Below are positions 1 through 64,000 of a stretch of 64,000 bases of DNA, in pieces. The notes under the pieces were generated by a model. The model saw nothing but the letters and a program-made list of their open reading frames with translations, did no database searches and was not told the DNA's origin. Made by a program: the position numbers and the translations under genes. Every line of letters begins with the position of its first letter. Within the stretch, counting starts at the first letter, position 1. The DNA lies in the IMG/VR virus record IMGVR_UViG_3300023181_000002, positions 1 through 64,000 of that record; one strand, 5' to 3'. The DNA is from a virus.

Positions 1-44
1 TTTCTCTTATTTCCTTTGCTCTTTTTGCTGTCATGTAATTAACA

Positions 45-461
45 CTATTTAATATCTTTCTTAAAATCATACATAGTCTGGTCAACTTGTATGTATTTTC
101 CGTCAACCGCATTTAACCTGTCTATCTCAGCAGCTATTAAAGCACCCGCTTTTATTAAATTTTTAACATGATCTTCCGATGGCTTGAAGTTACTTTCCTT
201 CCAAGGCCAATACTTAGCGGCAACATCTTTTTCCTGTGCATACACATAAGCAAGTGCCGCATTTATTAGAGTTGATCCATTATGCTTAATGTCATCAACC
301 AAAGAGTATCTTTTAACCTGTATTTGTCTGGCGCGTTCTTTTAAAATAAGTTTAGCTCCTGAATCTGTAATGCTAATTAGTTCAACTTTCTTTTTCATGA
401 TCATACAAGGTTTATTTTTTAAAATTCTTTTTCTTTCTCGCTCCGCTATCAATCGTAACAT
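45..461 (-). CDS. Conserved phage protein (ER..Q...AGALIAAEIDR family); start probably nearer 400
   Basis: ERARQ..K.Y...D...G.L..AA..Y...WPW...FKP...L.KAGALIAAEIDR; paralog of 4750..5037. Confidence 0.7.
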   Translation of the reverse strand: MLRLIAERERKRILKNKPCMIMKKKVELISITDSGAKLILKERARQIQVKRYSLVDDIKHNGSTLINAALAYVYAQEKDVAAKYWPWKESNFKPSEDHVKNLIKAGALIAAEIDRLNAVDGKYIQVDQTMYDFKKDIK

Positions 462-942
462 CTAAATTATCAGGATACTTCGCCACGCGGCTTCCTCGAA
501 AGAAGTATTGAGGATTAATGAAGTAAACATCCTTTACGATCGTATAGGAAATAATACCCATCGAGATAAGATCCATAACAGCGCCTTTCAATGTATTCAA
601 TGATACATTATTTTCTTTCATGAACCTGTTACGGTTTAGCCACATATTATCCTCTCCGGAAGCTATTTCATAAACAAACCACAAGTATAACTCCTTAGCC
701 CTGGAAGACATGCTATAAAGTTTATCCTTGCAAACAACAGAAGCATACAGCTTACTAAAAGGGGTATCTTCTAAATCCATCTCGTCATTAATAAGAACGT
801 CCTCGTCACGTTTATACCTATCTGTTAGCGTTACTCTGTTAATAGGAATGATCAATTTATCTATATGAGGATTAACTCCAATATCTGTTTCTGTATATTT
901 TGGTTTTAAAAGGCGTTTCATATCAAAATCATATTTTGACAA
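412..942 (-). CDS. RepL-like winged-helix DNA-binding/replication protein
   Basis: HTH region (VSLNTLKGAVMDLI) followed by YFINPQYFFRG, the RepL-type C-terminal motif. Confidence 0.65.
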   Translation of the reverse strand: MSKYDFDMKRLLKPKYTETDIGVNPHIDKLIIPINRVTLTDRYKRDEDVLINDEMDLEDTPFSKLYASVVCKDKLYSMSSRAKELYLWFVYEIASGEDNMWLNRNRFMKENNVSLNTLKGAVMDLISMGIISYTIVKDVYFINPQYFFRGSRVAKYPDNLDVTIDSGARKKKNFKK

Positions 943-1031
943 AGTTAAGCTAAAACTGTCAACAAACCTACAAAATGACCAAATTTTGACAGTGTCATTT
1001 TTTGATTTTCAAAATCAGATTTTGACAGTTT
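934..1031. repeat. TTTTGACA(G) direct/inverted repeats (iteron/operator-like)
   Basis: TTTTGACA at 934, 984 and 1020; 10-bp inverted pair aaactgtcaa 953-962 / ttgacagttt 1022-1031. Confidence 0.7.
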
Positions 1032-1437
1032 ATAAATATCTGTATATAAGTATTTTAAGTGGTTACATAGCGGTTACTTTATCAAAACTCGATTTGCTAT
1101 ACTATTATAACAAATCGAACTATTCGAGTTTTCCCTATTTTGAGGAAAATCCTGTTATATAGAAAACATGTCTAGGTATATGTAGTAGCTACCCCCATAT
1201 AAGACCCCTATTAGAAAACAACCCCTCCCCAATTACAACTTTTTCCAGCAGAATTTTAACTAGGTGTCATTTCTTTCATGTAAGACACTTTTAATAGTTT
1301 AAACTTACAATAGTACCATTTTAAAGAGAAAGCCTGTTAGGAGTTAAATTTGACATCAACCAACGCGTGTAAGCTATCCTGTAAGGAGTTAACTTGAAAT
1401 AGTAATGAAATATCCTAAGGATTGAATCGAAAAAGGT

Positions 1438-1496
1438 TAGTATATATATATACTACGCCCACAATACGGCAACATGCGTAAAGTATATATACTTTA
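1438..1496. repeat. Two perfect 18-bp AT-rich palindromes
   Basis: tagtatatatatatacta (1438-1455) and taaagtatatatacttta (1479-1496). Confidence 0.85.
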
Positions 1497-1499
1497 ACG

Positions 1500-2000
1500 G
1501 GGTTGCTCCGAAAAAGAAAACTTTGAAAGAGGTGCGCTTGAAAAGAATATTCCGAAAGAAGTAGCACGCGAAAGAGGTGAACCCCGAAAAGGGGAAATAA
1601 ACTTATATATTGAGAACGCTGAACTGTGTGTTAAAAAACCGCGTCCCTGGAAGAATTTTTCCTAGCCCGGCACCTTCTTCAAAATCAACCCCCAAAGGAA
1701 TCTATTACCCTTTCGAAGTTCACCTTTCCAGAGCAACAACCTTTCAAATCACACACCCAAAAGCTATAAACACCCAAAGAAATCCTTCAAAAGATCAACC
1801 CTTTGAAGGGATCAACCCTCAAAAGGGTCTTTTTTAGGGGATTACGTTTGGATGTACCAATTTGACAGAAATATTCGTCAAGGCGTTTAACCCTTGAAGA
1901 GGATAACTATGAAGGGTTAACCTTTTCAGAGGTTTTCTTTGAGAGGAAACCCCAAAAAGAAAACCCTTCCAACGGTGAACGATGAAAGGGTACATGCTGC
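1500..2000. repeat. Degenerate ~15-16 bp periodic array, consensus ~AACCCTTnnAAGGGTT
   Basis: GAAA cores at 1510, 1525, 1540, 1554, 1570, 1586; units such as aaccctttgaaggg, aaccctcaaaaggg, aacccttgaagagg, aaccttttcagaggtt; similar units recur at 2380-2790. Confidence 0.7.
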
Positions 2001-2019
2001 AAGATTAAATCTGACAAAG

Positions 2020-2487
2020 TTAATCCTCGTCAAGTTCAATTAAAGGAAGTGTACTAGGATCGAAATACCTTGTACGGTCTCCCGTCCAAGCGAATAAGGG
2101 GTTGATGTAGTACGTTGTAAGGTGTCCAACCTGACGAAGGATCATCTTTTCTCGTTCAAGCTCTTGCAAAGCGACATTGGCTTTTTTACTCTTTTTAAAA
2201 TCTCCAATCTCATCACGGAAATAACTTGCATAGCATTTGACAGGAACATCATTAGAGATCATACGCTTTAAAAGTGCCATATAAACCCTCATCGCAACAG
2301 GAGTAATACAAAGACTCATCTCAAAGAGCAAAGTCCTTTCAAAATGAATATTTGAAGGCATTAAATCGATCAGAGAACCCTTAGAGGTTATCCCTATGAA
2401 GGGTTTATCGAAAGAATCGCGCTTTAAAAGGTTGTAATCATAACCTTTCTCCCCTAAAATGGGTTGCTTTAATGAGAATTGACTCAT
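2020..2487 (-). CDS. Second RepL-like winged-helix protein
   Basis: ALQELER..MILR....YYINPLFAWTGDR motif, same family as 412..942. Confidence 0.6.
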   Translation of the reverse strand: MSQFSLKQPILGEKGYDYNLLKRDSFDKPFIGITSKGSLIDLMPSNIHFERTLLFEMSLCITPVAMRVYMALLKRMISNDVPVKCYASYFRDEIGDFKKSKKANVALQELEREKMILRQVGHLTTYYINPLFAWTGDRTRYFDPSTLPLIELDED

Positions 2488-2830
2488 ATTTGTGACATTT
2501 TATATATTTTGTGTGCTAAAAGACTACCTACCCTTAGCCAATGTTTCTTATATAACACAAATCTATGACAATTAACCCTTTAATGTTACACTTAGGGTAT
2601 GGGTTAACCTTTTCGGGGTTTATTTTTTAGAGTAATTCTTGTTTATGTGTTAACCTTTTCAGGTATACTTTGGGTATGGTCTTTACTCTTTCACGTTTCA
2701 CCTTCTCAATAGCACTAATCAACGCTCAATCCTTTCAAAGTGCCACTTTGTCGGGGTTAATACTCTTTTTAGTGGTACTAATCAAAGATACACCGGTTTT
2801 GAATGTACCTCAATTATTAATACACTTTCT

Positions 2831-2899
2831 AAATAAGTAAATAAATGAATATTATTTTACATAAAGTATTGCGTATTAATTATATTCTTTATACCTTTA
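2831..2899 (+). promoter_or_regulatory. Early promoter copy 1 (Bacteroidota sigma type)
   Basis: TTG 2869-2871, 20-nt spacer, TACCTTTA 2892-2899; 2831-2882 matches 6403-6454 at 49/52 nt. Confidence 0.75.
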
Positions 2900-2936
2900 A
2901 CCTATCAATCAGAAACAGTTAAACAAACTTACTCAA

Positions 2937-3170
2937 ATGGAAGCTAGATTTAAAATAGGCACTCAATTTACACCTGTCGGAAACAAAAGAAAAGATGTGT
3001 ACACTGTAACAGATATCCTTACTACAAGGAAAAGTAATGGAGATGTATTTAGAATTGAGTATGCTTGTACTCATCTGTTTTGTGGACAACCTGTTTCAAG
3101 TATTGAAATAGGTACGACTATTGCTAGAGGGTTGCTTGACAAATCAATATTAGCTGAACTTATTAAATAA
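2937..3170 (+). CDS. Hypothetical early phage protein
   Basis: First ORF after the promoter, preceded by the AAACAAACTTACTC leader. Confidence 0.75.
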   Translation: MEARFKIGTQFTPVGNKRKDVYTVTDILTTRKSNGDVFRIEYACTHLFCGQPVSSIEIGTTIARGLLDKSILAELIK

Positions 3171-3200
3171 CAAACCAAACCTTTCAAAACAAACTTACTC

Positions 3201-3647
3201 ATGAACTACGCGATCAGAAACAAATCGAACGGGCTTTACCTTGGCACGACACAAACACAGGAAGGTTATTATCAATCGTGGAACCTTCAGGGTGATGCCG
3301 TGATCAGTTTTAACACTGAACACGATGCGTCTACATTCAGTAACTTCCAAGGGTATGACATGTTATCGGGTGTTCCCTTTGAGATAGTGCCTTTCCCGGT
3401 TGCTTCTTCAAAGTTAAACATTGTGCGTAATATTTCAATAAGCGGTGTATTTGTGTTGCTACTTTTGTCGGGTTTCGCTGAAAAGAATTACACCAATGCG
3501 TTAAACGCTTCAGCGTTATCTTTTGGCAGTGACAGCGATATAATAGACACGATGAAGGTGTATGGCTTTGAAGGGGTTGATCCTTTATCGGATGTTGAAC
3601 CGACCATGTACGATAAAGTAGTAGCTTTGTTTGGTTCTAAATTTTAA
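3201..3647 (+). CDS. Hypothetical early phage protein
   Basis: Leader AAACAAACTTACTC directly before the ATG. Confidence 0.75.
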   Translation: MNYAIRNKSNGLYLGTTQTQEGYYQSWNLQGDAVISFNTEHDASTFSNFQGYDMLSGVPFEIVPFPVASSKLNIVRNISISGVFVLLLLSGFAEKNYTNALNASALSFGSDSDIIDTMKVYGFEGVDPLSDVEPTMYDKVVALFGSKF

Positions 3648-3958
3648 ACGATAATAATTATGGTTGATCTATTATTCACTGACTTATTAACAGGAGAGAT
3701 ATTTGAAATAAGGTGCTATGTAGGAGAAAAGCATATTATTGAAAACTTAAATACTCACCTTAAAGAATGGTGTGAAGGAAGAACTTTTAAAAAAGAAGAG
3801 ATTTATTAATCATGATAACGATCCTTTTAACAGTAGCATCCATTACAGGTTTCCTCCTCTGGGTGCGCTATGAATATAACAACGCCATTGAGATGGATGC
3901 TTTCGGGGAGTTTGTGACGCGTAAAGAAATTGATAGTGATCAAACCTTTAAAAGATAA

Positions 3959-4159
3959 ATGATTATGAAACTTTATAAATTTATTGAACTGTCAGAAGAG
4001 GCACAACAGCACGCATTAGAATTGTTCAGAGCGCAAGATTGGAGTGATTCTACTGCTACAGATGAAGAGATAAGAGATGACTTATCTTATGATAATGATG
4101 ATATGTACACAGAAAGAGGGGTATTTATCCCAGAGCCATTTAAACAAAATTACCTATGA
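3959..4159 (+). CDS. Hypothetical acidic phage protein
   Basis: LYKF.ELSEEAQ..A N-terminus typical of small early phage proteins; 4-bp overlap with next ORF. Confidence 0.65.
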   Translation: MIMKLYKFIELSEEAQQHALELFRAQDWSDSTATDEEIRDDLSYDNDDMYTERGVFIPEPFKQNYL

Positions 4160-4389
4160 GCAACCTTCAACAAATATTAACCCTTCACGGGAAAACCTTT
4201 ACCATGTTAACCCCTTGCACCGCGCGCGTGAACGGGAACGCGGTTGTGGTTGGTTTGGGCGCGTGGCTTGATCAGGTGGTTTCTCTGGATGATTCTGGAC
4301 GCTGTGAGGTGCGCACGTTTGAAGAGGGTAGCGATGTTGAGGTAGACTTTGAGGAGTATGATTCTTTGACGGATTGGTTGGGATATTAA
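4156..4389 (+). CDS. Hypothetical protein
   Basis: ATGA-coupled to upstream ORF. Confidence 0.6.
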   Translation: MSNLQQILTLHGKTFTMLTPCTARVNGNAVVVGLGAWLDQVVSLDDSGRCEVRTFEEGSDVEVDFEEYDSLTDWLGY

Positions 4390-4401
4390 TATTAAATAAA
4401 C

Positions 4402-4437
4402 ATTTGTCCAGTTTATTTCAAAATTTACTGGACAAAT
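4402..4437. terminator. Intergenic inverted repeat/hairpin
   Basis: atttgtccagt / actggacaaat, 11-bp perfect arms, 14-nt loop. Confidence 0.5.
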
Positions 4438-4451
4438 AAAACCTTAAAAAG

Positions 4452-4733
4452 ATGCAAGATTTAAAATTTACTACACATATGGGCGAAACCGTAACAGGGG
4501 ACCGGCTCAACAGTGCCATTAATCAGGTGGCTGATGATATGGTTCGCATGTATAAAGGCATTAGAAATGGATATTACGCGCCCCACGTAACAGAGGCGCA
4601 GAAAGATTACATTCTTTTAAAAGATCTTCTTTATGTGGATCAAATTAGAGCCGGAGAAGGTTTGAATAACTTCACAATTTGGCAGCGTATCAATAATGTT
4701 TTAACTGGGGAATGCGTAGCGTTATTATCTTAA
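4452..4733 (+). CDS. Hypothetical phage protein
   Basis: ORF in a dense + strand run. Confidence 0.65.
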   Translation: MQDLKFTTHMGETVTGDRLNSAINQVADDMVRMYKGIRNGYYAPHVTEAQKDYILLKDLLYVDQIRAGEGLNNFTIWQRINNVLTGECVALLS

Positions 4734-4749
4734 AATAAATTAAAAAAAA

Positions 4750-5037
4750 ATGAAAACAGGAATTGAACTAATATCTGAAGAAAGAAAAGAGCAAATAAAT
4801 AAACATGGATTCAACTCTTTACATGACACCTTAAATTCATGCGGAGAATTGGGGCAAGCAGCTATTTATTGCTTAACAGGCAAAGAAGAAGATTATCCAG
4901 AAGGTTGGTCTTTGGAGTATCAGTATAAAATAGATAGAGCAAATCTAAAGAAAAGACTTACGGTTGCGGGTGCATTAATTGCAGCAGAGATTGATAGAAT
5001 AAATAATATAGAAATTTCACAAATACCAACCCTATGA
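4750..5037 (+). CDS. Conserved phage protein (AGALIAAEIDR family)
   Basis: GIELISEERKEQI.KHG...GELGQAA...AGALIAAEIDR; paralog of 45..461. Confidence 0.8.
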   Translation: MKTGIELISEERKEQINKHGFNSLHDTLNSCGELGQAAIYCLTGKEEDYPEGWSLEYQYKIDRANLKKRLTVAGALIAAEIDRINNIEISQIPTL

Positions 5038-5555
5038 AACAACAATTTTTGAGTCTCATCTTAGTAGCGGTCGGCTTTATCGGGATGACCGTATACGATT
5101 ACTTTACAGACAAACACTTTCCAAAACCCATTAAGAGCATCTTCGAAGCAGGCGACGGTTTGCATGTGCTGTACAAAGATAATAACACCGTCGAAGATAT
5201 TCTCATAGAACTATTAGACGAACAGGATACGTATTCTATCGATATCAACGGCAAAGTGTACACTATAAAGATGTTTCGTCATTGCACTATTGGCACATGT
5301 GATGTTGTAGACATTGCCGTTGACGGAGATCTTTTTGAAGTGAGTAGTTTTATCCGGTAAATAATCAATCATGGAAAATCAAATAAAAGAATTTGCTATC
5401 GATGTCGTGGAAGACTGCATACTGGCAGCGTTTAAAAAAGTTCATGACAAATTTAATGTCAAAAGAGGCGACAGTACAGAACTGCAGGAAGAAGAAGTGG
5501 AAAGAATTCATCTTGCCTTGGTTGATTTAATCACAGCGCATACTTTACAAAACTT

Positions 5556-6164
5556 ATGAAAATATTAATAGCGTGCGAAGAAAGTCAAGCCGTTTGTAAA
5601 GCTTTCAGAGAAAAAGGTCATGAAGCGTATAGTTGTGATATACTACCCTGTTCGGGCGGACATCCTGAATGGCATATTCAAAAGGATGTATTTGAAGTAA
5701 TTGCCTCTGAAAAGTGGGATATGATGATTGCATTCCCACCATGCACATTTTTAACAGTGACAGCCAACAGGGTATTTTTAAACAACCCTAAACGTTGGCA
5801 ATCCCGTTTGGATGCTGTAAATTTCGTGTATAAGCTTATGAATTGCGGTATTGAAAGAATATGTATCGAAAACCCTAAAGGCGTTCTTTCTTCGCATATC
5901 CGCAAACCGGACCAGTACATACAGCCTTATGAACACGGACACGCAGAGAGTAAAATGACAGGCTTGTGGCTTAAGAATTTACCTTTAATTGTGCCTACTG
6001 AAATAGTAAAACCTGTTTGGGTAATTGCTAAAACGAGCGGCAAAAGACATTCACCTACCCACTTTCACAATCCTTCAACGGGGAACCCTGAAAATGCAAA
6101 ACTAAGATCTAAAACCTATGAAGGCATTGCAAAAGCATTCGCGAATCAATGGTCAAACTTATAA
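5556..6164 (+). CDS. DNA cytosine-C5 methyltransferase-like protein (short phage type)
   Basis: MKILIACEES, YSCD, FPPCT catalytic motif IV, IENP motif VI, K.T.LW, RSKTY.GIA.A.A.QW. Confidence 0.75.
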   Translation: MKILIACEESQAVCKAFREKGHEAYSCDILPCSGGHPEWHIQKDVFEVIASEKWDMMIAFPPCTFLTVTANRVFLNNPKRWQSRLDAVNFVYKLMNCGIERICIENPKGVLSSHIRKPDQYIQPYEHGHAESKMTGLWLKNLPLIVPTEIVKPVWVIAKTSGKRHSPTHFHNPSTGNPENAKLRSKTYEGIAKAFANQWSNL

Positions 6165-6176
6165 AGTCAATAACTT

Positions 6177-6404
6177 ATGAATAACCCACAAAAACCCAAA
6201 CTAGGCAGACCTTTCGGAATTCTCAAAGGAACTGCCAAAGGAAAGATGACCGTATCAATCGATTTAACCATCATAGAGGCATTCCAGAAGATTAACGAGG
6301 AACTACAAGCTGAAGGGGGAAAACTTAGCCCTAGTGCCCTTGTAAACAACTATTTCAAAAGTTACCTGCTAAAAGAATACCCTTCTTATTTGGAATCGGA
6401 ATAA
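6177..6404 (+). CDS. Putative ribbon-helix-helix DNA-binding protein
   Basis: LGRP hook, beta strand MTVSID, helix, then S.SALVN helix. Confidence 0.45.
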   Translation: MNNPQKPKLGRPFGILKGTAKGKMTVSIDLTIIEAFQKINEELQAEGGKLSPSALVNNYFKSYLLKEYPSYLESE

Positions 6405-6471
6405 ATAAGTAAATTTGTGAATATTATTTTACATAAAGTATTGCGTATTAATTAAATTATTCCGACCTTTG
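6403..6471 (+). promoter_or_regulatory. Early promoter copy 2
   Basis: TTG 6441-6443, 20-nt spacer, GACCTTTG 6464-6471; near-identical to 2831-2882. Confidence 0.75.
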
Positions 6472-6511
6472 AAATACCAATAACGGCAAACAAATTTAAA
6501 TACTTACTCAC

Positions 6512-7069
6512 ATGAAAACTACATATTATCACGGAACCAGTGCAGATAACTTACCTTACATCCTTAAACACGGTTTATCTGTAAGCGAAAGTAAATTATG
6601 GAACTGCTCCTTAGATGCCGTTTACCTTTGGGAATCTGAAGCCTTGGCAGCGGTTAACGGTATGGAAGATGAGGATGAAGAGTATAAGTTGCAAATGGCT
6701 TTCAATAGCGCATCCGAATCAGGACAAATAGCCTGCGCAACATCCAAAGATTGCCGTATAGTTGTATTTAAAATAGAACTTGATAGCGAAGAGGTAGGCG
6801 TAGATAATAGCTGTGAAAACATGGATCACGCACGTTGTATTCACAGGGATATTAATGTAAGTGAAATTGTAGAATATTCAATTTCTAATGATCTTTCCTT
6901 GATTAAGGGTTATTTTATCAATAATCTGTGTAATAATGACTATTGCGGTATTGATTTCGATTCTATGGAATTAAAAGTGGCTGAATTATTTTCTAAGTCT
7001 GAAATTTACCCTGAAGATATAGAAGAGATGATTACTTGGGAGACAGTTTCAATATCTGAATTAGTTTAA
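6512..7069 (+). CDS. Putative ADP-ribosyltransferase-fold (H-Y class / Tpt1-like) protein
   Basis: YYHGTS..NL..IL.HGL strand 1, AVYLW strand 2, IVVFKIEL strand. Confidence 0.5.
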   Translation: MKTTYYHGTSADNLPYILKHGLSVSESKLWNCSLDAVYLWESEALAAVNGMEDEDEEYKLQMAFNSASESGQIACATSKDCRIVVFKIELDSEEVGVDNSCENMDHARCIHRDINVSEIVEYSISNDLSLIKGYFINNLCNNDYCGIDFDSMELKVAELFSKSEIYPEDIEEMITWETVSISELV

Positions 7070-7338
7070 ATTGTTCAATTAATATTATTTATGGAGAAGA
7101 TAGCAAAACAACTGATCGAAACAAGCAAAGTTCATTATACCTCTATTCCTTACGATACGAAAATAAACTTTGAGGACAAAAAACAAGCGTTCAAACTTGG
7201 TGCTCACGACTTCTATAACAATACATCTTTCAAGGTAAAACCCGATGAAGAAACTCTTTCTAAATTTGCCTCACTTCTTGAACCTTACTACGGCAGGTTG
7301 ACAAAATATCAGATGTGGTTCGAGCCGGTTATTAATAT

Positions 7339-7632
7339 GTGGAGAGTAGTAATTGGAAATTGAAATTTATGATACTCATGAAACAAAAAGAACCCAACAA
7401 AGCACTAACCCGTCTGTATGCCATGATACAAGAGCTGTTAAGGCATCCACACTTTGACAGGGAGGAATTCTACAAGTGGATTGATACCGTGGCTAAGGTG
7501 GAGTTTCAAAGCATATACTTTAGCAGCGTAGCCTTTGAGAAGTTAACCAAAGAAAATCTATCCATTGCCAAGGAACTTAATGGAAGGTATAAATTTATCA
7601 ATACTGAACTTGTAAAAGAGATTGTATTATGA
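7339..7632 (+). CDS. Hypothetical protein, paralog of 7811..8074 (start likely 7378)
   Basis: RLYAMI...F..WI.T.A..EF..IY..S....K.TK..L..A.ELN.RY.FI shared. Confidence 0.75.
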   Translation: MESSNWKLKFMILMKQKEPNKALTRLYAMIQELLRHPHFDREEFYKWIDTVAKVEFQSIYFSSVAFEKLTKENLSIAKELNGRYKFINTELVKEIVL

Positions 7633-7810
7633 GCACTGAGAAAATAGTAAGCGCGGCAACTATGGAAAGATTACAAGTACTTATCAATAGGTACTTCTAT
7701 TCAGATTACTTTGTGATTGATAACGAACAGGCAGTTAACACGAAGACCGGACAAAAGATCGGTCAGGTAACACACAAAAAGAGCCGTTATACTTTTTACT
7801 GCTAATAGCC

Positions 7811-8074
7811 ATGCAAAGCCGAAACCCAAACCAGTTAATCAAAAGGCTTTATGCCATGATTGAACAGGTTAGAGAAGATCAGCACGTAGAATACGAAGAT
7901 TTCATAATCTGGATCGGAACGACTGCTGAACAGGAATTTAAACGGATATATTACAATAGTGACCGTTTACAGAAGTTCACTAAAAAGAGTCTTCTTTTAG
8001 CGATCGAGTTAAACAACCGATACCGATTCATTCAACCCGAAATGTTCGGTGCAGAACTTCAATTTAAAAAATAG
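7811..8074 (+). CDS. Hypothetical protein, paralog of 7339..7632
   Basis: Same shared motif pattern. Confidence 0.75.
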   Translation: MQSRNPNQLIKRLYAMIEQVREDQHVEYEDFIIWIGTTAEQEFKRIYYNSDRLQKFTKKSLLLAIELNNRYRFIQPEMFGAELQFKK

Positions 8075-8740
8075 CAATCATCATGAACCATCTAGCAAAC
8101 ACCATCCTTCAAAACGACGATCTTTTAGAGGAAATCGTTTTAAAATCCAAAGACAAAGATGATGAGTTTTTATACGCCTATGAGGACTTTAGTAGCGTTA
8201 AAATTAAGCGCAGGTCAATTAAATATCCTCCGGGCATGGATTTGATTAACCTAGGTTCAAAGTGCCTTAAAAAGGATGAATTAATACGCTTACTCTCTAA
8301 ACTTTAAGGCTATGAACGAAGAACAAATTAGAATCGATCAGAACAATGTCATGCTGGCACGGCTTTGCATGTTGAAATATAAGTCAATCGAAATAGCTAA
8401 GTCTGACAGCGTTTTCTTAAAACAGATCACCTATGTAGATTACGGGCAAATAACCGCTTTAATCGGGCACTTTGAAAGCGAGAAAACAAGGCATTACAAC
8501 TCTAAAGGATTTCGCCTAAGAACAAGTTCCACACAAAACCACCAGGCGTTTCCTCTTTCGCGCTTCACCCCGTAAAAGATACAACCTGAAATAATTCTAA
8601 CCCTTCAAAGGAATTACCCTGACAGAGGGCATTTTTTAAAAGCTCTGTGACGGTTTTGGATTGAATTTGATAGAATACACATCTTTTGAAAGTTAACGCG
8701 TCAGAAGTGATTTTTTAAAAACCTTAAAACAAACTTACTC

Positions 8741-9085
8741 ATGATAGCTAAATCTCCTGAAGAAAAACAAGCTTTGAAACTGGCAAAGCAAAAACATAAC
8801 GCTGCGGTAAAGGAATACGAAGCAAAGAAAATTCAACCCAAAGAATCCCCTAAGTTTACATTTCAGAAAGATGGGATTCTTCAATGTGAACATTTACTGC
8901 CGGATGATTACCCTGTTCACGCTGATTTCCTTTACGTGATCGATGATGAAGGTGGTAAAGTGATCAGATCCGATGTTTTTGGCACGGTAAAGAAGCTTAA
9001 ACAAGATTTAAGGAACTTCTATAAATACAAAGCTTTGAATGTTTACAGTTGCGATTATTACGCAAGAAGAAAACCAATAGAATAA
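8741..9085 (+). CDS. Hypothetical early protein
   Basis: AAACAAACTTACTC leader immediately upstream. Confidence 0.75.
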   Translation: MIAKSPEEKQALKLAKQKHNAAVKEYEAKKIQPKESPKFTFQKDGILQCEHLLPDDYPVHADFLYVIDDEGGKVIRSDVFGTVKKLKQDLRNFYKYKALNVYSCDYYARRKPIE

Positions 9086-9099
9086 TCCGCTTCAAGTTT

Positions 9100-9402
9100 C
9101 AACTGTTCGAAAATCCTGAACAGTTGCCAATTTTTCCCCGTTCTTTCTCATACTGAATTTCCCTGGTATCTGTAAGTCGCGCGAACCGTGCCGCTGCTCA
9201 GGGATGGTCAAATAATATATTTCTGCTTCTTTTGGGCACTGCTCAATATATTTGGAAGGTATAAAACTTCCGCGCTCTCTAAGGGCGTTTTAGTGACTGT
9301 AAACACTAATAATATCACCCGGTATAAAACGGATGGGAAAGTAGAATTCTGCCTGTGATCTAGCGTAAAGATCGGGAGCTGAGCACGCATGCTTGGGCAG
9401 GC
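9100..9402 (+). ncRNA. Putative structured non-coding RNA
   Basis: GC-richer intergenic gap with at least 9 nested stems, e.g. ggaag/cttcc, ttagtg/cactaa, gcctg/caggc enclosing tgatct/agatcg and ctgagca/tgcttgg; loop GGTATAAAAC twice. Confidence 0.5.
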
Positions 9403-9414
9403 GCTAAACTTTAA

Positions 9415-9762
9415 ATGACTGATACAATGGAATTGTTGCTGTTAAAAATGCACCTGACACAAAATGGTTGGGAGAAAACAAAAAGAGTATATGAGGTTAT
9501 AGAAAAGCCTTCTACCTACATCTTCAGAAATTCCCGGGTTAATAAAAACAAAATAATGAAACCTGATAATATTTTTCGAAAGACGCATCATGTTTTTAGG
9601 CTCGAATGTTATTGTTTGCCGGATCAGGAAGTTGAATGTTTTGATGAGATGTACAAGATTATTAAACAAGATTTGGATCAGGTAATTTCTGAAGTTGAGG
9701 CGATAAAAATTTTTCAACAGGTTCAAATAAAAGATATCCCTGTAATTGTAAAAGAAATATAA
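9415..9762 (+). CDS. Hypothetical protein
   Basis: ORF in operon run upstream of viperin. Confidence 0.65.
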   Translation: MTDTMELLLLKMHLTQNGWEKTKRVYEVIEKPSTYIFRNSRVNKNKIMKPDNIFRKTHHVFRLECYCLPDQEVECFDEMYKIIKQDLDQVISEVEAIKIFQQVQIKDIPVIVKEI

Positions 9763-9923
9763 CTCATGTACCTCTTAATCATCCACTACCGGGGAAAATA
9801 TCCAACCTTAGGGATGTTCCCCAAAAAGAAGCTCAATGGGGCGATTGATCACGCTTACAAGAATGCTTCGAGAAACAAACGCTTTATTACTGGTTTCAGT
9901 TTTCATCTTTTAAATGATATTTT

Positions 9924-10100
9924 ATGAGCAACGCACTCGAAAATAAACTCCTACTGGAACAACACCTCTGGGATGAATCCCTTAAAGACGACTCCTCACG
10001 CGTGATCAAAACGGACACCGTGGAAGGATTCATTCAAGACAATGAAATCCGTATACGGGAACTTTTAAAGGTAAATGAAATCGCTAAATTGTATGTTTGA
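9924..10100 (+). CDS. Small hypothetical protein (58 aa) translationally coupled to viperin
   Basis: MSNALENKLL...KLYV*; its stop overlaps ATG 10093 (ATGTTTGA). Confidence 0.55.
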   Translation: MSNALENKLLLEQHLWDESLKDDSSRVIKTDTVEGFIQDNEIRIRELLKVNEIAKLYV

Positions 10101-10908
10101 AACAGCCTCTTTCCATATTGTCAAACCTTGCAACATGTCTTGTAAGTTTTGTTACGCCACCTTTCAGGATATGCGCCTTGATAGTCAAATCTCTTACCGG
10201 GATGCCTGTGTAATTTTAGATAAATTAAAACGGGCAGGACTCAAAAAGATCACCTTTGCAGGAGGAGAACCGATGCTGTATAAACCTATTATAAGTGTTA
10301 TAGAGCACGCCAAATCTATCGGGCTTACCACTTCTATCATCACAAACGGATCAATGCTTAATTTTGATAAGCTAACCCGTTTAAAGAAAACGCTTGACTG
10401 GATAGGGATTTCCATTGACAGCCTAGATAAAGAGACAAATCGTAAGATAGGCCGAAATTCAAAAAGACCTGTTAATTATTACAAACTGATTGAAGCGTTG
10501 CATGATTTCGATTTTAAGTTAAAGATTAATACCGTGGTAAATATCCACAACGAAAATGAAGACATGAACACTTTTATCAACTGGGCTAAACCTAACAGGT
10601 GGAAGATTTTCGATACACTGCGTGTAGAAGGGCAAAATGAGCTTCAATTTGAAGCGATAAAATCTTCAGAAGGTGCTTTTGACAGATTTATTGCCAGGCA
10701 CAATCACCCTTCAATCGTCCCTGAAAACAATGAAGCGATGACAGGCAGTTATTTACTAATTGACCCTCAAGGAAGACTTTTTGAGAACTCAAATGGCAAA
10801 CATACGTACTCAAGTAAATTACAGGATAACACTGTAGAAAAGTGTCTTTCAGAGATTAACCTGAACAGGGAAATGTTTGTAAAACGTGGCGGAATTTATA
10901 ACTGGTGA
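10093..10908 (+). CDS. Viperin-family radical SAM enzyme (prokaryotic viperin, pVip-like; alternative start 10075)
   Basis: SFH...CNMSCKFCYATF (CX3CX2C), KKITFAGGEPML, TSIITNGS, LDWIGISIDS, KINTVVN, RWKIF..L.VEGQN, VPENNEAMTGSYLLIDPQGR, C-terminal FVKRGGIYNW; colinear with viperin motifs. Confidence 0.9.
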   Translation: MFETASFHIVKPCNMSCKFCYATFQDMRLDSQISYRDACVILDKLKRAGLKKITFAGGEPMLYKPIISVIEHAKSIGLTTSIITNGSMLNFDKLTRLKKTLDWIGISIDSLDKETNRKIGRNSKRPVNYYKLIEALHDFDFKLKINTVVNIHNENEDMNTFINWAKPNRWKIFDTLRVEGQNELQFEAIKSSEGAFDRFIARHNHPSIVPENNEAMTGSYLLIDPQGRLFENSNGKHTYSSKLQDNTVEKCLSEINLNREMFVKRGGIYNW

Positions 10909-11630
10909 AAATATGACAACTATCTTACTGGAATCTACCGAGATTCTGCGCGATTCACTCGCTTTCGCAGCTTCTATCATACTGCTTTCTTTAGCGGTAG
11001 CACTTATTGTAGAAAATCGCAAACACGTCAGGCTATGGAAGAGGAAATAAGAGATACGATTAACCAATTGAAATCTGAAGGATTGTACCGCTACGCGAAG
11101 GCACTTGAGCACGATAACAGCAGCCTCGAGGAATTCCTTTTAATACTTAAACACGAAAGGAGTAAGATTGATAAAGCTATTGAAATAACAAGTAAGCAAA
11201 TTGAAAACTCTGTAAAATAATTAAAAATGGACATAGCATTAAAATGTAACGACATACAAATAGTGCCTGATGGGGTTTATTACATCATTGCCTCTCTGAA
11301 CATCGATGAAGCGCATTTCTTTGAAGCGTTAGACCTTGAAGAGGTTTTAAACTTTCACGGAGATGGTAAATTTCTGGACCTGATCGGAGAAGACCGCGTA
11401 AGGGAATATTTCAATCTTAAAGGAATAGACGAATGAAACCTCTATTCCGCACCCTGCGCCTATTATCGCTCCTTCTAACCCTGTGCACCCTCTGCGGAAT
11501 AATACTCTTCCCAGAGCACCAAAAAGGGCTTACAATCGGGATGATATTATTCTCCGCAGGAATGGTACTCTCGGACTTTGGGGTTCGGGAGGATTGAATA
11601 ATTATATTTTTAAATATTAGAAAGCTGTAT

Positions 11631-11746
11631 TATATTTGATTAATCATTCGTGTTGCGGCGTTATGATAAAAATAGTCAAATAAAGATATTCATAGCTTTG
11701 TCCGAGTACTGCCCGCAACCAGGAAAGGACAAAGCTATTTTGCTTT
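11631..11746 (+). promoter_or_regulatory. Promoter plus leader pseudoknot/terminator element upstream of HNH gene
   Basis: TATATTTG 11631-38; gttgcgg 11652-58 complementary to loop ccgcaac 11713-19; 12-bp stem 11692-11703 / 11727-38 followed by T-run. Confidence 0.65.
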
Positions 11747-11753
11747 TTAAATC

Positions 11754-12776
11754 ATGAAAGAAACAGTTTCAAAAGAGAATTGGGAGATTTACATTAAACA
11801 CTTATTTTCTCATCTCGAAGAGAGGCTTGATCAAGTCGTTAGTAATAATTATGCAGCAGCCAGATTTATTGAATTCTTAAACGAAAACATCGAATGTGTT
11901 GAAGTATTAAATGATCGGTATTTGCAAATCAATACAGAGAGTTTCTTTTACGAAACAGATGTAGAGATAGGCGATTTGTACAGAGCATTGACTAACAAGG
12001 AGCTGTCTGACACATTTAACCTTGTTAATTTTAATAATTACAAAATACTGATTCATAGATACGAATCTTTTGAATCTGCATTTGAGGCTGAAACTAAGAG
12101 AAAATATCAATTGTCCTTAAGATATACACAGCAACTATATGAACCAGAATGGCATGAAAAAAGGCTAGAGGTTTTTGCTTTATATGGTCGAAAATGTACT
12201 ACTTGTGGAACCGAAGACAAAATACAGGTTCATCACAAAACTTACATTGACGGACATCTTCCATGGGAATATGACCTAGACAATTTCACTCCTTTATGCC
12301 AGCGGTGCCACTCAGTTGTCCACAATAAATTAAGAGAGGAAAAACAAAAGGAGGCTAGGGAGTTAGAACCAAAAGAAATCAACTATAACACACCTGTTCA
12401 AAATAGAATAGTTAATGAAAAGTCGCGGTCAAAAGCTGAAATGTTTTTTGACATAATGTTTTTAGTCAAAGCACTTAAGGTTGAATTCTTAATATGTCTT
12501 TTCCCTTGTTTTTCCGAATGGAAGAGAGAAAATAAATGCTATGTGATAACAATAAAGGGCACATGGGAGAGATTTGAAGTAAGTAGGAAATCATTAGCTA
12601 ATTCAGCCTCTAGGATTAGAGATCACAGATGGGCAATGAGACATGGCGACCTTTACATTTTACATAAGAAAGAGTGGGATAGCAGAAAGATAGACGAGTT
12701 TTTGCCTAAAGAAGAGCCTTTTATTCCTTCACATTACAAAAAACCTAAACAAAATACGTATGGTAGATTTAAGTAA
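11754..12776 (+). CDS. HNH endonuclease domain protein
   Basis: W..KR..V....GRKCTTCG...IQVHHKTY....WEY.....LCQRCH. Confidence 0.8.
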   Translation: MKETVSKENWEIYIKHLFSHLEERLDQVVSNNYAAARFIEFLNENIECVEVLNDRYLQINTESFFYETDVEIGDLYRALTNKELSDTFNLVNFNNYKILIHRYESFESAFEAETKRKYQLSLRYTQQLYEPEWHEKRLEVFALYGRKCTTCGTEDKIQVHHKTYIDGHLPWEYDLDNFTPLCQRCHSVVHNKLREEKQKEARELEPKEINYNTPVQNRIVNEKSRSKAEMFFDIMFLVKALKVEFLICLFPCFSEWKRENKCYVITIKGTWERFEVSRKSLANSASRIRDHRWAMRHGDLYILHKKEWDSRKIDEFLPKEEPFIPSHYKKPKQNTYGRFK

Positions 12777-13284
12777 GAAATACGAAACCGTAGACGGAAT
12801 CTCCGTTCGATTGTCCTTTATCGATGATAATATCGTATATGGCTATATCGGGAATGCCGGTTATTACATTCCTGTTCAATGGCACCTTCTTACAGGGATA
12901 CCCTTATGGAGCGCAAGCGAAGAGATAGATGAAGATTGGTTTGAAAGAAAAGCCCTCAAACAAATCCTCGAAAAGAAACAACTCTCCATCGCCATCTCTG
13001 TAGATCAATTCGGTAAATGTTACCTCCGTGGAGCGGAAACTTTTGGGCAAGACTTTGCCAGGTTTACTGTGAATGTGGAGGTTGAAGAGGGTGGCTTTGA
13101 TAAAGTTTATTACATCAAACCGGAAGAGAAATGAATATCAAGCAAAACCCCTACAAGTTCATCCTCCGAAGAGGAAACACTCTGCCAAAGTGCCTTGCGA
13201 AGCTGAAGCCTGTCGAGAATTACGTTTTGATTACCTGTGACGGGAATTTACACACTTTTGAATTGAGATTAAATTGATATAATT

Positions 13285-13749
13285 ATGAAACAATTAGAAA
13301 TGAAACATTTATCGCCGTATTTGCCTTATGGATTACAACTTTATGATTCCTATGACGATATGAATGTGAGCCTTAGAGGTCTTATTTTAGATGACACGGA
13401 ACCAGTAAAAGTATCTAAATTCTTTCATCTAATTAAAAGCAGGAAAATGGATGAAATAAAGCCAATCCTCCGCCCATTATCTGACTTAATAAAGGAAATT
13501 AATATAAATGGTGAAACAATGGCGCCATGTGACTATTTCGAATATGGAGATGAAAATCAGGATGAGATATTCCGAAACGCCAGCCGAGACTTAGAAACAA
13601 TTGGCAAGTATAATCTGCATCATGATATTCAATTTCAACCTAACGGAGTAATAGAAAAATTATTCGAATGGAAATTTGATATATTCGGTCTTATTGATCA
13701 CAACCTTGCAATAGATGTTAATACTTTACAAGAAAATCCTTACGCTTAA
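13285..13749 (+). CDS. Conserved Bacteroidota phage protein (PYLPYGL...KPILRPLSDL family)
   Basis: LSPYLPYGL, KPILRPLSDL..EI, FDIFGLI...LAID motifs. Confidence 0.7.
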   Translation: MKQLEMKHLSPYLPYGLQLYDSYDDMNVSLRGLILDDTEPVKVSKFFHLIKSRKMDEIKPILRPLSDLIKEININGETMAPCDYFEYGDENQDEIFRNASRDLETIGKYNLHHDIQFQPNGVIEKLFEWKFDIFGLIDHNLAIDVNTLQENPYA

Positions 13750-13761
13750 ATAAAAAAAAAC

Positions 13762-14103
13762 ATGAATATAAACCAATTTGTGCGCGGAGATTTAATCACG
13801 CGTGTGGAATCAAATAGTGCCGGTTGGCGAGGATATCTAGGAAGCAAACTGATCTTCTTAGGAATTATGAATAATCAAATTCACTTTAAGGATATAAGTG
13901 AAGACAGATTTATTCCTATTGTTAGTAAAGAGCCTGAAATGCTTAGCTTGGATATGGATATGTGGAGCGAAGGTTGGGCTAAATGGCAAGATCCATCAAT
14001 TTTGCTTGAAGGGTTAGACTTAAACCTGTACCTCTCAAAAGAAGAGCTTAACAGGAGGATTATAGCTGCGGTCGCGGCAGAGGATTATACATTAGCAGAT
14101 TAA
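13762..14103 (+). CDS. Hypothetical protein with C-terminal UVR (UvrB/C)-like helix, possibly prematurely stopped
   Basis: L...I.AAV..EDY..A then TAA; frame continues LKKYL* to 14121. Confidence 0.6.
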   Translation: MNINQFVRGDLITRVESNSAGWRGYLGSKLIFLGIMNNQIHFKDISEDRFIPIVSKEPEMLSLDMDMWSEGWAKWQDPSILLEGLDLNLYLSKEELNRRIIAAVAAEDYTLAD

Positions 14104-14646
14104 CTTAAAAAATATTTATAACCATGCAAAGAATTTTGATGATATTAAGCTCTATCGCTATCGAGGACACTGTAAAACAGCACGCCGGCAATGTGTTCTT
14201 CCGCTCAAGTGTCATTCTCAATGAAGCCGGCGAACGGGTGGAGAATGCGTTAATAAAAGTTCCTACCAAAGCACTTTGTGAAGTGATTGAGAAGTACGGT
14301 CAGGATATGGAAGCCATACCTTTTGTGATGCCTCTTTTAACGATTGTTTCACCGAAATCAGCTCAGTCATGACCGTACTCGAAATAACCCTCTCAGGGGC
14401 AACCACCATCCTTGCAGTGATCACGATTATTCAGTCGCGGATGGCAACGAAGGCTCATCTTGAAAACATTGCAGAGCGCAAAAGGGAATCCGCTGAGTAT
14501 AATGATCTCCTCGATACAGCACTCACTCAAAAAGGCGTAATTGATGGCCTTGTAAAGATTGTTTATCAATGTCATCCGAACAGGGAGCAGTCTGCCAAGG
14601 TTAGGAGTTTAATATCAAACAAGAAAGCTAAAGTTTAAACCAAAAT

Positions 14647-15924
14647 ATGAAATACTTAAAACTCCAAAACAAAGGATTGCTCGATTTAAGATTACTCTCT
14701 TTAATGGGAGGCACAACTAAATCGAAGGATGAGTTTAAAATCGGCCAATGGGGAAGCGGATTGAAATACACCTTGGCGTACCTTCTCAAAAACAACGTTG
14801 ATTTTAAGGTATTCATCGGAGAACAAGAGGTAAATATTACCACGCACACAGAAATCATCCGTGACGAAGAGTTTGAAATTATCCTTGTAAACGGAGAGAA
14901 GACTTCAATCACAACCCAGATGGGCGGTAAAGCTTGGGAACCTTGGATGATTATTCGGGAGCTTTGGTGCAATTGCCTTGATGAAGGTGAACCTTTTAAG
15001 GAAGTTACACAGGAAGTAACCGGCAAAGAAGACACTACAACGTTTTTTATTCAGGTAATCCCCGAAATCAGGGAGGTTCTTGATAATTGGGATCATTACT
15101 TTATCCATGAATTGGAGCCAATGTCAGAAACGCCTGCTCATAAAATCTACAAAGGCGGCAATGCTTTAAGATTGTACAAGCAAGGGGTGCTCATTTATGA
15201 AGACAAAAAGCAAAAAAGTTTATTCTCCTATGATATCCGTAATGCGGAAATAAATGAGCTACGAGAGTTTAAGGGAACTATTTCTTATAGCATGGTACAG
15301 GCGTTGGCATATGCCAATGAGAAGGTAATTTCTTATTTCCTTGAAAACATCACAGATCAGTTTTACGAAGGATTAATGGATTACGATTGGTATGTGTCTT
15401 TTTCTGATAACTGGAAGAAAGTAATAGGTAGCGCAAAGCTAATCCACCCGAAAGCGATTGAGACCATACAGGCGCGCGGTTTGGAATTCGACTACGCGGA
15501 GTGTATTACAGTTCCTGAGAAGGTGTTTAAATTTCTAACAGCACAATTCAACGGGGTAGGCGCTTTAAGGACTGCCGACAAAGTGAATGAGTTTTATGAG
15601 ATATATGATCAGGGACTAGAAACGAAGGTTAAGCAGGCTCAGTTAATTCTTGAAGAGTGCGGCTATTTTATTCACCCTGAATTGAAGTTCGTCTTTGGAG
15701 CTTTCGGCGATAAAAGAGTACTCGCTAAAGTGAATCTTGATTCGAAAGAGGTTCTGATCAGTGAAGCGATGAAAAATAAATCGATGTTCTGTTTCATAGG
15801 AATGCTCATTGAAGAAAATGAGCACTTTAATACGGGTTTCTCAGATCACACCCGTGAGTTCCAACAGCATTTTATCGATCTGTACACAAAATCACTTCTT
15901 GATAGTCAAAGCGTATTTTTATAA
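14647..15924 (+). CDS. GHKL (HATPase/MutL-like) ATPase domain protein with C-terminal EExxH metal-binding-like motif
   Basis: LQNKG...LMGGTTK....IGQWGSGLKY; IRELWCNCLDEG; IEENEH..TG..DHTREFQ. Confidence 0.6.
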   Translation: MKYLKLQNKGLLDLRLLSLMGGTTKSKDEFKIGQWGSGLKYTLAYLLKNNVDFKVFIGEQEVNITTHTEIIRDEEFEIILVNGEKTSITTQMGGKAWEPWMIIRELWCNCLDEGEPFKEVTQEVTGKEDTTTFFIQVIPEIREVLDNWDHYFIHELEPMSETPAHKIYKGGNALRLYKQGVLIYEDKKQKSLFSYDIRNAEINELREFKGTISYSMVQALAYANEKVISYFLENITDQFYEGLMDYDWYVSFSDNWKKVIGSAKLIHPKAIETIQARGLEFDYAECITVPEKVFKFLTAQFNGVGALRTADKVNEFYEIYDQGLETKVKQAQLILEECGYFIHPELKFVFGAFGDKRVLAKVNLDSKEVLISEAMKNKSMFCFIGMLIEENEHFNTGFSDHTREFQQHFIDLYTKSLLDSQSVFL

Positions 15925-15943
15925 AATTTAAACCAAAACAATC

Positions 15944-16987
15944 ATGAAACACATCTTGTTAACATCCCTTTTAAGCGCACTTTTATTCGCATCCTGCCAA
16001 CATAATGACCCTGTTGTGAAATCCTCCGAGGTGGGTTATATCCGCATGGCGTTTAACTATAAAGACGGCACCTCTGAATATTCCCGGATTGTGGACATTG
16101 AAAAGAATTCTTCTTTAAGAACAAACCTTGAGAATAGAACCATTTCAGGGGTGGTAACTTTACCGGATGGCGAGTATGGAGTGATCACAATGGAGGAAGG
16201 AAGCTGGCTTAAAGTTGAAGGGAAAGTGACAATACAGAATCTAAACACGAACAAACCTTGCGTGATTAACATCTATAAGACAGCAGATTTCGAACTGAAG
16301 GGTAGTCTGAATCTTAATGGCGGGATAACTTTCGTGAACGAGTCTCCCAACTTTAAAATCGGCAATGCGATAGAACTTCAAAATAGTAAAAGCCAGAGCA
16401 CGGGCAATTCTTTTGAATCTTATTATTCGTTCTCCTGCCAGGAGATGCAAATCAATGATCCTTATTCGATATTCATCCTTCGCGGATGTGGCACCGTAAT
16501 GACAGTAAGCAACGCGGTCAACTTTAACGGGAATGCTGAAGATAAGTTTGTACTGGTTGAAGGTGCCTCTTTGGTGACGGGGATTTTAAATGTCAACAAT
16601 AAAAATGTATTCTCCGGAGAAGGACTTGTCAAAGTGCTGAATAACGTCAATCTCAACAATAACCTCACAACTTCAAGCAAGATTAAATTCTGCTACGTAG
16701 ACGGCTCAGGAAATCCCCGTTCGCTGAATAACCCTGAGAAGTTGGGTAGTGCGGTCAGAAGCTGCGAAACAGGGTGTAAACCTTTGGCTGTTCACATCGA
16801 GAGTATTTCTGCAAAGAGTGCCGGTGAGAATAGTGTCTTTGTCAGTTTCAAAGTAACAGAGAACACCAATCTATCCTCGTGGACAGTAGAGTTCTCTAAA
16901 GGTGCCAAATCGTGGAAGAAAGTGTATAGCGGGTCCGCTTCGGAGTTAAATGTTGGAAAGGTGTTTTCTAAAGAGGTAAACTTTTGA
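15944..16987 (+). CDS. Phage-encoded lipoprotein with beta-solenoid core and Ig-like domain
   Basis: Lipoprotein signal MKHILL...LFASC; Asn/Gly-rich beta-helix; PLAVHI.S.SA...V.F...E..N.....VE.S...K.W. Confidence 0.65.
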   Translation: MKHILLTSLLSALLFASCQHNDPVVKSSEVGYIRMAFNYKDGTSEYSRIVDIEKNSSLRTNLENRTISGVVTLPDGEYGVITMEEGSWLKVEGKVTIQNLNTNKPCVINIYKTADFELKGSLNLNGGITFVNESPNFKIGNAIELQNSKSQSTGNSFESYYSFSCQEMQINDPYSIFILRGCGTVMTVSNAVNFNGNAEDKFVLVEGASLVTGILNVNNKNVFSGEGLVKVLNNVNLNNNLTTSSKIKFCYVDGSGNPRSLNNPEKLGSAVRSCETGCKPLAVHIESISAKSAGENSVFVSFKVTENTNLSSWTVEFSKGAKSWKKVYSGSASELNVGKVFSKEVNF

Positions 16988-16990
16988 GGT

Positions 16991-17467
16991 ATGAAACCAG
17001 AGTTAACACTTGAATTGAAAAAACGTTTCTATGCTCAATACTATGGGCAAAAAGTAATGGCAGATAAACAAATGCCGGATAAAACTTTTGACGTGGATTT
17101 AACTTATGCTGAAAGGGAAAGAAGTTATTTAAAACTTCGTTCGGTTTCGAAAATTACCGACGAAGAAGCGATTGAGGTTGCTAAGATAATTTTACCTCGC
17201 TTTGATGTATCATCAGTCGAACGTGGCGATGAAGTGGGAGTTTGGCTAGGTGATCATAGAGTTAGTATTTACAATGATTCATCTGGATTTTGCTTGGAAT
17301 ATAGAGAACACCCTAAGCAGATAGAGAGTTGTTACATAACTATGAACATCTTTAACGAACTTCATGCCTATCAATATCTTCAATCGATCGGAGTAATAAC
17401 CGATTTCATGGGCTACTCCGTAGAAGAACTTGTAAATGCCGGTTGGGTTAGACTTATTGAATCATGA
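16991..17467 (+). CDS. Conserved Bacteroidota phage protein
   Basis: FYAQYYGQ, LKLRS.S.ITDEEA.E, YQYLQS.G....FMG.SV..LV..GW motifs. Confidence 0.7.
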   Translation: MKPELTLELKKRFYAQYYGQKVMADKQMPDKTFDVDLTYAERERSYLKLRSVSKITDEEAIEVAKIILPRFDVSSVERGDEVGVWLGDHRVSIYNDSSGFCLEYREHPKQIESCYITMNIFNELHAYQYLQSIGVITDFMGYSVEELVNAGWVRLIES

Positions 17468-17954
17468 AGCAACACACCTTCAAGCCCCACCCTTCGCCGA
17501 TGGACATCCCTCACAGTTATAATCCCGAAAGGTGTACCACTTGCGGGATGGATAAATACCCGATAAAGCTGAGAGTTGACGGAGAATACATTTACTATAA
17601 TTTATACTGGGGAAACAACAGATACCTCGGGGAGAATCTCCCTGAGTGTGTAAACTGGGAAGAGGAAAACTTTAAACGGATCGATTGATATGAAAAGAGA
17701 TAAAATAGCGAGGTGTAATATTGTCTGCCAGGATTATGAAACAGCAAAAGATGTTGTAGAAAAACTACTTGAGAAAGGATTTACATGGAGATACCCTGAA
17801 GAGGTTACTTCCTACGGATGGGACTTGGTAAAATCTCCTGCTGTGTATTCTATCGAAGGAGGCTTTATTGTCATATCGGATATGGAAATGCAATCCCGGT
17901 CAAAGTTGCAGATTACAGGGAAGTATTTCTTGGTGAATAATTATTGAAAAATAA

Positions 17955-17997
17955 TTGGTAATATTTGGTATATTTAAAAACATTTTAGTTAACTTTG
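17955..17997 (+). promoter_or_regulatory. Promoter of HTH/antirepressor operon
   Basis: TAACTTTG 17990-97; TTGGTA direct repeats at 17955 and 17965. Confidence 0.65.
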
Positions 17998-18001
17998 GTG
18001 T

Positions 18002-18151
18002 ATGGAATACAAAATGAAAGAGTATGCGGCGCTGAAGCGTGTGTCATATCAAACCATAAAGATGTGGGTAAAAAAAGGATTGGTTAAGACGATAGCTCTG
18101 CCAAGTGGTCGCGTCCGGATTATCGACGAGAATTTAGAAGTGCCATCTTAA
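18002..18151 (+). CDS. Small MerR/excisionase-type HTH protein (49 aa, absent from ORF track)
   Basis: MKEYAALKRVSYQTIKMWVKKGLVKTIALPSGRVRI. Confidence 0.75.
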   Translation: MEYKMKEYAALKRVSYQTIKMWVKKGLVKTIALPSGRVRIIDENLEVPS

Positions 18152-18162
18152 ATAATTGATAT

Positions 18163-18966
18163 ATGAATAATTTGATTCACAGAGAACAAAAGGTAGTGAC
18201 TACTTCGATTTTAGCTAATAAGCTGGGAGCTGATGAAAACCAATTGAAGAATAATTTCGCCAGGAATAAAGAGCGATATATGGAAGGGGTTCATTTCTTC
18301 CTTCTTAAAGGTTCTGAATTAAAGGAGTTTAAAGGCGAAGTCACAAATAGTGACCTTGCGGAAATACCTTCAAATGTGAATCAAATTTATCTATGGACAG
18401 AAAAAGGAGCTTTCAATCATGTTAAAAGTTTAGGCACTGATGAAGCGTGGGATGCGTATCAGACTCTCGTAAATACTTACTTCCGGCTGAAAGAAATCGT
18501 AACGAGTGATCAACCGAGACTTCCTCAAACTTATTTAGAGGCACTTAAAGAGCTTGTTACCGTAAAGGAATCTGAAGAGAGACTTCTTGCTGAAAATGCC
18601 ATCTTAACACCAAAAGCGGAATTCGTTGACGCGGTACTTGCTTCAAAGAGCACATTCACAGTGACGGAGATTGCTAATGAACTTGGATTAACCGGAGCCG
18701 CTCTGAATAAGATTCTTGTTAGCAGGAATATCCAATACAAAAATGGTAAAGGCTATTTACTTTATGCCAACTACAACGGGAAGGGTTATACCGAGACAAG
18801 AACGCACCCTTACGTAGTAAAAGAAACCGGCGCGACCTTTACAGAGCACTATACGGTATGGACGGAGCGAGGCAGAGTCTTTATTCACCACCTTGTCAAT
18901 GAAAGACTATCTTGGTCTATACCCGGAAAGAAAAAAGCTGAAGAGGCAATTCAAAAAATAGGATAA
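18163..18966 (+). CDS. Phage antirepressor (ORF6N + ANT/KilAC domains)
   Basis: VVTT..LA.....NF.RNKERY.EG.HFF.L.G.EL..FK, LWTEKGA; LPQTYLEAL; PKAEF.D, T.IA.ELG, T.WTERGR.FI. Confidence 0.85.
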   Translation: MNNLIHREQKVVTTSILANKLGADENQLKNNFARNKERYMEGVHFFLLKGSELKEFKGEVTNSDLAEIPSNVNQIYLWTEKGAFNHVKSLGTDEAWDAYQTLVNTYFRLKEIVTSDQPRLPQTYLEALKELVTVKESEERLLAENAILTPKAEFVDAVLASKSTFTVTEIANELGLTGAALNKILVSRNIQYKNGKGYLLYANYNGKGYTETRTHPYVVKETGATFTEHYTVWTERGRVFIHHLVNERLSWSIPGKKKAEEAIQKIG

Positions 18967-19304
18967 TAAACTAAATAAAACTTCATGGAACAACCATATT
19001 ACGCAAGCGTTGACTTTGACAAGGATTACCTCAGAGAGTGTGATTTGATTAAAAAATTCACAGGACTTGATCAATATTCAATAGGATCAAATGATTTGCT
19101 CGATGCTATTCTTGAAATAGAATCATCGGGAGAGTTTTGTTTTACGAGGACTAAATGGAATTGCAGTATAGATTACTGTGATCTTTCTAGGCGAGGTGAA
19201 TGTGCTTTGTCTTTTGGTATTACACAATGGTTCACCGCTGAAGAAAATTGCATTCACTTTGTTTTGGTTCAATTTGTTGAATGGTATTTTAAAGCAACAC
19301 GATC

Positions 19305-19529
19305 ATGACAGATCCAAATCACGCAGCATTTCCATTTCAATATGTAGAGAAAGATACACTGATAATTCATCCGGGTCTTTCTATTAGGCACTACTTTGCA
19401 GCGTTAGCCATGCAGGGGATGCTAGCAGATCAAACATATGTACAACCCAATCAATCTAACATAATAGCCGAGGAGGCTGTAAAATTAGCAGATGCATTAA
19501 TTGAGGAATTAAACAAAGAGAAATCATGA
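19305..19529 (+). CDS. Conserved small phage protein
   Basis: AFP...GLS.R.YFAA.AMQG.LA....A..AV..ADALI.EL. Confidence 0.75.
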   Translation: MTDPNHAAFPFQYVEKDTLIIHPGLSIRHYFAALAMQGMLADQTYVQPNQSNIIAEEAVKLADALIEELNKEKS

Positions 19530-19837
19530 AGATAAAGGAGGCTCAGGTATATCAGTGGCTTGATCAGGTAAAGGCTGAAGAAATATCATTTAGCAGGATG
19601 GTCGAGCTGATTAATGAAGAGGCAAATAAAGTTGAATGGTTTAAACCTTCTGAGAAAATGCCTAAAGAAGATGACGAACTTGTAATTATCATTTCGGTAG
19701 GTAATTACAAGTTTCAACAAAACATGCTTTACTTTAAGCACAGAAAAACGTGGTTTAAGAAACTTGTTCACGCTTGGCGACTACGAAGAGCCCCAGTTCC
19801 AATTCCATCAGAATTTCAAAATTAGATATTAAGCATT

Positions 19838-20191
19838 ATGAAACCTTGGCAAGAAGTATTCAAACCGCCATTCGTCCAATGGGAAGGCATCTCTTATGTG
19901 TTCGATTCTCAGGACACCTTCGTCTTTCAGTTTATCACCACCAATGAAGATTATCAGAAGATATGCCTGGAAATAATCAACGGCACGAGCAGCAAGAGGA
20001 TTCAAACTCCTTTGGAGTATAAATCCGGATATATACAAGACCTTGAAGGGAGGAAGTTGATACTTCTGCGCGGCTGGGGTCACCTCACTGGAGTAGGCGG
20101 ATTGAATTTACCCGATGAAGAGGCGCGATCTATTCAGGATGGATTTGCGAAGTATTTGCTTGAAAAGTTGAATGGAAATGAAAACGTATAA
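19838..20191 (+). CDS. Conserved phage protein
   Basis: LRGWGHLTG.GGL.L...EA...QD motif. Confidence 0.65.
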   Translation: MKPWQEVFKPPFVQWEGISYVFDSQDTFVFQFITTNEDYQKICLEIINGTSSKRIQTPLEYKSGYIQDLEGRKLILLRGWGHLTGVGGLNLPDEEARSIQDGFAKYLLEKLNGNENV

Positions 20192-21225
20192 CCAACCCCG
20201 GCAATCATTATGTGTAACTGTATAAAAACAATAAGAGAACGATTTATTCAACAGTCTGGCATCAAATATATGAAATTTGATTTGGACGATGTCAGAAGTT
20301 ATTCTCCAGAAGGGAAGCAAATTGGAGGCAATAAAACAGGGCAACGGGTTTTCATTGGAGAGGAGAAATTAAAGAAAGATGGCTCTAAAGAGCTAAAGGA
20401 GCGGAAAAGTTTTATAGCCCATACTTACTGCCCGTTTTGTGGCAAAAAATATTAATCATCATGACAAAAGAAACCAACCTCGAAGACATCAGCTTCGATA
20501 CGATCTACGACACCGTCAAAGAAATCTCTACAGCTACAATCACGACAAAATCATCTTTGGGATATTTTTCTTCAGACATTTTCCTATATGGAGAACTAGG
20601 ACAGAGTCAGGTTTCGATGCGAAACGACTCCGGAATGGTAGAGATGTTGATCACAGATCCCGATGGGAAGTTTATCTATTTGGGTAAACTCTCTTTAATG
20701 CTCCCGATGGGGTTTATCGCTGGAGAGTTTTATGGCGTATTTAAAGCGGTTTCGGCTTATGTTAAGGGTGGATTTGACGAGGTTAAACTTGAAGAGAGAT
20801 CATGAGAGACGGTAGCAATAATAATTGGGTTTATTTAGATCCAGATAATAGAAAGAATCCGCCTGAAACTCTTCATTGCTGTCGTTGTATGCGTACTTTG
20901 AAGGATACACCATCTTTCACCAGTTTCATATCGGTAGAAGTTCATCGTGAGCATCCATGGGTAAGAAAAAGTATACTTGGCAGGCAATTGATAGGATCTG
21001 ATTGTTGGAATAAAATTAAGGGGAATATTGTAGAAGATGATGATATATGAGAATCTACACCGTAAAATTCTACCAGGACGAGAAATTAAAATCCACAAAG
21101 ACCTTTTCAAAAGACTCCCTTGAAGAGGTGTACTGCGAAGCGGATAACGTGCTCAGGAAGCATCCGAAGTGGGACTGGGAAGTAATAGTGCCGAGAAAAG
21201 AAAATGAAAATATTTCTCACTAAAG

Positions 21226-21257
21226 TTTGCATTGTAATTACCAATTATATATCTTTG
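21226..21257 (+). promoter_or_regulatory. Consensus Bacteroidota promoter with internal palindrome
   Basis: TTTG 21226-29, 20-nt spacer containing taatt-acc-aatta, TATCTTTG 21250-57. Confidence 0.8.
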
Positions 21258-21280
21258 ATGCTAACAATATAGATATATTT

Positions 21281-21454
21281 ATGGAAATCAATATCGAAAG
21301 AAAATCAGACGAAAGAGCATCCTTTATGGTGCGCATGTCAAAAGAATTCCACGAAGAGGCAAAGAAAAGAGCAGCATCCCTGGGGTTAACTCTGAACGCG
21401 TATGTGATCATGAGAATCCGGTTGGATATGCCTGCTAAAGAAATTACTCCTTAA
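21281..21454 (+). CDS. Arc/HicB-like ribbon-helix-helix repressor
   Basis: SFMVRMSKEFHEEAKKRAASLGLTLNAYV; ATG 21281 lies downstream of the promoter. Confidence 0.8.
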   Translation: MEINIERKSDERASFMVRMSKEFHEEAKKRAASLGLTLNAYVIMRIRLDMPAKEITP

Positions 21455-21487
21455 TCAGACGGGGAGTGATATGGAGGGTAATCAGGT

Positions 21488-21523
21488 CTACTGCCTGACG
21501 GGAGTGTTGGGCAGTAGCTTTTT
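21488..21523 (+). terminator. Intrinsic terminator/attenuator before SSB gene
   Basis: ctactgcctgac / gttgggcagtag stem, loop gggagt, then cttttt. Confidence 0.7.
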
Positions 21524-21577
21524 AAACCTTCTGTTAAAGTGTAAACTAATCATTAACTTTTATAATATACAATAATC

Positions 21578-22315
21578 ATGGGACGTTCAGACGAATTTAA
21601 AGCATCAAACCCTAATCCTGCAAAGTATTTCCTTGAATGGCGCAGCAATGAGAAATCATTCAGCTTCTACAATAAGGAAACAAAATTAAACGTGAAAGTA
21701 CCGCTTCCTTTTAGCTTCCTGGTATTGAAGCAACTACATACCGTCCGTGGCTGGAGTGATAAAGATTCTTGCGGAATATATTCTAACGAAGTTGCCAAGA
21801 TATCAGAAGAACCTTTAACGGTAAAATCCTTCAAGGGCGGTCTTCTTGGATCAGGACTTTACAGTAATATTAAACACCAGATTGGTGCAGCCGGAGCTGA
21901 ATATAATCGTAGCATTTACGCACTCTCTTCAAGGGGGGAACTTATCAATATCGCGTTTAAAGCCTCCAGTGTGAAAAGTTGGGGCGATTTCACAAAAAAT
22001 ATGAACGATAAACTAGAGCATCAGTGGGTAATAATCAAAAGCGCATCCGATGAAAAGAAAGGTGCTGTGAATTATTCCGTACCGGTGTTTGAGTTCGGAG
22101 ATAAAGTAACTGCGGAAATTTCTGCTATCGCCGATGCTAAGTATGACGAACTTGTCGCTTACTTGAAAGGGCACAAAGCTTCTCAAACTGCGGAAGAAGA
22201 AAAAGAAATTGTTGAAGAGACTGTTTCAAGAACTTCTGCTGTGAGTATGCCTCCCGTGAGTGAGCCGCCTATTGCTGATTTCTCAGAAGACGAAAGTGAC
22301 GACCTCCCCTTCTGA
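21578..22315 (+). CDS. Putative single-stranded DNA-binding protein
   Basis: Acidic C-terminal tail ending DDLPF; aromatic-rich beta core; replication module context. Confidence 0.6.
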   Translation: MGRSDEFKASNPNPAKYFLEWRSNEKSFSFYNKETKLNVKVPLPFSFLVLKQLHTVRGWSDKDSCGIYSNEVAKISEEPLTVKSFKGGLLGSGLYSNIKHQIGAAGAEYNRSIYALSSRGELINIAFKASSVKSWGDFTKNMNDKLEHQWVIIKSASDEKKGAVNYSVPVFEFGDKVTAEISAIADAKYDELVAYLKGHKASQTAEEEKEIVEETVSRTSAVSMPPVSEPPIADFSEDESDDLPF

Positions 22316-22923
22316 TAACTACTTGATAATCAGTAACTTAAATGATAAAATGAGAAACTTCCCTGATATCAAAAGTGCACACCATGCCGAGACGTATTTA
22401 TCCCTTAAAAGGCGCGACCCTGAAACTGTAAACGCTTTGATTAAGTATGTGGCAACACTGGGCATTATTCGGTATCAGGGAAAGTTCCATCAATACTACG
22501 AGTTCGACCCTATTACCGGAGCTTTGAATAGAGCTGTAGTAAGGTTAGATGGATTTATCTCAGAGGCTTCGATTGTAAAGAGGCGCGGTTATCAGTACGC
22601 TAGCGCATGGAATGATGAAAAAGCATTGGAATATTTTAAACAATTAAATCAGAACCACCAATGAAAGCTAAATTTTATCAAAAATTCTTCAACAACTTGA
22701 CCAAGGAGGAATTAGAAAAAGAAGTATTATTTATCTCGGAAGAGTATAGTTTATCGGGATATGTCAAGAAAATTAAAAAAGCTCCTCATAATCTACTTTG
22801 GGATGGAGAAGATGATCCGAGTCCACTACACACCAAGGCATACTTCTTAAAAGAAGGCCATGACGCAGAAGATGTAGAATCTTATGTGGTAGAAATTCAC
22901 AAAGGAGATATTGTAATTGAAAT

Positions 22924-24021
22924 ATGAAAACAGAACCACAAATAGAAATCACACCTAACGAGGTTAAACTTATCCCGATCACCAAGATCGAGTCGGACAT
23001 TTTAGCGATAAAAGAGAAATGCAAATCGCTAAAGATTGAAAGTCCGACAGATAAAACCGGATTCAACAAGGTCGTCGAAAACCGTAAGGCGTTAAAAGCT
23101 TTGAATGTTCTTATCGAGAAGAATCGCAAAAGTCTTGTTGAAGAGTCAGTTTCCTGGCAGAAACAAGTAAACTCAGCTGCCCGTAAGTTGTCCGCTATGG
23201 TGGATGAAATCAAGACCCCTCTCGAGTTTATGGAGAGCGAGTTCATCCTTGCGGGGGAACATGAGAAGATGCGTGTCGAAGCAGAGAAGCAAGCCAAGGT
23301 GCAACAACGCGCTGAAAAAATACTCGCTCTCAACGCACGCTACAACGGCACCCACTTCATCCTTGGGCAGGTACAAATCAGCCAGGCTGCGATAGAAAAG
23401 TTGAGCGATGAGGATTTTGAAGGAGAATTAGCTTTAATGACGCAAGAGTCAGAAGCAATCCTTGAAGCGGATCGCCTTGAGAAGGAGCGACAACTCGCAG
23501 AGAAGACCCGGTTAGAAGAGGAGCGTAAAGAGTTGGAAGCTTTACGGGCTAAACTTGAAGAGAAGGAGAAAGCGTTGAATGAAAAAGAAGCAGCGAAAGG
23601 TGAGACTGCCGCTAAATTACTTGTTAATGGCACAGACTCCGAAGCGGAAGCTATAAAAGAAGAGTTTGACGCTAAGAGAGAATCCGTAGAAAGTTCTTTT
23701 GTGAATAACTTATTTCCGAAGTCTGTCATGGATCAGATTGATACAATTATTAATAATGAGAGTCCGCAAGCAGAGAAGAAATTAGCGGATATGAGCGAAG
23801 ATTCAATATTCACACTTTTAAACGAAACTACAGGCAGGAGAGACTTTATAAATCAACCCGCAGAAATCATCGGAGAAGCCATCACCGAACCGGAAGACAT
23901 GAATATATTATTCGCCTTGGAGCAGTACGCAGCAGAGTTGTACGGCAGTAAACCCTCTTTGGCGAAAGCCTTTAAAGAAGGTGCACTCTGGATGCAGGAG
24001 AAATTGAAAATTGTTGAGTAA
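22924..24021 (+). CDS. Coiled-coil phage protein (DUF1351-like)
   Basis: RK.LK.....IEK.RK.L......K.V...A..L...V..I..PL followed by long E/K-rich helix. Confidence 0.5.
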   Translation: MKTEPQIEITPNEVKLIPITKIESDILAIKEKCKSLKIESPTDKTGFNKVVENRKALKALNVLIEKNRKSLVEESVSWQKQVNSAARKLSAMVDEIKTPLEFMESEFILAGEHEKMRVEAEKQAKVQQRAEKILALNARYNGTHFILGQVQISQAAIEKLSDEDFEGELALMTQESEAILEADRLEKERQLAEKTRLEEERKELEALRAKLEEKEKALNEKEAAKGETAAKLLVNGTDSEAEAIKEEFDAKRESVESSFVNNLFPKSVMDQIDTIINNESPQAEKKLADMSEDSIFTLLNETTGRRDFINQPAEIIGEAITEPEDMNILFALEQYAAELYGSKPSLAKAFKEGALWMQEKLKIVE

Positions 24022-24031
24022 GATAGTTTTT

Positions 24032-24064
24032 ACTTGTAGAGGGATATTCCTTCTACAAGTTTTC
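24032..24064 (+). terminator. Hairpin with GGGATATTC apex
   Basis: acttgtagaggga-tat-tccttctacaagt, then ttt. Confidence 0.6.
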
Positions 24065-24099
24065 TAAAAGAAATTCCACTTTAAAACCAGAACCACAAC

Positions 24100-24549
24100 A
24101 TGTTTTACAAAGCAACCATCAAATACCAAGAGCAAACCCCTAAAGGGAAGATTAAAACGATTTCTGAACAGTATCTGTTCGATTCGGTCTCATTTACTGA
24201 AGTTGAAGCAAGACTGGCGCAGATGCAACTTGACGGAGAAATTCATTTGGATATCGCTGTCGAAGCGATTGCTAAATACAACGCTGGTGAGATCATATTT
24301 CATGCAGATCCCGAAAAAGATGACCTTAAATGGTATCGATTGAAATATTATTATCTCGACGGAGTTGAAGAAGAGCAGCCTAAACGCGTCACCGGTTACA
24401 TGATGATCCAAGATGTAGATTCGAAGAGTGCACTTTGGACAGCAGCTACCCGTTTTCAGACGTGGCTTGTGACGGTTTTTGCAGGAAGTTTATCCGAGAC
24501 GAAAATCTTAAGAATCTTTCCCTATAAAAAGGACAACGATAAAGGTTAA
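24100..24549 (+). CDS. DUF4494 family protein
   Basis: FYKATIKY....KGK.K..SEQYL.D..SFTE.EAR...; KWYRLK....E....KR; ETKI..IFPY. Confidence 0.75.
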   Translation: MFYKATIKYQEQTPKGKIKTISEQYLFDSVSFTEVEARLAQMQLDGEIHLDIAVEAIAKYNAGEIIFHADPEKDDLKWYRLKYYYLDGVEEEQPKRVTGYMMIQDVDSKSALWTAATRFQTWLVTVFAGSLSETKILRIFPYKKDNDKG

Positions 24550-24565
24550 GGGTTAGGAGTTCAAT

Positions 24566-24590
24566 TCTTCCGGGGATATTCTCCGGAAGA
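24566..24590 (+). terminator. Hairpin with GGGATATTC apex
   Basis: tcttccgggga-tat-tctccggaaga. Confidence 0.55.
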
Positions 24591-24875
24591 TATTTTAAAC
24601 AAGAAAAATAATCATGCAAAATATCGACAGAATAAACAGCATAATAGAATCATTCTCTTCGCTGGATGATGCAGAGAAAAACAGCCTACTGATCTCTTTG
24701 ATGGAACGTACGCAGGCAAGTAGACTCCTGACAGTTACGGAAGCTGAGAAGGTTAAATCTGACACGGAGAAAGCGATGCTTGATCTTGAGAAGGCGATCA
24801 GGAAGATGAAATTCTCTCAATATCCTGTTTCGGAAAGTGAACATCTATCATCCGGCAACGCAACGACGAGATTGA

Positions 24876-25100
24876 ATGGACATGCCTGAAATTGAAATTA
24901 CAGACACCTTCAGATATCCGGAGGGTAAATACAAAGGAGTCCGCATCGGGCTTATCCCTGAAGCATTATTGAGGGCAGAGCTGGATTTCGGAAAGACTCT
25001 TCGTAAAAGGCAAAACAAACCACTCAGAGAATACTTGATTAAAAAACTTTATGGAAACGAAGAGGGAAGTGTTAATCCGGCAGATACAAGCATTGAATAG
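24876..25100 (+). CDS. DUF3820-like small protein
   Basis: P.GKYKG..I..IP...L motif. Confidence 0.45.
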   Translation: MDMPEIEITDTFRYPEGKYKGVRIGLIPEALLRAELDFGKTLRKRQNKPLREYLIKKLYGNEEGSVNPADTSIE

Positions 25101-26291
25101 TCAGCTCTTGACAACGAAGACGGAGGTGATCATTCGGAATTGTAACAGAACCATTAAAATTTTACAGGAACAACTTAAAAATTTACCGAGATGAAATTTA
25201 AAATTCCAACAGATGTATATGTAGATGTAATATCGATAAACAACGTATTGGTAAATACATCTTCTGGAAAGAAAAAAGTAAAAAGATTAATTGAGCTTGA
25301 TTTCGTAGAGTTTGTGATATTACAAGACCCGAAAGTTAGATACCAATCTTTGGATGATTTTTCAGGAGTATCTGCAATAAAATGTAAACAAACTGACGAA
25401 TGGTATCTTTCAGAGAATATAAAAAATAAGGCGTTAATGTTTAGACCAATAGATAGATCATGAAATCATACAAAGAAATAGTACATGGATTACTGATCAC
25501 CGAGCTTGCTAATCACATAATATCTGAAGAAGAGGTTGCCAAGAGGCTTTCTAAAGGTTATGTCACTTACACTCTTGAATTACAAGAAAAAGCAGCCGGC
25601 ATGTATGCTCAACAAGTGGCGGAAAGTATTAAAGAACAAATTAAAGAGAATGTTTTCGAAATGCTTAAAGAGGAAGAACTCAATCCATTATTCGTTCAGA
25701 AGATTTTATCAAGCATTATTAACCCTCAGACCATACTCCCATGACAACCGACAAAGAATGGCTATTCACAGCCGACAGCTCTTATTTCTCGTGCACCGAG
25801 AAAGTATACACCGAAAAACGCCTCAACCACTTATGCAAATTCGTCAAGAAAGCACATGACAGGAATTTCTTGAAGGAGAACATCAAGCCAAGCTACATCC
25901 ACGACAGGGTTAAATATAGAGCGTGGCAGAAGTTAGAAAGAACCGCACGATTAAAAGTAACTATAGAACCTTATACTTATGCCAATGCACAATGATTGGG
26001 CACGAGAAGCCCTGAATTACACCATCAAAGCGATTACCCATATCGAAAGCGGCGAACAAGGTTTAACTCAGCGTCACCGCCTCAGAAAGCTCCTTGAAAG
26101 GCCATTACTCTACATGGAGCATCACCAGGATACCGCTGAATTCGAATCTTCTGACAAAGTACTCTTTCACAAGATACTCCTGAGCGCGACTATCCTGTCG
26201 GAGAACACCTACACGCCAGAGGAAACCTTGAGAAGGTTGAAAATCCAAGAGGTTGACCTTTGGGAATATTTAGGCGAATCGCCTGCTATAC

Positions 26292-27494
26292 ATGATCAGA
26301 ACCAGCTTAAAATTGACTTTGATGGAACAGATAAAAATTGAGTTAAGGTCTAAGGACTTACTGAAAGCCTTCGCCGTTTTGTCAGCAGCTATACCGGCAA
26401 ATCCACTCGTTCCATTATATGCCTACGTGAAATTCGAAGTGTACAACGGCTCAAAAAGGATATTCCTGACAGCGACTGACAGCAAGATTACCGTAAAGGC
26501 GTTTCTTGAAGCATCCTCTGTTGAAATATTCACTTCAGAGAAGAGTTTTTGTCTAACATATACTGATAGCAAGGCTCTGTTGGGATCGCTTCCTGACGCG
26601 CCTATTTCGCTGGTTTACTCCAGTGAAGGGGTTAACTTCGACGTGAATATCATCAGCCAGACGCATGATTACAAATTAACAGGGGAAGATGCGAAGCTGT
26701 TTCCTGAAACGAAGCAAACCGGGACGGATCATTTTGTGATCGATGCCGCGCAATTGAAAGAAGGGATCGGGTATTTACAACCAATTATACCTCCTTCAAA
26801 GGATACTGAGTTCAGACCTTATCTTGCGGGGATATACTTTGATTTCAAACCTGATTACGTTACCCTTGTCGCTTTCGACGGGAATATGTCTTTAGCAATC
26901 TTTGAGACGGATATCGAATCGCCAGGGTTCGCTTCTTTTACGCTTCCTTCAAGAGCGGTGAAACTTTTATGGGATATTCTCTCGAACGGGTCCGATCCTG
27001 TAGGGTTTACCCTCTCAGAGAAGCAGGTTTCGATTGAGTACGGGAATGTGTACTTAACAGCTACACTTATGGAAGGGAATTTTCCTCCTTACAAGGCCGT
27101 AGTTACACCCGACCCTATGTTAACCGCAACTGTTGACATAGACCTGTGGAAGCCTGCTTTAACCCGAGCGATGATTTTCTCAGACAGTAACCGCGAAGCA
27201 TTGCACGCTTTTCAGGAAGACCTTTTGTTCATTACCTCTGAAGATGTCTACCTGTCAAAAAAATCCTCTCAGGACATTTCTTTGGAAGACCGCACCGGAG
27301 ATTCACTGGAGATATGCTTGAATGGAGATAAACTGTTGAAGTTGCTTTCGTCAGTGGGTGGCCCCGGGCAGGTGGAGATTAAAAAAGCGCACGAGAAAGC
27401 GGTAGTCCCTTCAATGTACATCTCGACGAAGGTGAATCATGGGAGATCGGCTTCATTCTTTATTATGCCTATTGTTAGAAATAATCAGTTGTAA
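26292..27494 (+). CDS. dnaN: DNA polymerase III beta sliding clamp homolog
   Basis: LTATD, FP, RPYLAGIYF, VAFDG, L.EGNFP.Y..V, C-terminal IMPI; three-domain clamp length. Confidence 0.85.
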   Translation: MIRTSLKLTLMEQIKIELRSKDLLKAFAVLSAAIPANPLVPLYAYVKFEVYNGSKRIFLTATDSKITVKAFLEASSVEIFTSEKSFCLTYTDSKALLGSLPDAPISLVYSSEGVNFDVNIISQTHDYKLTGEDAKLFPETKQTGTDHFVIDAAQLKEGIGYLQPIIPPSKDTEFRPYLAGIYFDFKPDYVTLVAFDGNMSLAIFETDIESPGFASFTLPSRAVKLLWDILSNGSDPVGFTLSEKQVSIEYGNVYLTATLMEGNFPPYKAVVTPDPMLTATVDIDLWKPALTRAMIFSDSNREALHAFQEDLLFITSEDVYLSKKSSQDISLEDRTGDSLEICLNGDKLLKLLSSVGGPGQVEIKKAHEKAVVPSMYISTKVNHGRSASFFIMPIVRNNQL

Positions 27495-27705
27495 ATATGG
27501 ATTTCATTGTTAATTGCCAAGCTAATTATCGGGATGAATTTAAAAATATTGTTACCAAAGAATATGCTATCAATGTGAAAACTCCTTCATTTGAACCATA
27601 TCTTAAAAATAACAATACGCTTAAATTATTCCTCTTGAACTCGATATTTAAGAATCCAGATTCAAGTAAAGTTAATTTAATTATTACAGGTATAATCAAA
27701 CGATA

Positions 27706-28224
27706 ATGTCAAACTGGGAAGGAAAAACTAAAAAGCCAAAAACGGATGAGTGGTACACACCCAAGTATATATTCGATGCTTTGGGATGTAAATTCGACAC
27801 TGACGTAGCAGCGCCAGAAGATAAGAGATTCGTTCACACTCCAACAAAATATTTTATAACGAAGAATTCAAAAGGAGATGATCGTTCTTGGTGTGGCATG
27901 GTTTGGTGCAACCCTCCTTTTTCGGGTAGATCCGGTAAAAGCTGGTGGTTGAATGAGATGTATGAATACGGGAACGGTATTGCGCTAACCCCCGATAGGA
28001 CATCCGCTCCATGGTGGCCTATCGCTGCCAAGCAGTGTGACGCTTTAATGTTTGTTACGGGTAAAATTAAATTCATTCAGCCTGACGGAACTACCGCTAA
28101 TTCGCCAGGAAATGGAACAACTTTATTTGCCTATGGCGCACGAGCTGTTGAGGCTTTATACACTGCACAGGAAAGAGGATTAGGTATAGTAATGATATAT
28201 TCACAAATAATATCCGAACCATGA
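27706..28224 (+). CDS. Phage DNA N6-adenine methyltransferase (Dam_phage type)
   Basis: DEWYTP..IF.ALG..F..D, VWCNPPF, GIAL...RT...W, KIKF. Confidence 0.85.
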   Translation: MSNWEGKTKKPKTDEWYTPKYIFDALGCKFDTDVAAPEDKRFVHTPTKYFITKNSKGDDRSWCGMVWCNPPFSGRSGKSWWLNEMYEYGNGIALTPDRTSAPWWPIAAKQCDALMFVTGKIKFIQPDGTTANSPGNGTTLFAYGARAVEALYTAQERGLGIVMIYSQIISEP

Positions 28225-28565
28225 GCAAATACCTAAAAGGCGACATCCACTTCCTGCTCAACAACCTCATCAAGCAAGCCGATGAAAATAAACCCTGGCA
28301 GGATGCAACCATTTACAATAACCATCTCAGGGATTTAAAAGAATACATCACCTATCTTGAAGGGAATCAGCAGCAGGAGTGGTTGCCGATAGCATTAGCC
28401 AATCCGGAGGATACTATTTTAGGGTACTATCCAGAAGGACAATTAGAAGACAGTCCTATGCAGGTAATGCGCATGAGTCATGGCATGTGGAGCGATGCGG
28501 TTTATCATGAGTGGCATGCAGAACCGACTCATTTTCTTCCATTGCCTAAACCGCCAAGAGTATGA
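28221..28565 (+). CDS. DUF551-like protein
   Basis: W.PI..A....PTH.+PLP.PP. Confidence 0.65.
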   Translation: MSKYLKGDIHFLLNNLIKQADENKPWQDATIYNNHLRDLKEYITYLEGNQQQEWLPIALANPEDTILGYYPEGQLEDSPMQVMRMSHGMWSDAVYHEWHAEPTHFLPLPKPPRV

Positions 28566-28824
28566 GCACAGAACCGAAAAAGATAAAATCAGCATCAGAA
28601 TTTAGCGCGAAAGTTTTTATTGAATTAACTGAAGTGGAAGCAAGAGCATTAGAAGCTATTGCCGGATATTCAGTAAAAGACTTCCTGAGAATATTTTACG
28701 AACACTTAGGCAAGTCTTATTTGCAACCACACGAAAAAGGAGTCGCTTCTTTATTCAGCACTATAAAAGGCGAAATTCCAAAGCATCTATCCCGAATAGA
28801 TAAAACTCGTAAAATATGGAACGA

Positions 28825-28980
28825 ATGAGCAAATCACCTCCCGAAGATATCCTCTCCAAAGCCAGGCAATACGCGGCTTCTGTGAGCAAGAATGAATCCT
28901 ATCAGCAGCACCTGATTAAGGCTTATCTGGAAGGGTATCTCGGAAGATATTTGGTTAAACAAAACCCCAAAAAAACATGA
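28825..28980 (+). CDS. Small hypothetical protein (51 aa, absent from ORF track)
   Basis: MSKSPPEDILSKARQYA...; ATGA overlaps at both ends. Confidence 0.55.
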   Translation: MSKSPPEDILSKARQYAASVSKNESYQQHLIKAYLEGYLGRYLVKQNPKKT

Positions 28981-29386
28981 TAAGCACAGCAGAATACTAC
29001 ATAGCACAGTGTGATAACTGTGGAGAGGCTTGGGTGAATGATCATTATGGATGGTCTGCAATGAATGACAAAGACGGACTTATCGAAATAATGAAAAACG
29101 ATGAGTGGCACTTTGGAGATGGTATCGACGGAGAAGAAGGTAAGTGTTACTGCCCCAAATGTTATAGCTTTAATGATGAAGATGTTTTCAAGTTAGTTAC
29201 ACCAATAAACGAAAAATAGACATGTTATACTGCATCAGAATTGAAAGAGAACTCGAAGAAGTAATGATTCAACATGAGCACTTCGATACGCCACCTACAG
29301 ATGAAGATATTCTCGATTATATCGACACGCTCGATATTAATTATCAGCCCGATTATGGAAAGTTTGAATATTATCCGGTTGGATAG

Positions 29387-29556
29387 TTGACTTTGTAAAG
29401 ATTTCTTTCGAAGTTTGTGTTGGTCAAAAGAGGCCCATCCCTTGAGAAAGGATGTATACTAGACAAGTATTAATTTACCCAAAAGGGTTCGGTATTGAGG
29501 GTTGTCTAGGCTCTCTACTTGGTTACTCAAACCGCCGAAGCCTTTTGGGATTTTTT
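29387..29556 (+). promoter_or_regulatory. Promoter plus leader pseudoknot/terminator element upstream of PD-(D/E)XK gene
   Basis: TTG 29387-89, 20 nt, GAAGTTTG 29410-17; ctagacaa 29459-66 complementary to loop ttgtctag 29502-09; stem 29478-92 / 29535-49 then T-run. Confidence 0.6.
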
Positions 29557-29570
29557 ATGACTAAATTTTT

Positions 29571-30290
29571 ATGTATTACGACAATGAGAATCAACTAGAA
29601 AATGCAATCTATTTCTCTAAGCCAGGAGAAATGTTCAGGGCGGGATTAAGCCATTTTATGCATGACCATGTTTTAAAGCAATTTGATATGGGAGTTTACG
29701 GAGTGCCTGATCTTGTTGGACTTTCCTTTTACGAAAAAACTAGTACGAGTTCCCGCGAAGTAGATATTACGATTTACGAATTGAAAGTTGGAGAAATTAA
29801 TATAGACACAATCGTTCAGGCTTCTAAGTATCGACATGGTATGTATAGATTTCTAGTACAGAATAAGAATAGATTTAGGCATGTCGTTGTTTCTTTTAAA
29901 ATCGTTTTGGTGGGGTATACTATTCAAAATCATCAACATTTTCATTATTTGGCAGATGCAGCTAGGGTGTCTTCTTATACTTACAACTTAAAATCAGATA
30001 ACCTCACCTTTCAGCATTACAATCACAGAAATTACGATCATATGCCTTGGGTGGCAGATCCTTATAAAGAATTAGGAACTTTTAATTTTGAATCTTTATA
30101 TGTAGACATATATAAAAAATCTGCCGAAGCTAGAGCTTTATCAAGGCGAGAAGACCGGCTTAATAGTGGTTCACTAGATGAAATTGATAAACTTTTTGAA
30201 AGAAGATCGTTCGAAGAAGAGGCTAGATTTTCTTCATTTAGTGAAGCTGAAATTGAAGAAGATGATGAGGAGTTCTGGAGGAATTTTTAA
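29571..30290 (+). CDS. PD-(D/E)XK (NucS-like) nuclease domain protein
   Basis: E..LE, GVPDLV, IYELK, Q..KY, IVLVG motifs. Confidence 0.65.
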   Translation: MYYDNENQLENAIYFSKPGEMFRAGLSHFMHDHVLKQFDMGVYGVPDLVGLSFYEKTSTSSREVDITIYELKVGEINIDTIVQASKYRHGMYRFLVQNKNRFRHVVVSFKIVLVGYTIQNHQHFHYLADAARVSSYTYNLKSDNLTFQHYNHRNYDHMPWVADPYKELGTFNFESLYVDIYKKSAEARALSRREDRLNSGSLDEIDKLFERRSFEEEARFSSFSEAEIEEDDEEFWRNF

Positions 30291-30300
30291 TTAATTTGTT

Positions 30301-30918
30301 ATGAAATCGAAAAAAATATCCATTGATAGATTTCCTCATGTAGCGAATCTTCGCAATAACGGCAAAGTCAAAGTGCTTCGCAAAAAGTACGGAGAACTCG
30401 AGGGATACGCTTTCTGGTGTATGATGTTAGAGATTCTCATTGACAGCCCTACGCTTGAGTGGAATTTTAACCCGGTTCAGATAGAGGTATTCGCTGACGA
30501 GTTGGGTATTGAAGAAGTAAAGCTACAAGCAATGATTGAAACGGCAATCTCATTAGAGATGCTCTCCGAAGATGAAGAAGGCTTGATAAGTTGCCAAAGT
30601 CTTAACGATAAAGTTAAATACGAAAAACGCAAGCCAACAGTATTCAAAGAGCAGGCTCCAAAGTTCGTAGCGCCTGAGCTGATTGATGTTGTATCGTATT
30701 TTCAGTACAAGCACAACTGTTCAGAAGCTGCTGCCTTAGATTTTGCTGAGAAGTTCTGGAATCATTACAACAGTAAAGGATGGACTGTAGGCAAAGCGCC
30801 TATGAAAAGTTGGAAGTCCGCAGTAGATGGCACATGGAAAGAAACAGGATTAAAATCAATCGCTGCTTATCCAAATAATCAAGCGCCGATTCAACAGCGA
30901 ACATACCTGAATGTGTAA
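30301..30918 (+). CDS. Phage replication initiator (DUF4373/Lin1244-like N-terminus, DnaD-like C-terminus)
   Basis: FPH..N.RN..KV..LR.KYG..GY..W...LE.L; F.NHY.SKGW.VGK..MK.WK.A; upstream of DnaB. Confidence 0.7.
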   Translation: MKSKKISIDRFPHVANLRNNGKVKVLRKKYGELEGYAFWCMMLEILIDSPTLEWNFNPVQIEVFADELGIEEVKLQAMIETAISLEMLSEDEEGLISCQSLNDKVKYEKRKPTVFKEQAPKFVAPELIDVVSYFQYKHNCSEAAALDFAEKFWNHYNSKGWTVGKAPMKSWKSAVDGTWKETGLKSIAAYPNNQAPIQQRTYLNV

Positions 30919-31295
30919 TGGATAAAGTGTCTTGCTTAAAGTGCGGTCAACCGTTATTTATTACTGATAAAGTTTATATCGGAACGCTGTATGTCGTTAG
31001 ATGTGCTAATTGCGAAAGAGATCATTACTTCTCTGTACGTGTACCAGGGCGAAGAAAATGGGTGCAGCCGGACGATGTAGAGAGATTAGGATCGAAGGTT
31101 ACTTTAGAAGTAAAATGTGAGCCACTATTTAAGCATTTACAGCCTGACTACAAAGGTTCATTACAATCCAGTCACAGTTTTCTTCCTGAAAAAAATGTAA
31201 TTGATCAGGATCAAAAAACAATGATACTCTACGAAGCATTGGCTGACGGAGAGATCACAGAAGATTTATTTAACAAGTTTATCATGAGGATGTAA
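30918..31295 (+). CDS. Zinc-ribbon protein
   Basis: CLKCG...CANC; located between initiator and helicase. Confidence 0.55.
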   Translation: MDKVSCLKCGQPLFITDKVYIGTLYVVRCANCERDHYFSVRVPGRRKWVQPDDVERLGSKVTLEVKCEPLFKHLQPDYKGSLQSSHSFLPEKNVIDQDQKTMILYEALADGEITEDLFNKFIMRM

Positions 31296-31296
31296 T

Positions 31297-32709
31297 ATGT
31301 TTAGCGTAGCGCCGCCAGTAGCACTTGAAATTGAAAAAGACGTTCTCTCAACGATTGTAAATTATCCGGAACTGCTTGTCAACGTTGAGCAGATACTAAA
31401 TTCAGACTGTTTTTATGAAGCCGAAAATAGAGTTCTATATGACATCATTATGGAGATTCATCTTGAAGGGCAAAAAGTTGATGCTTCTCACGTATTACAG
31501 AAACTATTTGGAGCGGGTAAAAAAGATTTGCTAAGCCATTATCAATCTCTTAAAAAGAATATAGGTTCATCAAATACCCTTTGGAAGAATGCAACCACGC
31601 TATTAGAATATTCTACCAAGAGAAGCATTTTAGAAAACTCTCTTCAAGCGTTGTCTCTTATCGAGCAAGATGCCAACATTGAAGATATTGACAGAGTAGT
31701 TTCTAAAGGTGTTGAAATCGTTACAGGTCGAAGCAATAATATTGATAGCGTGACTTTTAAGGAGTCTATTGAGAAGATGAAAGCCCTGATGAATAAACCC
31801 TTGACGGATGGTATTTCAGGGCTTACAACTGGACTGCCTTCGCTTAATAAGTTCAATTCAGGATGGCAGAGTACAGACCGGATATTAGTGGCGGGCAGAC
31901 CCGGGATGGCAAAATCGATTCTCGCAGCGTTCCACGCTTATGAAGTGGCTGTTAAAGGAGATCCGGTAGCTGTTATCTCTTTAGAGATGGAGGATTCGCA
32001 GTTGACTGGTCGGATGATCTCCAATATATCAAATGTTAACTCGAGCGACATACTAAAAGGAAGGCTTGTCGAGAATCAAAAGCGGCATGTAGATAAAGTA
32101 GCTTCTTCTGTTGCTAATCTTCCTATCTACTATTACGGGAATACCCAATCAGCAGACATAAATGACATTTTCCTTGCTATGAGAAACTGGAAAAGAAGAT
32201 TCGGGATTAAAATGATCATCCTTGATTTTGTTCAGCTTTGTAAGGATCGTACCGTTAAAAATCAAGAAGCAACACCAGTGCTTGATAGTGTAATAGGGAA
32301 GTTAACAGATATGTCAAACCAATTAGGAGTTGCCTTAATGATTTTATCCCAATTAAACAGGGGCAGTGAAAGTTTGGCAGATAAAAGACCATCTTTATCA
32401 AATCTAAAAAATTCAGGTCGCCTTGAAGAGTTTGGCACGACGATCATATTCCCATACCGCCAGGATTATTACGATGAAAGAGCGGCCACTGAAAAGGGAT
32501 TAACCTTTGTACCTAGCAATCGTATCGAATATATTATTGCAAAGAATAGATCAGACGCAACCGGGACATTATTATTTATGTGCAACCCAGCTTTAAATAG
32601 AATTTACGAATTCCCCAAGAATGATTTATATCCACCACAAGCACCACCTGTTGATCCATTTGCCGGAAACCAAGTTTTAAACGAAATAAAACCAATATCT
32701 TTTTTATGA
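31297..32709 (+). CDS. dnaB: Replicative DnaB-like helicase
   Basis: PP...E.E..VL, TGL..L, AGRPGMAKS, SLEM, ILDFVQL, LSQLNR, RP.LS.L..SG.LE, IAKNR. Confidence 0.92.
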   Translation: MFSVAPPVALEIEKDVLSTIVNYPELLVNVEQILNSDCFYEAENRVLYDIIMEIHLEGQKVDASHVLQKLFGAGKKDLLSHYQSLKKNIGSSNTLWKNATTLLEYSTKRSILENSLQALSLIEQDANIEDIDRVVSKGVEIVTGRSNNIDSVTFKESIEKMKALMNKPLTDGISGLTTGLPSLNKFNSGWQSTDRILVAGRPGMAKSILAAFHAYEVAVKGDPVAVISLEMEDSQLTGRMISNISNVNSSDILKGRLVENQKRHVDKVASSVANLPIYYYGNTQSADINDIFLAMRNWKRRFGIKMIILDFVQLCKDRTVKNQEATPVLDSVIGKLTDMSNQLGVALMILSQLNRGSESLADKRPSLSNLKNSGRLEEFGTTIIFPYRQDYYDERAATEKGLTFVPSNRIEYIIAKNRSDATGTLLFMCNPALNRIYEFPKNDLYPPQAPPVDPFAGNQVLNEIKPISFL

Positions 32710-33323
32710 ACACCGAACTACCAATCCCCATTAACACTGTATTATACACAAAAGACGGACGCAACGTCGGCAACGCCTTTATCGTGGCACACGAGAAAGG
32801 GAGATACGTTGTCAAGACCGACTACGGAGCTTATGCGCATTTCACCCCGGAGAAGGTGGAAGCATTGTTTTACCTCGACAAAGGATATTCCGAAGAAGAG
32901 CGCCTTGAAAGAGCGAAATCTCACAAGAATTACCGTGCGCATGGGAGGCGCAAGGAGAGTCCTGAAGAGGTTGCTCCTGCTAAGGAGGATATCATCGAGC
33001 GTGTGGCTCCTGTGATCCTTGTAAAGGAAGAACCCGTAAAGAAGAAACGTGCTAGGATTGCTGCGAAACCTGTAAAAGTTAATTGATATGGAGCACTTAA
33101 GAATAAAATCTGTAGTAGTACATCGCCCTAGCGAAATCTCTATAGATACCGGGACTTTAATACAATCTTGGCTTGGGCAGTATGCTACTGGACTTAATAC
33201 AAAATTTCTCTGCCGGGAATATAAAAAGGCAATCGGATGGAAAAAATACCGTGTTAGATTCTCTGAGTTTGATTGCCGTGTAGGAAAAATTGTTTTACGG
33301 GTAACTAAAATTTAAAAGAAATT

Positions 33324-33626
33324 ATGAACAAGTTAGAATTTAAAGGAACAGATGGTAAATGGACTCTTACCACAAATCCATTAGAAATAGGCAATTTTAA
33401 GTCTAGTGTCTGGAGTACAAATAAATTTGGAGAAGAGATAGGATCTGAATTGATAGCCGATGTTGAGAAAAATGAAAATGCCCACTTAATCGCAGCAGCT
33501 CCAGACCTATTGAAAGCCGCAATAGATTTCCTTGAAAAGGTTGAGTCTGGAAGAGCACGCTCTACCGATAGTTATAATAAGTTCAAATCTGCCGTGTATA
33601 AGGCACTAAATCTTCAGGAAGAATGA
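33324..33626 (+). CDS. Conserved phage protein
   Basis: T.G.W...NAHLIAAAPDLL.A motif. Confidence 0.7.
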   Translation: MNKLEFKGTDGKWTLTTNPLEIGNFKSSVWSTNKFGEEIGSELIADVEKNENAHLIAAAPDLLKAAIDFLEKVESGRARSTDSYNKFKSAVYKALNLQEE

Positions 33627-33934
33627 AAAATCAATTTAAAAATGGTTTGGAGTTTGTATGTGCCGCATTCACGGCACTGGTTGCTCCATGCGTATTATTT
33701 GTAATATTAGTGACAGCATTTATCTCAATAGTAACTCCCAATGAGATAAGAGCCAATCCAGAAGCATCCCGCTCCATCAAGATCGCCCATTACAGTTCCT
33801 TTGACGCGTTTCAGACGGAAGGGTATTGGCTTTTTAAGAACAATTGGGAGGTGAAAGAGGTTTCGCACGCGATCCATCCGGGCGGTCAAAATGATACAGA
33901 TATTATTGTTGTTTATACTAAAAATCAGTAGAGT

Positions 33935-34501
33935 GTGGAGACAGAAGAAGAAATATGGAAACTAATTCCAGGATACACAAAATACGAGGCAAGTAGTTTT
34001 GGTAGATTTAGATCTTTACATTTTTTCGATAGGCCGTCATCGTCGGGTCCTAAGAATTTTAGAAATGGAGAAAAGGTAATTATGAAGCAAACTATGGCTA
34101 CTAAATATCTAAGTGTTATGTTTTGCGAAGAGGGGGTACGAAAAAGGCTTATTTCGCATAGATTAATCGCTCTTACTTTTATCGAAAATCCGCACAATAA
34201 AGGGTATGTTCATCACAAAGATTCTAACCGTCTAAATAATCACATTTCGAATTTAGAATGGGTGACTCAAAGTGAAAACATAAAACATGCTTACGATCAG
34301 AATAGAATGAATACAAAAAGATCAAAGAAAGTTATAAATACAGAAACGGGAAAAATATTCAATTCCGCTATTTTAGCAAATCAATCACTAGAAAATCCCT
34401 TTTGTAAAAAGTATTTTCAAAAGTTAATGAGGACTCCATGTATTAATTTAACGCCATTTAAGTGGTATACACCCGAAGAAGATGAAAATATTAGCGCTTG
34501 A
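33935..34501 (+). CDS. NUMOD4/HNH homing endonuclease
   Basis: EIWK.IPGY..YE.S..GR.RS; HRLIA..FI.NP.....V.HKD.NR.NN...NLEWVT.SEN. Confidence 0.88.
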   Translation: METEEEIWKLIPGYTKYEASSFGRFRSLHFFDRPSSSGPKNFRNGEKVIMKQTMATKYLSVMFCEEGVRKRLISHRLIALTFIENPHNKGYVHHKDSNRLNNHISNLEWVTQSENIKHAYDQNRMNTKRSKKVINTETGKIFNSAILANQSLENPFCKKYFQKLMRTPCINLTPFKWYTPEEDENISA

Positions 34502-34922
34502 CCAAGCATCAAATTGTGGCTTCTGCTGCGGCCCCAATAATTATGGATTATGGAATTTAAATACGCTCAAGGACGAAAGCTCTGGAATGAAAATGATCCG
34601 CTTCAAGTCGAAACTTAAATTTATGATTGAAGCAGAAGGTATTGAATTAGTCGCATACGAGAGAGTCGCTGGTAGGCACGCAAATTCTATCATACATGCC
34701 TCTAAAATGGTTGCTATGATAGAAACATTGTGCGAGGAGCTTGGAGTCGCTTATATGGCATTTTCAGCGACAGAAATAAAATTATTTGCTACAGGAAAAG
34801 GAAATGCTGGGAAACCTGCTATGATCAAGGCTGCAAAGGATCGCTTTGGCTACACAGGTAATGACGACAATGAAGCTGATGCAATTTGTATTTATCAATT
34901 AGCCAAAACACATTATCAATGA
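34482..34922 (+). CDS. RuvC-like Holliday junction resolvase
   Basis: ILALD...CGF, VAYE, IK.FATGKGNA.K..M, DDNEADA. Confidence 0.85.
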   Translation: MKILALDQASNCGFCCGPNNYGLWNLNTLKDESSGMKMIRFKSKLKFMIEAEGIELVAYERVAGRHANSIIHASKMVAMIETLCEELGVAYMAFSATEIKLFATGKGNAGKPAMIKAAKDRFGYTGNDDNEADAICIYQLAKTHYQ

Positions 34923-36667
34923 TAACATCAATCGTGACCGGATTTTTAGTGACCGCTGCCGGATTATACATCTACGACAAACTTCGCGTAGTACCTGTTA
35001 AAAAGCAATACCCCAAAGAGCAATCTTGGGCAGAGGCGCAAATTGAACGAGATAAATTAAGGCAAGTTTGGGAAGATGAGATGCTTAATAATAGATATCG
35101 AAGAGATATAGAGTTTGCCGCACAAGACGATTATGATTGGTGGCTAAACAGAAAACCATTCGATATATTGAAACCTTTTAGAGGAGGTAGAATGATCACA
35201 GTGGGACATAATCATCGGGAAGTATTCCCTAAGTCTTTCGAAGAGTATGTCCAAGAAGAATTTGAAAGAATTAAATCTGAAAGACATACCCTTGAAGAGA
35301 TCAAACAGATAGAGCACAATCAAAAGAAAGCATTTTATGATGCAATGCACATGGAAATGCCGGAAGAAGAATCCATTTAACCAATCCGAACCACCATGCC
35401 AACCCAGAAACTAATCAAACCCCGTAAGCGAACAGAACCTCGCGCTGGGAAACCTGCCAAGTTAATCCCTATCGATCATGGGAAGAGTGTACTATTGAAA
35501 AAAGTTCAATATTCAGATGAAGAGGTGGAAAAGATGTTTCATTTGTTTTCACATTGCCAGGCAATCCATGACATACTGATCACCTTTAAAGGGACAGAAT
35601 TTTACACAGCTTCCCTTGAGAAGGAACTTGATAAAGGCGCTTCTAAATTCAATAAATTGTTTGTGCAAAATTCGCCGGGGTATATCTCTGACAGGATCTT
35701 CGAAGGAACGAAACTCTTTTCAAGGTTTTGCAAGTTCTCGTATGATCTTTCGCTTCAGCCGCAGCCTGTACTGGACCGCTTTGAGAGAAAGTATACTGAT
35801 CTGTTGATCGAGGCAGGCATAGACGTGATTAACCCGATGATGAGGATATGAAAAAAATATTCAGACTAATTATAGCCGGTATAATGATAATATTTTGGCT
35901 CCCAATTTCAATAGGTATAATGATTTTACCTCCATTTTGCTTATTTATTGTAATGGGGATTATACTATTTATAGGTAAATCTTTTGAGTACTTAATGTTT
36001 GATCAAAGTGATAAACAAAAGAAGGAGTGTAAAGAAGATATTCAAGCTGCCTGCGAAATGATGTTAAGTAGTTTTATTTTAACATGGAGTCCTATCAGCT
36101 ACGTTCTTAAAGGCAAATCTAAATGACCGGCATCTATAAACTCTCAGACGGTTCCGTTTACGAGATCACCAAAGAAGATAAGCCCTCTGACAGATCGAAG
36201 GGCTTGCAGTATATTGCCAAATGTCTCTATTCTGAGACAAAATCAAATGAGCCTTTCTTTGTGTCGAAGGAGAATTTGCATAGGAATACCCTCTACGGGT
36301 TATGGGTGTTACAAGAATGAATTTAAAAACAATTATAAACAATAAATAATCAGAACCATGTACGGAGAAAAATCAACTTATTCGGGAGAAGCAATGCAAT
36401 CTACTGAGGCTTTAAATCCTCGCTTAGTAAGAATCCTTGAAACGATTCGCCAGTGCAATCGCCGGTATTCAGAAAACGTTCAGCGCATAGCGGTTTCCGC
36501 TAACAATATTATGCCGATTATGTCCAACCCGAAAGGTCCCATGAAGGACGAAAAGCCCCAAGGGATTTTAGCGGACATAGAAGTTGAATTGTCATTATTT
36601 ACAGAGAGAAACAACGACCTTTCATTGATCGCAGAACATCTTATTGAAATTGCTGGATAAATTCACT

Positions 36668-36695
36668 ATGGCACCTGATTAAGTTTGGGTGCCAT
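36668..36695. terminator. Intergenic hairpin
   Basis: atggcacctga / ttgggtgccat. Confidence 0.55.
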
Positions 36696-37147
36696 TAATT
36701 AAAATAATTATGAAACCAAAAGAAAAGAAGCCAGAAACTGTTTTCAGAATTATCAGCAAACAATCCGGAGAAGCGGTTGGTTCTTATAGCAGAGCATACT
36801 GCGATGAGTTTGATTTTAATTCTGTCTCAGAAGCAAGACGCGCTAACTGTCACGGCGTGTTCGAGGACAAGGATAAATATAAGATCGTCAAATACAAAGT
36901 TACGTACGAGCTTATAGAGGACGATTGTCAGGAAGAAGAGTCCAGTAAGAAATGGATTTTACAAAAATGACCTTTAAAAAATAAATCATGGATCAGGAAG
37001 ATTTCAATAGAAAAAGGCGTGCTTTAAAAATGCTGTCTCATTCACTTTTCATTCAGGACACTGAAGGCGAAGAAGCGGCTATGAAATTTTTAGAGCAATT
37101 TAAAAAAGAGGAAGAATTAAGCGTTCTGAATAAAAATACAAAACCCG

Positions 37148-37600
37148 ATGGCATTTGAATCCCGCATGAAAATTTCCGATGTGAAAGTATTTGACATGAT
37201 CGCAGAGATCATCGAGTGGTATTTTCATAATGCGAAAACACCCGACATCGAGAAGATACTCGCTGCGAGGGATCGCCTGGCGACGTTGAGCTATAACCTG
37301 GCATCGATCAGCGCTGATCTAAAAGAGCGCTATAACGGACAATACTACATCAGAAAGATCGAAACAGCGAAGTCTAAACAAGGTTTCATCTCGAAAGGGA
37401 AGAACATGTCTCAGAGTGAAACTGAAAGCATCATCTCCTCAGCGGAATTCCTGAAAGGGGAGATTGAAGCGGAAGCGGACAGCTACAAGGTAGATTTGCT
37501 CTTAAAGCAGGTTAATAAGATTTTGGATGCCATGGGTCAACGCATCGCGTTTGCGCGTGCTGAGGAGGTTAATTCGAGAAGGCAGGGGAACAATATGTGA
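37148..37600 (+). CDS. Conserved helical phage protein (possibly UvsY-like mediator)
   Basis: All-helical; near resolvase/helicase; family only tentatively recognised. Confidence 0.35.
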   Translation: MAFESRMKISDVKVFDMIAEIIEWYFHNAKTPDIEKILAARDRLATLSYNLASISADLKERYNGQYYIRKIETAKSKQGFISKGKNMSQSETESIISSAEFLKGEIEAEADSYKVDLLLKQVNKILDAMGQRIAFARAEEVNSRRQGNNM

Positions 37601-38264
37601 AACTTTTTAAACGAACCATATGATGACAGATCACGATATAAGAATATGTCTAATTGTAAGTATTCAAATGTTTTTCTTGTATGTTTATTTTTCAATAACC
37701 GTCGCTTCTTTCAAAGCTTATCTCAAAAAAGAGTTTGTAGATTGCAGTTTTTTAATAATGACTTTATTCTTTGTATTTACAGCAAATGCCTACTCTGTTA
37801 AAGAAGTAATTGAGTGGGATAAGGAATATTTGAAGGTAGAATCTGAAAGGGTGGCGCTAGAAATTAAGTTGCAAAAAGAAAAACAACAAAGAGACAAGCT
37901 TAAGAAAGAAGCCACTGAAGCGGTTGAAAAAGTGGAGAAGGAGTTTGCAAGAAGAATGGAGCTTCAGGAAGACCTGCTTAAAGAATATAACGATCAGTTA
38001 GCTAGGAATATGCAGTTAAGAAAACATCTAAAAAAGAGATACAATTTATGACGTCTTCTCAATAGTAAAACCATTGCGAACTGCATTTTTCACCGCATCT
38101 CTTTTACGCTTGTAACTCTCGGAGCTACTACCCACGATCTCAGAATTCGGAGCAATCCTCTTCCACCGCCACTCTTTAGCGGCATCTTTATAGAATATCC
38201 AGGTGTCTTTTTCGCCCATGGTTGTAGTTTTTTCTTAAAACGCATTTCCATGGGCGAAAGTTCT

Positions 38265-39551
38265 TTAATATATACTTTCCTGACCGTAACTCCATGCACT
38301 TGAACCTCCACCAGAGGTAACCCCTCTCAAGCGTACATAATATCCAGCGGGTACTTCGCATTGAAGGTTAAATAAATTACTCTCGTTAAGTCCGACGGAA
38401 ATCGAAACAGCCAATGTTTTTGTACTGCCTGCGCCATTGATCGTGATCCATGTTGAATTATTCGCGCTGATCTCCAAGAATACCTGAGCGCTACTGTTAA
38501 GATTTAACAGAGATAAAGCTGTTGTACATGTCACCGTATAAGACACCCTGGCAGGACGCGTCGTTGAAATCTGAAATGAAGTACCTATTGTCCTCGCTGG
38601 AGCATTATTAAAAGTAACCGCGCTTGAAGAGGCAGAGATTACACCTGCCGTTATATCAACACCCGTCCCGGCAGTATAATTTACCGGCGTAGGCACGTTT
38701 AAAGCGCCAGTGGTTGAATTGTACGTTGAAACGCCCGATCCTGTCGTAGTGAGCGAAATAGACCCTCTTGCTCGGGTGTTGGTGTAATATTGATTTGTCG
38801 TGCCTTCTGACAATCCGTCTGTAGTCTTGGCGGCGAAGGCTGTATTGAATCGAGCCGCTGTATAATATAGATTTACTCCTTCAGATAAGTCTGCCGTAGA
38901 TTTTCCTGAAAAAGCGGTATTAAACCGCGCAGTAGTCCAATAAAGATTACTACCTTCCGAAAGACCTCCTGTATTTTTCGCAGCAAATTTTGAATCGAAA
39001 AGTGGGTCAGATTCTGACGAGATGAACGCGCTGGGGTTGGTACTTGGATAAGGAACGAACCCTAAAGCGAGTGCTATCTGCCCGGAATTTATTGAGGTCA
39101 AATAGTTAGCAGGATTAGTTGATAAAGGATACGCATCTACAATCCCATAGCCAGATAAAGTCGTTGGCCTGCCTGTTAACGAAGTAAAGCTTTGCGCTGG
39201 TACACTCGTCAAGAATCCTAAAGGATTGGAAGTTCCATTATAAGGAGTGTATCCTATAGCTGAAATTATCTGAGCATTTGTCGGCACATAGCTTATGGGT
39301 TTATACAAAGGCGCTGTAAATAAAGAAACACTATCTTTTAAGTGTCGTATCTGTTTCGTGTTAAAGCGTAAAGAAGAGGTGCGAGCGACCCATGTCCTAT
39401 TCATAGAGCCGGCAACCGTATCTACCCACATGATATTTGGAGCGGCGGTATCGGCAGGAATTGCCTGACTGGCAATTAATCTACTGGCAACCTGACCCCA
39501 AGAAACAAAAGAACATAGGCAAATAAAAAATATACTAACAAAACGTTTCAT
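38265..39551 (-). CDS. Fibre-like repeat protein with N-terminal Sec signal
   Basis: Three ~25-aa T.DLSEG.NLYYT.ARF repeats, GY.PY..TNP.G+ repeats, signal MKRFVSIFFICLCSFVSWG-Q. Confidence 0.65.
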   Translation of the reverse strand: MKRFVSIFFICLCSFVSWGQVASRLIASQAIPADTAAPNIMWVDTVAGSMNRTWVARTSSLRFNTKQIRHLKDSVSLFTAPLYKPISYVPTNAQIISAIGYTPYNGTSNPLGFLTSVPAQSFTSLTGRPTTLSGYGIVDAYPLSTNPANYLTSINSGQIALALGFVPYPSTNPSAFISSESDPLFDSKFAAKNTGGLSEGSNLYWTTARFNTAFSGKSTADLSEGVNLYYTAARFNTAFAAKTTDGLSEGTTNQYYTNTRARGSISLTTTGSGVSTYNSTTGALNVPTPVNYTAGTGVDITAGVISASSSAVTFNNAPARTIGTSFQISTTRPARVSYTVTCTTALSLLNLNSSAQVFLEISANNSTWITINGAGSTKTLAVSISVGLNESNLFNLQCEVPAGYYVRLRGVTSGGGSSAWSYGQESIY

Positions 39552-39615
39552 TTTAAAGAATCTGATTAGGTTTAATAATTTAAAGTCCTAAATCAGTGGG
39601 TTGGGCATCAATATA

Positions 39616-40119
39616 CTACTGCAAAGAAGTATACTTCAAAGAATTATTATAAAAAATGTACCGCTCACCAGGAGCAAGTGAAATTGTATTGACTATAGTA
39701 CCTGAATCATCTATATCCATCGATCCGGCAGTTGTATTCACTGTAAGGTTTCCTGTTCCTTGGTTGATCAAGGTTAAACGATATCCAGAGAATACTCCCA
39801 AAGGAGGTAATGTCCAAACAGCAGTTGTCCCTGTAAAAGTATAATATGAAGTATAGGAGTTTATCTGAAGTGTTGCCGCAGAAGAAACAATGTTTATAGC
39901 AGACATCTTTCTAACCCATCTTCCAGTAGGCTGACCCGTGACTTGTATTACATTGAAGCCATCAGGAGTCGCTGTATTGGAAGCTCTAAACATGTAGATA
40001 TCTCCAAATCCATCGTTTATAGAGTCTTTTCCGTTGACAGTTACGGCTATACCATCAGATCCTGCCTGAGAACTTAGGTCAGAAATTAACGCGAAAGAAG
40101 TTGGTCCTAATTGTCCCAT
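39616..40119 (-). CDS. Tailspike-adaptor/fibre-associated protein (ORF track start 40152)
   Basis: G.....DG.G..Y......T..DG.NVI......GRW.R tailspike N-domain motif; WTLP...G.....IN.G.G..TV. Confidence 0.55.
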   Translation of the reverse strand: MGQLGPTSFALISDLSSQAGSDGIAVTVNGKDSINDGFGDIYMFRASNTATPDGFNVIQVTGQPTGRWVRKMSAINIVSSAATLQINSYTSYYTFTGTTAVWTLPPLGVFSGYRLTLINQGTGNLTVNTTAGSMDIDDSGTIVNTISLAPGERYIFYNNSLKYTSLQ

Positions 40120-40200
40120 TGTTAATAAAAATAAAGTTTGAATTATATACACTTAAAGTAACATACATAATTCAAACTTTTATAAAAACTTATTTAACGG

Positions 40201-42486
40201 TTATTTTTTATAAGAAATATTGTAACTCAAATTGTTTGTGCCAGATGCGGGAGCTACTGCATAGGTTAAAATGAAATTCGTCGCGTCTGCGGTTATTAAG
40301 GGGTTTACATTGGAAGCGACATTATTTGCAATAAGCGAAACTATGACAGGTACGTAAGAAAGTCCATGAGCAATATTAATAGTCGTTGCAGCTCCTGTTC
40401 CAGATGCTGTTTTTACCTGCGTTATAATGGCCGATGGATTGGACACTAAAGGCACTCCGATCCATGTATTTGTACCTATACAAAAATAAATTCCATCTAC
40501 TGTAAATTTTATTTCACCAGTAGTACCCGTATCTGTAGCAGAGCTAGGTGTTACATTTGGCGCGTTTAATCTGTATTGATTCTGATATAAGCGACCAGAT
40601 GAATCTACGTAAATTAAATTTGTATTCCCGGTTGCTTGTATAGCAAATCCGTTGGAAGTTCCCGCTCCAGTACCTTGAATTCTTAATCTAGGGATATCTG
40701 AAAAATAATCCAAGGCAAAACTAGCTGCTGAGTTATTTGCATTTACTACAGTTTTAGTTGAATTATATGGAATAGTTTTTATTTCTTTAGTAGTATTATC
40801 ATAAACAACAAAAGCGTCGGTAGTAGCACCAGCAATTAATGAATTAACTATTAATTTATTAACAGTTAATTTCCCAGAACTATCCACTAAAAGCATATTT
40901 GCATTTGCTACCGTTTGTATAGCAAAACTTGCTGAACTATTTTGAAGTCTAATTCTAGCAATTCCACTAAGCCAATTCATTATAAATGATTCGTTGACAT
41001 TTAATGGGTTTATATTTTCATACAGGTTGCGAACATTGGTAGATGTTAATTCGACTCCAGTAGTTACTTGATTTGTAATTGCTACATTGTAATATATATT
41101 ACTACAAGAATCAAAATACCTATCAGCATATTGAGAAGGAGCTGAAACGCTATAGTTAGAAGCCTGCCCCGTAATAAGTGTATCTTTTGCTCTGTAGGCT
41201 TTAAATCCATAGCTATTGCTCAATGTGAACGCACCACCTGTGATAGTGGTAACACCCGCACGCGAGTTAGCATTATTGCCGTCTGAAAGTACTCCTATAA
41301 GTTCATTTTGTTCTGAATTTGATAAAAAGAAACCATGATAATAATTATCCTGACATTCCACTCCTACAATTATACACCTATTGCTACTTTCTAAGTGAAC
41401 ACCAGAATAATTAACATCAAGCCCTGACTTCCCGTTAGATATTATTTTACCTCCAATTATTCTAGTGTTTGCGCCTCCAAAATTATAAAATCCATCAAAT
41501 CCACAATTGGATATGTCATTATTATAAAAAGCGTTATCAGTAGTAGAGTTGTAAATTCCATACTCATCACAAAATTGAATATAATTATTTCGAACTGTAA
41601 ATATCCAAGCAACAGCTTCTGCTCTTATGCCTGATTTTTTAAAGTCAGTAATAAAAAGATTATCTATAGCAGATGCGGTACTCTTAGCGCCGTCATTATC
41701 TATATCTGCTGCTATAAGGATTGCATTACCTATTGCTCCATTCGACTTATTACCTTCCAGTCGTAAGTTATATAAGCCACCTCTTGCATAGTTATAAAGT
41801 TTAAACAAATCTCCTGTATAGTTAGCTTTTAACCTAAATACAGACTTCTCTTTACTTTCTCCAATCAATGTGATACCTTTTCTTACGGTTATCGTTTCGG
41901 AGATATATGTTCCTATAGGAACTTTTATACTACCTCCAAGTAGGGTGTTGGGATAATATAGCGCTTTTTGAATGCCTATTGTATCATCTTGTGTCCCATC
42001 TCCCACCGTAAACCACTTTAAGTTGGCAGCTTGCTGGTTTGAGGCTACATTTCCCGCTCCAGTAAATAGTAGCTGATTACCCTCGTCTATAGGAGATAAA
42101 ATAGTTAATACAACTGAAGATGATATATTTAAAGTAGACCCAGGAAGCCAATTTAGTTTAATATTGGATGGTATTGATATATTTGATGTGATCGCTAGTG
42201 TCTTGTCAATTAAAATAGTTGCAGGCGAATTTCCAAAATCATTTATCAACTTCTGGAAATTAGCCTGATTAACAGTTGTCAATCTACTTACCGGCCAAGG
42301 TCCTGCGGCATTCCACTTGAAATATTTATTAGGACCCGTTATTGTAACATCTCTATTGTATAAACCCCCACAAAGCGCATCCGTCATAGGAGACCCATCT
42401 CGCCAAGTTGTAACAATGGTAGGTGCTAAATATTCACCGGTAATCGGGTGTAATTTATTAGGAAGTAAATTTGGTACCGTAGCCAT
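40201..42486 (-). CDS. Tailspike/depolymerase (pectate-lyase-like beta helix)
   Basis: WF.VGDGT.DDT.AIQ.A, VP.GTY, parallel beta-helix repeats; P.S.T.TG..GEI......IY.C..TNTW. Confidence 0.85.
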   Translation of the reverse strand: MATVPNLLPNKLHPITGEYLAPTIVTTWRDGSPMTDALCGGLYNRDVTITGPNKYFKWNAAGPWPVSRLTTVNQANFQKLINDFGNSPATILIDKTLAITSNISIPSNIKLNWLPGSTLNISSSVVLTILSPIDEGNQLLFTGAGNVASNQQAANLKWFTVGDGTQDDTIGIQKALYYPNTLLGGSIKVPIGTYISETITVRKGITLIGESKEKSVFRLKANYTGDLFKLYNYARGGLYNLRLEGNKSNGAIGNAILIAADIDNDGAKSTASAIDNLFITDFKKSGIRAEAVAWIFTVRNNYIQFCDEYGIYNSTTDNAFYNNDISNCGFDGFYNFGGANTRIIGGKIISNGKSGLDVNYSGVHLESSNRCIIVGVECQDNYYHGFFLSNSEQNELIGVLSDGNNANSRAGVTTITGGAFTLSNSYGFKAYRAKDTLITGQASNYSVSAPSQYADRYFDSCSNIYYNVAITNQVTTGVELTSTNVRNLYENINPLNVNESFIMNWLSGIARIRLQNSSASFAIQTVANANMLLVDSSGKLTVNKLIVNSLIAGATTDAFVVYDNTTKEIKTIPYNSTKTVVNANNSAASFALDYFSDIPRLRIQGTGAGTSNGFAIQATGNTNLIYVDSSGRLYQNQYRLNAPNVTPSSATDTGTTGEIKFTVDGIYFCIGTNTWIGVPLVSNPSAIITQVKTASGTGAATTINIAHGLSYVPVIVSLIANNVASNVNPLITADATNFILTYAVAPASGTNNLSYNISYKK

Positions 42487-42488
42487 AA

Positions 42489-42710
42489 TTAAAAATCAGC
42501 GTTATTATTGTAAACAGATGCATCTCCTGAAGGTCCTTGCGGTCCAATCAGACTCATTAACCATTCTTCTTCAGTTCCTTGGAAGCCATTATCGACAGCT
42601 ACTTGATAAGCAGATTCCCCATTAAGTTCACCTGACTCTACTTTATTCTCAATAGTACAAACTTTACAGTTCACCTTTCGGAGTCCATCTTCCAAGTCCC
42701 AATTAGCCAT
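42489..42710 (-). CDS. Small collagen-like fibre peptide
   Basis: GESAYQVAV.NGF.GTEEEWL.SL.GPQGP. Confidence 0.7.
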   Translation of the reverse strand: MANWDLEDGLRKVNCKVCTIENKVESGELNGESAYQVAVDNGFQGTEEEWLMSLIGPQGPSGDASVYNNNADF

Positions 42711-42716
42711 AGTTTT

Positions 42717-43367
42717 TTATGATAATAATTTTTCAATTTTCTTATAATAAAATGTTACGTCTCCAAGCCCTATTAACCCACCGTTAATCTTCTTACGAGC
42801 TGCTCCAATATCTTTCCTGTCGGAGGGAACATTTAAAGCGTTTATCTTCCAGAACCATGCTGCTGTTTCAATGCCCACTTCAGGAAGAAGAACTTTTTCC
42901 GGATGCTGTGTAATGTTGTATTTATTATTGGTGTCGTGATCAAACTGAAAATAATTATCATGGAAAGTTAACATCATTGGACCCTTGCCTGAGTACTTCC
43001 ATCCATCACCTGACTCAATATTTCCATTTCCATACCTATTGGCATAAACTGTATTTGATATCAGCTCAGGATTCCTGGCAATATTTTTCGCCAACTCATT
43101 CGGCACTTTAACCTTTGCCTGTGGATTTATAGAAAACCTGTTGGGCCAAGTATCCGCTAACCCCTGTGCACTGTAATTTAAATTCTCCTGAAAGCGTGTG
43201 AACCCTTGACATTCATGCCCAACCTGCGCAAGAAACATCGTAGCGCGTGCATTGGAATTTATATCAGCATACGCAAAAGCATCTTCCCAAAAAGGATCAA
43301 ACTCAGCGATCCTGCTTTTAGGGAATACCTGTTTGGAGACTGATATAAATTTTGCCAGATCAAGCAT
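42717..43367 (-). CDS. Endolysin, glycoside hydrolase family 19
   Basis: FLAQ.GHE..GF....ENLNYS..GL..TWP.RF; YANR.GNG....GDGWKY.G.G...LT...NY; AAWFW; INGG..GL. Confidence 0.92.
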   Translation of the reverse strand: MLDLAKFISVSKQVFPKSRIAEFDPFWEDAFAYADINSNARATMFLAQVGHECQGFTRFQENLNYSAQGLADTWPNRFSINPQAKVKVPNELAKNIARNPELISNTVYANRYGNGNIESGDGWKYSGKGPMMLTFHDNYFQFDHDTNNKYNITQHPEKVLLPEVGIETAAWFWKINALNVPSDRKDIGAARKKINGGLIGLGDVTFYYKKIEKLLS

Positions 43368-43855
43368 TATTTCTTACGTTTTCTAAAGAATACCTTATCA
43401 AAAAATGTACGCTTGGTTTCAGGCACTATAAGACTGTCCAGTGTTTTAGGTTTGATATCCACAGGTAATACAGCATCCTTTTTACGGGGTGCCACTACAA
43501 AGGTCATCGGTATCTTCTGAGTCTTGTAAACGGCCACTTTTAAAGTTTGATCCGCAAGTCTTTTAACAGCGATATGTTTATCCTTATTAATCAAAAGATC
43601 CTGCGTAAGCTGCTTGCTTTCTTCGGTTATCGCTTCGGTTTCTGCAACGATAACCTTTGTCTTCTCAGTCTCACTACGAAGGCTATCTTGTGCACGCACA
43701 AGTCTCATGCTGTCTACATTAGCAATCACTTTCGCCTTGCTAAGCTCAGCCGCTTTGGGAGCTTGCTGCGAAAAGCTATTCTGACTTTTGTCGTTGAATG
43801 CGACAAGTAGAACTGCTGACGATAAAAGTATGATTACATGTTTCATTTTGGTCAT
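43367..43855 (-). CDS. Membrane/secreted lysis-cassette protein (spanin-like)
   Basis: N-terminal hydrophobic segment plus coiled coil, adjacent to endolysin. Confidence 0.45.
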   Translation of the reverse strand: MTKMKHVIILLSSAVLLVAFNDKSQNSFSQQAPKAAELSKAKVIANVDSMRLVRAQDSLRSETEKTKVIVAETEAITEESKQLTQDLLINKDKHIAVKRLADQTLKVAVYKTQKIPMTFVVAPRKKDAVLPVDIKPKTLDSLIVPETKRTFFDKVFFRKRKK

Positions 43856-43859
43856 TATT

Positions 43860-44261
43860 TCAATCGGTTATAACCGTTTTGATCTGCTGTATGGTATTCT
43901 TCGTACTTTCAGTTGTCTGACGGTTTTGCAAATTAATCTGCTGTTGCCTTGCATTTTCTTCGCGTTGCTTATCATTAATCTCAACTTGTTTTTGATTTAA
44001 CGCTTTCTGTTCTTCGTAGAGTTTTTGCACCATGTCATATTTCTCACGGCCACAGTTTACTTCAGCATATCTAAGTTTAACCTCTAAAGAATCAAGCTTG
44101 TCATCTTTCTTCTCAAGTTTGGCTTCGTATTCTGTTCGCACTTTATTTGTTTCAATATACTGATAGGGAACTAAACCTGATAATGTAATAATTATACCAA
44201 AGCATCCCATCACTAATCTCCTGGTATCATCAGGAAGTCCGTTCCACCAATTAAGGTCCAT
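43860..44261 (-). CDS. Holin-like single-TM coiled-coil protein
   Basis: TM LVMGCFGIIITLSGLV followed by coiled coil; lysis context. Confidence 0.45.
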   Translation of the reverse strand: MDLNWWNGLPDDTRRLVMGCFGIIITLSGLVPYQYIETNKVRTEYEAKLEKKDDKLDSLEVKLRYAEVNCGREKYDMVQKLYEEQKALNQKQVEINDKQREENARQQQINLQNRQTTESTKNTIQQIKTVITD

Positions 44262-44285
44262 GTCTTCATGTTAACGTTGCGTGAG

Positions 44286-44633
44286 TTATTTCTTTATTAG
44301 GAGTGCGAGCGTTGCCGTGAGTATTATTCCTGCGGTGGTTCCGGTTAAAAAATATACTACTTTATTGCCTTCTTTTTTATCGTGTACAATCTTATCAACA
44401 TAAACAACTTTTGGGGCCTTTTCTATCCCTGAATTGACCGTATTTTGTATACCTTTTAACGCGTACGTTCGGAAGAAAAAATTATATTGAGCTTCAGAAA
44501 TAGAAACCCCTGTCTCGAAAGGGAAAGGTTGCCCTAAGGTTTGATAAATAATCTCCTTTTTAACGCCAGTACTATCCTGAGAGAATACCCATAAAGGGGT
44601 CAATATAAAAATCAATGTCAGTATAGCTCTCAT
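44286..44633 (-). CDS. Signal-peptide plus C-terminal TM protein (spanin-like)
   Basis: MRAILTLIF...VFS-Q; C-terminal TM ending KK. Confidence 0.45.
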   Translation of the reverse strand: MRAILTLIFILTPLWVFSQDSTGVKKEIIYQTLGQPFPFETGVSISEAQYNFFFRTYALKGIQNTVNSGIEKAPKVVYVDKIVHDKKEGNKVVYFLTGTTAGIILTATLALLIKK

Positions 44634-44980
44634 TTCTTTGGTGGTTTCAAGGTGTTTATATCAGGGAATTCTTCTAACAAGTTTGGGTTATTCTTTTTGT
44701 CATACGCTTTAAAAGCTTTCAATTGAACAGAGGCGTCTCTCAACTTCGATAGGTAAAAAGCCGTGTCAGAACGTAATTGATAAACATCTCTTCCCCTTGC
44801 CGTAGTATCCTTTTGGAATTCTGTAATCTGAATCTCCAAAAAAGTTATCTGCTTCTTCTTATTCTGGTAAGAGACGATAAACCCGATCAATATCCCACCT
44901 AAAACAATAGCAATAATCAAGCCGGGATTCTTTTTGATAAATCCCCATATTTTCGATAATATTAAAATGAATGCTGTCAT
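44630..44980 (-). CDS. Inner-membrane spanin-like protein
   Basis: N-terminal TM followed by periplasmic coiled coil. Confidence 0.45.
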   Translation of the reverse strand: MTAFILILSKIWGFIKKNPGLIIAIVLGGILIGFIVSYQNKKKQITFLEIQITEFQKDTTARGRDVYQLRSDTAFYLSKLRDASVQLKAFKAYDKKNNPNLLEEFPDINTLKPPKK

Positions 44981-47016
44981 AATGCAGTTATGATTACGTC
45001 ATCAATATATAATGTCCCAACACCCCAGCCATACATATCTATATACAGGCAAATATGAGTATCTGCCGATGTTGTCTTCTGGCTGATATAGATAACCTCT
45101 CCCTTTTGCCACTGTGTAGTAGGTGTAAATGGAGCACTGTAGTCTACACCTCCATTAGAAATAAGAAATAAATTATCCCCTTTGGTTATAATCTTTCCCG
45201 ATTGCAATCCCCCCAGGAACATACCGGAACTGCTGCCTAATTGTTTATATGCGAAAGAAACTTTATACAAAGTGTCCGGTTTGCACTTAACACCGATATC
45301 CACACGGGCAGCGCTATTTAAAACACCCGTCTTTGCTATTTTTAACGACCTCAACCCTCCGGTATAAGAAGTCTCAAGTGTATCACTAAGCGTTAAATTA
45401 CCTCCGTTAAACCTGAATATAGGTGGATAGGAGACATCACGTGCGATATAAACATCATCCACAGTAAGGTCTTCATTCTCAAAAGAGCCATTAGATAATA
45501 AATTATTGAATCGGTTTGTAATAGGAGGCATATTCGTCTGCCAGTAAGACTGCATACGCGTAGTCTCAAACCTTGAAGCATTTGCATTACAGCCACCACA
45601 AAGCTCTCCTGAAGAAGTTAATAGATTATTAATAAAACAATTGTCCATTCTTATAGACCTTGTCTGTTCCGTACTGGGTTCTATGTAGAAATAGTAGTCC
45701 GGCTTAACAGTCACATCAGTGCATACAAGATTACAGTCGTTAAAATTAAGAACAGTCTGTCCATCTGTAATATCAAAAGCTCTTCCTGTATAATTTCTTC
45801 CTTCGATATGACACTTATCGAAATAGCATATCCCCGCAGAGGCAGTCACATTCTTGAGATTGTAATCTATAGAGCATCCAAAGAATCTGATATTGGCATC
45901 CTGCTGAATATCCAAAAAAAGATCAGAGTTGAAAAAAGCACAGTTTACAAAGCGGTGGTTCTCTCCGGAGTCCTCCGCACCTTCAGGGAGTGATAAATCT
46001 ATACCACACTCATATACATTCACATTATACCAACTTGTAATATAAGTTCTGTTATTTAAAGCAATGCCTACTCCGAAGTGATGAATAGAAATATCAGAGA
46101 AAGAGGCGTTCGCTAAGGCAAAAGCGGCAGCAGAATCACAGTTGATACCTGTCACACTACTCGATTTCCCTTGCCCTATCAACTCAAATCCTTCAAATTT
46201 AACTCTTGACTGCGGATAAGAAGGTTGCAATACACCCGAAATAGTGATAGCAGAACCTGAGCTTAAACTGGTAAAATCCAAAGTAGACCCTGCCCCTTTT
46301 ATAGAGTAATTGCCGTATTTTAAATTCAAACCTGTATTGATCTTGTAAGAATTCCCGCCAAGATGAACCTGCATTCTATTTGGCTCTGCATTCAGATAGA
46401 TAATCATTTTGGACCACGCAGTATAATCATTTGTAACACCATCTGCTTTAGCGCCAAACTCTTCTGGAGTTACAATATTATTTTTCCATACACGTTTTCC
46501 GAAGTTCCCGTCCTGAAATTTGAAGAATATGATATTGTCAACATCGCTATTAACAATAGGCGACCCGTTTAATTTTGTTGTAGTAATATTCGCTGTAATC
46601 TCGCTGCCAGTAAACTGAGAAATTAACCCATAATAAGTAGTGCCGCTTTTTCTGTAGTTTGAAATAACAAGCTGGGATTCACTGACAGGCTTAAAATAGG
46701 GAGCTTCGCCAAATCCCTTACGAATATATCTTTTATTATTTTTAACAAGTACATTAATGCCATCATCAGCAGAAGTGGTGTCATCGGGATCGTAAACAAA
46801 TAACCCCTGAAGCCCTTCGTCTGTTACGATAAAGGAATCCTTTACAAAAGTGTCCGCATCACGAAACTCCTGTACTGTAAGCTGCCCGTAAACAGGAGCC
46901 GTATAACCGGCTATTAAAGCCTTAAGATCATTATACAGGCAGTATAACTTATTAACTAAGCTCCAGATGGTTCCCAAAGGCGGGGTGCTGTTTTGATTTC
47001 TCGACCAAGTGCTCAT
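44977..47016 (-). CDS. Second tailspike/depolymerase with C-terminal CBM-like domain
   Basis: TPEEFGAKADGVTND..A, beta helix; NLLSNGSFE...Y.VSF..K...W...E....LYIDDV. Confidence 0.85.
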   Translation of the reverse strand: MSTWSRNQNSTPPLGTIWSLVNKLYCLYNDLKALIAGYTAPVYGQLTVQEFRDADTFVKDSFIVTDEGLQGLFVYDPDDTTSADDGINVLVKNNKRYIRKGFGEAPYFKPVSESQLVISNYRKSGTTYYGLISQFTGSEITANITTTKLNGSPIVNSDVDNIIFFKFQDGNFGKRVWKNNIVTPEEFGAKADGVTNDYTAWSKMIIYLNAEPNRMQVHLGGNSYKINTGLNLKYGNYSIKGAGSTLDFTSLSSGSAITISGVLQPSYPQSRVKFEGFELIGQGKSSSVTGINCDSAAAFALANASFSDISIHHFGVGIALNNRTYITSWYNVNVYECGIDLSLPEGAEDSGENHRFVNCAFFNSDLFLDIQQDANIRFFGCSIDYNLKNVTASAGICYFDKCHIEGRNYTGRAFDITDGQTVLNFNDCNLVCTDVTVKPDYYFYIEPSTEQTRSIRMDNCFINNLLTSSGELCGGCNANASRFETTRMQSYWQTNMPPITNRFNNLLSNGSFENEDLTVDDVYIARDVSYPPIFRFNGGNLTLSDTLETSYTGGLRSLKIAKTGVLNSAARVDIGVKCKPDTLYKVSFAYKQLGSSSGMFLGGLQSGKIITKGDNLFLISNGGVDYSAPFTPTTQWQKGEVIYISQKTTSADTHICLYIDMYGWGVGTLYIDDVIITAL

Positions 47017-47041
47017 TTACATTCTTTTTAAAAGTTTTTTA

Positions 47042-48664
47042 TTAGCTTGGGGTACAATATTGGGTCATTTCACACAGGTTCGTACAAGGATTATAAGTGT
47101 ACCCATCAGGACATCCATACCCGTATTGAACGCCATTTTGCAATCCTCCTATATCAAACTTGCCGTTTATCTTACTCACTGAAGAAAAGATAATATTCAA
47201 ATCTCCTACCGTAGAAGCGGCTGCAATGGCTACCGCTGTATTGTCGTATATCTCACAACCAAACCCTGCTGCATATTCTGTATTGATTGCCTGCATTGCA
47301 ATAAGCATGTTGGCTTTTTTAGCAACAACCGGTATAATTTTCCATGTCCTGAAATGCGTATCACTGCCAAGCTTCTCAAAAATAATCTCCCCGTCAACGA
47401 TCAACCTGAAAGCGTTATCCGCTTCAAGACCTACATAATACTGTTTTCCCGGCGTTAATCCCGTTAAACATTTGGAAAACCCGATCCACATATTCAGTGG
47501 TTTGTAATTGACAGGAAATCCTGTGTCTGTCTGATCCGTCCACACCGCACACCTGTTCATAGGTCCATTTGTCGCTGTAGTAGCTTTCCATACCGGCACC
47601 GCGGATAATGTGGTGAATGTTGTCAGATCGCTATTATAAAGCTGCGATCCATCAATAGCGTAATATTTGTTAGGTTTCGCCACAACAAGATACCCTGAAG
47701 GGACGGCTGTTGAAGCAGTGGTTGTCGTTTTATAATAATCCCCATCAAGATTCATTGTCCATGTTCCATCAGGAGGACATGTAACAGGGGTTGTACAAAC
47801 GGCTGTCTTGTCGCGGCCATTGTAGTCCGTATAAAGAAGACAGGCGCCGCTCATGCCATTGTAAACCCTGATCGTATAATACTGCTCTACGCCGGGAGTT
47901 CCTGGCGTAATGCTTATAATTGTATCACCTGAACTATTTACAGTACCATCGCTGGTTGTACAATCGCCTCCACAGGAAAAAACCGGTTGATAGCATATCC
48001 TGTAATGAGTGGCATTCGTCACGCCAAACAATCTTACCGTTGCAGGGTTAATTGTAGACCCTGTACAGGTAGAAGGTGACACATCCAGATTAAAAGTAGG
48101 CCATGCGCAGCTTAATGCAATATCATCGAAAGAGGTGCAATTATCAGCGCCTTGAAGCGATATTCTATAAGTGCCATCTAAACGGTGCAAAGATCCCGCA
48201 GGCGCATCGAACGTGAATAGATTACCACTACGCTCATTAAAAAGATTGCCGGTTAATCCCGGTATAGATATACTAATATTGCTTGCCGGCTCATTAAGTC
48301 CCGTAATATTGGTGCCTAATACGCCGTTGCACTGAATAAAAGTAGCATCTACAACCAGTGTACAAGCCGGTGAATTATTAAGGTCAAAATTCGCCACACC
48401 AAAACAGCAATCGGAATTAGTATTCGCGAATAATTTAAGCGTAATACCTGGTATACTGTAAGTAGCATCTGTAATAGGTACATTCACAACAAAATTTGTC
48501 GTTGTTGTTGTTACAGTAGCTACATAAGGGTTGGGCAGATTTGGATTGCTGATTGCAACACCAGAGCTGTTGAAAAAACGCGCAACCAAATGATACGTGT
48601 TCGTGCTAACCGCAGTAAGCCGGGTTAGAGAGTCAATCGTAATATTGATGCGTAGATTATTCAA
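47042..48664 (-). CDS. Cys-rich virion fibre/receptor-binding protein
   Basis: N-domain shared with 50549..51307; repeat shared with 51783..53843; ADN.F.L.VDG (PA14-like); CPDGYTY. Confidence 0.6.
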   Translation of the reverse strand: MNNLRINITIDSLTRLTAVSTNTYHLVARFFNSSGVAISNPNLPNPYVATVTTTTTNFVVNVPITDATYSIPGITLKLFANTNSDCCFGVANFDLNNSPACTLVVDATFIQCNGVLGTNITGLNEPASNISISIPGLTGNLFNERSGNLFTFDAPAGSLHRLDGTYRISLQGADNCTSFDDIALSCAWPTFNLDVSPSTCTGSTINPATVRLFGVTNATHYRICYQPVFSCGGDCTTSDGTVNSSGDTIISITPGTPGVEQYYTIRVYNGMSGACLLYTDYNGRDKTAVCTTPVTCPPDGTWTMNLDGDYYKTTTTASTAVPSGYLVVAKPNKYYAIDGSQLYNSDLTTFTTLSAVPVWKATTATNGPMNRCAVWTDQTDTGFPVNYKPLNMWIGFSKCLTGLTPGKQYYVGLEADNAFRLIVDGEIIFEKLGSDTHFRTWKIIPVVAKKANMLIAMQAINTEYAAGFGCEIYDNTAVAIAAASTVGDLNIIFSSVSKINGKFDIGGLQNGVQYGYGCPDGYTYNPCTNLCEMTQYCTPS

Positions 48665-48667
48665 AAG

Positions 48668-49003
48668 TTATTCAGTGATATTTTTAACAAAAATTGTCTG
48701 CACTTTTAATCCAAACTTTTCGCTGTTGGGATCAGAATCTACATCAATGTCTACACGAACAATCTCTTTCTCTCCATACCATCCTCTCCATCCGGTATTA
48801 GAGCCATCTTCTGATTCGATCCAAGTACCCGCGCGAAATTTGGACACCGAATGATTTTTAAAGTCACTCATAGTGATCCTGTCACCTTCCTTGAAAAGAT
48901 TACCATCTTTCGAAGATATCTCATTCAAGCGTAAATAAGGACCTTCCCACTGCTTTTCAACAGGGACTATATAAGTTCTTTCCGGATAATTTATCTCTGC
49001 CAT
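48668..49003 (-). CDS. Hypothetical late protein (start 49003, MAEINYPE)
   Basis: ATG at 49003 preceded by GAACCAC; avoids overlap with upstream gene. Confidence 0.6.
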   Translation of the reverse strand: MAEINYPERTYIVPVEKQWEGPYLRLNEISSKDGNLFKEGDRITMSDFKNHSVSKFRAGTWIESEDGSNTGWRGWYGEKEIVRVDIDVDSDPNSEKFGLKVQTIFVKNITE

Positions 49004-49013
49004 AATGTGGTTC

Positions 49014-50552
49014 CTAGAACGTGAAAATATGCATACTGCTGCCTGTAGTGGTAAATGTGTAAGGGCCGCCATATTCATTGATTGTCCAAACCGTATTATT
49101 TGTTGGAGCACAGTCGAAATCCTGCAAGAAGACAACTCTTTTAGAAGTATCCGCTTGACCACGCCCTGCAAAACATATCGTATTAATGCCGTTGAAGAAT
49201 TTCTTCACAACATTGTTTTGTCCGATGTTAGCCTTACCATATCTACTTACCTGATTACCTAAAGTACCCGTTACGGGGGCATTACCATTATAATATCCTG
49301 TTTTAGATACGCCGTTACGGATAAAGGAGTAATTAGGATAGATCAAGTCGCCATCGCAATACTGCCAGATTTGACTGTAGATATAATGAGCAGCGTAACC
49401 CGCGTTCTCTCTTGGTGCTGCTGGTAAAGCGAATTGCGGTTGACCGGAACTACAAGTACGTGGATGCTGAGACCCATCCGATGGATTCCAGTCTACTTCA
49501 GAGCCTCCAGCAGGTTTCCATCTCACTGTACTGTCAGGAGGTGTAAATCCATAGGGCAAGCCAAAGCAATTAGGGTCTAGCCCGTAATCTCCTCTTGTAT
49601 TCCACACCACCTCGCCATCGGCAATTAAAAGAGACAATGTTGCTTGGGTAAAGAATAAGTCGAAAGAAGATTCACAGAATCCTCTTCTGATAATCTCTCC
49701 GTCAGGACTTTGCAATGGAAGTGCCCCGAAGTTATTGATCGCTTCAATCTTTGAATTAACCCCTTCAAGCTGTCCCCATGCGAATGTTATCACACGGCGG
49801 TCGCTTCTGGCAATGTATTGTCTTTCGAGGTTGAATATCTGATTAAATATACCTTCAGCGTTCGCCTGTGCAGCAACACCATCCTGATAACCCGTGCACA
49901 TGCGGTGACGGTAGTCAAACCCGTTGAAGCGGTAATAGTACCCCTGCTCGTTTGCAGTAAAACCATTGCCCGAATTTGGCTCATGATAAATTATTTTCTG
50001 CGCTTCAGTAGCCGAACTCATGGCAAGCTCCGACATCGTCTGCCCGATACCCATATTAGAGTCCGTTCCCCAGCCGTAGTTATTCATGAAATAATCTCCA
50101 TGAATATGCGTGTTATCTATCGTGCCTCCCTGATTATCTCTGTAATACTCAAACATTTTACGGAAAGCCGCTTCTACAACTTCTCCGAAGCCGGTAGCGC
50201 ATTGGCAGTCTTCCTGAAACTGTGCAAAGATGATGGTGTCTTTATCGTTTTGACCGTAGACGCTTGACGCGACTGTATTAGGGTCTGTTGACTTACTTTC
50301 GTTACGGCCCAGTATCCATTTCTTCTTATTACGCGCAAGCACATTCGGATCGCCAGACACTTGTAGTCCACTCACCAAACCCGTATCATCAGGTGTCGCC
50401 CCTACAATCCTGTCAAAAGATACTGTAGAAGTTGTCTGCGTAACCATGTATGGCTTGTTACTCTTTACGGGCACACCAAACCCTGGCAGTTGATATTCAG
50501 GATACCATACAACCGAATGTATATTAGCAGGTGCTTTAATTTCTGTTATCAT
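49014..50552 (-). CDS. Putative virion protein
   Basis: 512 aa, coupled in late operon, aromatic/Gly-rich. Confidence 0.55.
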   Translation of the reverse strand: MITEIKAPANIHSVVWYPEYQLPGFGVPVKSNKPYMVTQTTSTVSFDRIVGATPDDTGLVSGLQVSGDPNVLARNKKKWILGRNESKSTDPNTVASSVYGQNDKDTIIFAQFQEDCQCATGFGEVVEAAFRKMFEYYRDNQGGTIDNTHIHGDYFMNNYGWGTDSNMGIGQTMSELAMSSATEAQKIIYHEPNSGNGFTANEQGYYYRFNGFDYRHRMCTGYQDGVAAQANAEGIFNQIFNLERQYIARSDRRVITFAWGQLEGVNSKIEAINNFGALPLQSPDGEIIRRGFCESSFDLFFTQATLSLLIADGEVVWNTRGDYGLDPNCFGLPYGFTPPDSTVRWKPAGGSEVDWNPSDGSQHPRTCSSGQPQFALPAAPRENAGYAAHYIYSQIWQYCDGDLIYPNYSFIRNGVSKTGYYNGNAPVTGTLGNQVSRYGKANIGQNNVVKKFFNGINTICFAGRGQADTSKRVVFLQDFDCAPTNNTVWTINEYGGPYTFTTTGSSMHIFTF

Positions 50553-51307
50553 TGCTCAAATTCGATCATACAGTGGTCCGTTCTATAACTATTCGAAGCG
50601 AACGTTGCCGGGTTTCCCCATACCGTCCAAAAGTTGCTTCTTACTTGTGCAAGCGTGGTGCCGTAAGCAGGATTTGCATAATAGCAATACACCCAGAATC
50701 GTTTCGTGCCTACAGGGAAATTGACCCCGGCAGCAGATTTAAATGCCGTTAAGAAAGCAGCAAAATCTCCTTGCGTTAAATCTTTCATATTACCATCCAT
50801 CAGAATCGCATTCACTGTATTAGCCCCGTTAAAAGAAGACTTTGTGGCGGCGTACTCTAAACGGAAATTTCCTGGCGTAGTACCCGGAACGATGCGCGTT
50901 GTCTGCCCATTGATAATACGTGCCTTTCTGTTGTTGCGAACCACAACGCGAACGCCTCTGTCTAATGTATCAGAATCAGGTAAGCTACCTCCTGAAGCAA
51001 CATTCGTAATAGGGAAATTCTGATAAATAGCATAGTAAGCACTAGCCGGATGAATAGCCGGATCAGTTTCTATCTCTACTTTGAAACGCGCATCAGGGAT
51101 ACTATAAGTCGCATCCGTAATCGGGATATTCAAAATAAAAGTAAGCCCCGAAGGAGGTATCGTGAAACTGCTGCTTACAGGGATATTCAAGTCACCCAAA
51201 GGTGAACCATCCGTCTTAAGTGCCGTGGCAATTAAATGATAATTACCTCCCGTCGATTTAAGTCCCGTTAGCGTGTCTACCGATACAATGATTCTTATAG
51301 TATTCAT
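50549..51307 (-). CDS. Putative virion protein sharing N-domain with 47042..48664
   Basis: Identical PITDATYSIP and similar N-terminal ~80 aa. Confidence 0.6.
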   Translation of the reverse strand: MNTIRIIVSVDTLTGLKSTGGNYHLIATALKTDGSPLGDLNIPVSSSFTIPPSGLTFILNIPITDATYSIPDARFKVEIETDPAIHPASAYYAIYQNFPITNVASGGSLPDSDTLDRGVRVVVRNNRKARIINGQTTRIVPGTTPGNFRLEYAATKSSFNGANTVNAILMDGNMKDLTQGDFAAFLTAFKSAAGVNFPVGTKRFWVYCYYANPAYGTTLAQVRSNFWTVWGNPATFASNSYRTDHCMIEFEQ

Positions 51308-51774
51308 GACTTGTTCGTAAGTTCAATCGATGAGATTGATATGCTGCCAGATTTTGCAGGCACTAATACATTTATACTCCCAACCCCGTCACAACTAACA
51401 CCTGTCAAGGTTACGACATACGTAGATCCGGCAGCAGCCACCTTCGAAAGATTAAGCGTTAAATGCGCCTGCATCTCGACAGTAGGTTTTATAGTACCCT
51501 GTCCAATCACTTCATCTGTATTGGCAAAGTTGGCAATACGCCATGAAAGCTCCCTAACATCGTCGCCATCCCATAACACATCCCAAACCTTGTCACTTAC
51601 TATCGTGACCTTCGAAGGTTTTGGACCTCTCTTGCATTTTTTAAGTGCAGGATTAGGCTCTACAGGGGTTATACCTCCTGCGTCAACGATCTTCTGGATC
51701 GCATCGCTCATCGCCTCTGTCAGGATCACTCCTTCAGGCAATGTAATTGTCGTGGTCACTTTAATTGCTTCCAT
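51304..51774 (-). CDS. Putative virion protein (Ig-like)
   Basis: Beta-rich; GAACCAC leader; coupled in late operon. Confidence 0.55.
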   Translation of the reverse strand: MEAIKVTTTITLPEGVILTEAMSDAIQKIVDAGGITPVEPNPALKKCKRGPKPSKVTIVSDKVWDVLWDGDDVRELSWRIANFANTDEVIGQGTIKPTVEMQAHLTLNLSKVAAAGSTYVVTLTGVSCDGVGSINVLVPAKSGSISISSIELTNKS

Positions 51775-51782
51775 CGTGGTTC

Positions 51783-53843
51783 TTATGTATTAGTAAGCGT
51801 AATACTGTTGATCGCTAATCCGCAGCACACGTAGCATGGGTTATTTATTCTTAAAGTATGCGTGTTAAAGCAGGTTTCAGAACCATTGTAAACACGTACA
51901 GTAAAGTCTTTGTATTCTTGTCCCGGATCAAAACCAAGCGTGTTGAATACGACAATTGGGCCAGCTCCTGAGATAGTAGGCGAACCAACATAATTAGGCG
52001 TACAGGTGAATGTGCTGTCCAGACAGATTTGATACTTCGTACCATTGGTAATCGAAGTAATACTTACTGTGCCGTTACTGTTGGCATTCCCATCTGTACA
52101 GGTAGGCGGTGTGCTTGTAATCGTAAACGCCGGTGTATCGCAAGGCACCACACAGTTTACACCCGGCACTGTAACAGCTACGTCAATGAAGCAGTTATTT
52201 CTGCCATTGAACATGCGAATCACGTAAGGGCTATCCGTAGATGACCCGTTAAGGTTTGCTATGGTGATCGTACTGCCTGAATCAAATGCCGTTGAGTAAG
52301 TCGGACCCGAATATACTGTCCCTGAAGAGTAGCCATACTTGGTTGTATTGCCTACACCTGGAATAGAAATGATTGCATTGTTATTGATTGTCCCGCTGCT
52401 ACTCGCGCATGTTGCCGGTGTCACACTGACTGTGCCATGTGTCGGATTGATACAAGGAGTCTGATAGCACTGGTTATAGAAACGAAGCGGTGTTGTTGTG
52501 TAACACGTAGAGGAGTTATTGAATACCCTTACATTGAAATCGCGATACTCTTGTGAAGAAGTAAACCCGATATTCGATGCCATCGTAATAGGACCTGCGC
52601 CGGAGAACACCGTTGCATTGTCATAATCCGATGGGCACTGGAACGTATTACCTTCACAAAGCTGGAATCGTGTGCCGTTAACGATATTAGTCAACCGCAG
52701 AATACCATTGCTTAATGTTGCTGTCCCGTTACAAGTGGCATCCGTTTTAACGAAATTAAACGTAGGGGTCACACAAGTGATTGTGCATGTCACTAACCCG
52801 AAATTGGCTATTCTTTCAATGAAACACTCTGTAGTGCCATTGAAAACGATCAGACGGTAAGACTTATCAGTCGAAGCGCCTGGTATACCTGTGACTTCAA
52901 TTAAACCATTTTCAGGAACGGTTAATGCATCTGCATAAACAGGACGCGTTTGTGTTCCTGGAAGATAATAAGCGTAACGATCTGCGTTGTAAACAGGACC
53001 ATATTCAAAGTGTCCATTATTCAGGTAATTTCCTGCGTTGTCACAGGTAGAAGAAACAGTTTGAATACTATTAGGTCCGACAGGATACACACAGCCAGAG
53101 CCTCCACAAGTCGCGCTTGTTACACGCCACCCGAAAGAGCACCCGTCTGTTGTTTTGATATTAACAAAACCGTTAATACATTCTGTTACCTGCGGACTCA
53201 CATCTACTGTTTGTCCGGGCACACATCCTGAAGCAGATACCTGTACCTGAATCTGCGCCCTTGGACCTTCACAGCCATTAAGCGTTTGGCTCACATAGTA
53301 AGAAGTCAATCCTACTGCAGTCGTAGAAGGAACAGGAACAACCGTTGAAGCAGTGCCTCCTGTTGCGGTAGTATACCACTTTAAAGCAACCCCTGTAGCT
53401 TGTAAAGGCGAAGCGGTAGTATTCTGAACATAATTAACAGGCGTAACCACAGACGGAGCAGGTGTTGCGCAGCCGGGAACGGTAACATAATTTGCCGCGA
53501 CGCAAGCTTGGTTGCCTGCTTCACGGATATAGTATTTTCTTGGTCCTGGTAGCTGATTGGTGAACGTGGCGCTATCCTGCCAAAGGACACCATCATTACT
53601 GAACTGAACCGCGTTATTGCTATTTGCAGGGATAATTGTTATTGTAGTGCCTTGAATAATAGATCCGCCAAAGGTTAACTTGCAAGCAGGCTTTGCTCCA
53701 AGCGCATCCTTGATCACGTTAGCAACGTCATCACATAGACTTGGCGAGGAGACATATCTTACAACCATTAAATCCGGATCGATGCAGTCTGTGCATGGAG
53801 CCGGCGAGCAGTTGCAATCATCAAATTCAGGGCATTCGCACAT
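51783..53843 (-). CDS. Cys-rich repeat virion protein with Ig_7 (CHU_C-associated) domain
   Basis: P..Y.QN.TA.PL.ATG..LKWYT.ATGG......P.PST...G.TSYYVSQT.NGCEG.R..I.V.V plus four ~105-aa TC...N...R.+NG...CF repeats. Confidence 0.7.
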   Translation of the reverse strand: MCECPEFDDCNCSPAPCTDCIDPDLMVVRYVSSPSLCDDVANVIKDALGAKPACKLTFGGSIIQGTTITIIPANSNNAVQFSNDGVLWQDSATFTNQLPGPRKYYIREAGNQACVAANYVTVPGCATPAPSVVTPVNYVQNTTASPLQATGVALKWYTTATGGTASTVVPVPSTTAVGLTSYYVSQTLNGCEGPRAQIQVQVSASGCVPGQTVDVSPQVTECINGFVNIKTTDGCSFGWRVTSATCGGSGCVYPVGPNSIQTVSSTCDNAGNYLNNGHFEYGPVYNADRYAYYLPGTQTRPVYADALTVPENGLIEVTGIPGASTDKSYRLIVFNGTTECFIERIANFGLVTCTITCVTPTFNFVKTDATCNGTATLSNGILRLTNIVNGTRFQLCEGNTFQCPSDYDNATVFSGAGPITMASNIGFTSSQEYRDFNVRVFNNSSTCYTTTPLRFYNQCYQTPCINPTHGTVSVTPATCASSSGTINNNAIISIPGVGNTTKYGYSSGTVYSGPTYSTAFDSGSTITIANLNGSSTDSPYVIRMFNGRNNCFIDVAVTVPGVNCVVPCDTPAFTITSTPPTCTDGNANSNGTVSITSITNGTKYQICLDSTFTCTPNYVGSPTISGAGPIVVFNTLGFDPGQEYKDFTVRVYNGSETCFNTHTLRINNPCYVCCGLAINSITLTNT

Positions 53844-53846
53844 ATT

Positions 53847-54065
53847 TTATACGTTGTATTTCTCGTTTAAAAGGCATTCTTTCTGCCTGACTTGTCCTGT
53901 ATTCCAGTAAGGAAGAAACTCGTGGATGAACATCATCTCGAATAGATCATTTGCGATTTCATCGGAAGCCTTACCCTGCTTTGCGAGTTGGATATTTTTA
54001 CAATCCAGTTCGCCTGCCACCTTGATGATCCGTTCTTGCAAATCATTCGCTGAAGTGATTTTCAT
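53847..54065 (-). CDS. Small late protein
   Basis: Coupled in late operon. Confidence 0.55.
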   Translation of the reverse strand: MKITSANDLQERIIKVAGELDCKNIQLAKQGKASDEIANDLFEMMFIHEFLPYWNTGQVRQKECLLNEKYNV

Positions 54066-54742
54066 AATTTAATTCCATCGAGATAAACTTTAATCTGCTT
54101 CACGCTGGAAGCGACACACTCGCAATCACAATTACTACCCACTTCCGCTAATAGCTTTAATTTCGTCCATGCAAACATCAGGTCACGCATGGCATCCAAA
54201 CGTTTTTCCTTTGTTTTATGGAAGCTGTAACGGCAATCATCGCCAAGGGTCAACTTGTCAGCGATATCAAGTAGTTTCTTATCCTGATAACAGGTACTGA
54301 TGATACGTTTGATCTTTGTGCCTTCCAATACAAAAGTGTTATCTGTCTCGCCGGCACTGAAAACTTCCATCTTTACAGTGATACACCCTTCAGGGAAGCC
54401 TGATAAAAATCCTCCACAGTTAGGATCAAGATCAGGAACATCCGAGCAACCTTCACAATCACAAGGAACACCGCAGTCGCTGCATCCACTCGAAACAGGC
54501 ACATAAGGAATATCATAGGCATTGATTACCCATTCACCGTTTGTCTGATTAACAGTTCTCTCGAAAGAGTAATATCCGTTAATGCCTAAATCAAGGCTTA
54601 CCTTTGTCTTTACAATTCTGTCAGCGTCCACATTTAAACCGCCATATCCTCCGGGATAATCTACGCTGTACGGCGATGTCACATCTTTAAATATTAAAGC
54701 GTCACACTGCTGCTGCGTAATCTGAAAATCGGGGATAAGCAT
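54062..54742 (-). CDS. Cys-rich virion (tail hub-like) protein
   Basis: F.D.T..YS...PGGYG..N N-terminus seen in Bacteroidota phage tail proteins; CxC clusters. Confidence 0.5.
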   Translation of the reverse strand: MLIPDFQITQQQCDALIFKDVTSPYSVDYPGGYGGLNVDADRIVKTKVSLDLGINGYYSFERTVNQTNGEWVINAYDIPYVPVSSGCSDCGVPCDCEGCSDVPDLDPNCGGFLSGFPEGCITVKMEVFSAGETDNTFVLEGTKIKRIISTCYQDKKLLDIADKLTLGDDCRYSFHKTKEKRLDAMRDLMFAWTKLKLLAEVGSNCDCECVASSVKQIKVYLDGIKL

Positions 54743-54771
54743 CGTTTAAAGCGGGATTTCTGATTGATTAG

Positions 54772-54810
54772 TGAAAGTACTTTAATGAGAATTATACAAT
54801 CGTCTCACAA
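54772..54810 (-). promoter_or_regulatory. Candidate late promoter (TTGTGAGACGA + 20 nt + TACTTTCA)
   Basis: Same 11-mer and spacing as 63107-63145. Confidence 0.6.
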
Positions 54811-54884
54811 AAGTTTTTTCCGACTTTTAAAAGTAGTTTATTCTATTTAGTCCATGCGAGGTAGTGCCGACTTTTCAGTGACAC

Positions 54885-56873
54885 TCAATAAGCACGCATA
54901 GCCGGACCTAACCTGATCATAGGATAATCAGAAGATTCCTCCCTTTCGCGCTTGCCATTAGAAGGACCTAACTGTATCACGTAACTCTCTTTTTCGTATT
55001 CTTTATTCATGATCGTTACCGCGAGAGACTCTGTCAAGTTAAGCAAATGAAGCACCAAATGGAATGCTGAGGCAACGTCGGTATTTCTACGCGTACCCCA
55101 TTTAATAAGTTCTTCCAAGATTAGAGGCAACGTAATATTCTTGTAGCGGCCTTCCATAAAGTATTTACTTCCAAGGTAAGTAAGTTCCTGCTTCTCTGTC
55201 TGGCTTACTTTGATACCGGGATTACCGTTAATGTAAAACAGACGGTCGCCTGCTTTTTTGTCGCGTAAGAAGTTTGGGAACCCGTCATGGTTCCACTCAT
55301 AAAGGGTTTTCTCTACACCGTAAAACAGCATGCCTTTATAAAACTCTTCATAGGCTACCATTAAATCCGGATGATTGCCATAATACACGCAGACAGGCAT
55401 ATCTGATTTAATATTCTGTATCGTAGGCTTCCTGTATATAATCATCGCATTACGCGAGTCTTCACCAGTATCCTTGTGATTCTCGCCTCTGGATTTATAT
55501 CTATCATCTATGGCTGCTACATGAAGGTTCTTATACGCCTCTGTAGGCATACCTTCCCTGTTTACATACCAGTCTCCATCAACACTCTCAACGAATTGCA
55601 CCTTACCGGTAGGCTTACCATAACCATCGAGTAAATACTCTAACCTGCCTTTGTACCAGTGACTGGCATGATTCATTTTAAGCCATGCGATATGTTCGTT
55701 GATTTGCGCGACATTATAAGCAGACTTTTTATTGTTTGGCAAGAACGCCTCTTCCCATGTAAGCGGGTTTTCGATCAGATCCTGGTTGTAAGCATCCTGA
55801 TCACCAACTTTCGATTCACGCGTTTCTTTGATCTGTCTGAGCGCTTTGTCTTCCAAAGACTTTCCAGTCATGTAATCAATACAACCAAACAGCACGCGCG
55901 TTTTAGGGGTGAAATGTCTTGTCGCATTGTAAGCAGAAGGACTTTCGAAGATTTCCCTATAAGCGGTAGATTTATTGATAATCGCATTGGAAGTTCCTCC
56001 GATCAGAAACATCCCCCACTGCTCCCCTCCGAGTTTTACAGAAGGTTCATTCTCTGTGATGTAGTTTTTCAAGGAATCCCCCACCCAAAGACCAGCTTCT
56101 GCCGCGATAGCCAAGTTCACCCGTTTTCCTTTATAAACCCCTGCTTTCGTTTCCTGCCCAATTACATCGAAGCGGCACTGGCTTACCGGCTGCGCGATCC
56201 GGCCAATCTTGTAACCTATCGAGAAAAGATTCTGGTTATCATGAAGCAGATAAATATCATGCACCTTATTACTTCCTACGGGCTTCTTTCTTTTGAAGAT
56301 CGGATGAAGATTGATCCATGTATTTTTAAACCAGTCACGCTCGGTATTTACGACTTCATCGTTAGGGTAGGCACACCCCATAATCAAATCGTCTTTGAAA
56401 ACGAAGAAGTACATGCCTACCCCTAAAAGCGTAAATGTGGTCCATGCAATCCCCCTTGGTTTTGCTTCGACATGATTCTTCGCCATCTTATGCTTCCCGT
56501 TAGGAAGTTTCATATAGCGGTTCGCCCATATCTGATTTAATATCTCTTCATCATTATCCCGATAATAAGGATAATCATAATCGAATGTAGAGCTGTCAGG
56601 TTTTTTTAATGGAATCTTGCAGAAGTTGAGATAGAAATAAAGGAACCCATTCAGGTAATGCCCATCAGGAGCTACCCATCCGAATTGACAGCGCTTGATT
56701 TGTTCCTGCCACCACTGATAACCCCAATCGTCTTTGTCGCGCTTGGGCATCGGAGGCACCTTATCCGTTTCATGCAGGGCTACAACCGGACGGTATAACA
56801 CCTGTACAGAATCCGGATGTGTAAATGGATTGCGCTCAAGCTCTTCTATGACGATATCTTCTGCATCTATCAT
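54885..56873 (-). CDS. terL: Terminase large subunit (crAss-like)
   Basis: WW.EQ..RC..G......L.G..YFYLNF, K.RG Walker A region, EAG Walker B, GGT, NP.T.EEAF, nuclease D...DS.N, E.N, TD...AF. Confidence 0.85.
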   Translation of the reverse strand: MIDAEDIVIEELERNPFTHPDSVQVLYRPVVALHETDKVPPMPKRDKDDWGYQWWQEQIKRCQFGWVAPDGHYLNGFLYFYLNFCKIPLKKPDSSTFDYDYPYYRDNDEEILNQIWANRYMKLPNGKHKMAKNHVEAKPRGIAWTTFTLLGVGMYFFVFKDDLIMGCAYPNDEVVNTERDWFKNTWINLHPIFKRKKPVGSNKVHDIYLLHDNQNLFSIGYKIGRIAQPVSQCRFDVIGQETKAGVYKGKRVNLAIAAEAGLWVGDSLKNYITENEPSVKLGGEQWGMFLIGGTSNAIINKSTAYREIFESPSAYNATRHFTPKTRVLFGCIDYMTGKSLEDKALRQIKETRESKVGDQDAYNQDLIENPLTWEEAFLPNNKKSAYNVAQINEHIAWLKMNHASHWYKGRLEYLLDGYGKPTGKVQFVESVDGDWYVNREGMPTEAYKNLHVAAIDDRYKSRGENHKDTGEDSRNAMIIYRKPTIQNIKSDMPVCVYYGNHPDLMVAYEEFYKGMLFYGVEKTLYEWNHDGFPNFLRDKKAGDRLFYINGNPGIKVSQTEKQELTYLGSKYFMEGRYKNITLPLILEELIKWGTRRNTDVASAFHLVLHLLNLTESLAVTIMNKEYEKESYVIQLGPSNGKREREESSDYPMIRLGPAMRAY

Positions 56874-57157
56874 TAACGCGTCAATGTACCTGTGATTAAT
56901 AGATTCTCTACGATACCATTTTCGAAATTCACAATGATGCGTTTGCTGATAGAAGCGGTATCAATTCCTTGAGCCAGGCTTTCTCCGGTGTAAGTGGTTT
57001 GCACTCTGTCGCCTAAATCTGTTGGGGATGTACAATGACAAGCGCCATTCGTACTGCGGATGCGCGGAGCATCTTCTACTTTAAAGAAATCTACTGTAAC
57101 AGGCTGTCCCGTCTTAACGGTGCCAAAATTCAGATGCTGGGTGGTGAAATAACTCAT
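56873..57157 (-). CDS. DUF1573-like Ig-fold protein
   Basis: NFG.VK.G......F.......I......CHCT.P, K.I.V...NG..E.L.I.G. Confidence 0.55.
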   Translation of the reverse strand: MSYFTTQHLNFGTVKTGQPVTVDFFKVEDAPRIRSTNGACHCTSPTDLGDRVQTTYTGESLAQGIDTASISKRIIVNFENGIVENLLITGTLTR

Positions 57158-57166
57158 TTGTGGTTC

Positions 57167-57535
57167 TTATTTATTAGTTTGAAATTGTTTCCATTCTTTG
57201 CGGGACATCATTTTAGGGTAGCACTGCACCAGTCCCTGATCAAGGCACCATTGATCTTTACCTGCTTTACAGGCTTTGTCAGCGAACATTAAATCAGGTG
57301 TTTTACAGCCACAGCATAGACAACTCATATTAGGAGTCGCTACACAGGCTTTCGCAGGAGTTTCTTCTGTACGCCATTTGTATTGTTCTACAATATGCCG
57401 GCGCATAAAGTATCGGTAATTATGGTAGAGATAAATCCGGACGGTGCCTTGGATGTAATACCATGCATCTAGTGGATCTCGCCATACGTGCAGTATGTTT
57501 TGCTTTACTTTTAGGAATGCTGTTTTTAGTTTCAT
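57167..57535 (-). CDS. Cys-rich Zn-binding protein adjacent to terminase
   Basis: YIQG..R....C......C..CGC.TP.L.FADKAC...CYP.MM....W. Confidence 0.6.
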   Translation of the reverse strand: MKLKTAFLKVKQNILHVWRDPLDAWYYIQGTVRIYLYHNYRYFMRRHIVEQYKWRTEETPAKACVATPNMSCLCCGCKTPDLMFADKACKAGKDQWCLDQGLVQCYPKMMSRKEWKQFQTNK

Positions 57536-57680
57536 TTTCAGGTGGGTTATAAAAGCAGGAGAGCCTGCATTTTTAAGTGCAAGCTCCTACGAAAGTTTCC
57601 GAACCACCTAGAAACCTTTTTTCTTAAAGAGCACTCCACCCATCGTGAAGTGCCGTAATTCGGATACTATCGCGTGCTTG

Positions 57681-58847
57681 TTATGCTACGCTTTCGTCAT
57701 TCGCTGAGCAGTAACCTACTACTACTGTGTCGCCACCTACCGCTGTTGGCAAGGTTGCTGATTTAGACGTTACCGTGTAAAGGGATTTACCATTTACGTA
57801 AGAGTGTCTTACCACAGAGATTGTATTGCTGTTCGTATAATCAGTTTGCGCCGTTGTCAAGTTAGCACCAGAACCAGCATCAGTACGTGTTACGCAATAA
57901 CCGTAAACCGCGAAATCTGTTGGTGTTGTACCTGTTGTTTTCTTATCAAGAGCAGCGCTGTAAGCAGTCGGGTTAAGAAGAGCAACAGTTGCTGTATAAG
58001 CAGACTGACTATTCGTTACCGCAGGATCAAATACAAGCGTTGTTGTTTGCAATACACGACTGAAATGATTCGGATCGCTTGACGGACTCGAAGTACCTCC
58101 AAATTGACGGATCGGCTGATCCACATAATGGAATATTTCAATCGCTGACAAACAACGGTCTGTATCGCACTGTCCGAAGATCGCAGCGCCAAACCAGTCA
58201 ATCATCTTAAATGCCGTGTAACCTGTTTTAAAATTCGGCACGATCAAATCTGCTTCTGTAAGTCCTTGTGCTGACGCTACAAAGAAACCTACACCTGCCA
58301 CTTTCGCTTCAAGCTCCAGATAAGTATTACCTACATTAGAGGCTACAACCGGAGAATCAGGGTCTTTATTGAATTCCGCTACCAGCGCATTGATAATCTG
58401 CGTACAGCTCTCAATACAACCCGTTTGTACATAAGCTTCTTTAGGGCTTGACCATGTTTGCCATACCGGATACTCGCAAGCATCACTCACGCGGACATCA
58501 ACAGAAATTGTATCATTGAAAAGTGTACAGTCAGTACCAGCCTGGCACATCAAACGCACTTTCTGCTTCAGGTTAGCACCGCAGCTACGTAGCTTCACAC
58601 CAGAACCGCCATTGAGAATATTCTCAAAAGGAATCTTATGAAAATTACTTCCCGCAGCAAAGCCATCTCCTGTGCCAATACCTGTAGTTTTTGCAGTATA
58701 CAGAGACGTTCCCCCTTTGAATACAATGTTTCCAAACTCCAGCACCGGAACTTCCGTAGTTGCCCCGGAAAAATAAATAGCAAGCTGAGGAGACTGTCCG
58801 CAGTCGCCTTGCCTTCTTCTGTGAACACCAAAAGGTTTGTCTCTCAT
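57681..58847 (-). CDS. Virion structural protein (capsid auxiliary/tail)
   Basis: 388 aa Thr/Ala-rich, I...L...N.D...PV.AS; downstream of capsid block. Confidence 0.55.
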   Translation of the reverse strand: MRDKPFGVHRRRQGDCGQSPQLAIYFSGATTEVPVLEFGNIVFKGGTSLYTAKTTGIGTGDGFAAGSNFHKIPFENILNGGSGVKLRSCGANLKQKVRLMCQAGTDCTLFNDTISVDVRVSDACEYPVWQTWSSPKEAYVQTGCIESCTQIINALVAEFNKDPDSPVVASNVGNTYLELEAKVAGVGFFVASAQGLTEADLIVPNFKTGYTAFKMIDWFGAAIFGQCDTDRCLSAIEIFHYVDQPIRQFGGTSSPSSDPNHFSRVLQTTTLVFDPAVTNSQSAYTATVALLNPTAYSAALDKKTTGTTPTDFAVYGYCVTRTDAGSGANLTTAQTDYTNSNTISVVRHSYVNGKSLYTVTSKSATLPTAVGGDTVVVGYCSANDESVA

Positions 58848-58866
58848 TTTATTTTAATTTATTAAA

Positions 58867-59514
58867 TTATCCATTGTTTTGAACTTCTTGTCCCGTAGCC
58901 TGCCACTTGTTATAGTCTTCAATGCTAAGGGAATATTTCATTACTACCATATCAATGATGTCGTACTGTTGCGCCTGATCCTCTTCGGTGAACCCGTTAG
59001 GCTCTGTCAGAAGCGCGTAAGGCTTTGGCTTTTTTACGTAATAAACACTCACACCTTTCGGGGTATTCGTACTTAATATGTCAAAGTATAAGCCGGCATC
59101 GTTACGTCTTTCTATGTACCTTGGAAACTCGTCGTCTGGTTGATTAAAAGGATCACTTAAAGATTCTATCCCTTCATCTACTGTAAACGGCACAATCGGT
59201 CTTGTATAGGTTGTAATCTGTGCCCCACACTGAAAATCGAAATCTGCCCAAACACCCAGCACAAACGCAATATTCAAATCATCTGTGATATTTACCTGGC
59301 GAACATCCCCGAAGTCCTTGTCCCTGATAAAAGCTCTTGCGTCGGAACGCTGAAGCTCTGTCACTTCGAAATCCTTCACTTTTAACCTCAACCATTCAAG
59401 TCTTGATTCTTCGTACATCCAGACAAAAGCCAACTTCTGAATATCAGGGGAGTTAGATTTGTCAAGCTTTTCTGAAGCATACCTGAATATTTCAAGGTTG
59501 GTTAATTTCGCCAT
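58867..59514 (-). CDS. Tail ring/tube (gp4-like) protein, crAss-like
   Basis: LDK..S, FE.TE..R.D, .DPFN.P, YYVKKP, .IIDM.V motifs. Confidence 0.6.
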   Translation of the reverse strand: MAKLTNLEIFRYASEKLDKSNSPDIQKLAFVWMYEESRLEWLRLKVKDFEVTELQRSDARAFIRDKDFGDVRQVNITDDLNIAFVLGVWADFDFQCGAQITTYTRPIVPFTVDEGIESLSDPFNQPDDEFPRYIERRNDAGLYFDILSTNTPKGVSVYYVKKPKPYALLTEPNGFTEEDQAQQYDIIDMVVMKYSLSIEDYNKWQATGQEVQNNG

Positions 59515-60533
59515 TATTTAATCAAGGATTGCTCCTTTAAACCATTGTACAAAGGTTGATTCGATGCGAAGAACTCTTTAAGTTTCTTCTTCGTGAAACG
59601 TTCGTCAGAAATCGTTGGAAGGAAATACTTTGTCATAGGTCCTTTACCTTCTTTCTCAATCAACTGCGCTTCAAGAAACTCATCGATCTTAATATCCATC
59701 ATCGCGTCATCGTCAATCGGAGCTGAATCATCGAGTGGTCTTGCCTCTAAAGGTTTACCTACTTCATTGAACAAGCTCACAAAGTCAGAATCTTCGAATT
59801 TAGGCTCGTAAGCTTCAACCTTTTTCACATACTTCGGATCAATACCGCGTTGCAAATACACTTTAAAATCTGCATCCGAACGAAGTTGGAAAGCAGCTTC
59901 CTCTTGTGTCTTGGCATAGATCGTATCACGGTCTTTGCGAATCTTTCCATCTGTATCTTTAAACACAACACCTTTCTCGATAGCCACATCCAAAAGTGCC
60001 ATCAATTCAAAGTCCTGTGTTTCGACGATCATCTCTTCACCGCGCATAAACTTCGCCGGCTCTGTACGTGCCAGGTTATCAAGCTTCGTAAAGATGGTCT
60101 TCGAAGGTAAACCTGCGGCAAGACCAATCAATCGGCGGTATATCTGTGCCAATAATGTTTCATCATTCTTATGCTTACGAAGATATTCTTGCACTTTGAA
60201 CGACTGCTCAGCGAAGTAAAGCTCTTTGTCAACAATCTCCTGTGGATTAACAAGTAAGATGTGCGAAGTGCTTTCAGGATTCATCTTGCAGAAAAGCTGC
60301 AAGGTCTTGAAGTTATGCGCTTCAATCTTGTTGTCAAGGTTGAACTGGATTGTGTTGTCAATCACTAAATCTACTTCATCTGTACCGTCCGAGGTAAAGA
60401 AACAACGTCTTGGTTCTGCACTGCCGAGACGAGCTGTAAAGCCCGACCCGATGATTTCTTGTCTAAGCACGCCGCCAGCTTCCTTTCGGAGTCCGTTGAC
60501 TTGTCTTAAAGAAGCTGATACAATATTTGACAT
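59514..60533 (-). CDS. Conserved capsid-block protein
   Basis: Immediately downstream of the major capsid candidate; helical. Confidence 0.5.
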   Translation of the reverse strand: MSNIVSASLRQVNGLRKEAGGVLRQEIIGSGFTARLGSAEPRRCFFTSDGTDEVDLVIDNTIQFNLDNKIEAHNFKTLQLFCKMNPESTSHILLVNPQEIVDKELYFAEQSFKVQEYLRKHKNDETLLAQIYRRLIGLAAGLPSKTIFTKLDNLARTEPAKFMRGEEMIVETQDFELMALLDVAIEKGVVFKDTDGKIRKDRDTIYAKTQEEAAFQLRSDADFKVYLQRGIDPKYVKKVEAYEPKFEDSDFVSLFNEVGKPLEARPLDDSAPIDDDAMMDIKIDEFLEAQLIEKEGKGPMTKYFLPTISDERFTKKKLKEFFASNQPLYNGLKEQSLIK

Positions 60534-60562
60534 GATATTTTTATTTGTGGTTCTAAAAAATA

Positions 60563-62131
60563 TTAATCCTGCAAAGTAAGCTTGATGATACCCATGATAT
60601 CGATGTAAGGCACACCTTCAAACAACAAGTGATGTTCGATACCATCGACAGTAGATCCGATATTGTAAGTATCTTGGTTGTTCATCATTTGCTGAAGTGC
60701 GGTATCCTGCATGTTCATCAATTGTGTACCGGTAGCGCCGTTGAATTGGCCTGTGATACCAGTTGTTTTACCATACACAAACCCACGGTCAATGCCGTTA
60801 CCGGATTTAGTATAATAAGTGAATGATTTTAAACGGGAACCATCATCTCCACGGCGAACCGGGATAAAGAAAATTTCGCGGCTACGATCTTTACCTTTGA
60901 TACCATTGTAGTTGAAAGTCTTATACTCTCCTGTGCTTTGGTAAGCGCCTGTCATGTCATACATGAAAAGATCGCCATGATCCGTTGTGTATTTATTGAT
61001 ACCAAAACCAATATCTACTTTACCCGAAGCAGGCACATCACGGAACAATGTTACAGGATATTTAGCGGCAGCTCCTTCACGGATCGTGTCGCGTAGCCAT
61101 TGCATACCTCCATCTTCACCTACGGCAAGAATGTCTGCGCCTGGGAATATTTGACGGATTTGCTGCATGATACTATCGATACGTCCAAGATTCGAACGGT
61201 ATGTGCCGCGAACAGGATGACGGTATTGAATGCGTGCCTGATCTAATTGCTGACGGATACCTGCGTAAGAAGGACGGTCCGGACGAGCTGTTAAACCTTT
61301 ATAGCCATTCACTTCAAGCGTCAACGGGTCGAAGTTTGAACGGGAGTCCATAATCTGTCCTTCTACACTCGCCAAAGCTTGACGGAAGAAGTTAACAGGA
61401 AGACTTGTTCTGAAACTTGTAGACGTTGAACCATCCATGGCTCTGTCAACACCGAATGTGAACACCTCATCTGACATAGCAGAACCTGTTTCAGGATAGC
61501 CATAACGAGTGATCATTGTCGGGTTAACAAATTCATTGCGCTTCATCGGGTTAAGCGCTAAACTGTTTGAAGTTTGAGAGCCTTCACCTTTCGTGTTACC
61601 AAATCCCCAGTTTACCGGCTTGCCGATCTGAAGAAGGCTACCTGATGCAGTTTCTCCTACTTGCCCTACAAGTACGAAAGTTACATCTACATAACCCTGA
61701 TTGGTGTTACGACGGGAAACAACGCGAAGAATCGTTCTGTCATCCCATAATTTTACTTGTTCATCCTCGTCAAGCACACCGAAATCAAGTGATACGTCAA
61801 AAGGAATCCCTGCTACCAATACGTCCGGCACTTGGCTGTTGTCAACCACGTAAGACAATTGGCGCGTTTCTGTTTCTTCGCGGATACGGATAAATTCTGA
61901 GCCAATGGTAGAAGTCTCAACTGTAAAGCCTTTGTCTTTCGCAGTAAGATCTACACCAGCGCCGAATAAATTGGTAAACACAAGATACGGCGATTTCCAG
62001 TTGGTGTAACTGATGATCTTGGTTAGGAACTCTTGAGGGTAGCGCGAAAGAAGATCATCGCGCAGGGCAAGATCGTTAACCATTCTGCGGCGACTGCCTT
62101 TATTAACACTTACTCTAAGTTGGTCTGCCAT
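60563..62131 (-). CDS. Major capsid protein (crAss-like HK97 fold)
   Basis: 522 aa after an acidic scaffold-like gene; GEGS, N.T...R......GSA, AGI.QQL, GF...KY.T.HG. Confidence 0.65.
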   Translation of the reverse strand: MADQLRVSVNKGSRRRMVNDLALRDDLLSRYPQEFLTKIISYTNWKSPYLVFTNLFGAGVDLTAKDKGFTVETSTIGSEFIRIREETETRQLSYVVDNSQVPDVLVAGIPFDVSLDFGVLDEDEQVKLWDDRTILRVVSRRNTNQGYVDVTFVLVGQVGETASGSLLQIGKPVNWGFGNTKGEGSQTSNSLALNPMKRNEFVNPTMITRYGYPETGSAMSDEVFTFGVDRAMDGSTSTSFRTSLPVNFFRQALASVEGQIMDSRSNFDPLTLEVNGYKGLTARPDRPSYAGIRQQLDQARIQYRHPVRGTYRSNLGRIDSIMQQIRQIFPGADILAVGEDGGMQWLRDTIREGAAAKYPVTLFRDVPASGKVDIGFGINKYTTDHGDLFMYDMTGAYQSTGEYKTFNYNGIKGKDRSREIFFIPVRRGDDGSRLKSFTYYTKSGNGIDRGFVYGKTTGITGQFNGATGTQLMNMQDTALQQMMNNQDTYNIGSTVDGIEHHLLFEGVPYIDIMGIIKLTLQD

Positions 62132-62136
62132 TGTTT

Positions 62137-63075
62137 TTAGATTTTACTTTTAAACTTTGAATTTTTCCCCGTTTCAAATCCGCGCTTATCTACGCCTCTC
62201 AAAAGACTTGCAAATAATTTCTTGTCCAAAGCGATTGCCTTGACAATTTCGTACTCGGCACGTTCCTCCGGCGTTTTTGGTTGAGGAGGGTTTGCCATAT
62301 TTCTTGTTACAACCTGCTTTAGATAAGACTTCATGTCTTCCGGGATTTCAACGCCCATTGGACTGAATGTATCTAAGGTCTGATGTAAAACATTTCTGTA
62401 TTGCTTTTCTGCTTGAAGGGAAGTATCTGCGTGGCTTCTGGCATCGCTAAGAATCTTTTCATATTCATTCTTATAATGACCTCTAAAAGAGTTCGCCATG
62501 CGCTTGCCGTCTTCTGTGAGCTTATTCTCTTCATCGAACAGTTCCGCGATGCGCTCATCATACATTCTCCGTGAGAAGGTAATTGGGTCACTATCCATGC
62601 GTTCTCTCAGTACTTTACGGATCAGCTCTGCATCAGGCATAGAATTGTTATCCAACGCTTGCTGTGCTTCCGCGAAACGAGGATTGCTGCGAAGAAACTC
62701 ATTGCCTTTCTCCAAGCGGAACGACTCATCGTAAACCGCTTCAGGTGAATTCAGGTGAGAATAGTTCTCTCCAAATTTCTGTACTGCAAGCTGAGAGTAA
62801 TTCGTTTTATCTTCTTCTACTTTAAAGCCTCCTGTGATCAGATCTTTATAAGGTGTCCAGTACTCAGGTAAATCATCAGGATCATTACCTTCATTCACCG
62901 GAGCAGTATCTACACCTTTAGGAACAGAGGTATTCACCTTGTTCTCTAAACTCTTAATAAGATCATCATCAAATCCCTGCGATTTCCCCGCTATAAAAGG
63001 CTCAGCCTGTTTGGAGAATCCCGCTTCGGAATTAAATTTCTCAAAAGCATCAACTGCTACTGACGTTCCTGTCAT
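62137..63075 (-). CDS. Scaffold-like acidic helical protein
   Basis: D/E-rich helical ORF directly upstream of MCP. Confidence 0.5.
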   Translation of the reverse strand: MTGTSVAVDAFEKFNSEAGFSKQAEPFIAGKSQGFDDDLIKSLENKVNTSVPKGVDTAPVNEGNDPDDLPEYWTPYKDLITGGFKVEEDKTNYSQLAVQKFGENYSHLNSPEAVYDESFRLEKGNEFLRSNPRFAEAQQALDNNSMPDAELIRKVLRERMDSDPITFSRRMYDERIAELFDEENKLTEDGKRMANSFRGHYKNEYEKILSDARSHADTSLQAEKQYRNVLHQTLDTFSPMGVEIPEDMKSYLKQVVTRNMANPPQPKTPEERAEYEIVKAIALDKKLFASLLRGVDKRGFETGKNSKFKSKI

Positions 63076-63106
63076 GGTATTTTATTGTTTTCGTGGTTCT
63101 TGGAAT

Positions 63107-63145
63107 CAAATTTATATAGAGCGCAATAGATAATTCGTCTCACAA
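63107..63145 (-). promoter_or_regulatory. Candidate late promoter (TTGTGAGACGA + 20 nt + TAAATTTG)
   Basis: Perfect TAnnTTTG on - strand 63107-14; 11-mer identical to 54800-54810. Confidence 0.65.
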
Positions 63146-63202
63146 CAATTCTTTTGGAATTGATTTTTTATTATATTTACAGACGTAAAAATCCACTATA
63201 AA

Positions 63203-63712
63203 ATGTCATTAGAAGAAATCTACAAAATCGTAAATGACTTTAAAGAAGAGCAGAGATTAAGATGGCTCTCAAATGATAACACCATCGAAGATTTGTTCTA
63301 CGTATTGCTATCTGAAAGGGTTGACAAGAAATCTATACAAGAAGTTGTAGAGCTTGCTATCATTGAACACTTCGATGTGAATCGTATTGATTTTCACCGT
63401 GTGAAGATGGGTAAATATGGAGATGCTGAATCTATACCAGATAATATTAGACGTGTCGCTCATGCAAGAAAATGGCACGTTAGTATCTTAATGAATATGC
63501 TCCATGTATCAAATTTCACAATGAAGAGTAATTACGGTAATTGGTATCATCATAGAATAGCATTCGATCACAGGCCGGCTTATATGGGAGCTTTAATGCC
63601 TTGTTCTGTCGAAGATCAATCTAACAGAGATCACCTGCTTTCTATCGGTAACATTATAAAAAGAATGTGCAATGAAGAGGGGCTTTTAGATGAAAGATTG
63701 GATTTAATTTAA
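63203..63712 (+). CDS. Hypothetical protein, weakly DnaA C-terminal HTH-like
   Basis: I.E.V...I.EHF.V.....R.VA.AR pattern; divergent from capsid operon. Confidence 0.35.
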   Translation: MSLEEIYKIVNDFKEEQRLRWLSNDNTIEDLFYVLLSERVDKKSIQEVVELAIIEHFDVNRIDFHRVKMGKYGDAESIPDNIRRVAHARKWHVSILMNMLHVSNFTMKSNYGNWYHHRIAFDHRPAYMGALMPCSVEDQSNRDHLLSIGNIIKRMCNEEGLLDERLDLI

Positions 63713-63730
63713 ACTTTAAGAAAATACACA

Positions 63731-64000
63731 ATGAATGATCATTTGAAATTTCTACAGAACATTATCAACGAAGAAATTAAAGAAGTTAAGTTATGGCCGA
63801 ATCCTCAAAAAGATTTAATGGTAGAAGAGCTTCAATCTGCTGATGTATTAATCAATGAATGCACAGACACGAAAGAGTTTAAGTTCCCCTTTTACGCAGC
63901 TCTATGTTTTATGCGTAGAGGTATGAAAATTCAAGTAGATGAGTGGGATGGATTTATCCGGCTGGAAGGGAATTTACTCCCTACAGGGAAAGGAGATAAA
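63731..64000 (+). CDS. Partial ORF with DUF2829 (Tad2)-like motif
   Basis: F..AL..MRRG.KI....W.G; runs off the window end. Confidence 0.45.
   Translation, partial: MNDHLKFLQNIINEEIKEVKLWPNPQKDLMVEELQSADVLINECTDTKEFKFPFYAALCFMRRGMKIQVDEWDGFIRLEGNLLPTGKGDK

Follow-up and report, generated by a model that had tools for sequence, protein, structure and literature searches.

An intact gene for viperin, the textbook antiviral effector common to bacteria and humans, was found in the genome of a phage, and we are highly confident of both the identity of the enzyme and its ownership by the phage. The gene belongs to a large and conserved branch of viperins resident in phage genomes, most of which lack an integrase, and this reverses the ownership expected of a viperin. 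The window, i.e. the whole stretch of DNA analysed, comprises bases 1-64,000 of a 99,882 bp IMG/VR virus record, and the viperin gene, which encodes a radical SAM enzyme, is located on its plus strand at 10093..10908.

In the reading that we prefer, the gene product would be a catalytically competent radical SAM nucleoside-triphosphate 3′-dehydratase, which during lytic infection would turn the NTPs of the host into 3′-deoxy-3′,4′-didehydro-NTP (ddhNTP) chain terminators. These would disable polymerases belonging to competitors within the infected cell, such as co-infecting phages and satellites, and the transcription of the carrier phage itself would tolerate the analogue. ddhNTPs are established terminators of RNA chains, and T7 RNA polymerase in E. 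coli is blocked by viperins. Product, time of expression and target of the phage enzyme are what we infer here, and to the reading as a whole, a phage-resident ddhNTP synthase aimed at competitors, we give an even chance.

No description of phage-encoded viperins was found in a literature search that covered subscription papers in part and does not prove absence. The additions made by the present analysis are the crAss-like carrier, the exact split of motif and sequence identity in metagenomes, nine discriminating positions and a decayed cellular copy.

The viperin gene and its product

The open reading frame starting with the ATG at 10093 encodes 271 amino acids followed by a TGA stop codon. 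An upstream ATG at 10075 would yield an alternative ORF of 277 amino acids (10075..10908, plus strand). The ATG at 10093 is the likelier start because the database copy P0001 likewise comprises 271 amino acids, and several homologues begin with MFET at the same point. This ATG lies within ATGTTTGA, where the gene overlaps the stop codon of an upstream ORF of 58 amino acids (TGA at 10098-10100) by 8 nt.

All motifs that the sequence-only reading had listed as hallmarks of viperin (CNMSCKFC, KKITFAGGEP, ISIDS, KINTVVN, RWKIF, EGQN, ENNEAMTGSYLLID and the terminal KRGGIYNW) are present and colinear. The radical SAM [4Fe-4S] motif C13-x3-C17-x2-C20 is encoded at 10129..10152 (plus strand) and does not vary in the phage clade; its three cysteines as well as G57-G58-E59-P60 were retained in 35 of 35 phage-clade genes. 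At the other end of the protein, the viperin-specific motif R265-G-G-I-Y-N-W271 (10885..10905, plus strand) aligns to the RGGIYDW terminus of the solved fungal viperin chains 9DFW and 6B4C, and its residues R265, G267, Y269 and W271 are invariant across the phage clade and common to cellular pVips. The codons for S6-F7-H8 (10108..10116, plus strand) correspond to strand beta-1 and represent the S-x-H form that the phage clade has of the viperin N-x-H motif.

Family models clearly assigned the protein to the viperins. The NCBIfam model NF038283 (viperin_w_prok) scored 280.1 bits (cut-off 180, E = 1.6e-83), and the three pVip models of PADLOC matched with E values of 1e-78 to 1e-81, the best being 1.4e-81. 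The best non-viperin model was MoaA with 88 bits (cut-off 284) and NirJ2 reached 78 bits, whereas TIGR04278, which represents eukaryotic viperin, gave 150.6 bits against a cut-off of 450. Pfam returned generic Radical_SAM (83 bits) and Fer4_12 only, with a match starting at residue 19 of the 277-aa ORF. The PHROG collection holds no viperin family, and the best match there was a generic radical SAM family (E = 8e-14). Solved viperins of mouse, Nematostella and Trichoderma were aligned from residue 5 as far as the C-terminal end with E values between 4e-47 and 1e-38.

An AlphaFold2 model of the phage protein generated from 28 homologues (pLDDT 83.6, pTM 0.85) adopts the viperin fold, a partial TIM barrel with a closing C-terminal extension. 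The model superposed on mouse viperin with CTP (6Q2P) and on 6Q2Q with a TMq of 0.91 and on 9DFW with 0.89-0.90; the range for viperins with CTP or UTP bound was 0.89-0.91, compared to 0.58-0.67 for MoaA. With MoaA and with radical SAM enzymes of phages (QueE-like, NrdG), the protein has the radical SAM core in common, and an identity as MoaA or NirJ was rejected on the grounds of HMM scores and fold. The comparison with MoaA and NirJ models that had been proposed beforehand came out in favour of viperin, and the initial call of an intact viperin-family enzyme was upheld. By every sequence and fold criterion, save the Asn of N-x-H, the phage protein is a viperin. Compared to eukaryotic viperin (RSAD2; 6Q2P, 5VSL, 7N7H, 7N7I, 9DFW), it is 33-36% identical over the whole catalytic domain and lacks the long N-terminal extension.

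The carrier genome

The virus record carrying the gene has direct terminal repeats, exact over 127 bp, and was rated 100% complete by CheckV, which supports the earlier statement that the viperin is encoded by a phage. Genes for a large terminase, a portal, a tail fibre, a DnaB-type helicase and a sliding clamp were recognised. A protein of 1373 amino acids matches the Crassvirus muzzle family PF25731 with 215 bits, and the best matches of the terminase among 50,697 GenBank phages were crAss-like phages with 22-24% identity. The genome of approximately 100 kb is organised in two opposed arms with a strand switch near 38 kb. Judged by its genes, the carrier is a distant crAss-like podovirus, and its host is presumably a member of the Bacteroidota. 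A search for close relatives yielded one contig with one common gene. No tyrosine integrase was found in the carrier genome, and its lifestyle is therefore apparently virulent.

Next to the muzzle gene, a protein of 2628 amino acids is encoded in which Pfam recognised the polyvalent-protein kinase domain PF18762 (Kinase-PolyVal, 120 bits) as the sole domain. It also contains an HEFGH zincin motif and DxDxD strings at 1940 and 2470, which are not diagnostic. The proteins of 2628, 1373 and 1087 amino acids had no sequence match in the PDB. No RNA polymerase was recognisable in the carrier genome, and a search for T7-type RNA polymerase (PF00940) gave no match here or in five other viperin carriers, a weak result as the control matched nowhere.

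The crAss-like nature of the carrier bears on the possibility that the enzyme serves host take-over, such that ddhNTPs stop the host from making RNA or from RNA-primed DNA synthesis, and a phage polymerase resistant to them carries on. crAss-like phages reportedly inject a virion RNA polymerase of their own, giant cargo-type proteins adjoin the muzzle gene, and the crAss muzzle protein is also encoded by two of the five other carriers. Nevertheless, we consider this role improbable: an RNA polymerase was not recognised in the carrier genome, and the carrier phages G001, G004 and G006 have no muzzle match. In addition, bacterial RNA polymerase seems to be fairly tolerant, as viperin in E. coli is said to block T7 RNA polymerase without halting growth of the host. 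With the muzzle present in two and absent from three of the five carriers, the carriers of the branch represent two or more kinds of phage.

Neighbourhood and transcription signals

The viperin gene is situated among small orphan genes that form a run in the replication-side arm. The orphan ORF of 58 amino acids overlapping its start (9924..10100, plus strand) and a downstream ORF of 45 amino acids with a hydrophobic stretch, whose ATG is located 5 nt past the viperin stop (10913..11050, plus strand), had no PHROG match; here as at the other loci, flanking ORFs were called mechanically. Among the neighbours searched, family matches were obtained only for an HNH nuclease gene (11754-12776) and for a PHROG of unknown function (13285-13749), and no nucleotide kinase of the Tmk or Cmk type was detected in the whole carrier genome. 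Consistent with the sequence-only reading, there is thus neither a defence island nor a partner kinase nearby. Viperin genes that act in bacterial defence are cell-encoded and protect the cell from phage, often within a defence island or with an adjacent or fused nucleotide kinase, and the phage gene has no such setting.

A gap of 330 nt preceding the gene run 9415-11597 contains a candidate Bacteroidota-type -7 box, TATATTTG (9247..9254, plus strand), which we regard as a weak lead. Further upstream, a terminator-like hairpin (9100..9126, plus strand) closes the preceding gene (8741-9085), sites of this type not being enriched over shuffled sequences. The next TATATTTG box (11631..11638, plus strand) is found before the HNH nuclease gene and probably marks where the transcription unit with viperin ends downstream. 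Sigma-70-type sites amounted to 34 compared to 36.9 expected, the Bacteroidota -7 box TAnnTTTG occurred 65 times in the window compared to 68 expected, and the terminator scan of the window likewise remained at chance level. Since the promoter scans were at chance level, we make no promoter claim beyond the two candidate boxes, and the earlier impression that the phage uses host-sigma promoters found no support.

A phage-restricted branch

The distribution of related genes was analysed by locus scans seeded with short peptide patterns, and all counts are consequently lower bounds; likewise, as the scans start from such patterns, phage-only is meant within their reach. In IMG/VR, at least 14 viral contigs contain a relative of the phage viperin, 13 of them with 56-67% identity, and branch members in viral and metagenome contigs taken together are 51-70% identical to it. 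Four of these 13 contigs are terminal-repeat or complete genomes (115, 56.7, 75.9 and 72 kb), and a viral record of 77.8 kb with a branch viperin is also rated complete. In the five other viperin phages, no integrase match exceeded the cut-off; one of the five has a sub-threshold integrase match approximately 6 kb from its viperin gene.

The flanks of the 13 viral contigs have almost no genes in common with the carrier phage, and across 16 loci no recurring viperin neighbour was detected, not counting antisense shadow ORFs within the gene itself. A survey of phage contigs for orthologues in the same gene context had been proposed; orthologues were found in these 13 contigs, and their context differed. 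In our reading, the viperin of this branch moves on its own, as a lone gene, from one phage to another unrelated one.

Phages deposited in GenBank were searched as well. The viperin locus had no megablast match among them, and tblastn against the 50,697 phage records retrieved no full-length viperin, the partial matches being at most 31% identical and belonging to generic radical SAM or MoaA genes. In prokaryotes (185,579 species, one genome each), identity above 60% was observed at only two loci among the matches listed, and both are phage-like MAG contigs, one containing a terminase and NinG, the other a portal and a tail fibre. The remaining prokaryote loci (best 80 of 110) showed 37-46% identity and are mostly of Bacteroidota origin; these pVips, e.g. 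those of Lacinutrix mariniflava and Flammeovirga pacifica, represent the nearest cellular relatives.

Metagenomes divided exactly along the same line. In 241 million metagenome records, at least 21 loci with 51% identity or more have S-x-H wherever the motif is readable, and at least 53 loci with 45% identity or less all have N-x-H. In a collection of 5.8 billion proteins, S-x-H is present in 118 of the 120 best clusters at 90% identity. For 13 longer S-x-H contigs the flanks were examined, resulting in a median ORF length of 120 amino acids compared to 248 amino acids for 12 N-x-H loci. The flanks of the S-x-H contigs are of phage type: matches of their 91 larger ORFs extend to 128 PHROG families, among them portal, head morphogenesis, endolysin, RecT, Sak4, primase and one integrase.

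In a maximum-likelihood tree of 116 sequences, obtained by a quick search and rooted on a distant viral homologue rather than on MoaA or eukaryotic viperin, the S-x-H branch is separated by a long stem of 0.79 changes per site with an SH-aLRT value of 99. One exception to its restriction to phages is a copy in a Chitinophagaceae chromosome (L030), which is nested in the branch and surrounded by housekeeping genes (GH20, QueA, LptF/G). This copy reads G-L-H at the motif, and Arg169, Gly180, Tyr220 as well as the C-terminal RGGxYxW are no longer present. It appears to have been captured from a phage and to be decaying or re-purposed.

The S-x-H motif and sequence conservation

The sequence-only reading had pointed out S-F-H in place of N-x-H. 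The exchange is real, though it is not peculiar to this gene: S-x-H was found in all 35 aligned phage-clade genes and at every viral locus of the branch. Ser at position 6 is present in 100% of 57 phage-clade sequences and Asn in 99% of 130 cellular pVips, a set with at most 45% identity to the phage viperin in the locus scans, and H8 is common to both groups. On these alignments, S-F-H represents a synapomorphy uniting the phage branch rather than an idiosyncrasy of one gene.

Comparison of the phage branch (n = 57) with the cellular proteins (n = 130) demonstrated 68 positions common to both at 90% or more, among them those of CxxxCxxC, GGEP, TNG, SxDS, KINTVVN, RWK, GQN, SYL and RGGxYxW. 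Nine differences are fixed between the groups (phage/cellular): E3/P, S6/N, Y21/F, Q32/H, Y63/C, I83/V, L222/M, L243/I and C251/A. In the beta-8 loop, an Asn and a His of the phage viperin align to NC and RK, respectively, of the fungal chain 9DFW, positions which we take to be those of mouse Cys314 and Lys319. The phage viperin would then have Asn and His where the mouse enzyme has the two residues that select CTP, and the pocket with Asn, typical of most prokaryotic viperins, is termed 'promiscuous' (Shomar et al.).

The exchange of Asn for Ser raises the question of a changed chemistry, in which enzymes of the S-x-H branch would use another substrate, such as a dNTP, a nucleotide sugar or a signalling nucleotide, or form another product, and would be viperin-like in their fold without being ddhNTP synthases. 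Within the branch the exchange is fixed, whereas outside it is hardly ever found; it is accompanied by eight more clade-specific positions and a long stem, and the neighbouring His of N-x-H, whose mutation narrows the substrate range of human viperin, is part of the NTP site. On the other hand, none of the motifs common to pVips has been lost, RWK, the Tyr of SYL and RGGxYxW among them, superposition of the model on NTP-bound viperins gave a TM score of 0.9, and no tailoring or partner enzyme is encoded beside the gene. We therefore regard such a complete change as having a small chance only.

The 35 genes of the phage branch have 61 invariant residues at pairwise identities down to 46%, and the median dN/dS was 0.19 (230 pairs with unsaturated dS). 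By this measure, the phage-branch viperin is under purifying selection. As the carrier genome is a metagenome assembly, one might suspect an artefact or a dead passenger, i.e. chimeric host DNA in a phage contig or a recent capture without function. Both were rejected, and we hold them to be highly improbable. The GC content of the gene is 0.379 compared to 0.388 +/- 0.023 for windows of the same size in the phage arm, and its trinucleotide profile, at the 25th percentile of distances, is typical of the arm. Furthermore, the viperin start overlaps the upstream ORF, the contig closes with its terminal repeat, the same branch is present in four other terminal-repeat genomes, and a near copy that might have been the source was not found in cellular genomes (185,579 species genomes). 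The dN/dS value equally argues against a passenger. A chimeric host insert, which the sequence-only reading had named as one finding that would overturn it, was accordingly not borne out.

Possible roles of the phage viperin

Cellular pVips resemble the phage viperin in HMM family, fold, radical SAM and C-terminal motifs, the beta-8 Asn of the 'promiscuous' pocket, a length of approximately 270 amino acids and their stand-alone nature. In contrast to them, the phage viperin is found in an apparently virulent phage without defence island or kinase, and it is placed on a separate branch with a long stem, marked by Ser for Asn and the eight other fixed differences. A role of the phage viperin in defending the bacterium is doubtful. 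Because the carrier phages lack integrases, the enzyme would have to act in lytic growth, which argues against the logic of a prophage protecting its lysogen. Defence systems carried by phages are comparable in that they likewise consist of a single accessory gene of an antiviral family with varying neighbours (Rousset et al. 2022; bioRxiv 10.1101/2024.10.26.620412). They are, however, mostly found in temperate phages, protect lysogens and represent cellular versions, whereas viperin carriers have no integrases and their viperins form a phage-only branch. Viperin is not listed in a survey of phage-borne defence systems (cf. bioRxiv 10.1101/2024.10.26.620412).

As to the product, synthesis of ddhNTP is what the family membership makes most probable, since the catalytic apparatus is intact and the gene is under purifying selection, and we consider it quite likely that the phage viperin forms a ddhNTP. 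The substrate or the chemistry may nevertheless differ, because the Asn of N-x-H is Ser throughout the branch wherever the motif is readable. Together with the eight further positions separating the clades, e.g. Q32/H, Y63/C and C251/A, this exchange also weighs against the preferred reading as a whole.

Among the roles such a product might play, exclusion of competitors was ranked first, although we would put it somewhat below an even chance. Exclusion is usually argued for prophages, and the carrier phages look virulent; moreover, the phage would harm itself if it relied on an RNA polymerase sensitive to ddhNTPs.

Counter-defence was ranked second. Nucleotides without a 3′-OH might act as dead-end substrates or inhibitors of CBASS CD-NTases, Pycsar cyclases and Cas10 of type III CRISPR systems, which come into question as targets because each of them must form 3′-5′ bonds from NTPs. 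The apparently virulent carriers and the small orphan neighbours, a kind of gene that often holds anti-defence functions, would fit such a role. The restriction of the branch to phages, with changes beside the active site, is likewise what would be expected of a repurposed enzyme, and a beta-8 loop of the promiscuous type can also take purine NTPs. Yet the proposal derives from chemical reasoning, and neither a conserved partner gene nor a link to host defence content was found at the 16 loci. We therefore consider counter-defence unlikely, though less so than host take-over or a changed chemistry.

Whichever target applies, chain-terminating nucleotides are apparently useful to viruses as well, be they directed at rival viruses or host immunity or serve to shut off the host. 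A bolder version holds that the S-x-H viperins are a virus-owned lineage in which an antiviral effector was turned into a viral weapon, either by poisoning nucleotide-based host immunity (CBASS, Pycsar or type III CRISPR signalling) with nucleotides devoid of a 3′-OH or through a new substrate gained by the Asn-to-Ser exchange. We treat this as a speculative proposal that is rather less probable than competitor exclusion. If true, phages would have at their disposal chemistry of a new class, for counter-defence or for take-over.

Independent of its role, the branch provides a natural set of variants (S-x-H versus N-x-H) for studies on the substrate choice of viperins. It also affects the annotation of metagenomic data: as both 'cellular' matches above 60% identity turned out to be phage contigs binned into MAGs, automatic calls of defence systems in viromes and MAGs may attribute phage genes to the immunity of the host.

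Cellular and Viral Copies around the Phage Viperin Branch

The branch of S-x-H viperins to which the protein under study belongs, and which is almost confined to phages, contains a single clearly cellular member, encoded on a 2.08-Mb contig of a Chitinophagaceae MAG (L030:7983-8840). This copy is a lone gene surrounded by housekeeping neighbours, namely, GH20, QueA, MMPL, LptF/G, and LptC. Its motif reads G-L-H, and neither the C-terminal RGGxYxW nor the counterparts of Arg169, Gly180, and Tyr220 have been kept. Probably, this gene was acquired from a phage and is now either decaying or re-purposed.

Two further loci obtained from the prokaryote genome scan, L026 and L028, are phage contigs placed in Chitinophagaceae and Bacteroidota MAGs; between them, they carry genes for a terminase, NinG, a PAPS-reductase-like protein, a portal protein, and a tail fibre. 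Automatic defence-system surveys would score the viperins of these contigs as host immunity.

A viral contig of 24 kb from IMG/VR carries a viperin-like gene of another kind, unrelated to the first (L019:9860-10858). The deduced protein of 332 aa shows 31% identity to the viperin under study, has the motif N-W-H, and was placed far outside the S-x-H branch.

Mobile Genes and Lifestyle of the Carriers

Strict virulence need not hold for every viperin carrier. In the crAss-muzzle-positive, viperin-carrying phage G005, a tyrosine-integrase-like match (L186; G005 positions 15210-15734) is located approximately 6 kb from the viperin gene, scoring below threshold with 24.3 bits versus the cut-off of 27.1. 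Among the metagenome flanks of viperin loci, an integrase PHROG was matched once.

The phage's own genome carries transposase and HNH endonuclease genes beyond the window. Two transposases of the PHROG family phrog_506, both on the plus strand, are encoded at 72600-73766 (L005:8600-9766) and 95805-96839 (L006:11805-12839), with E values of 2e-125 and 2e-72, respectively; one of them is inserted between giant cargo-type genes on the opposite strand. On the minus strand at 78640-79782 (L005:14640-15782), the muzzle gene and a 1087-aa cargo-type gene flank a gene for an HNH endonuclease, which matches phrog_374 with an E value of 2e-65. Three other viral loci (L007, L014, and L016) have relatives of this endonuclease close to their viperin genes, and it resembles a mobile homing nuclease common to these phages.

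Also beyond the window, the phage genome encodes a giant protein of 2628 aa (64652-72538, L005:652-8538, minus strand) that may be an ejected cargo protein. Its residues 1043-1202 correspond to a kinase domain of polyvalent proteins (PF18762, 120 bits); an HEFGH zincin motif is located at 1429, and DxDxD strings are located at 1940 and 2470.
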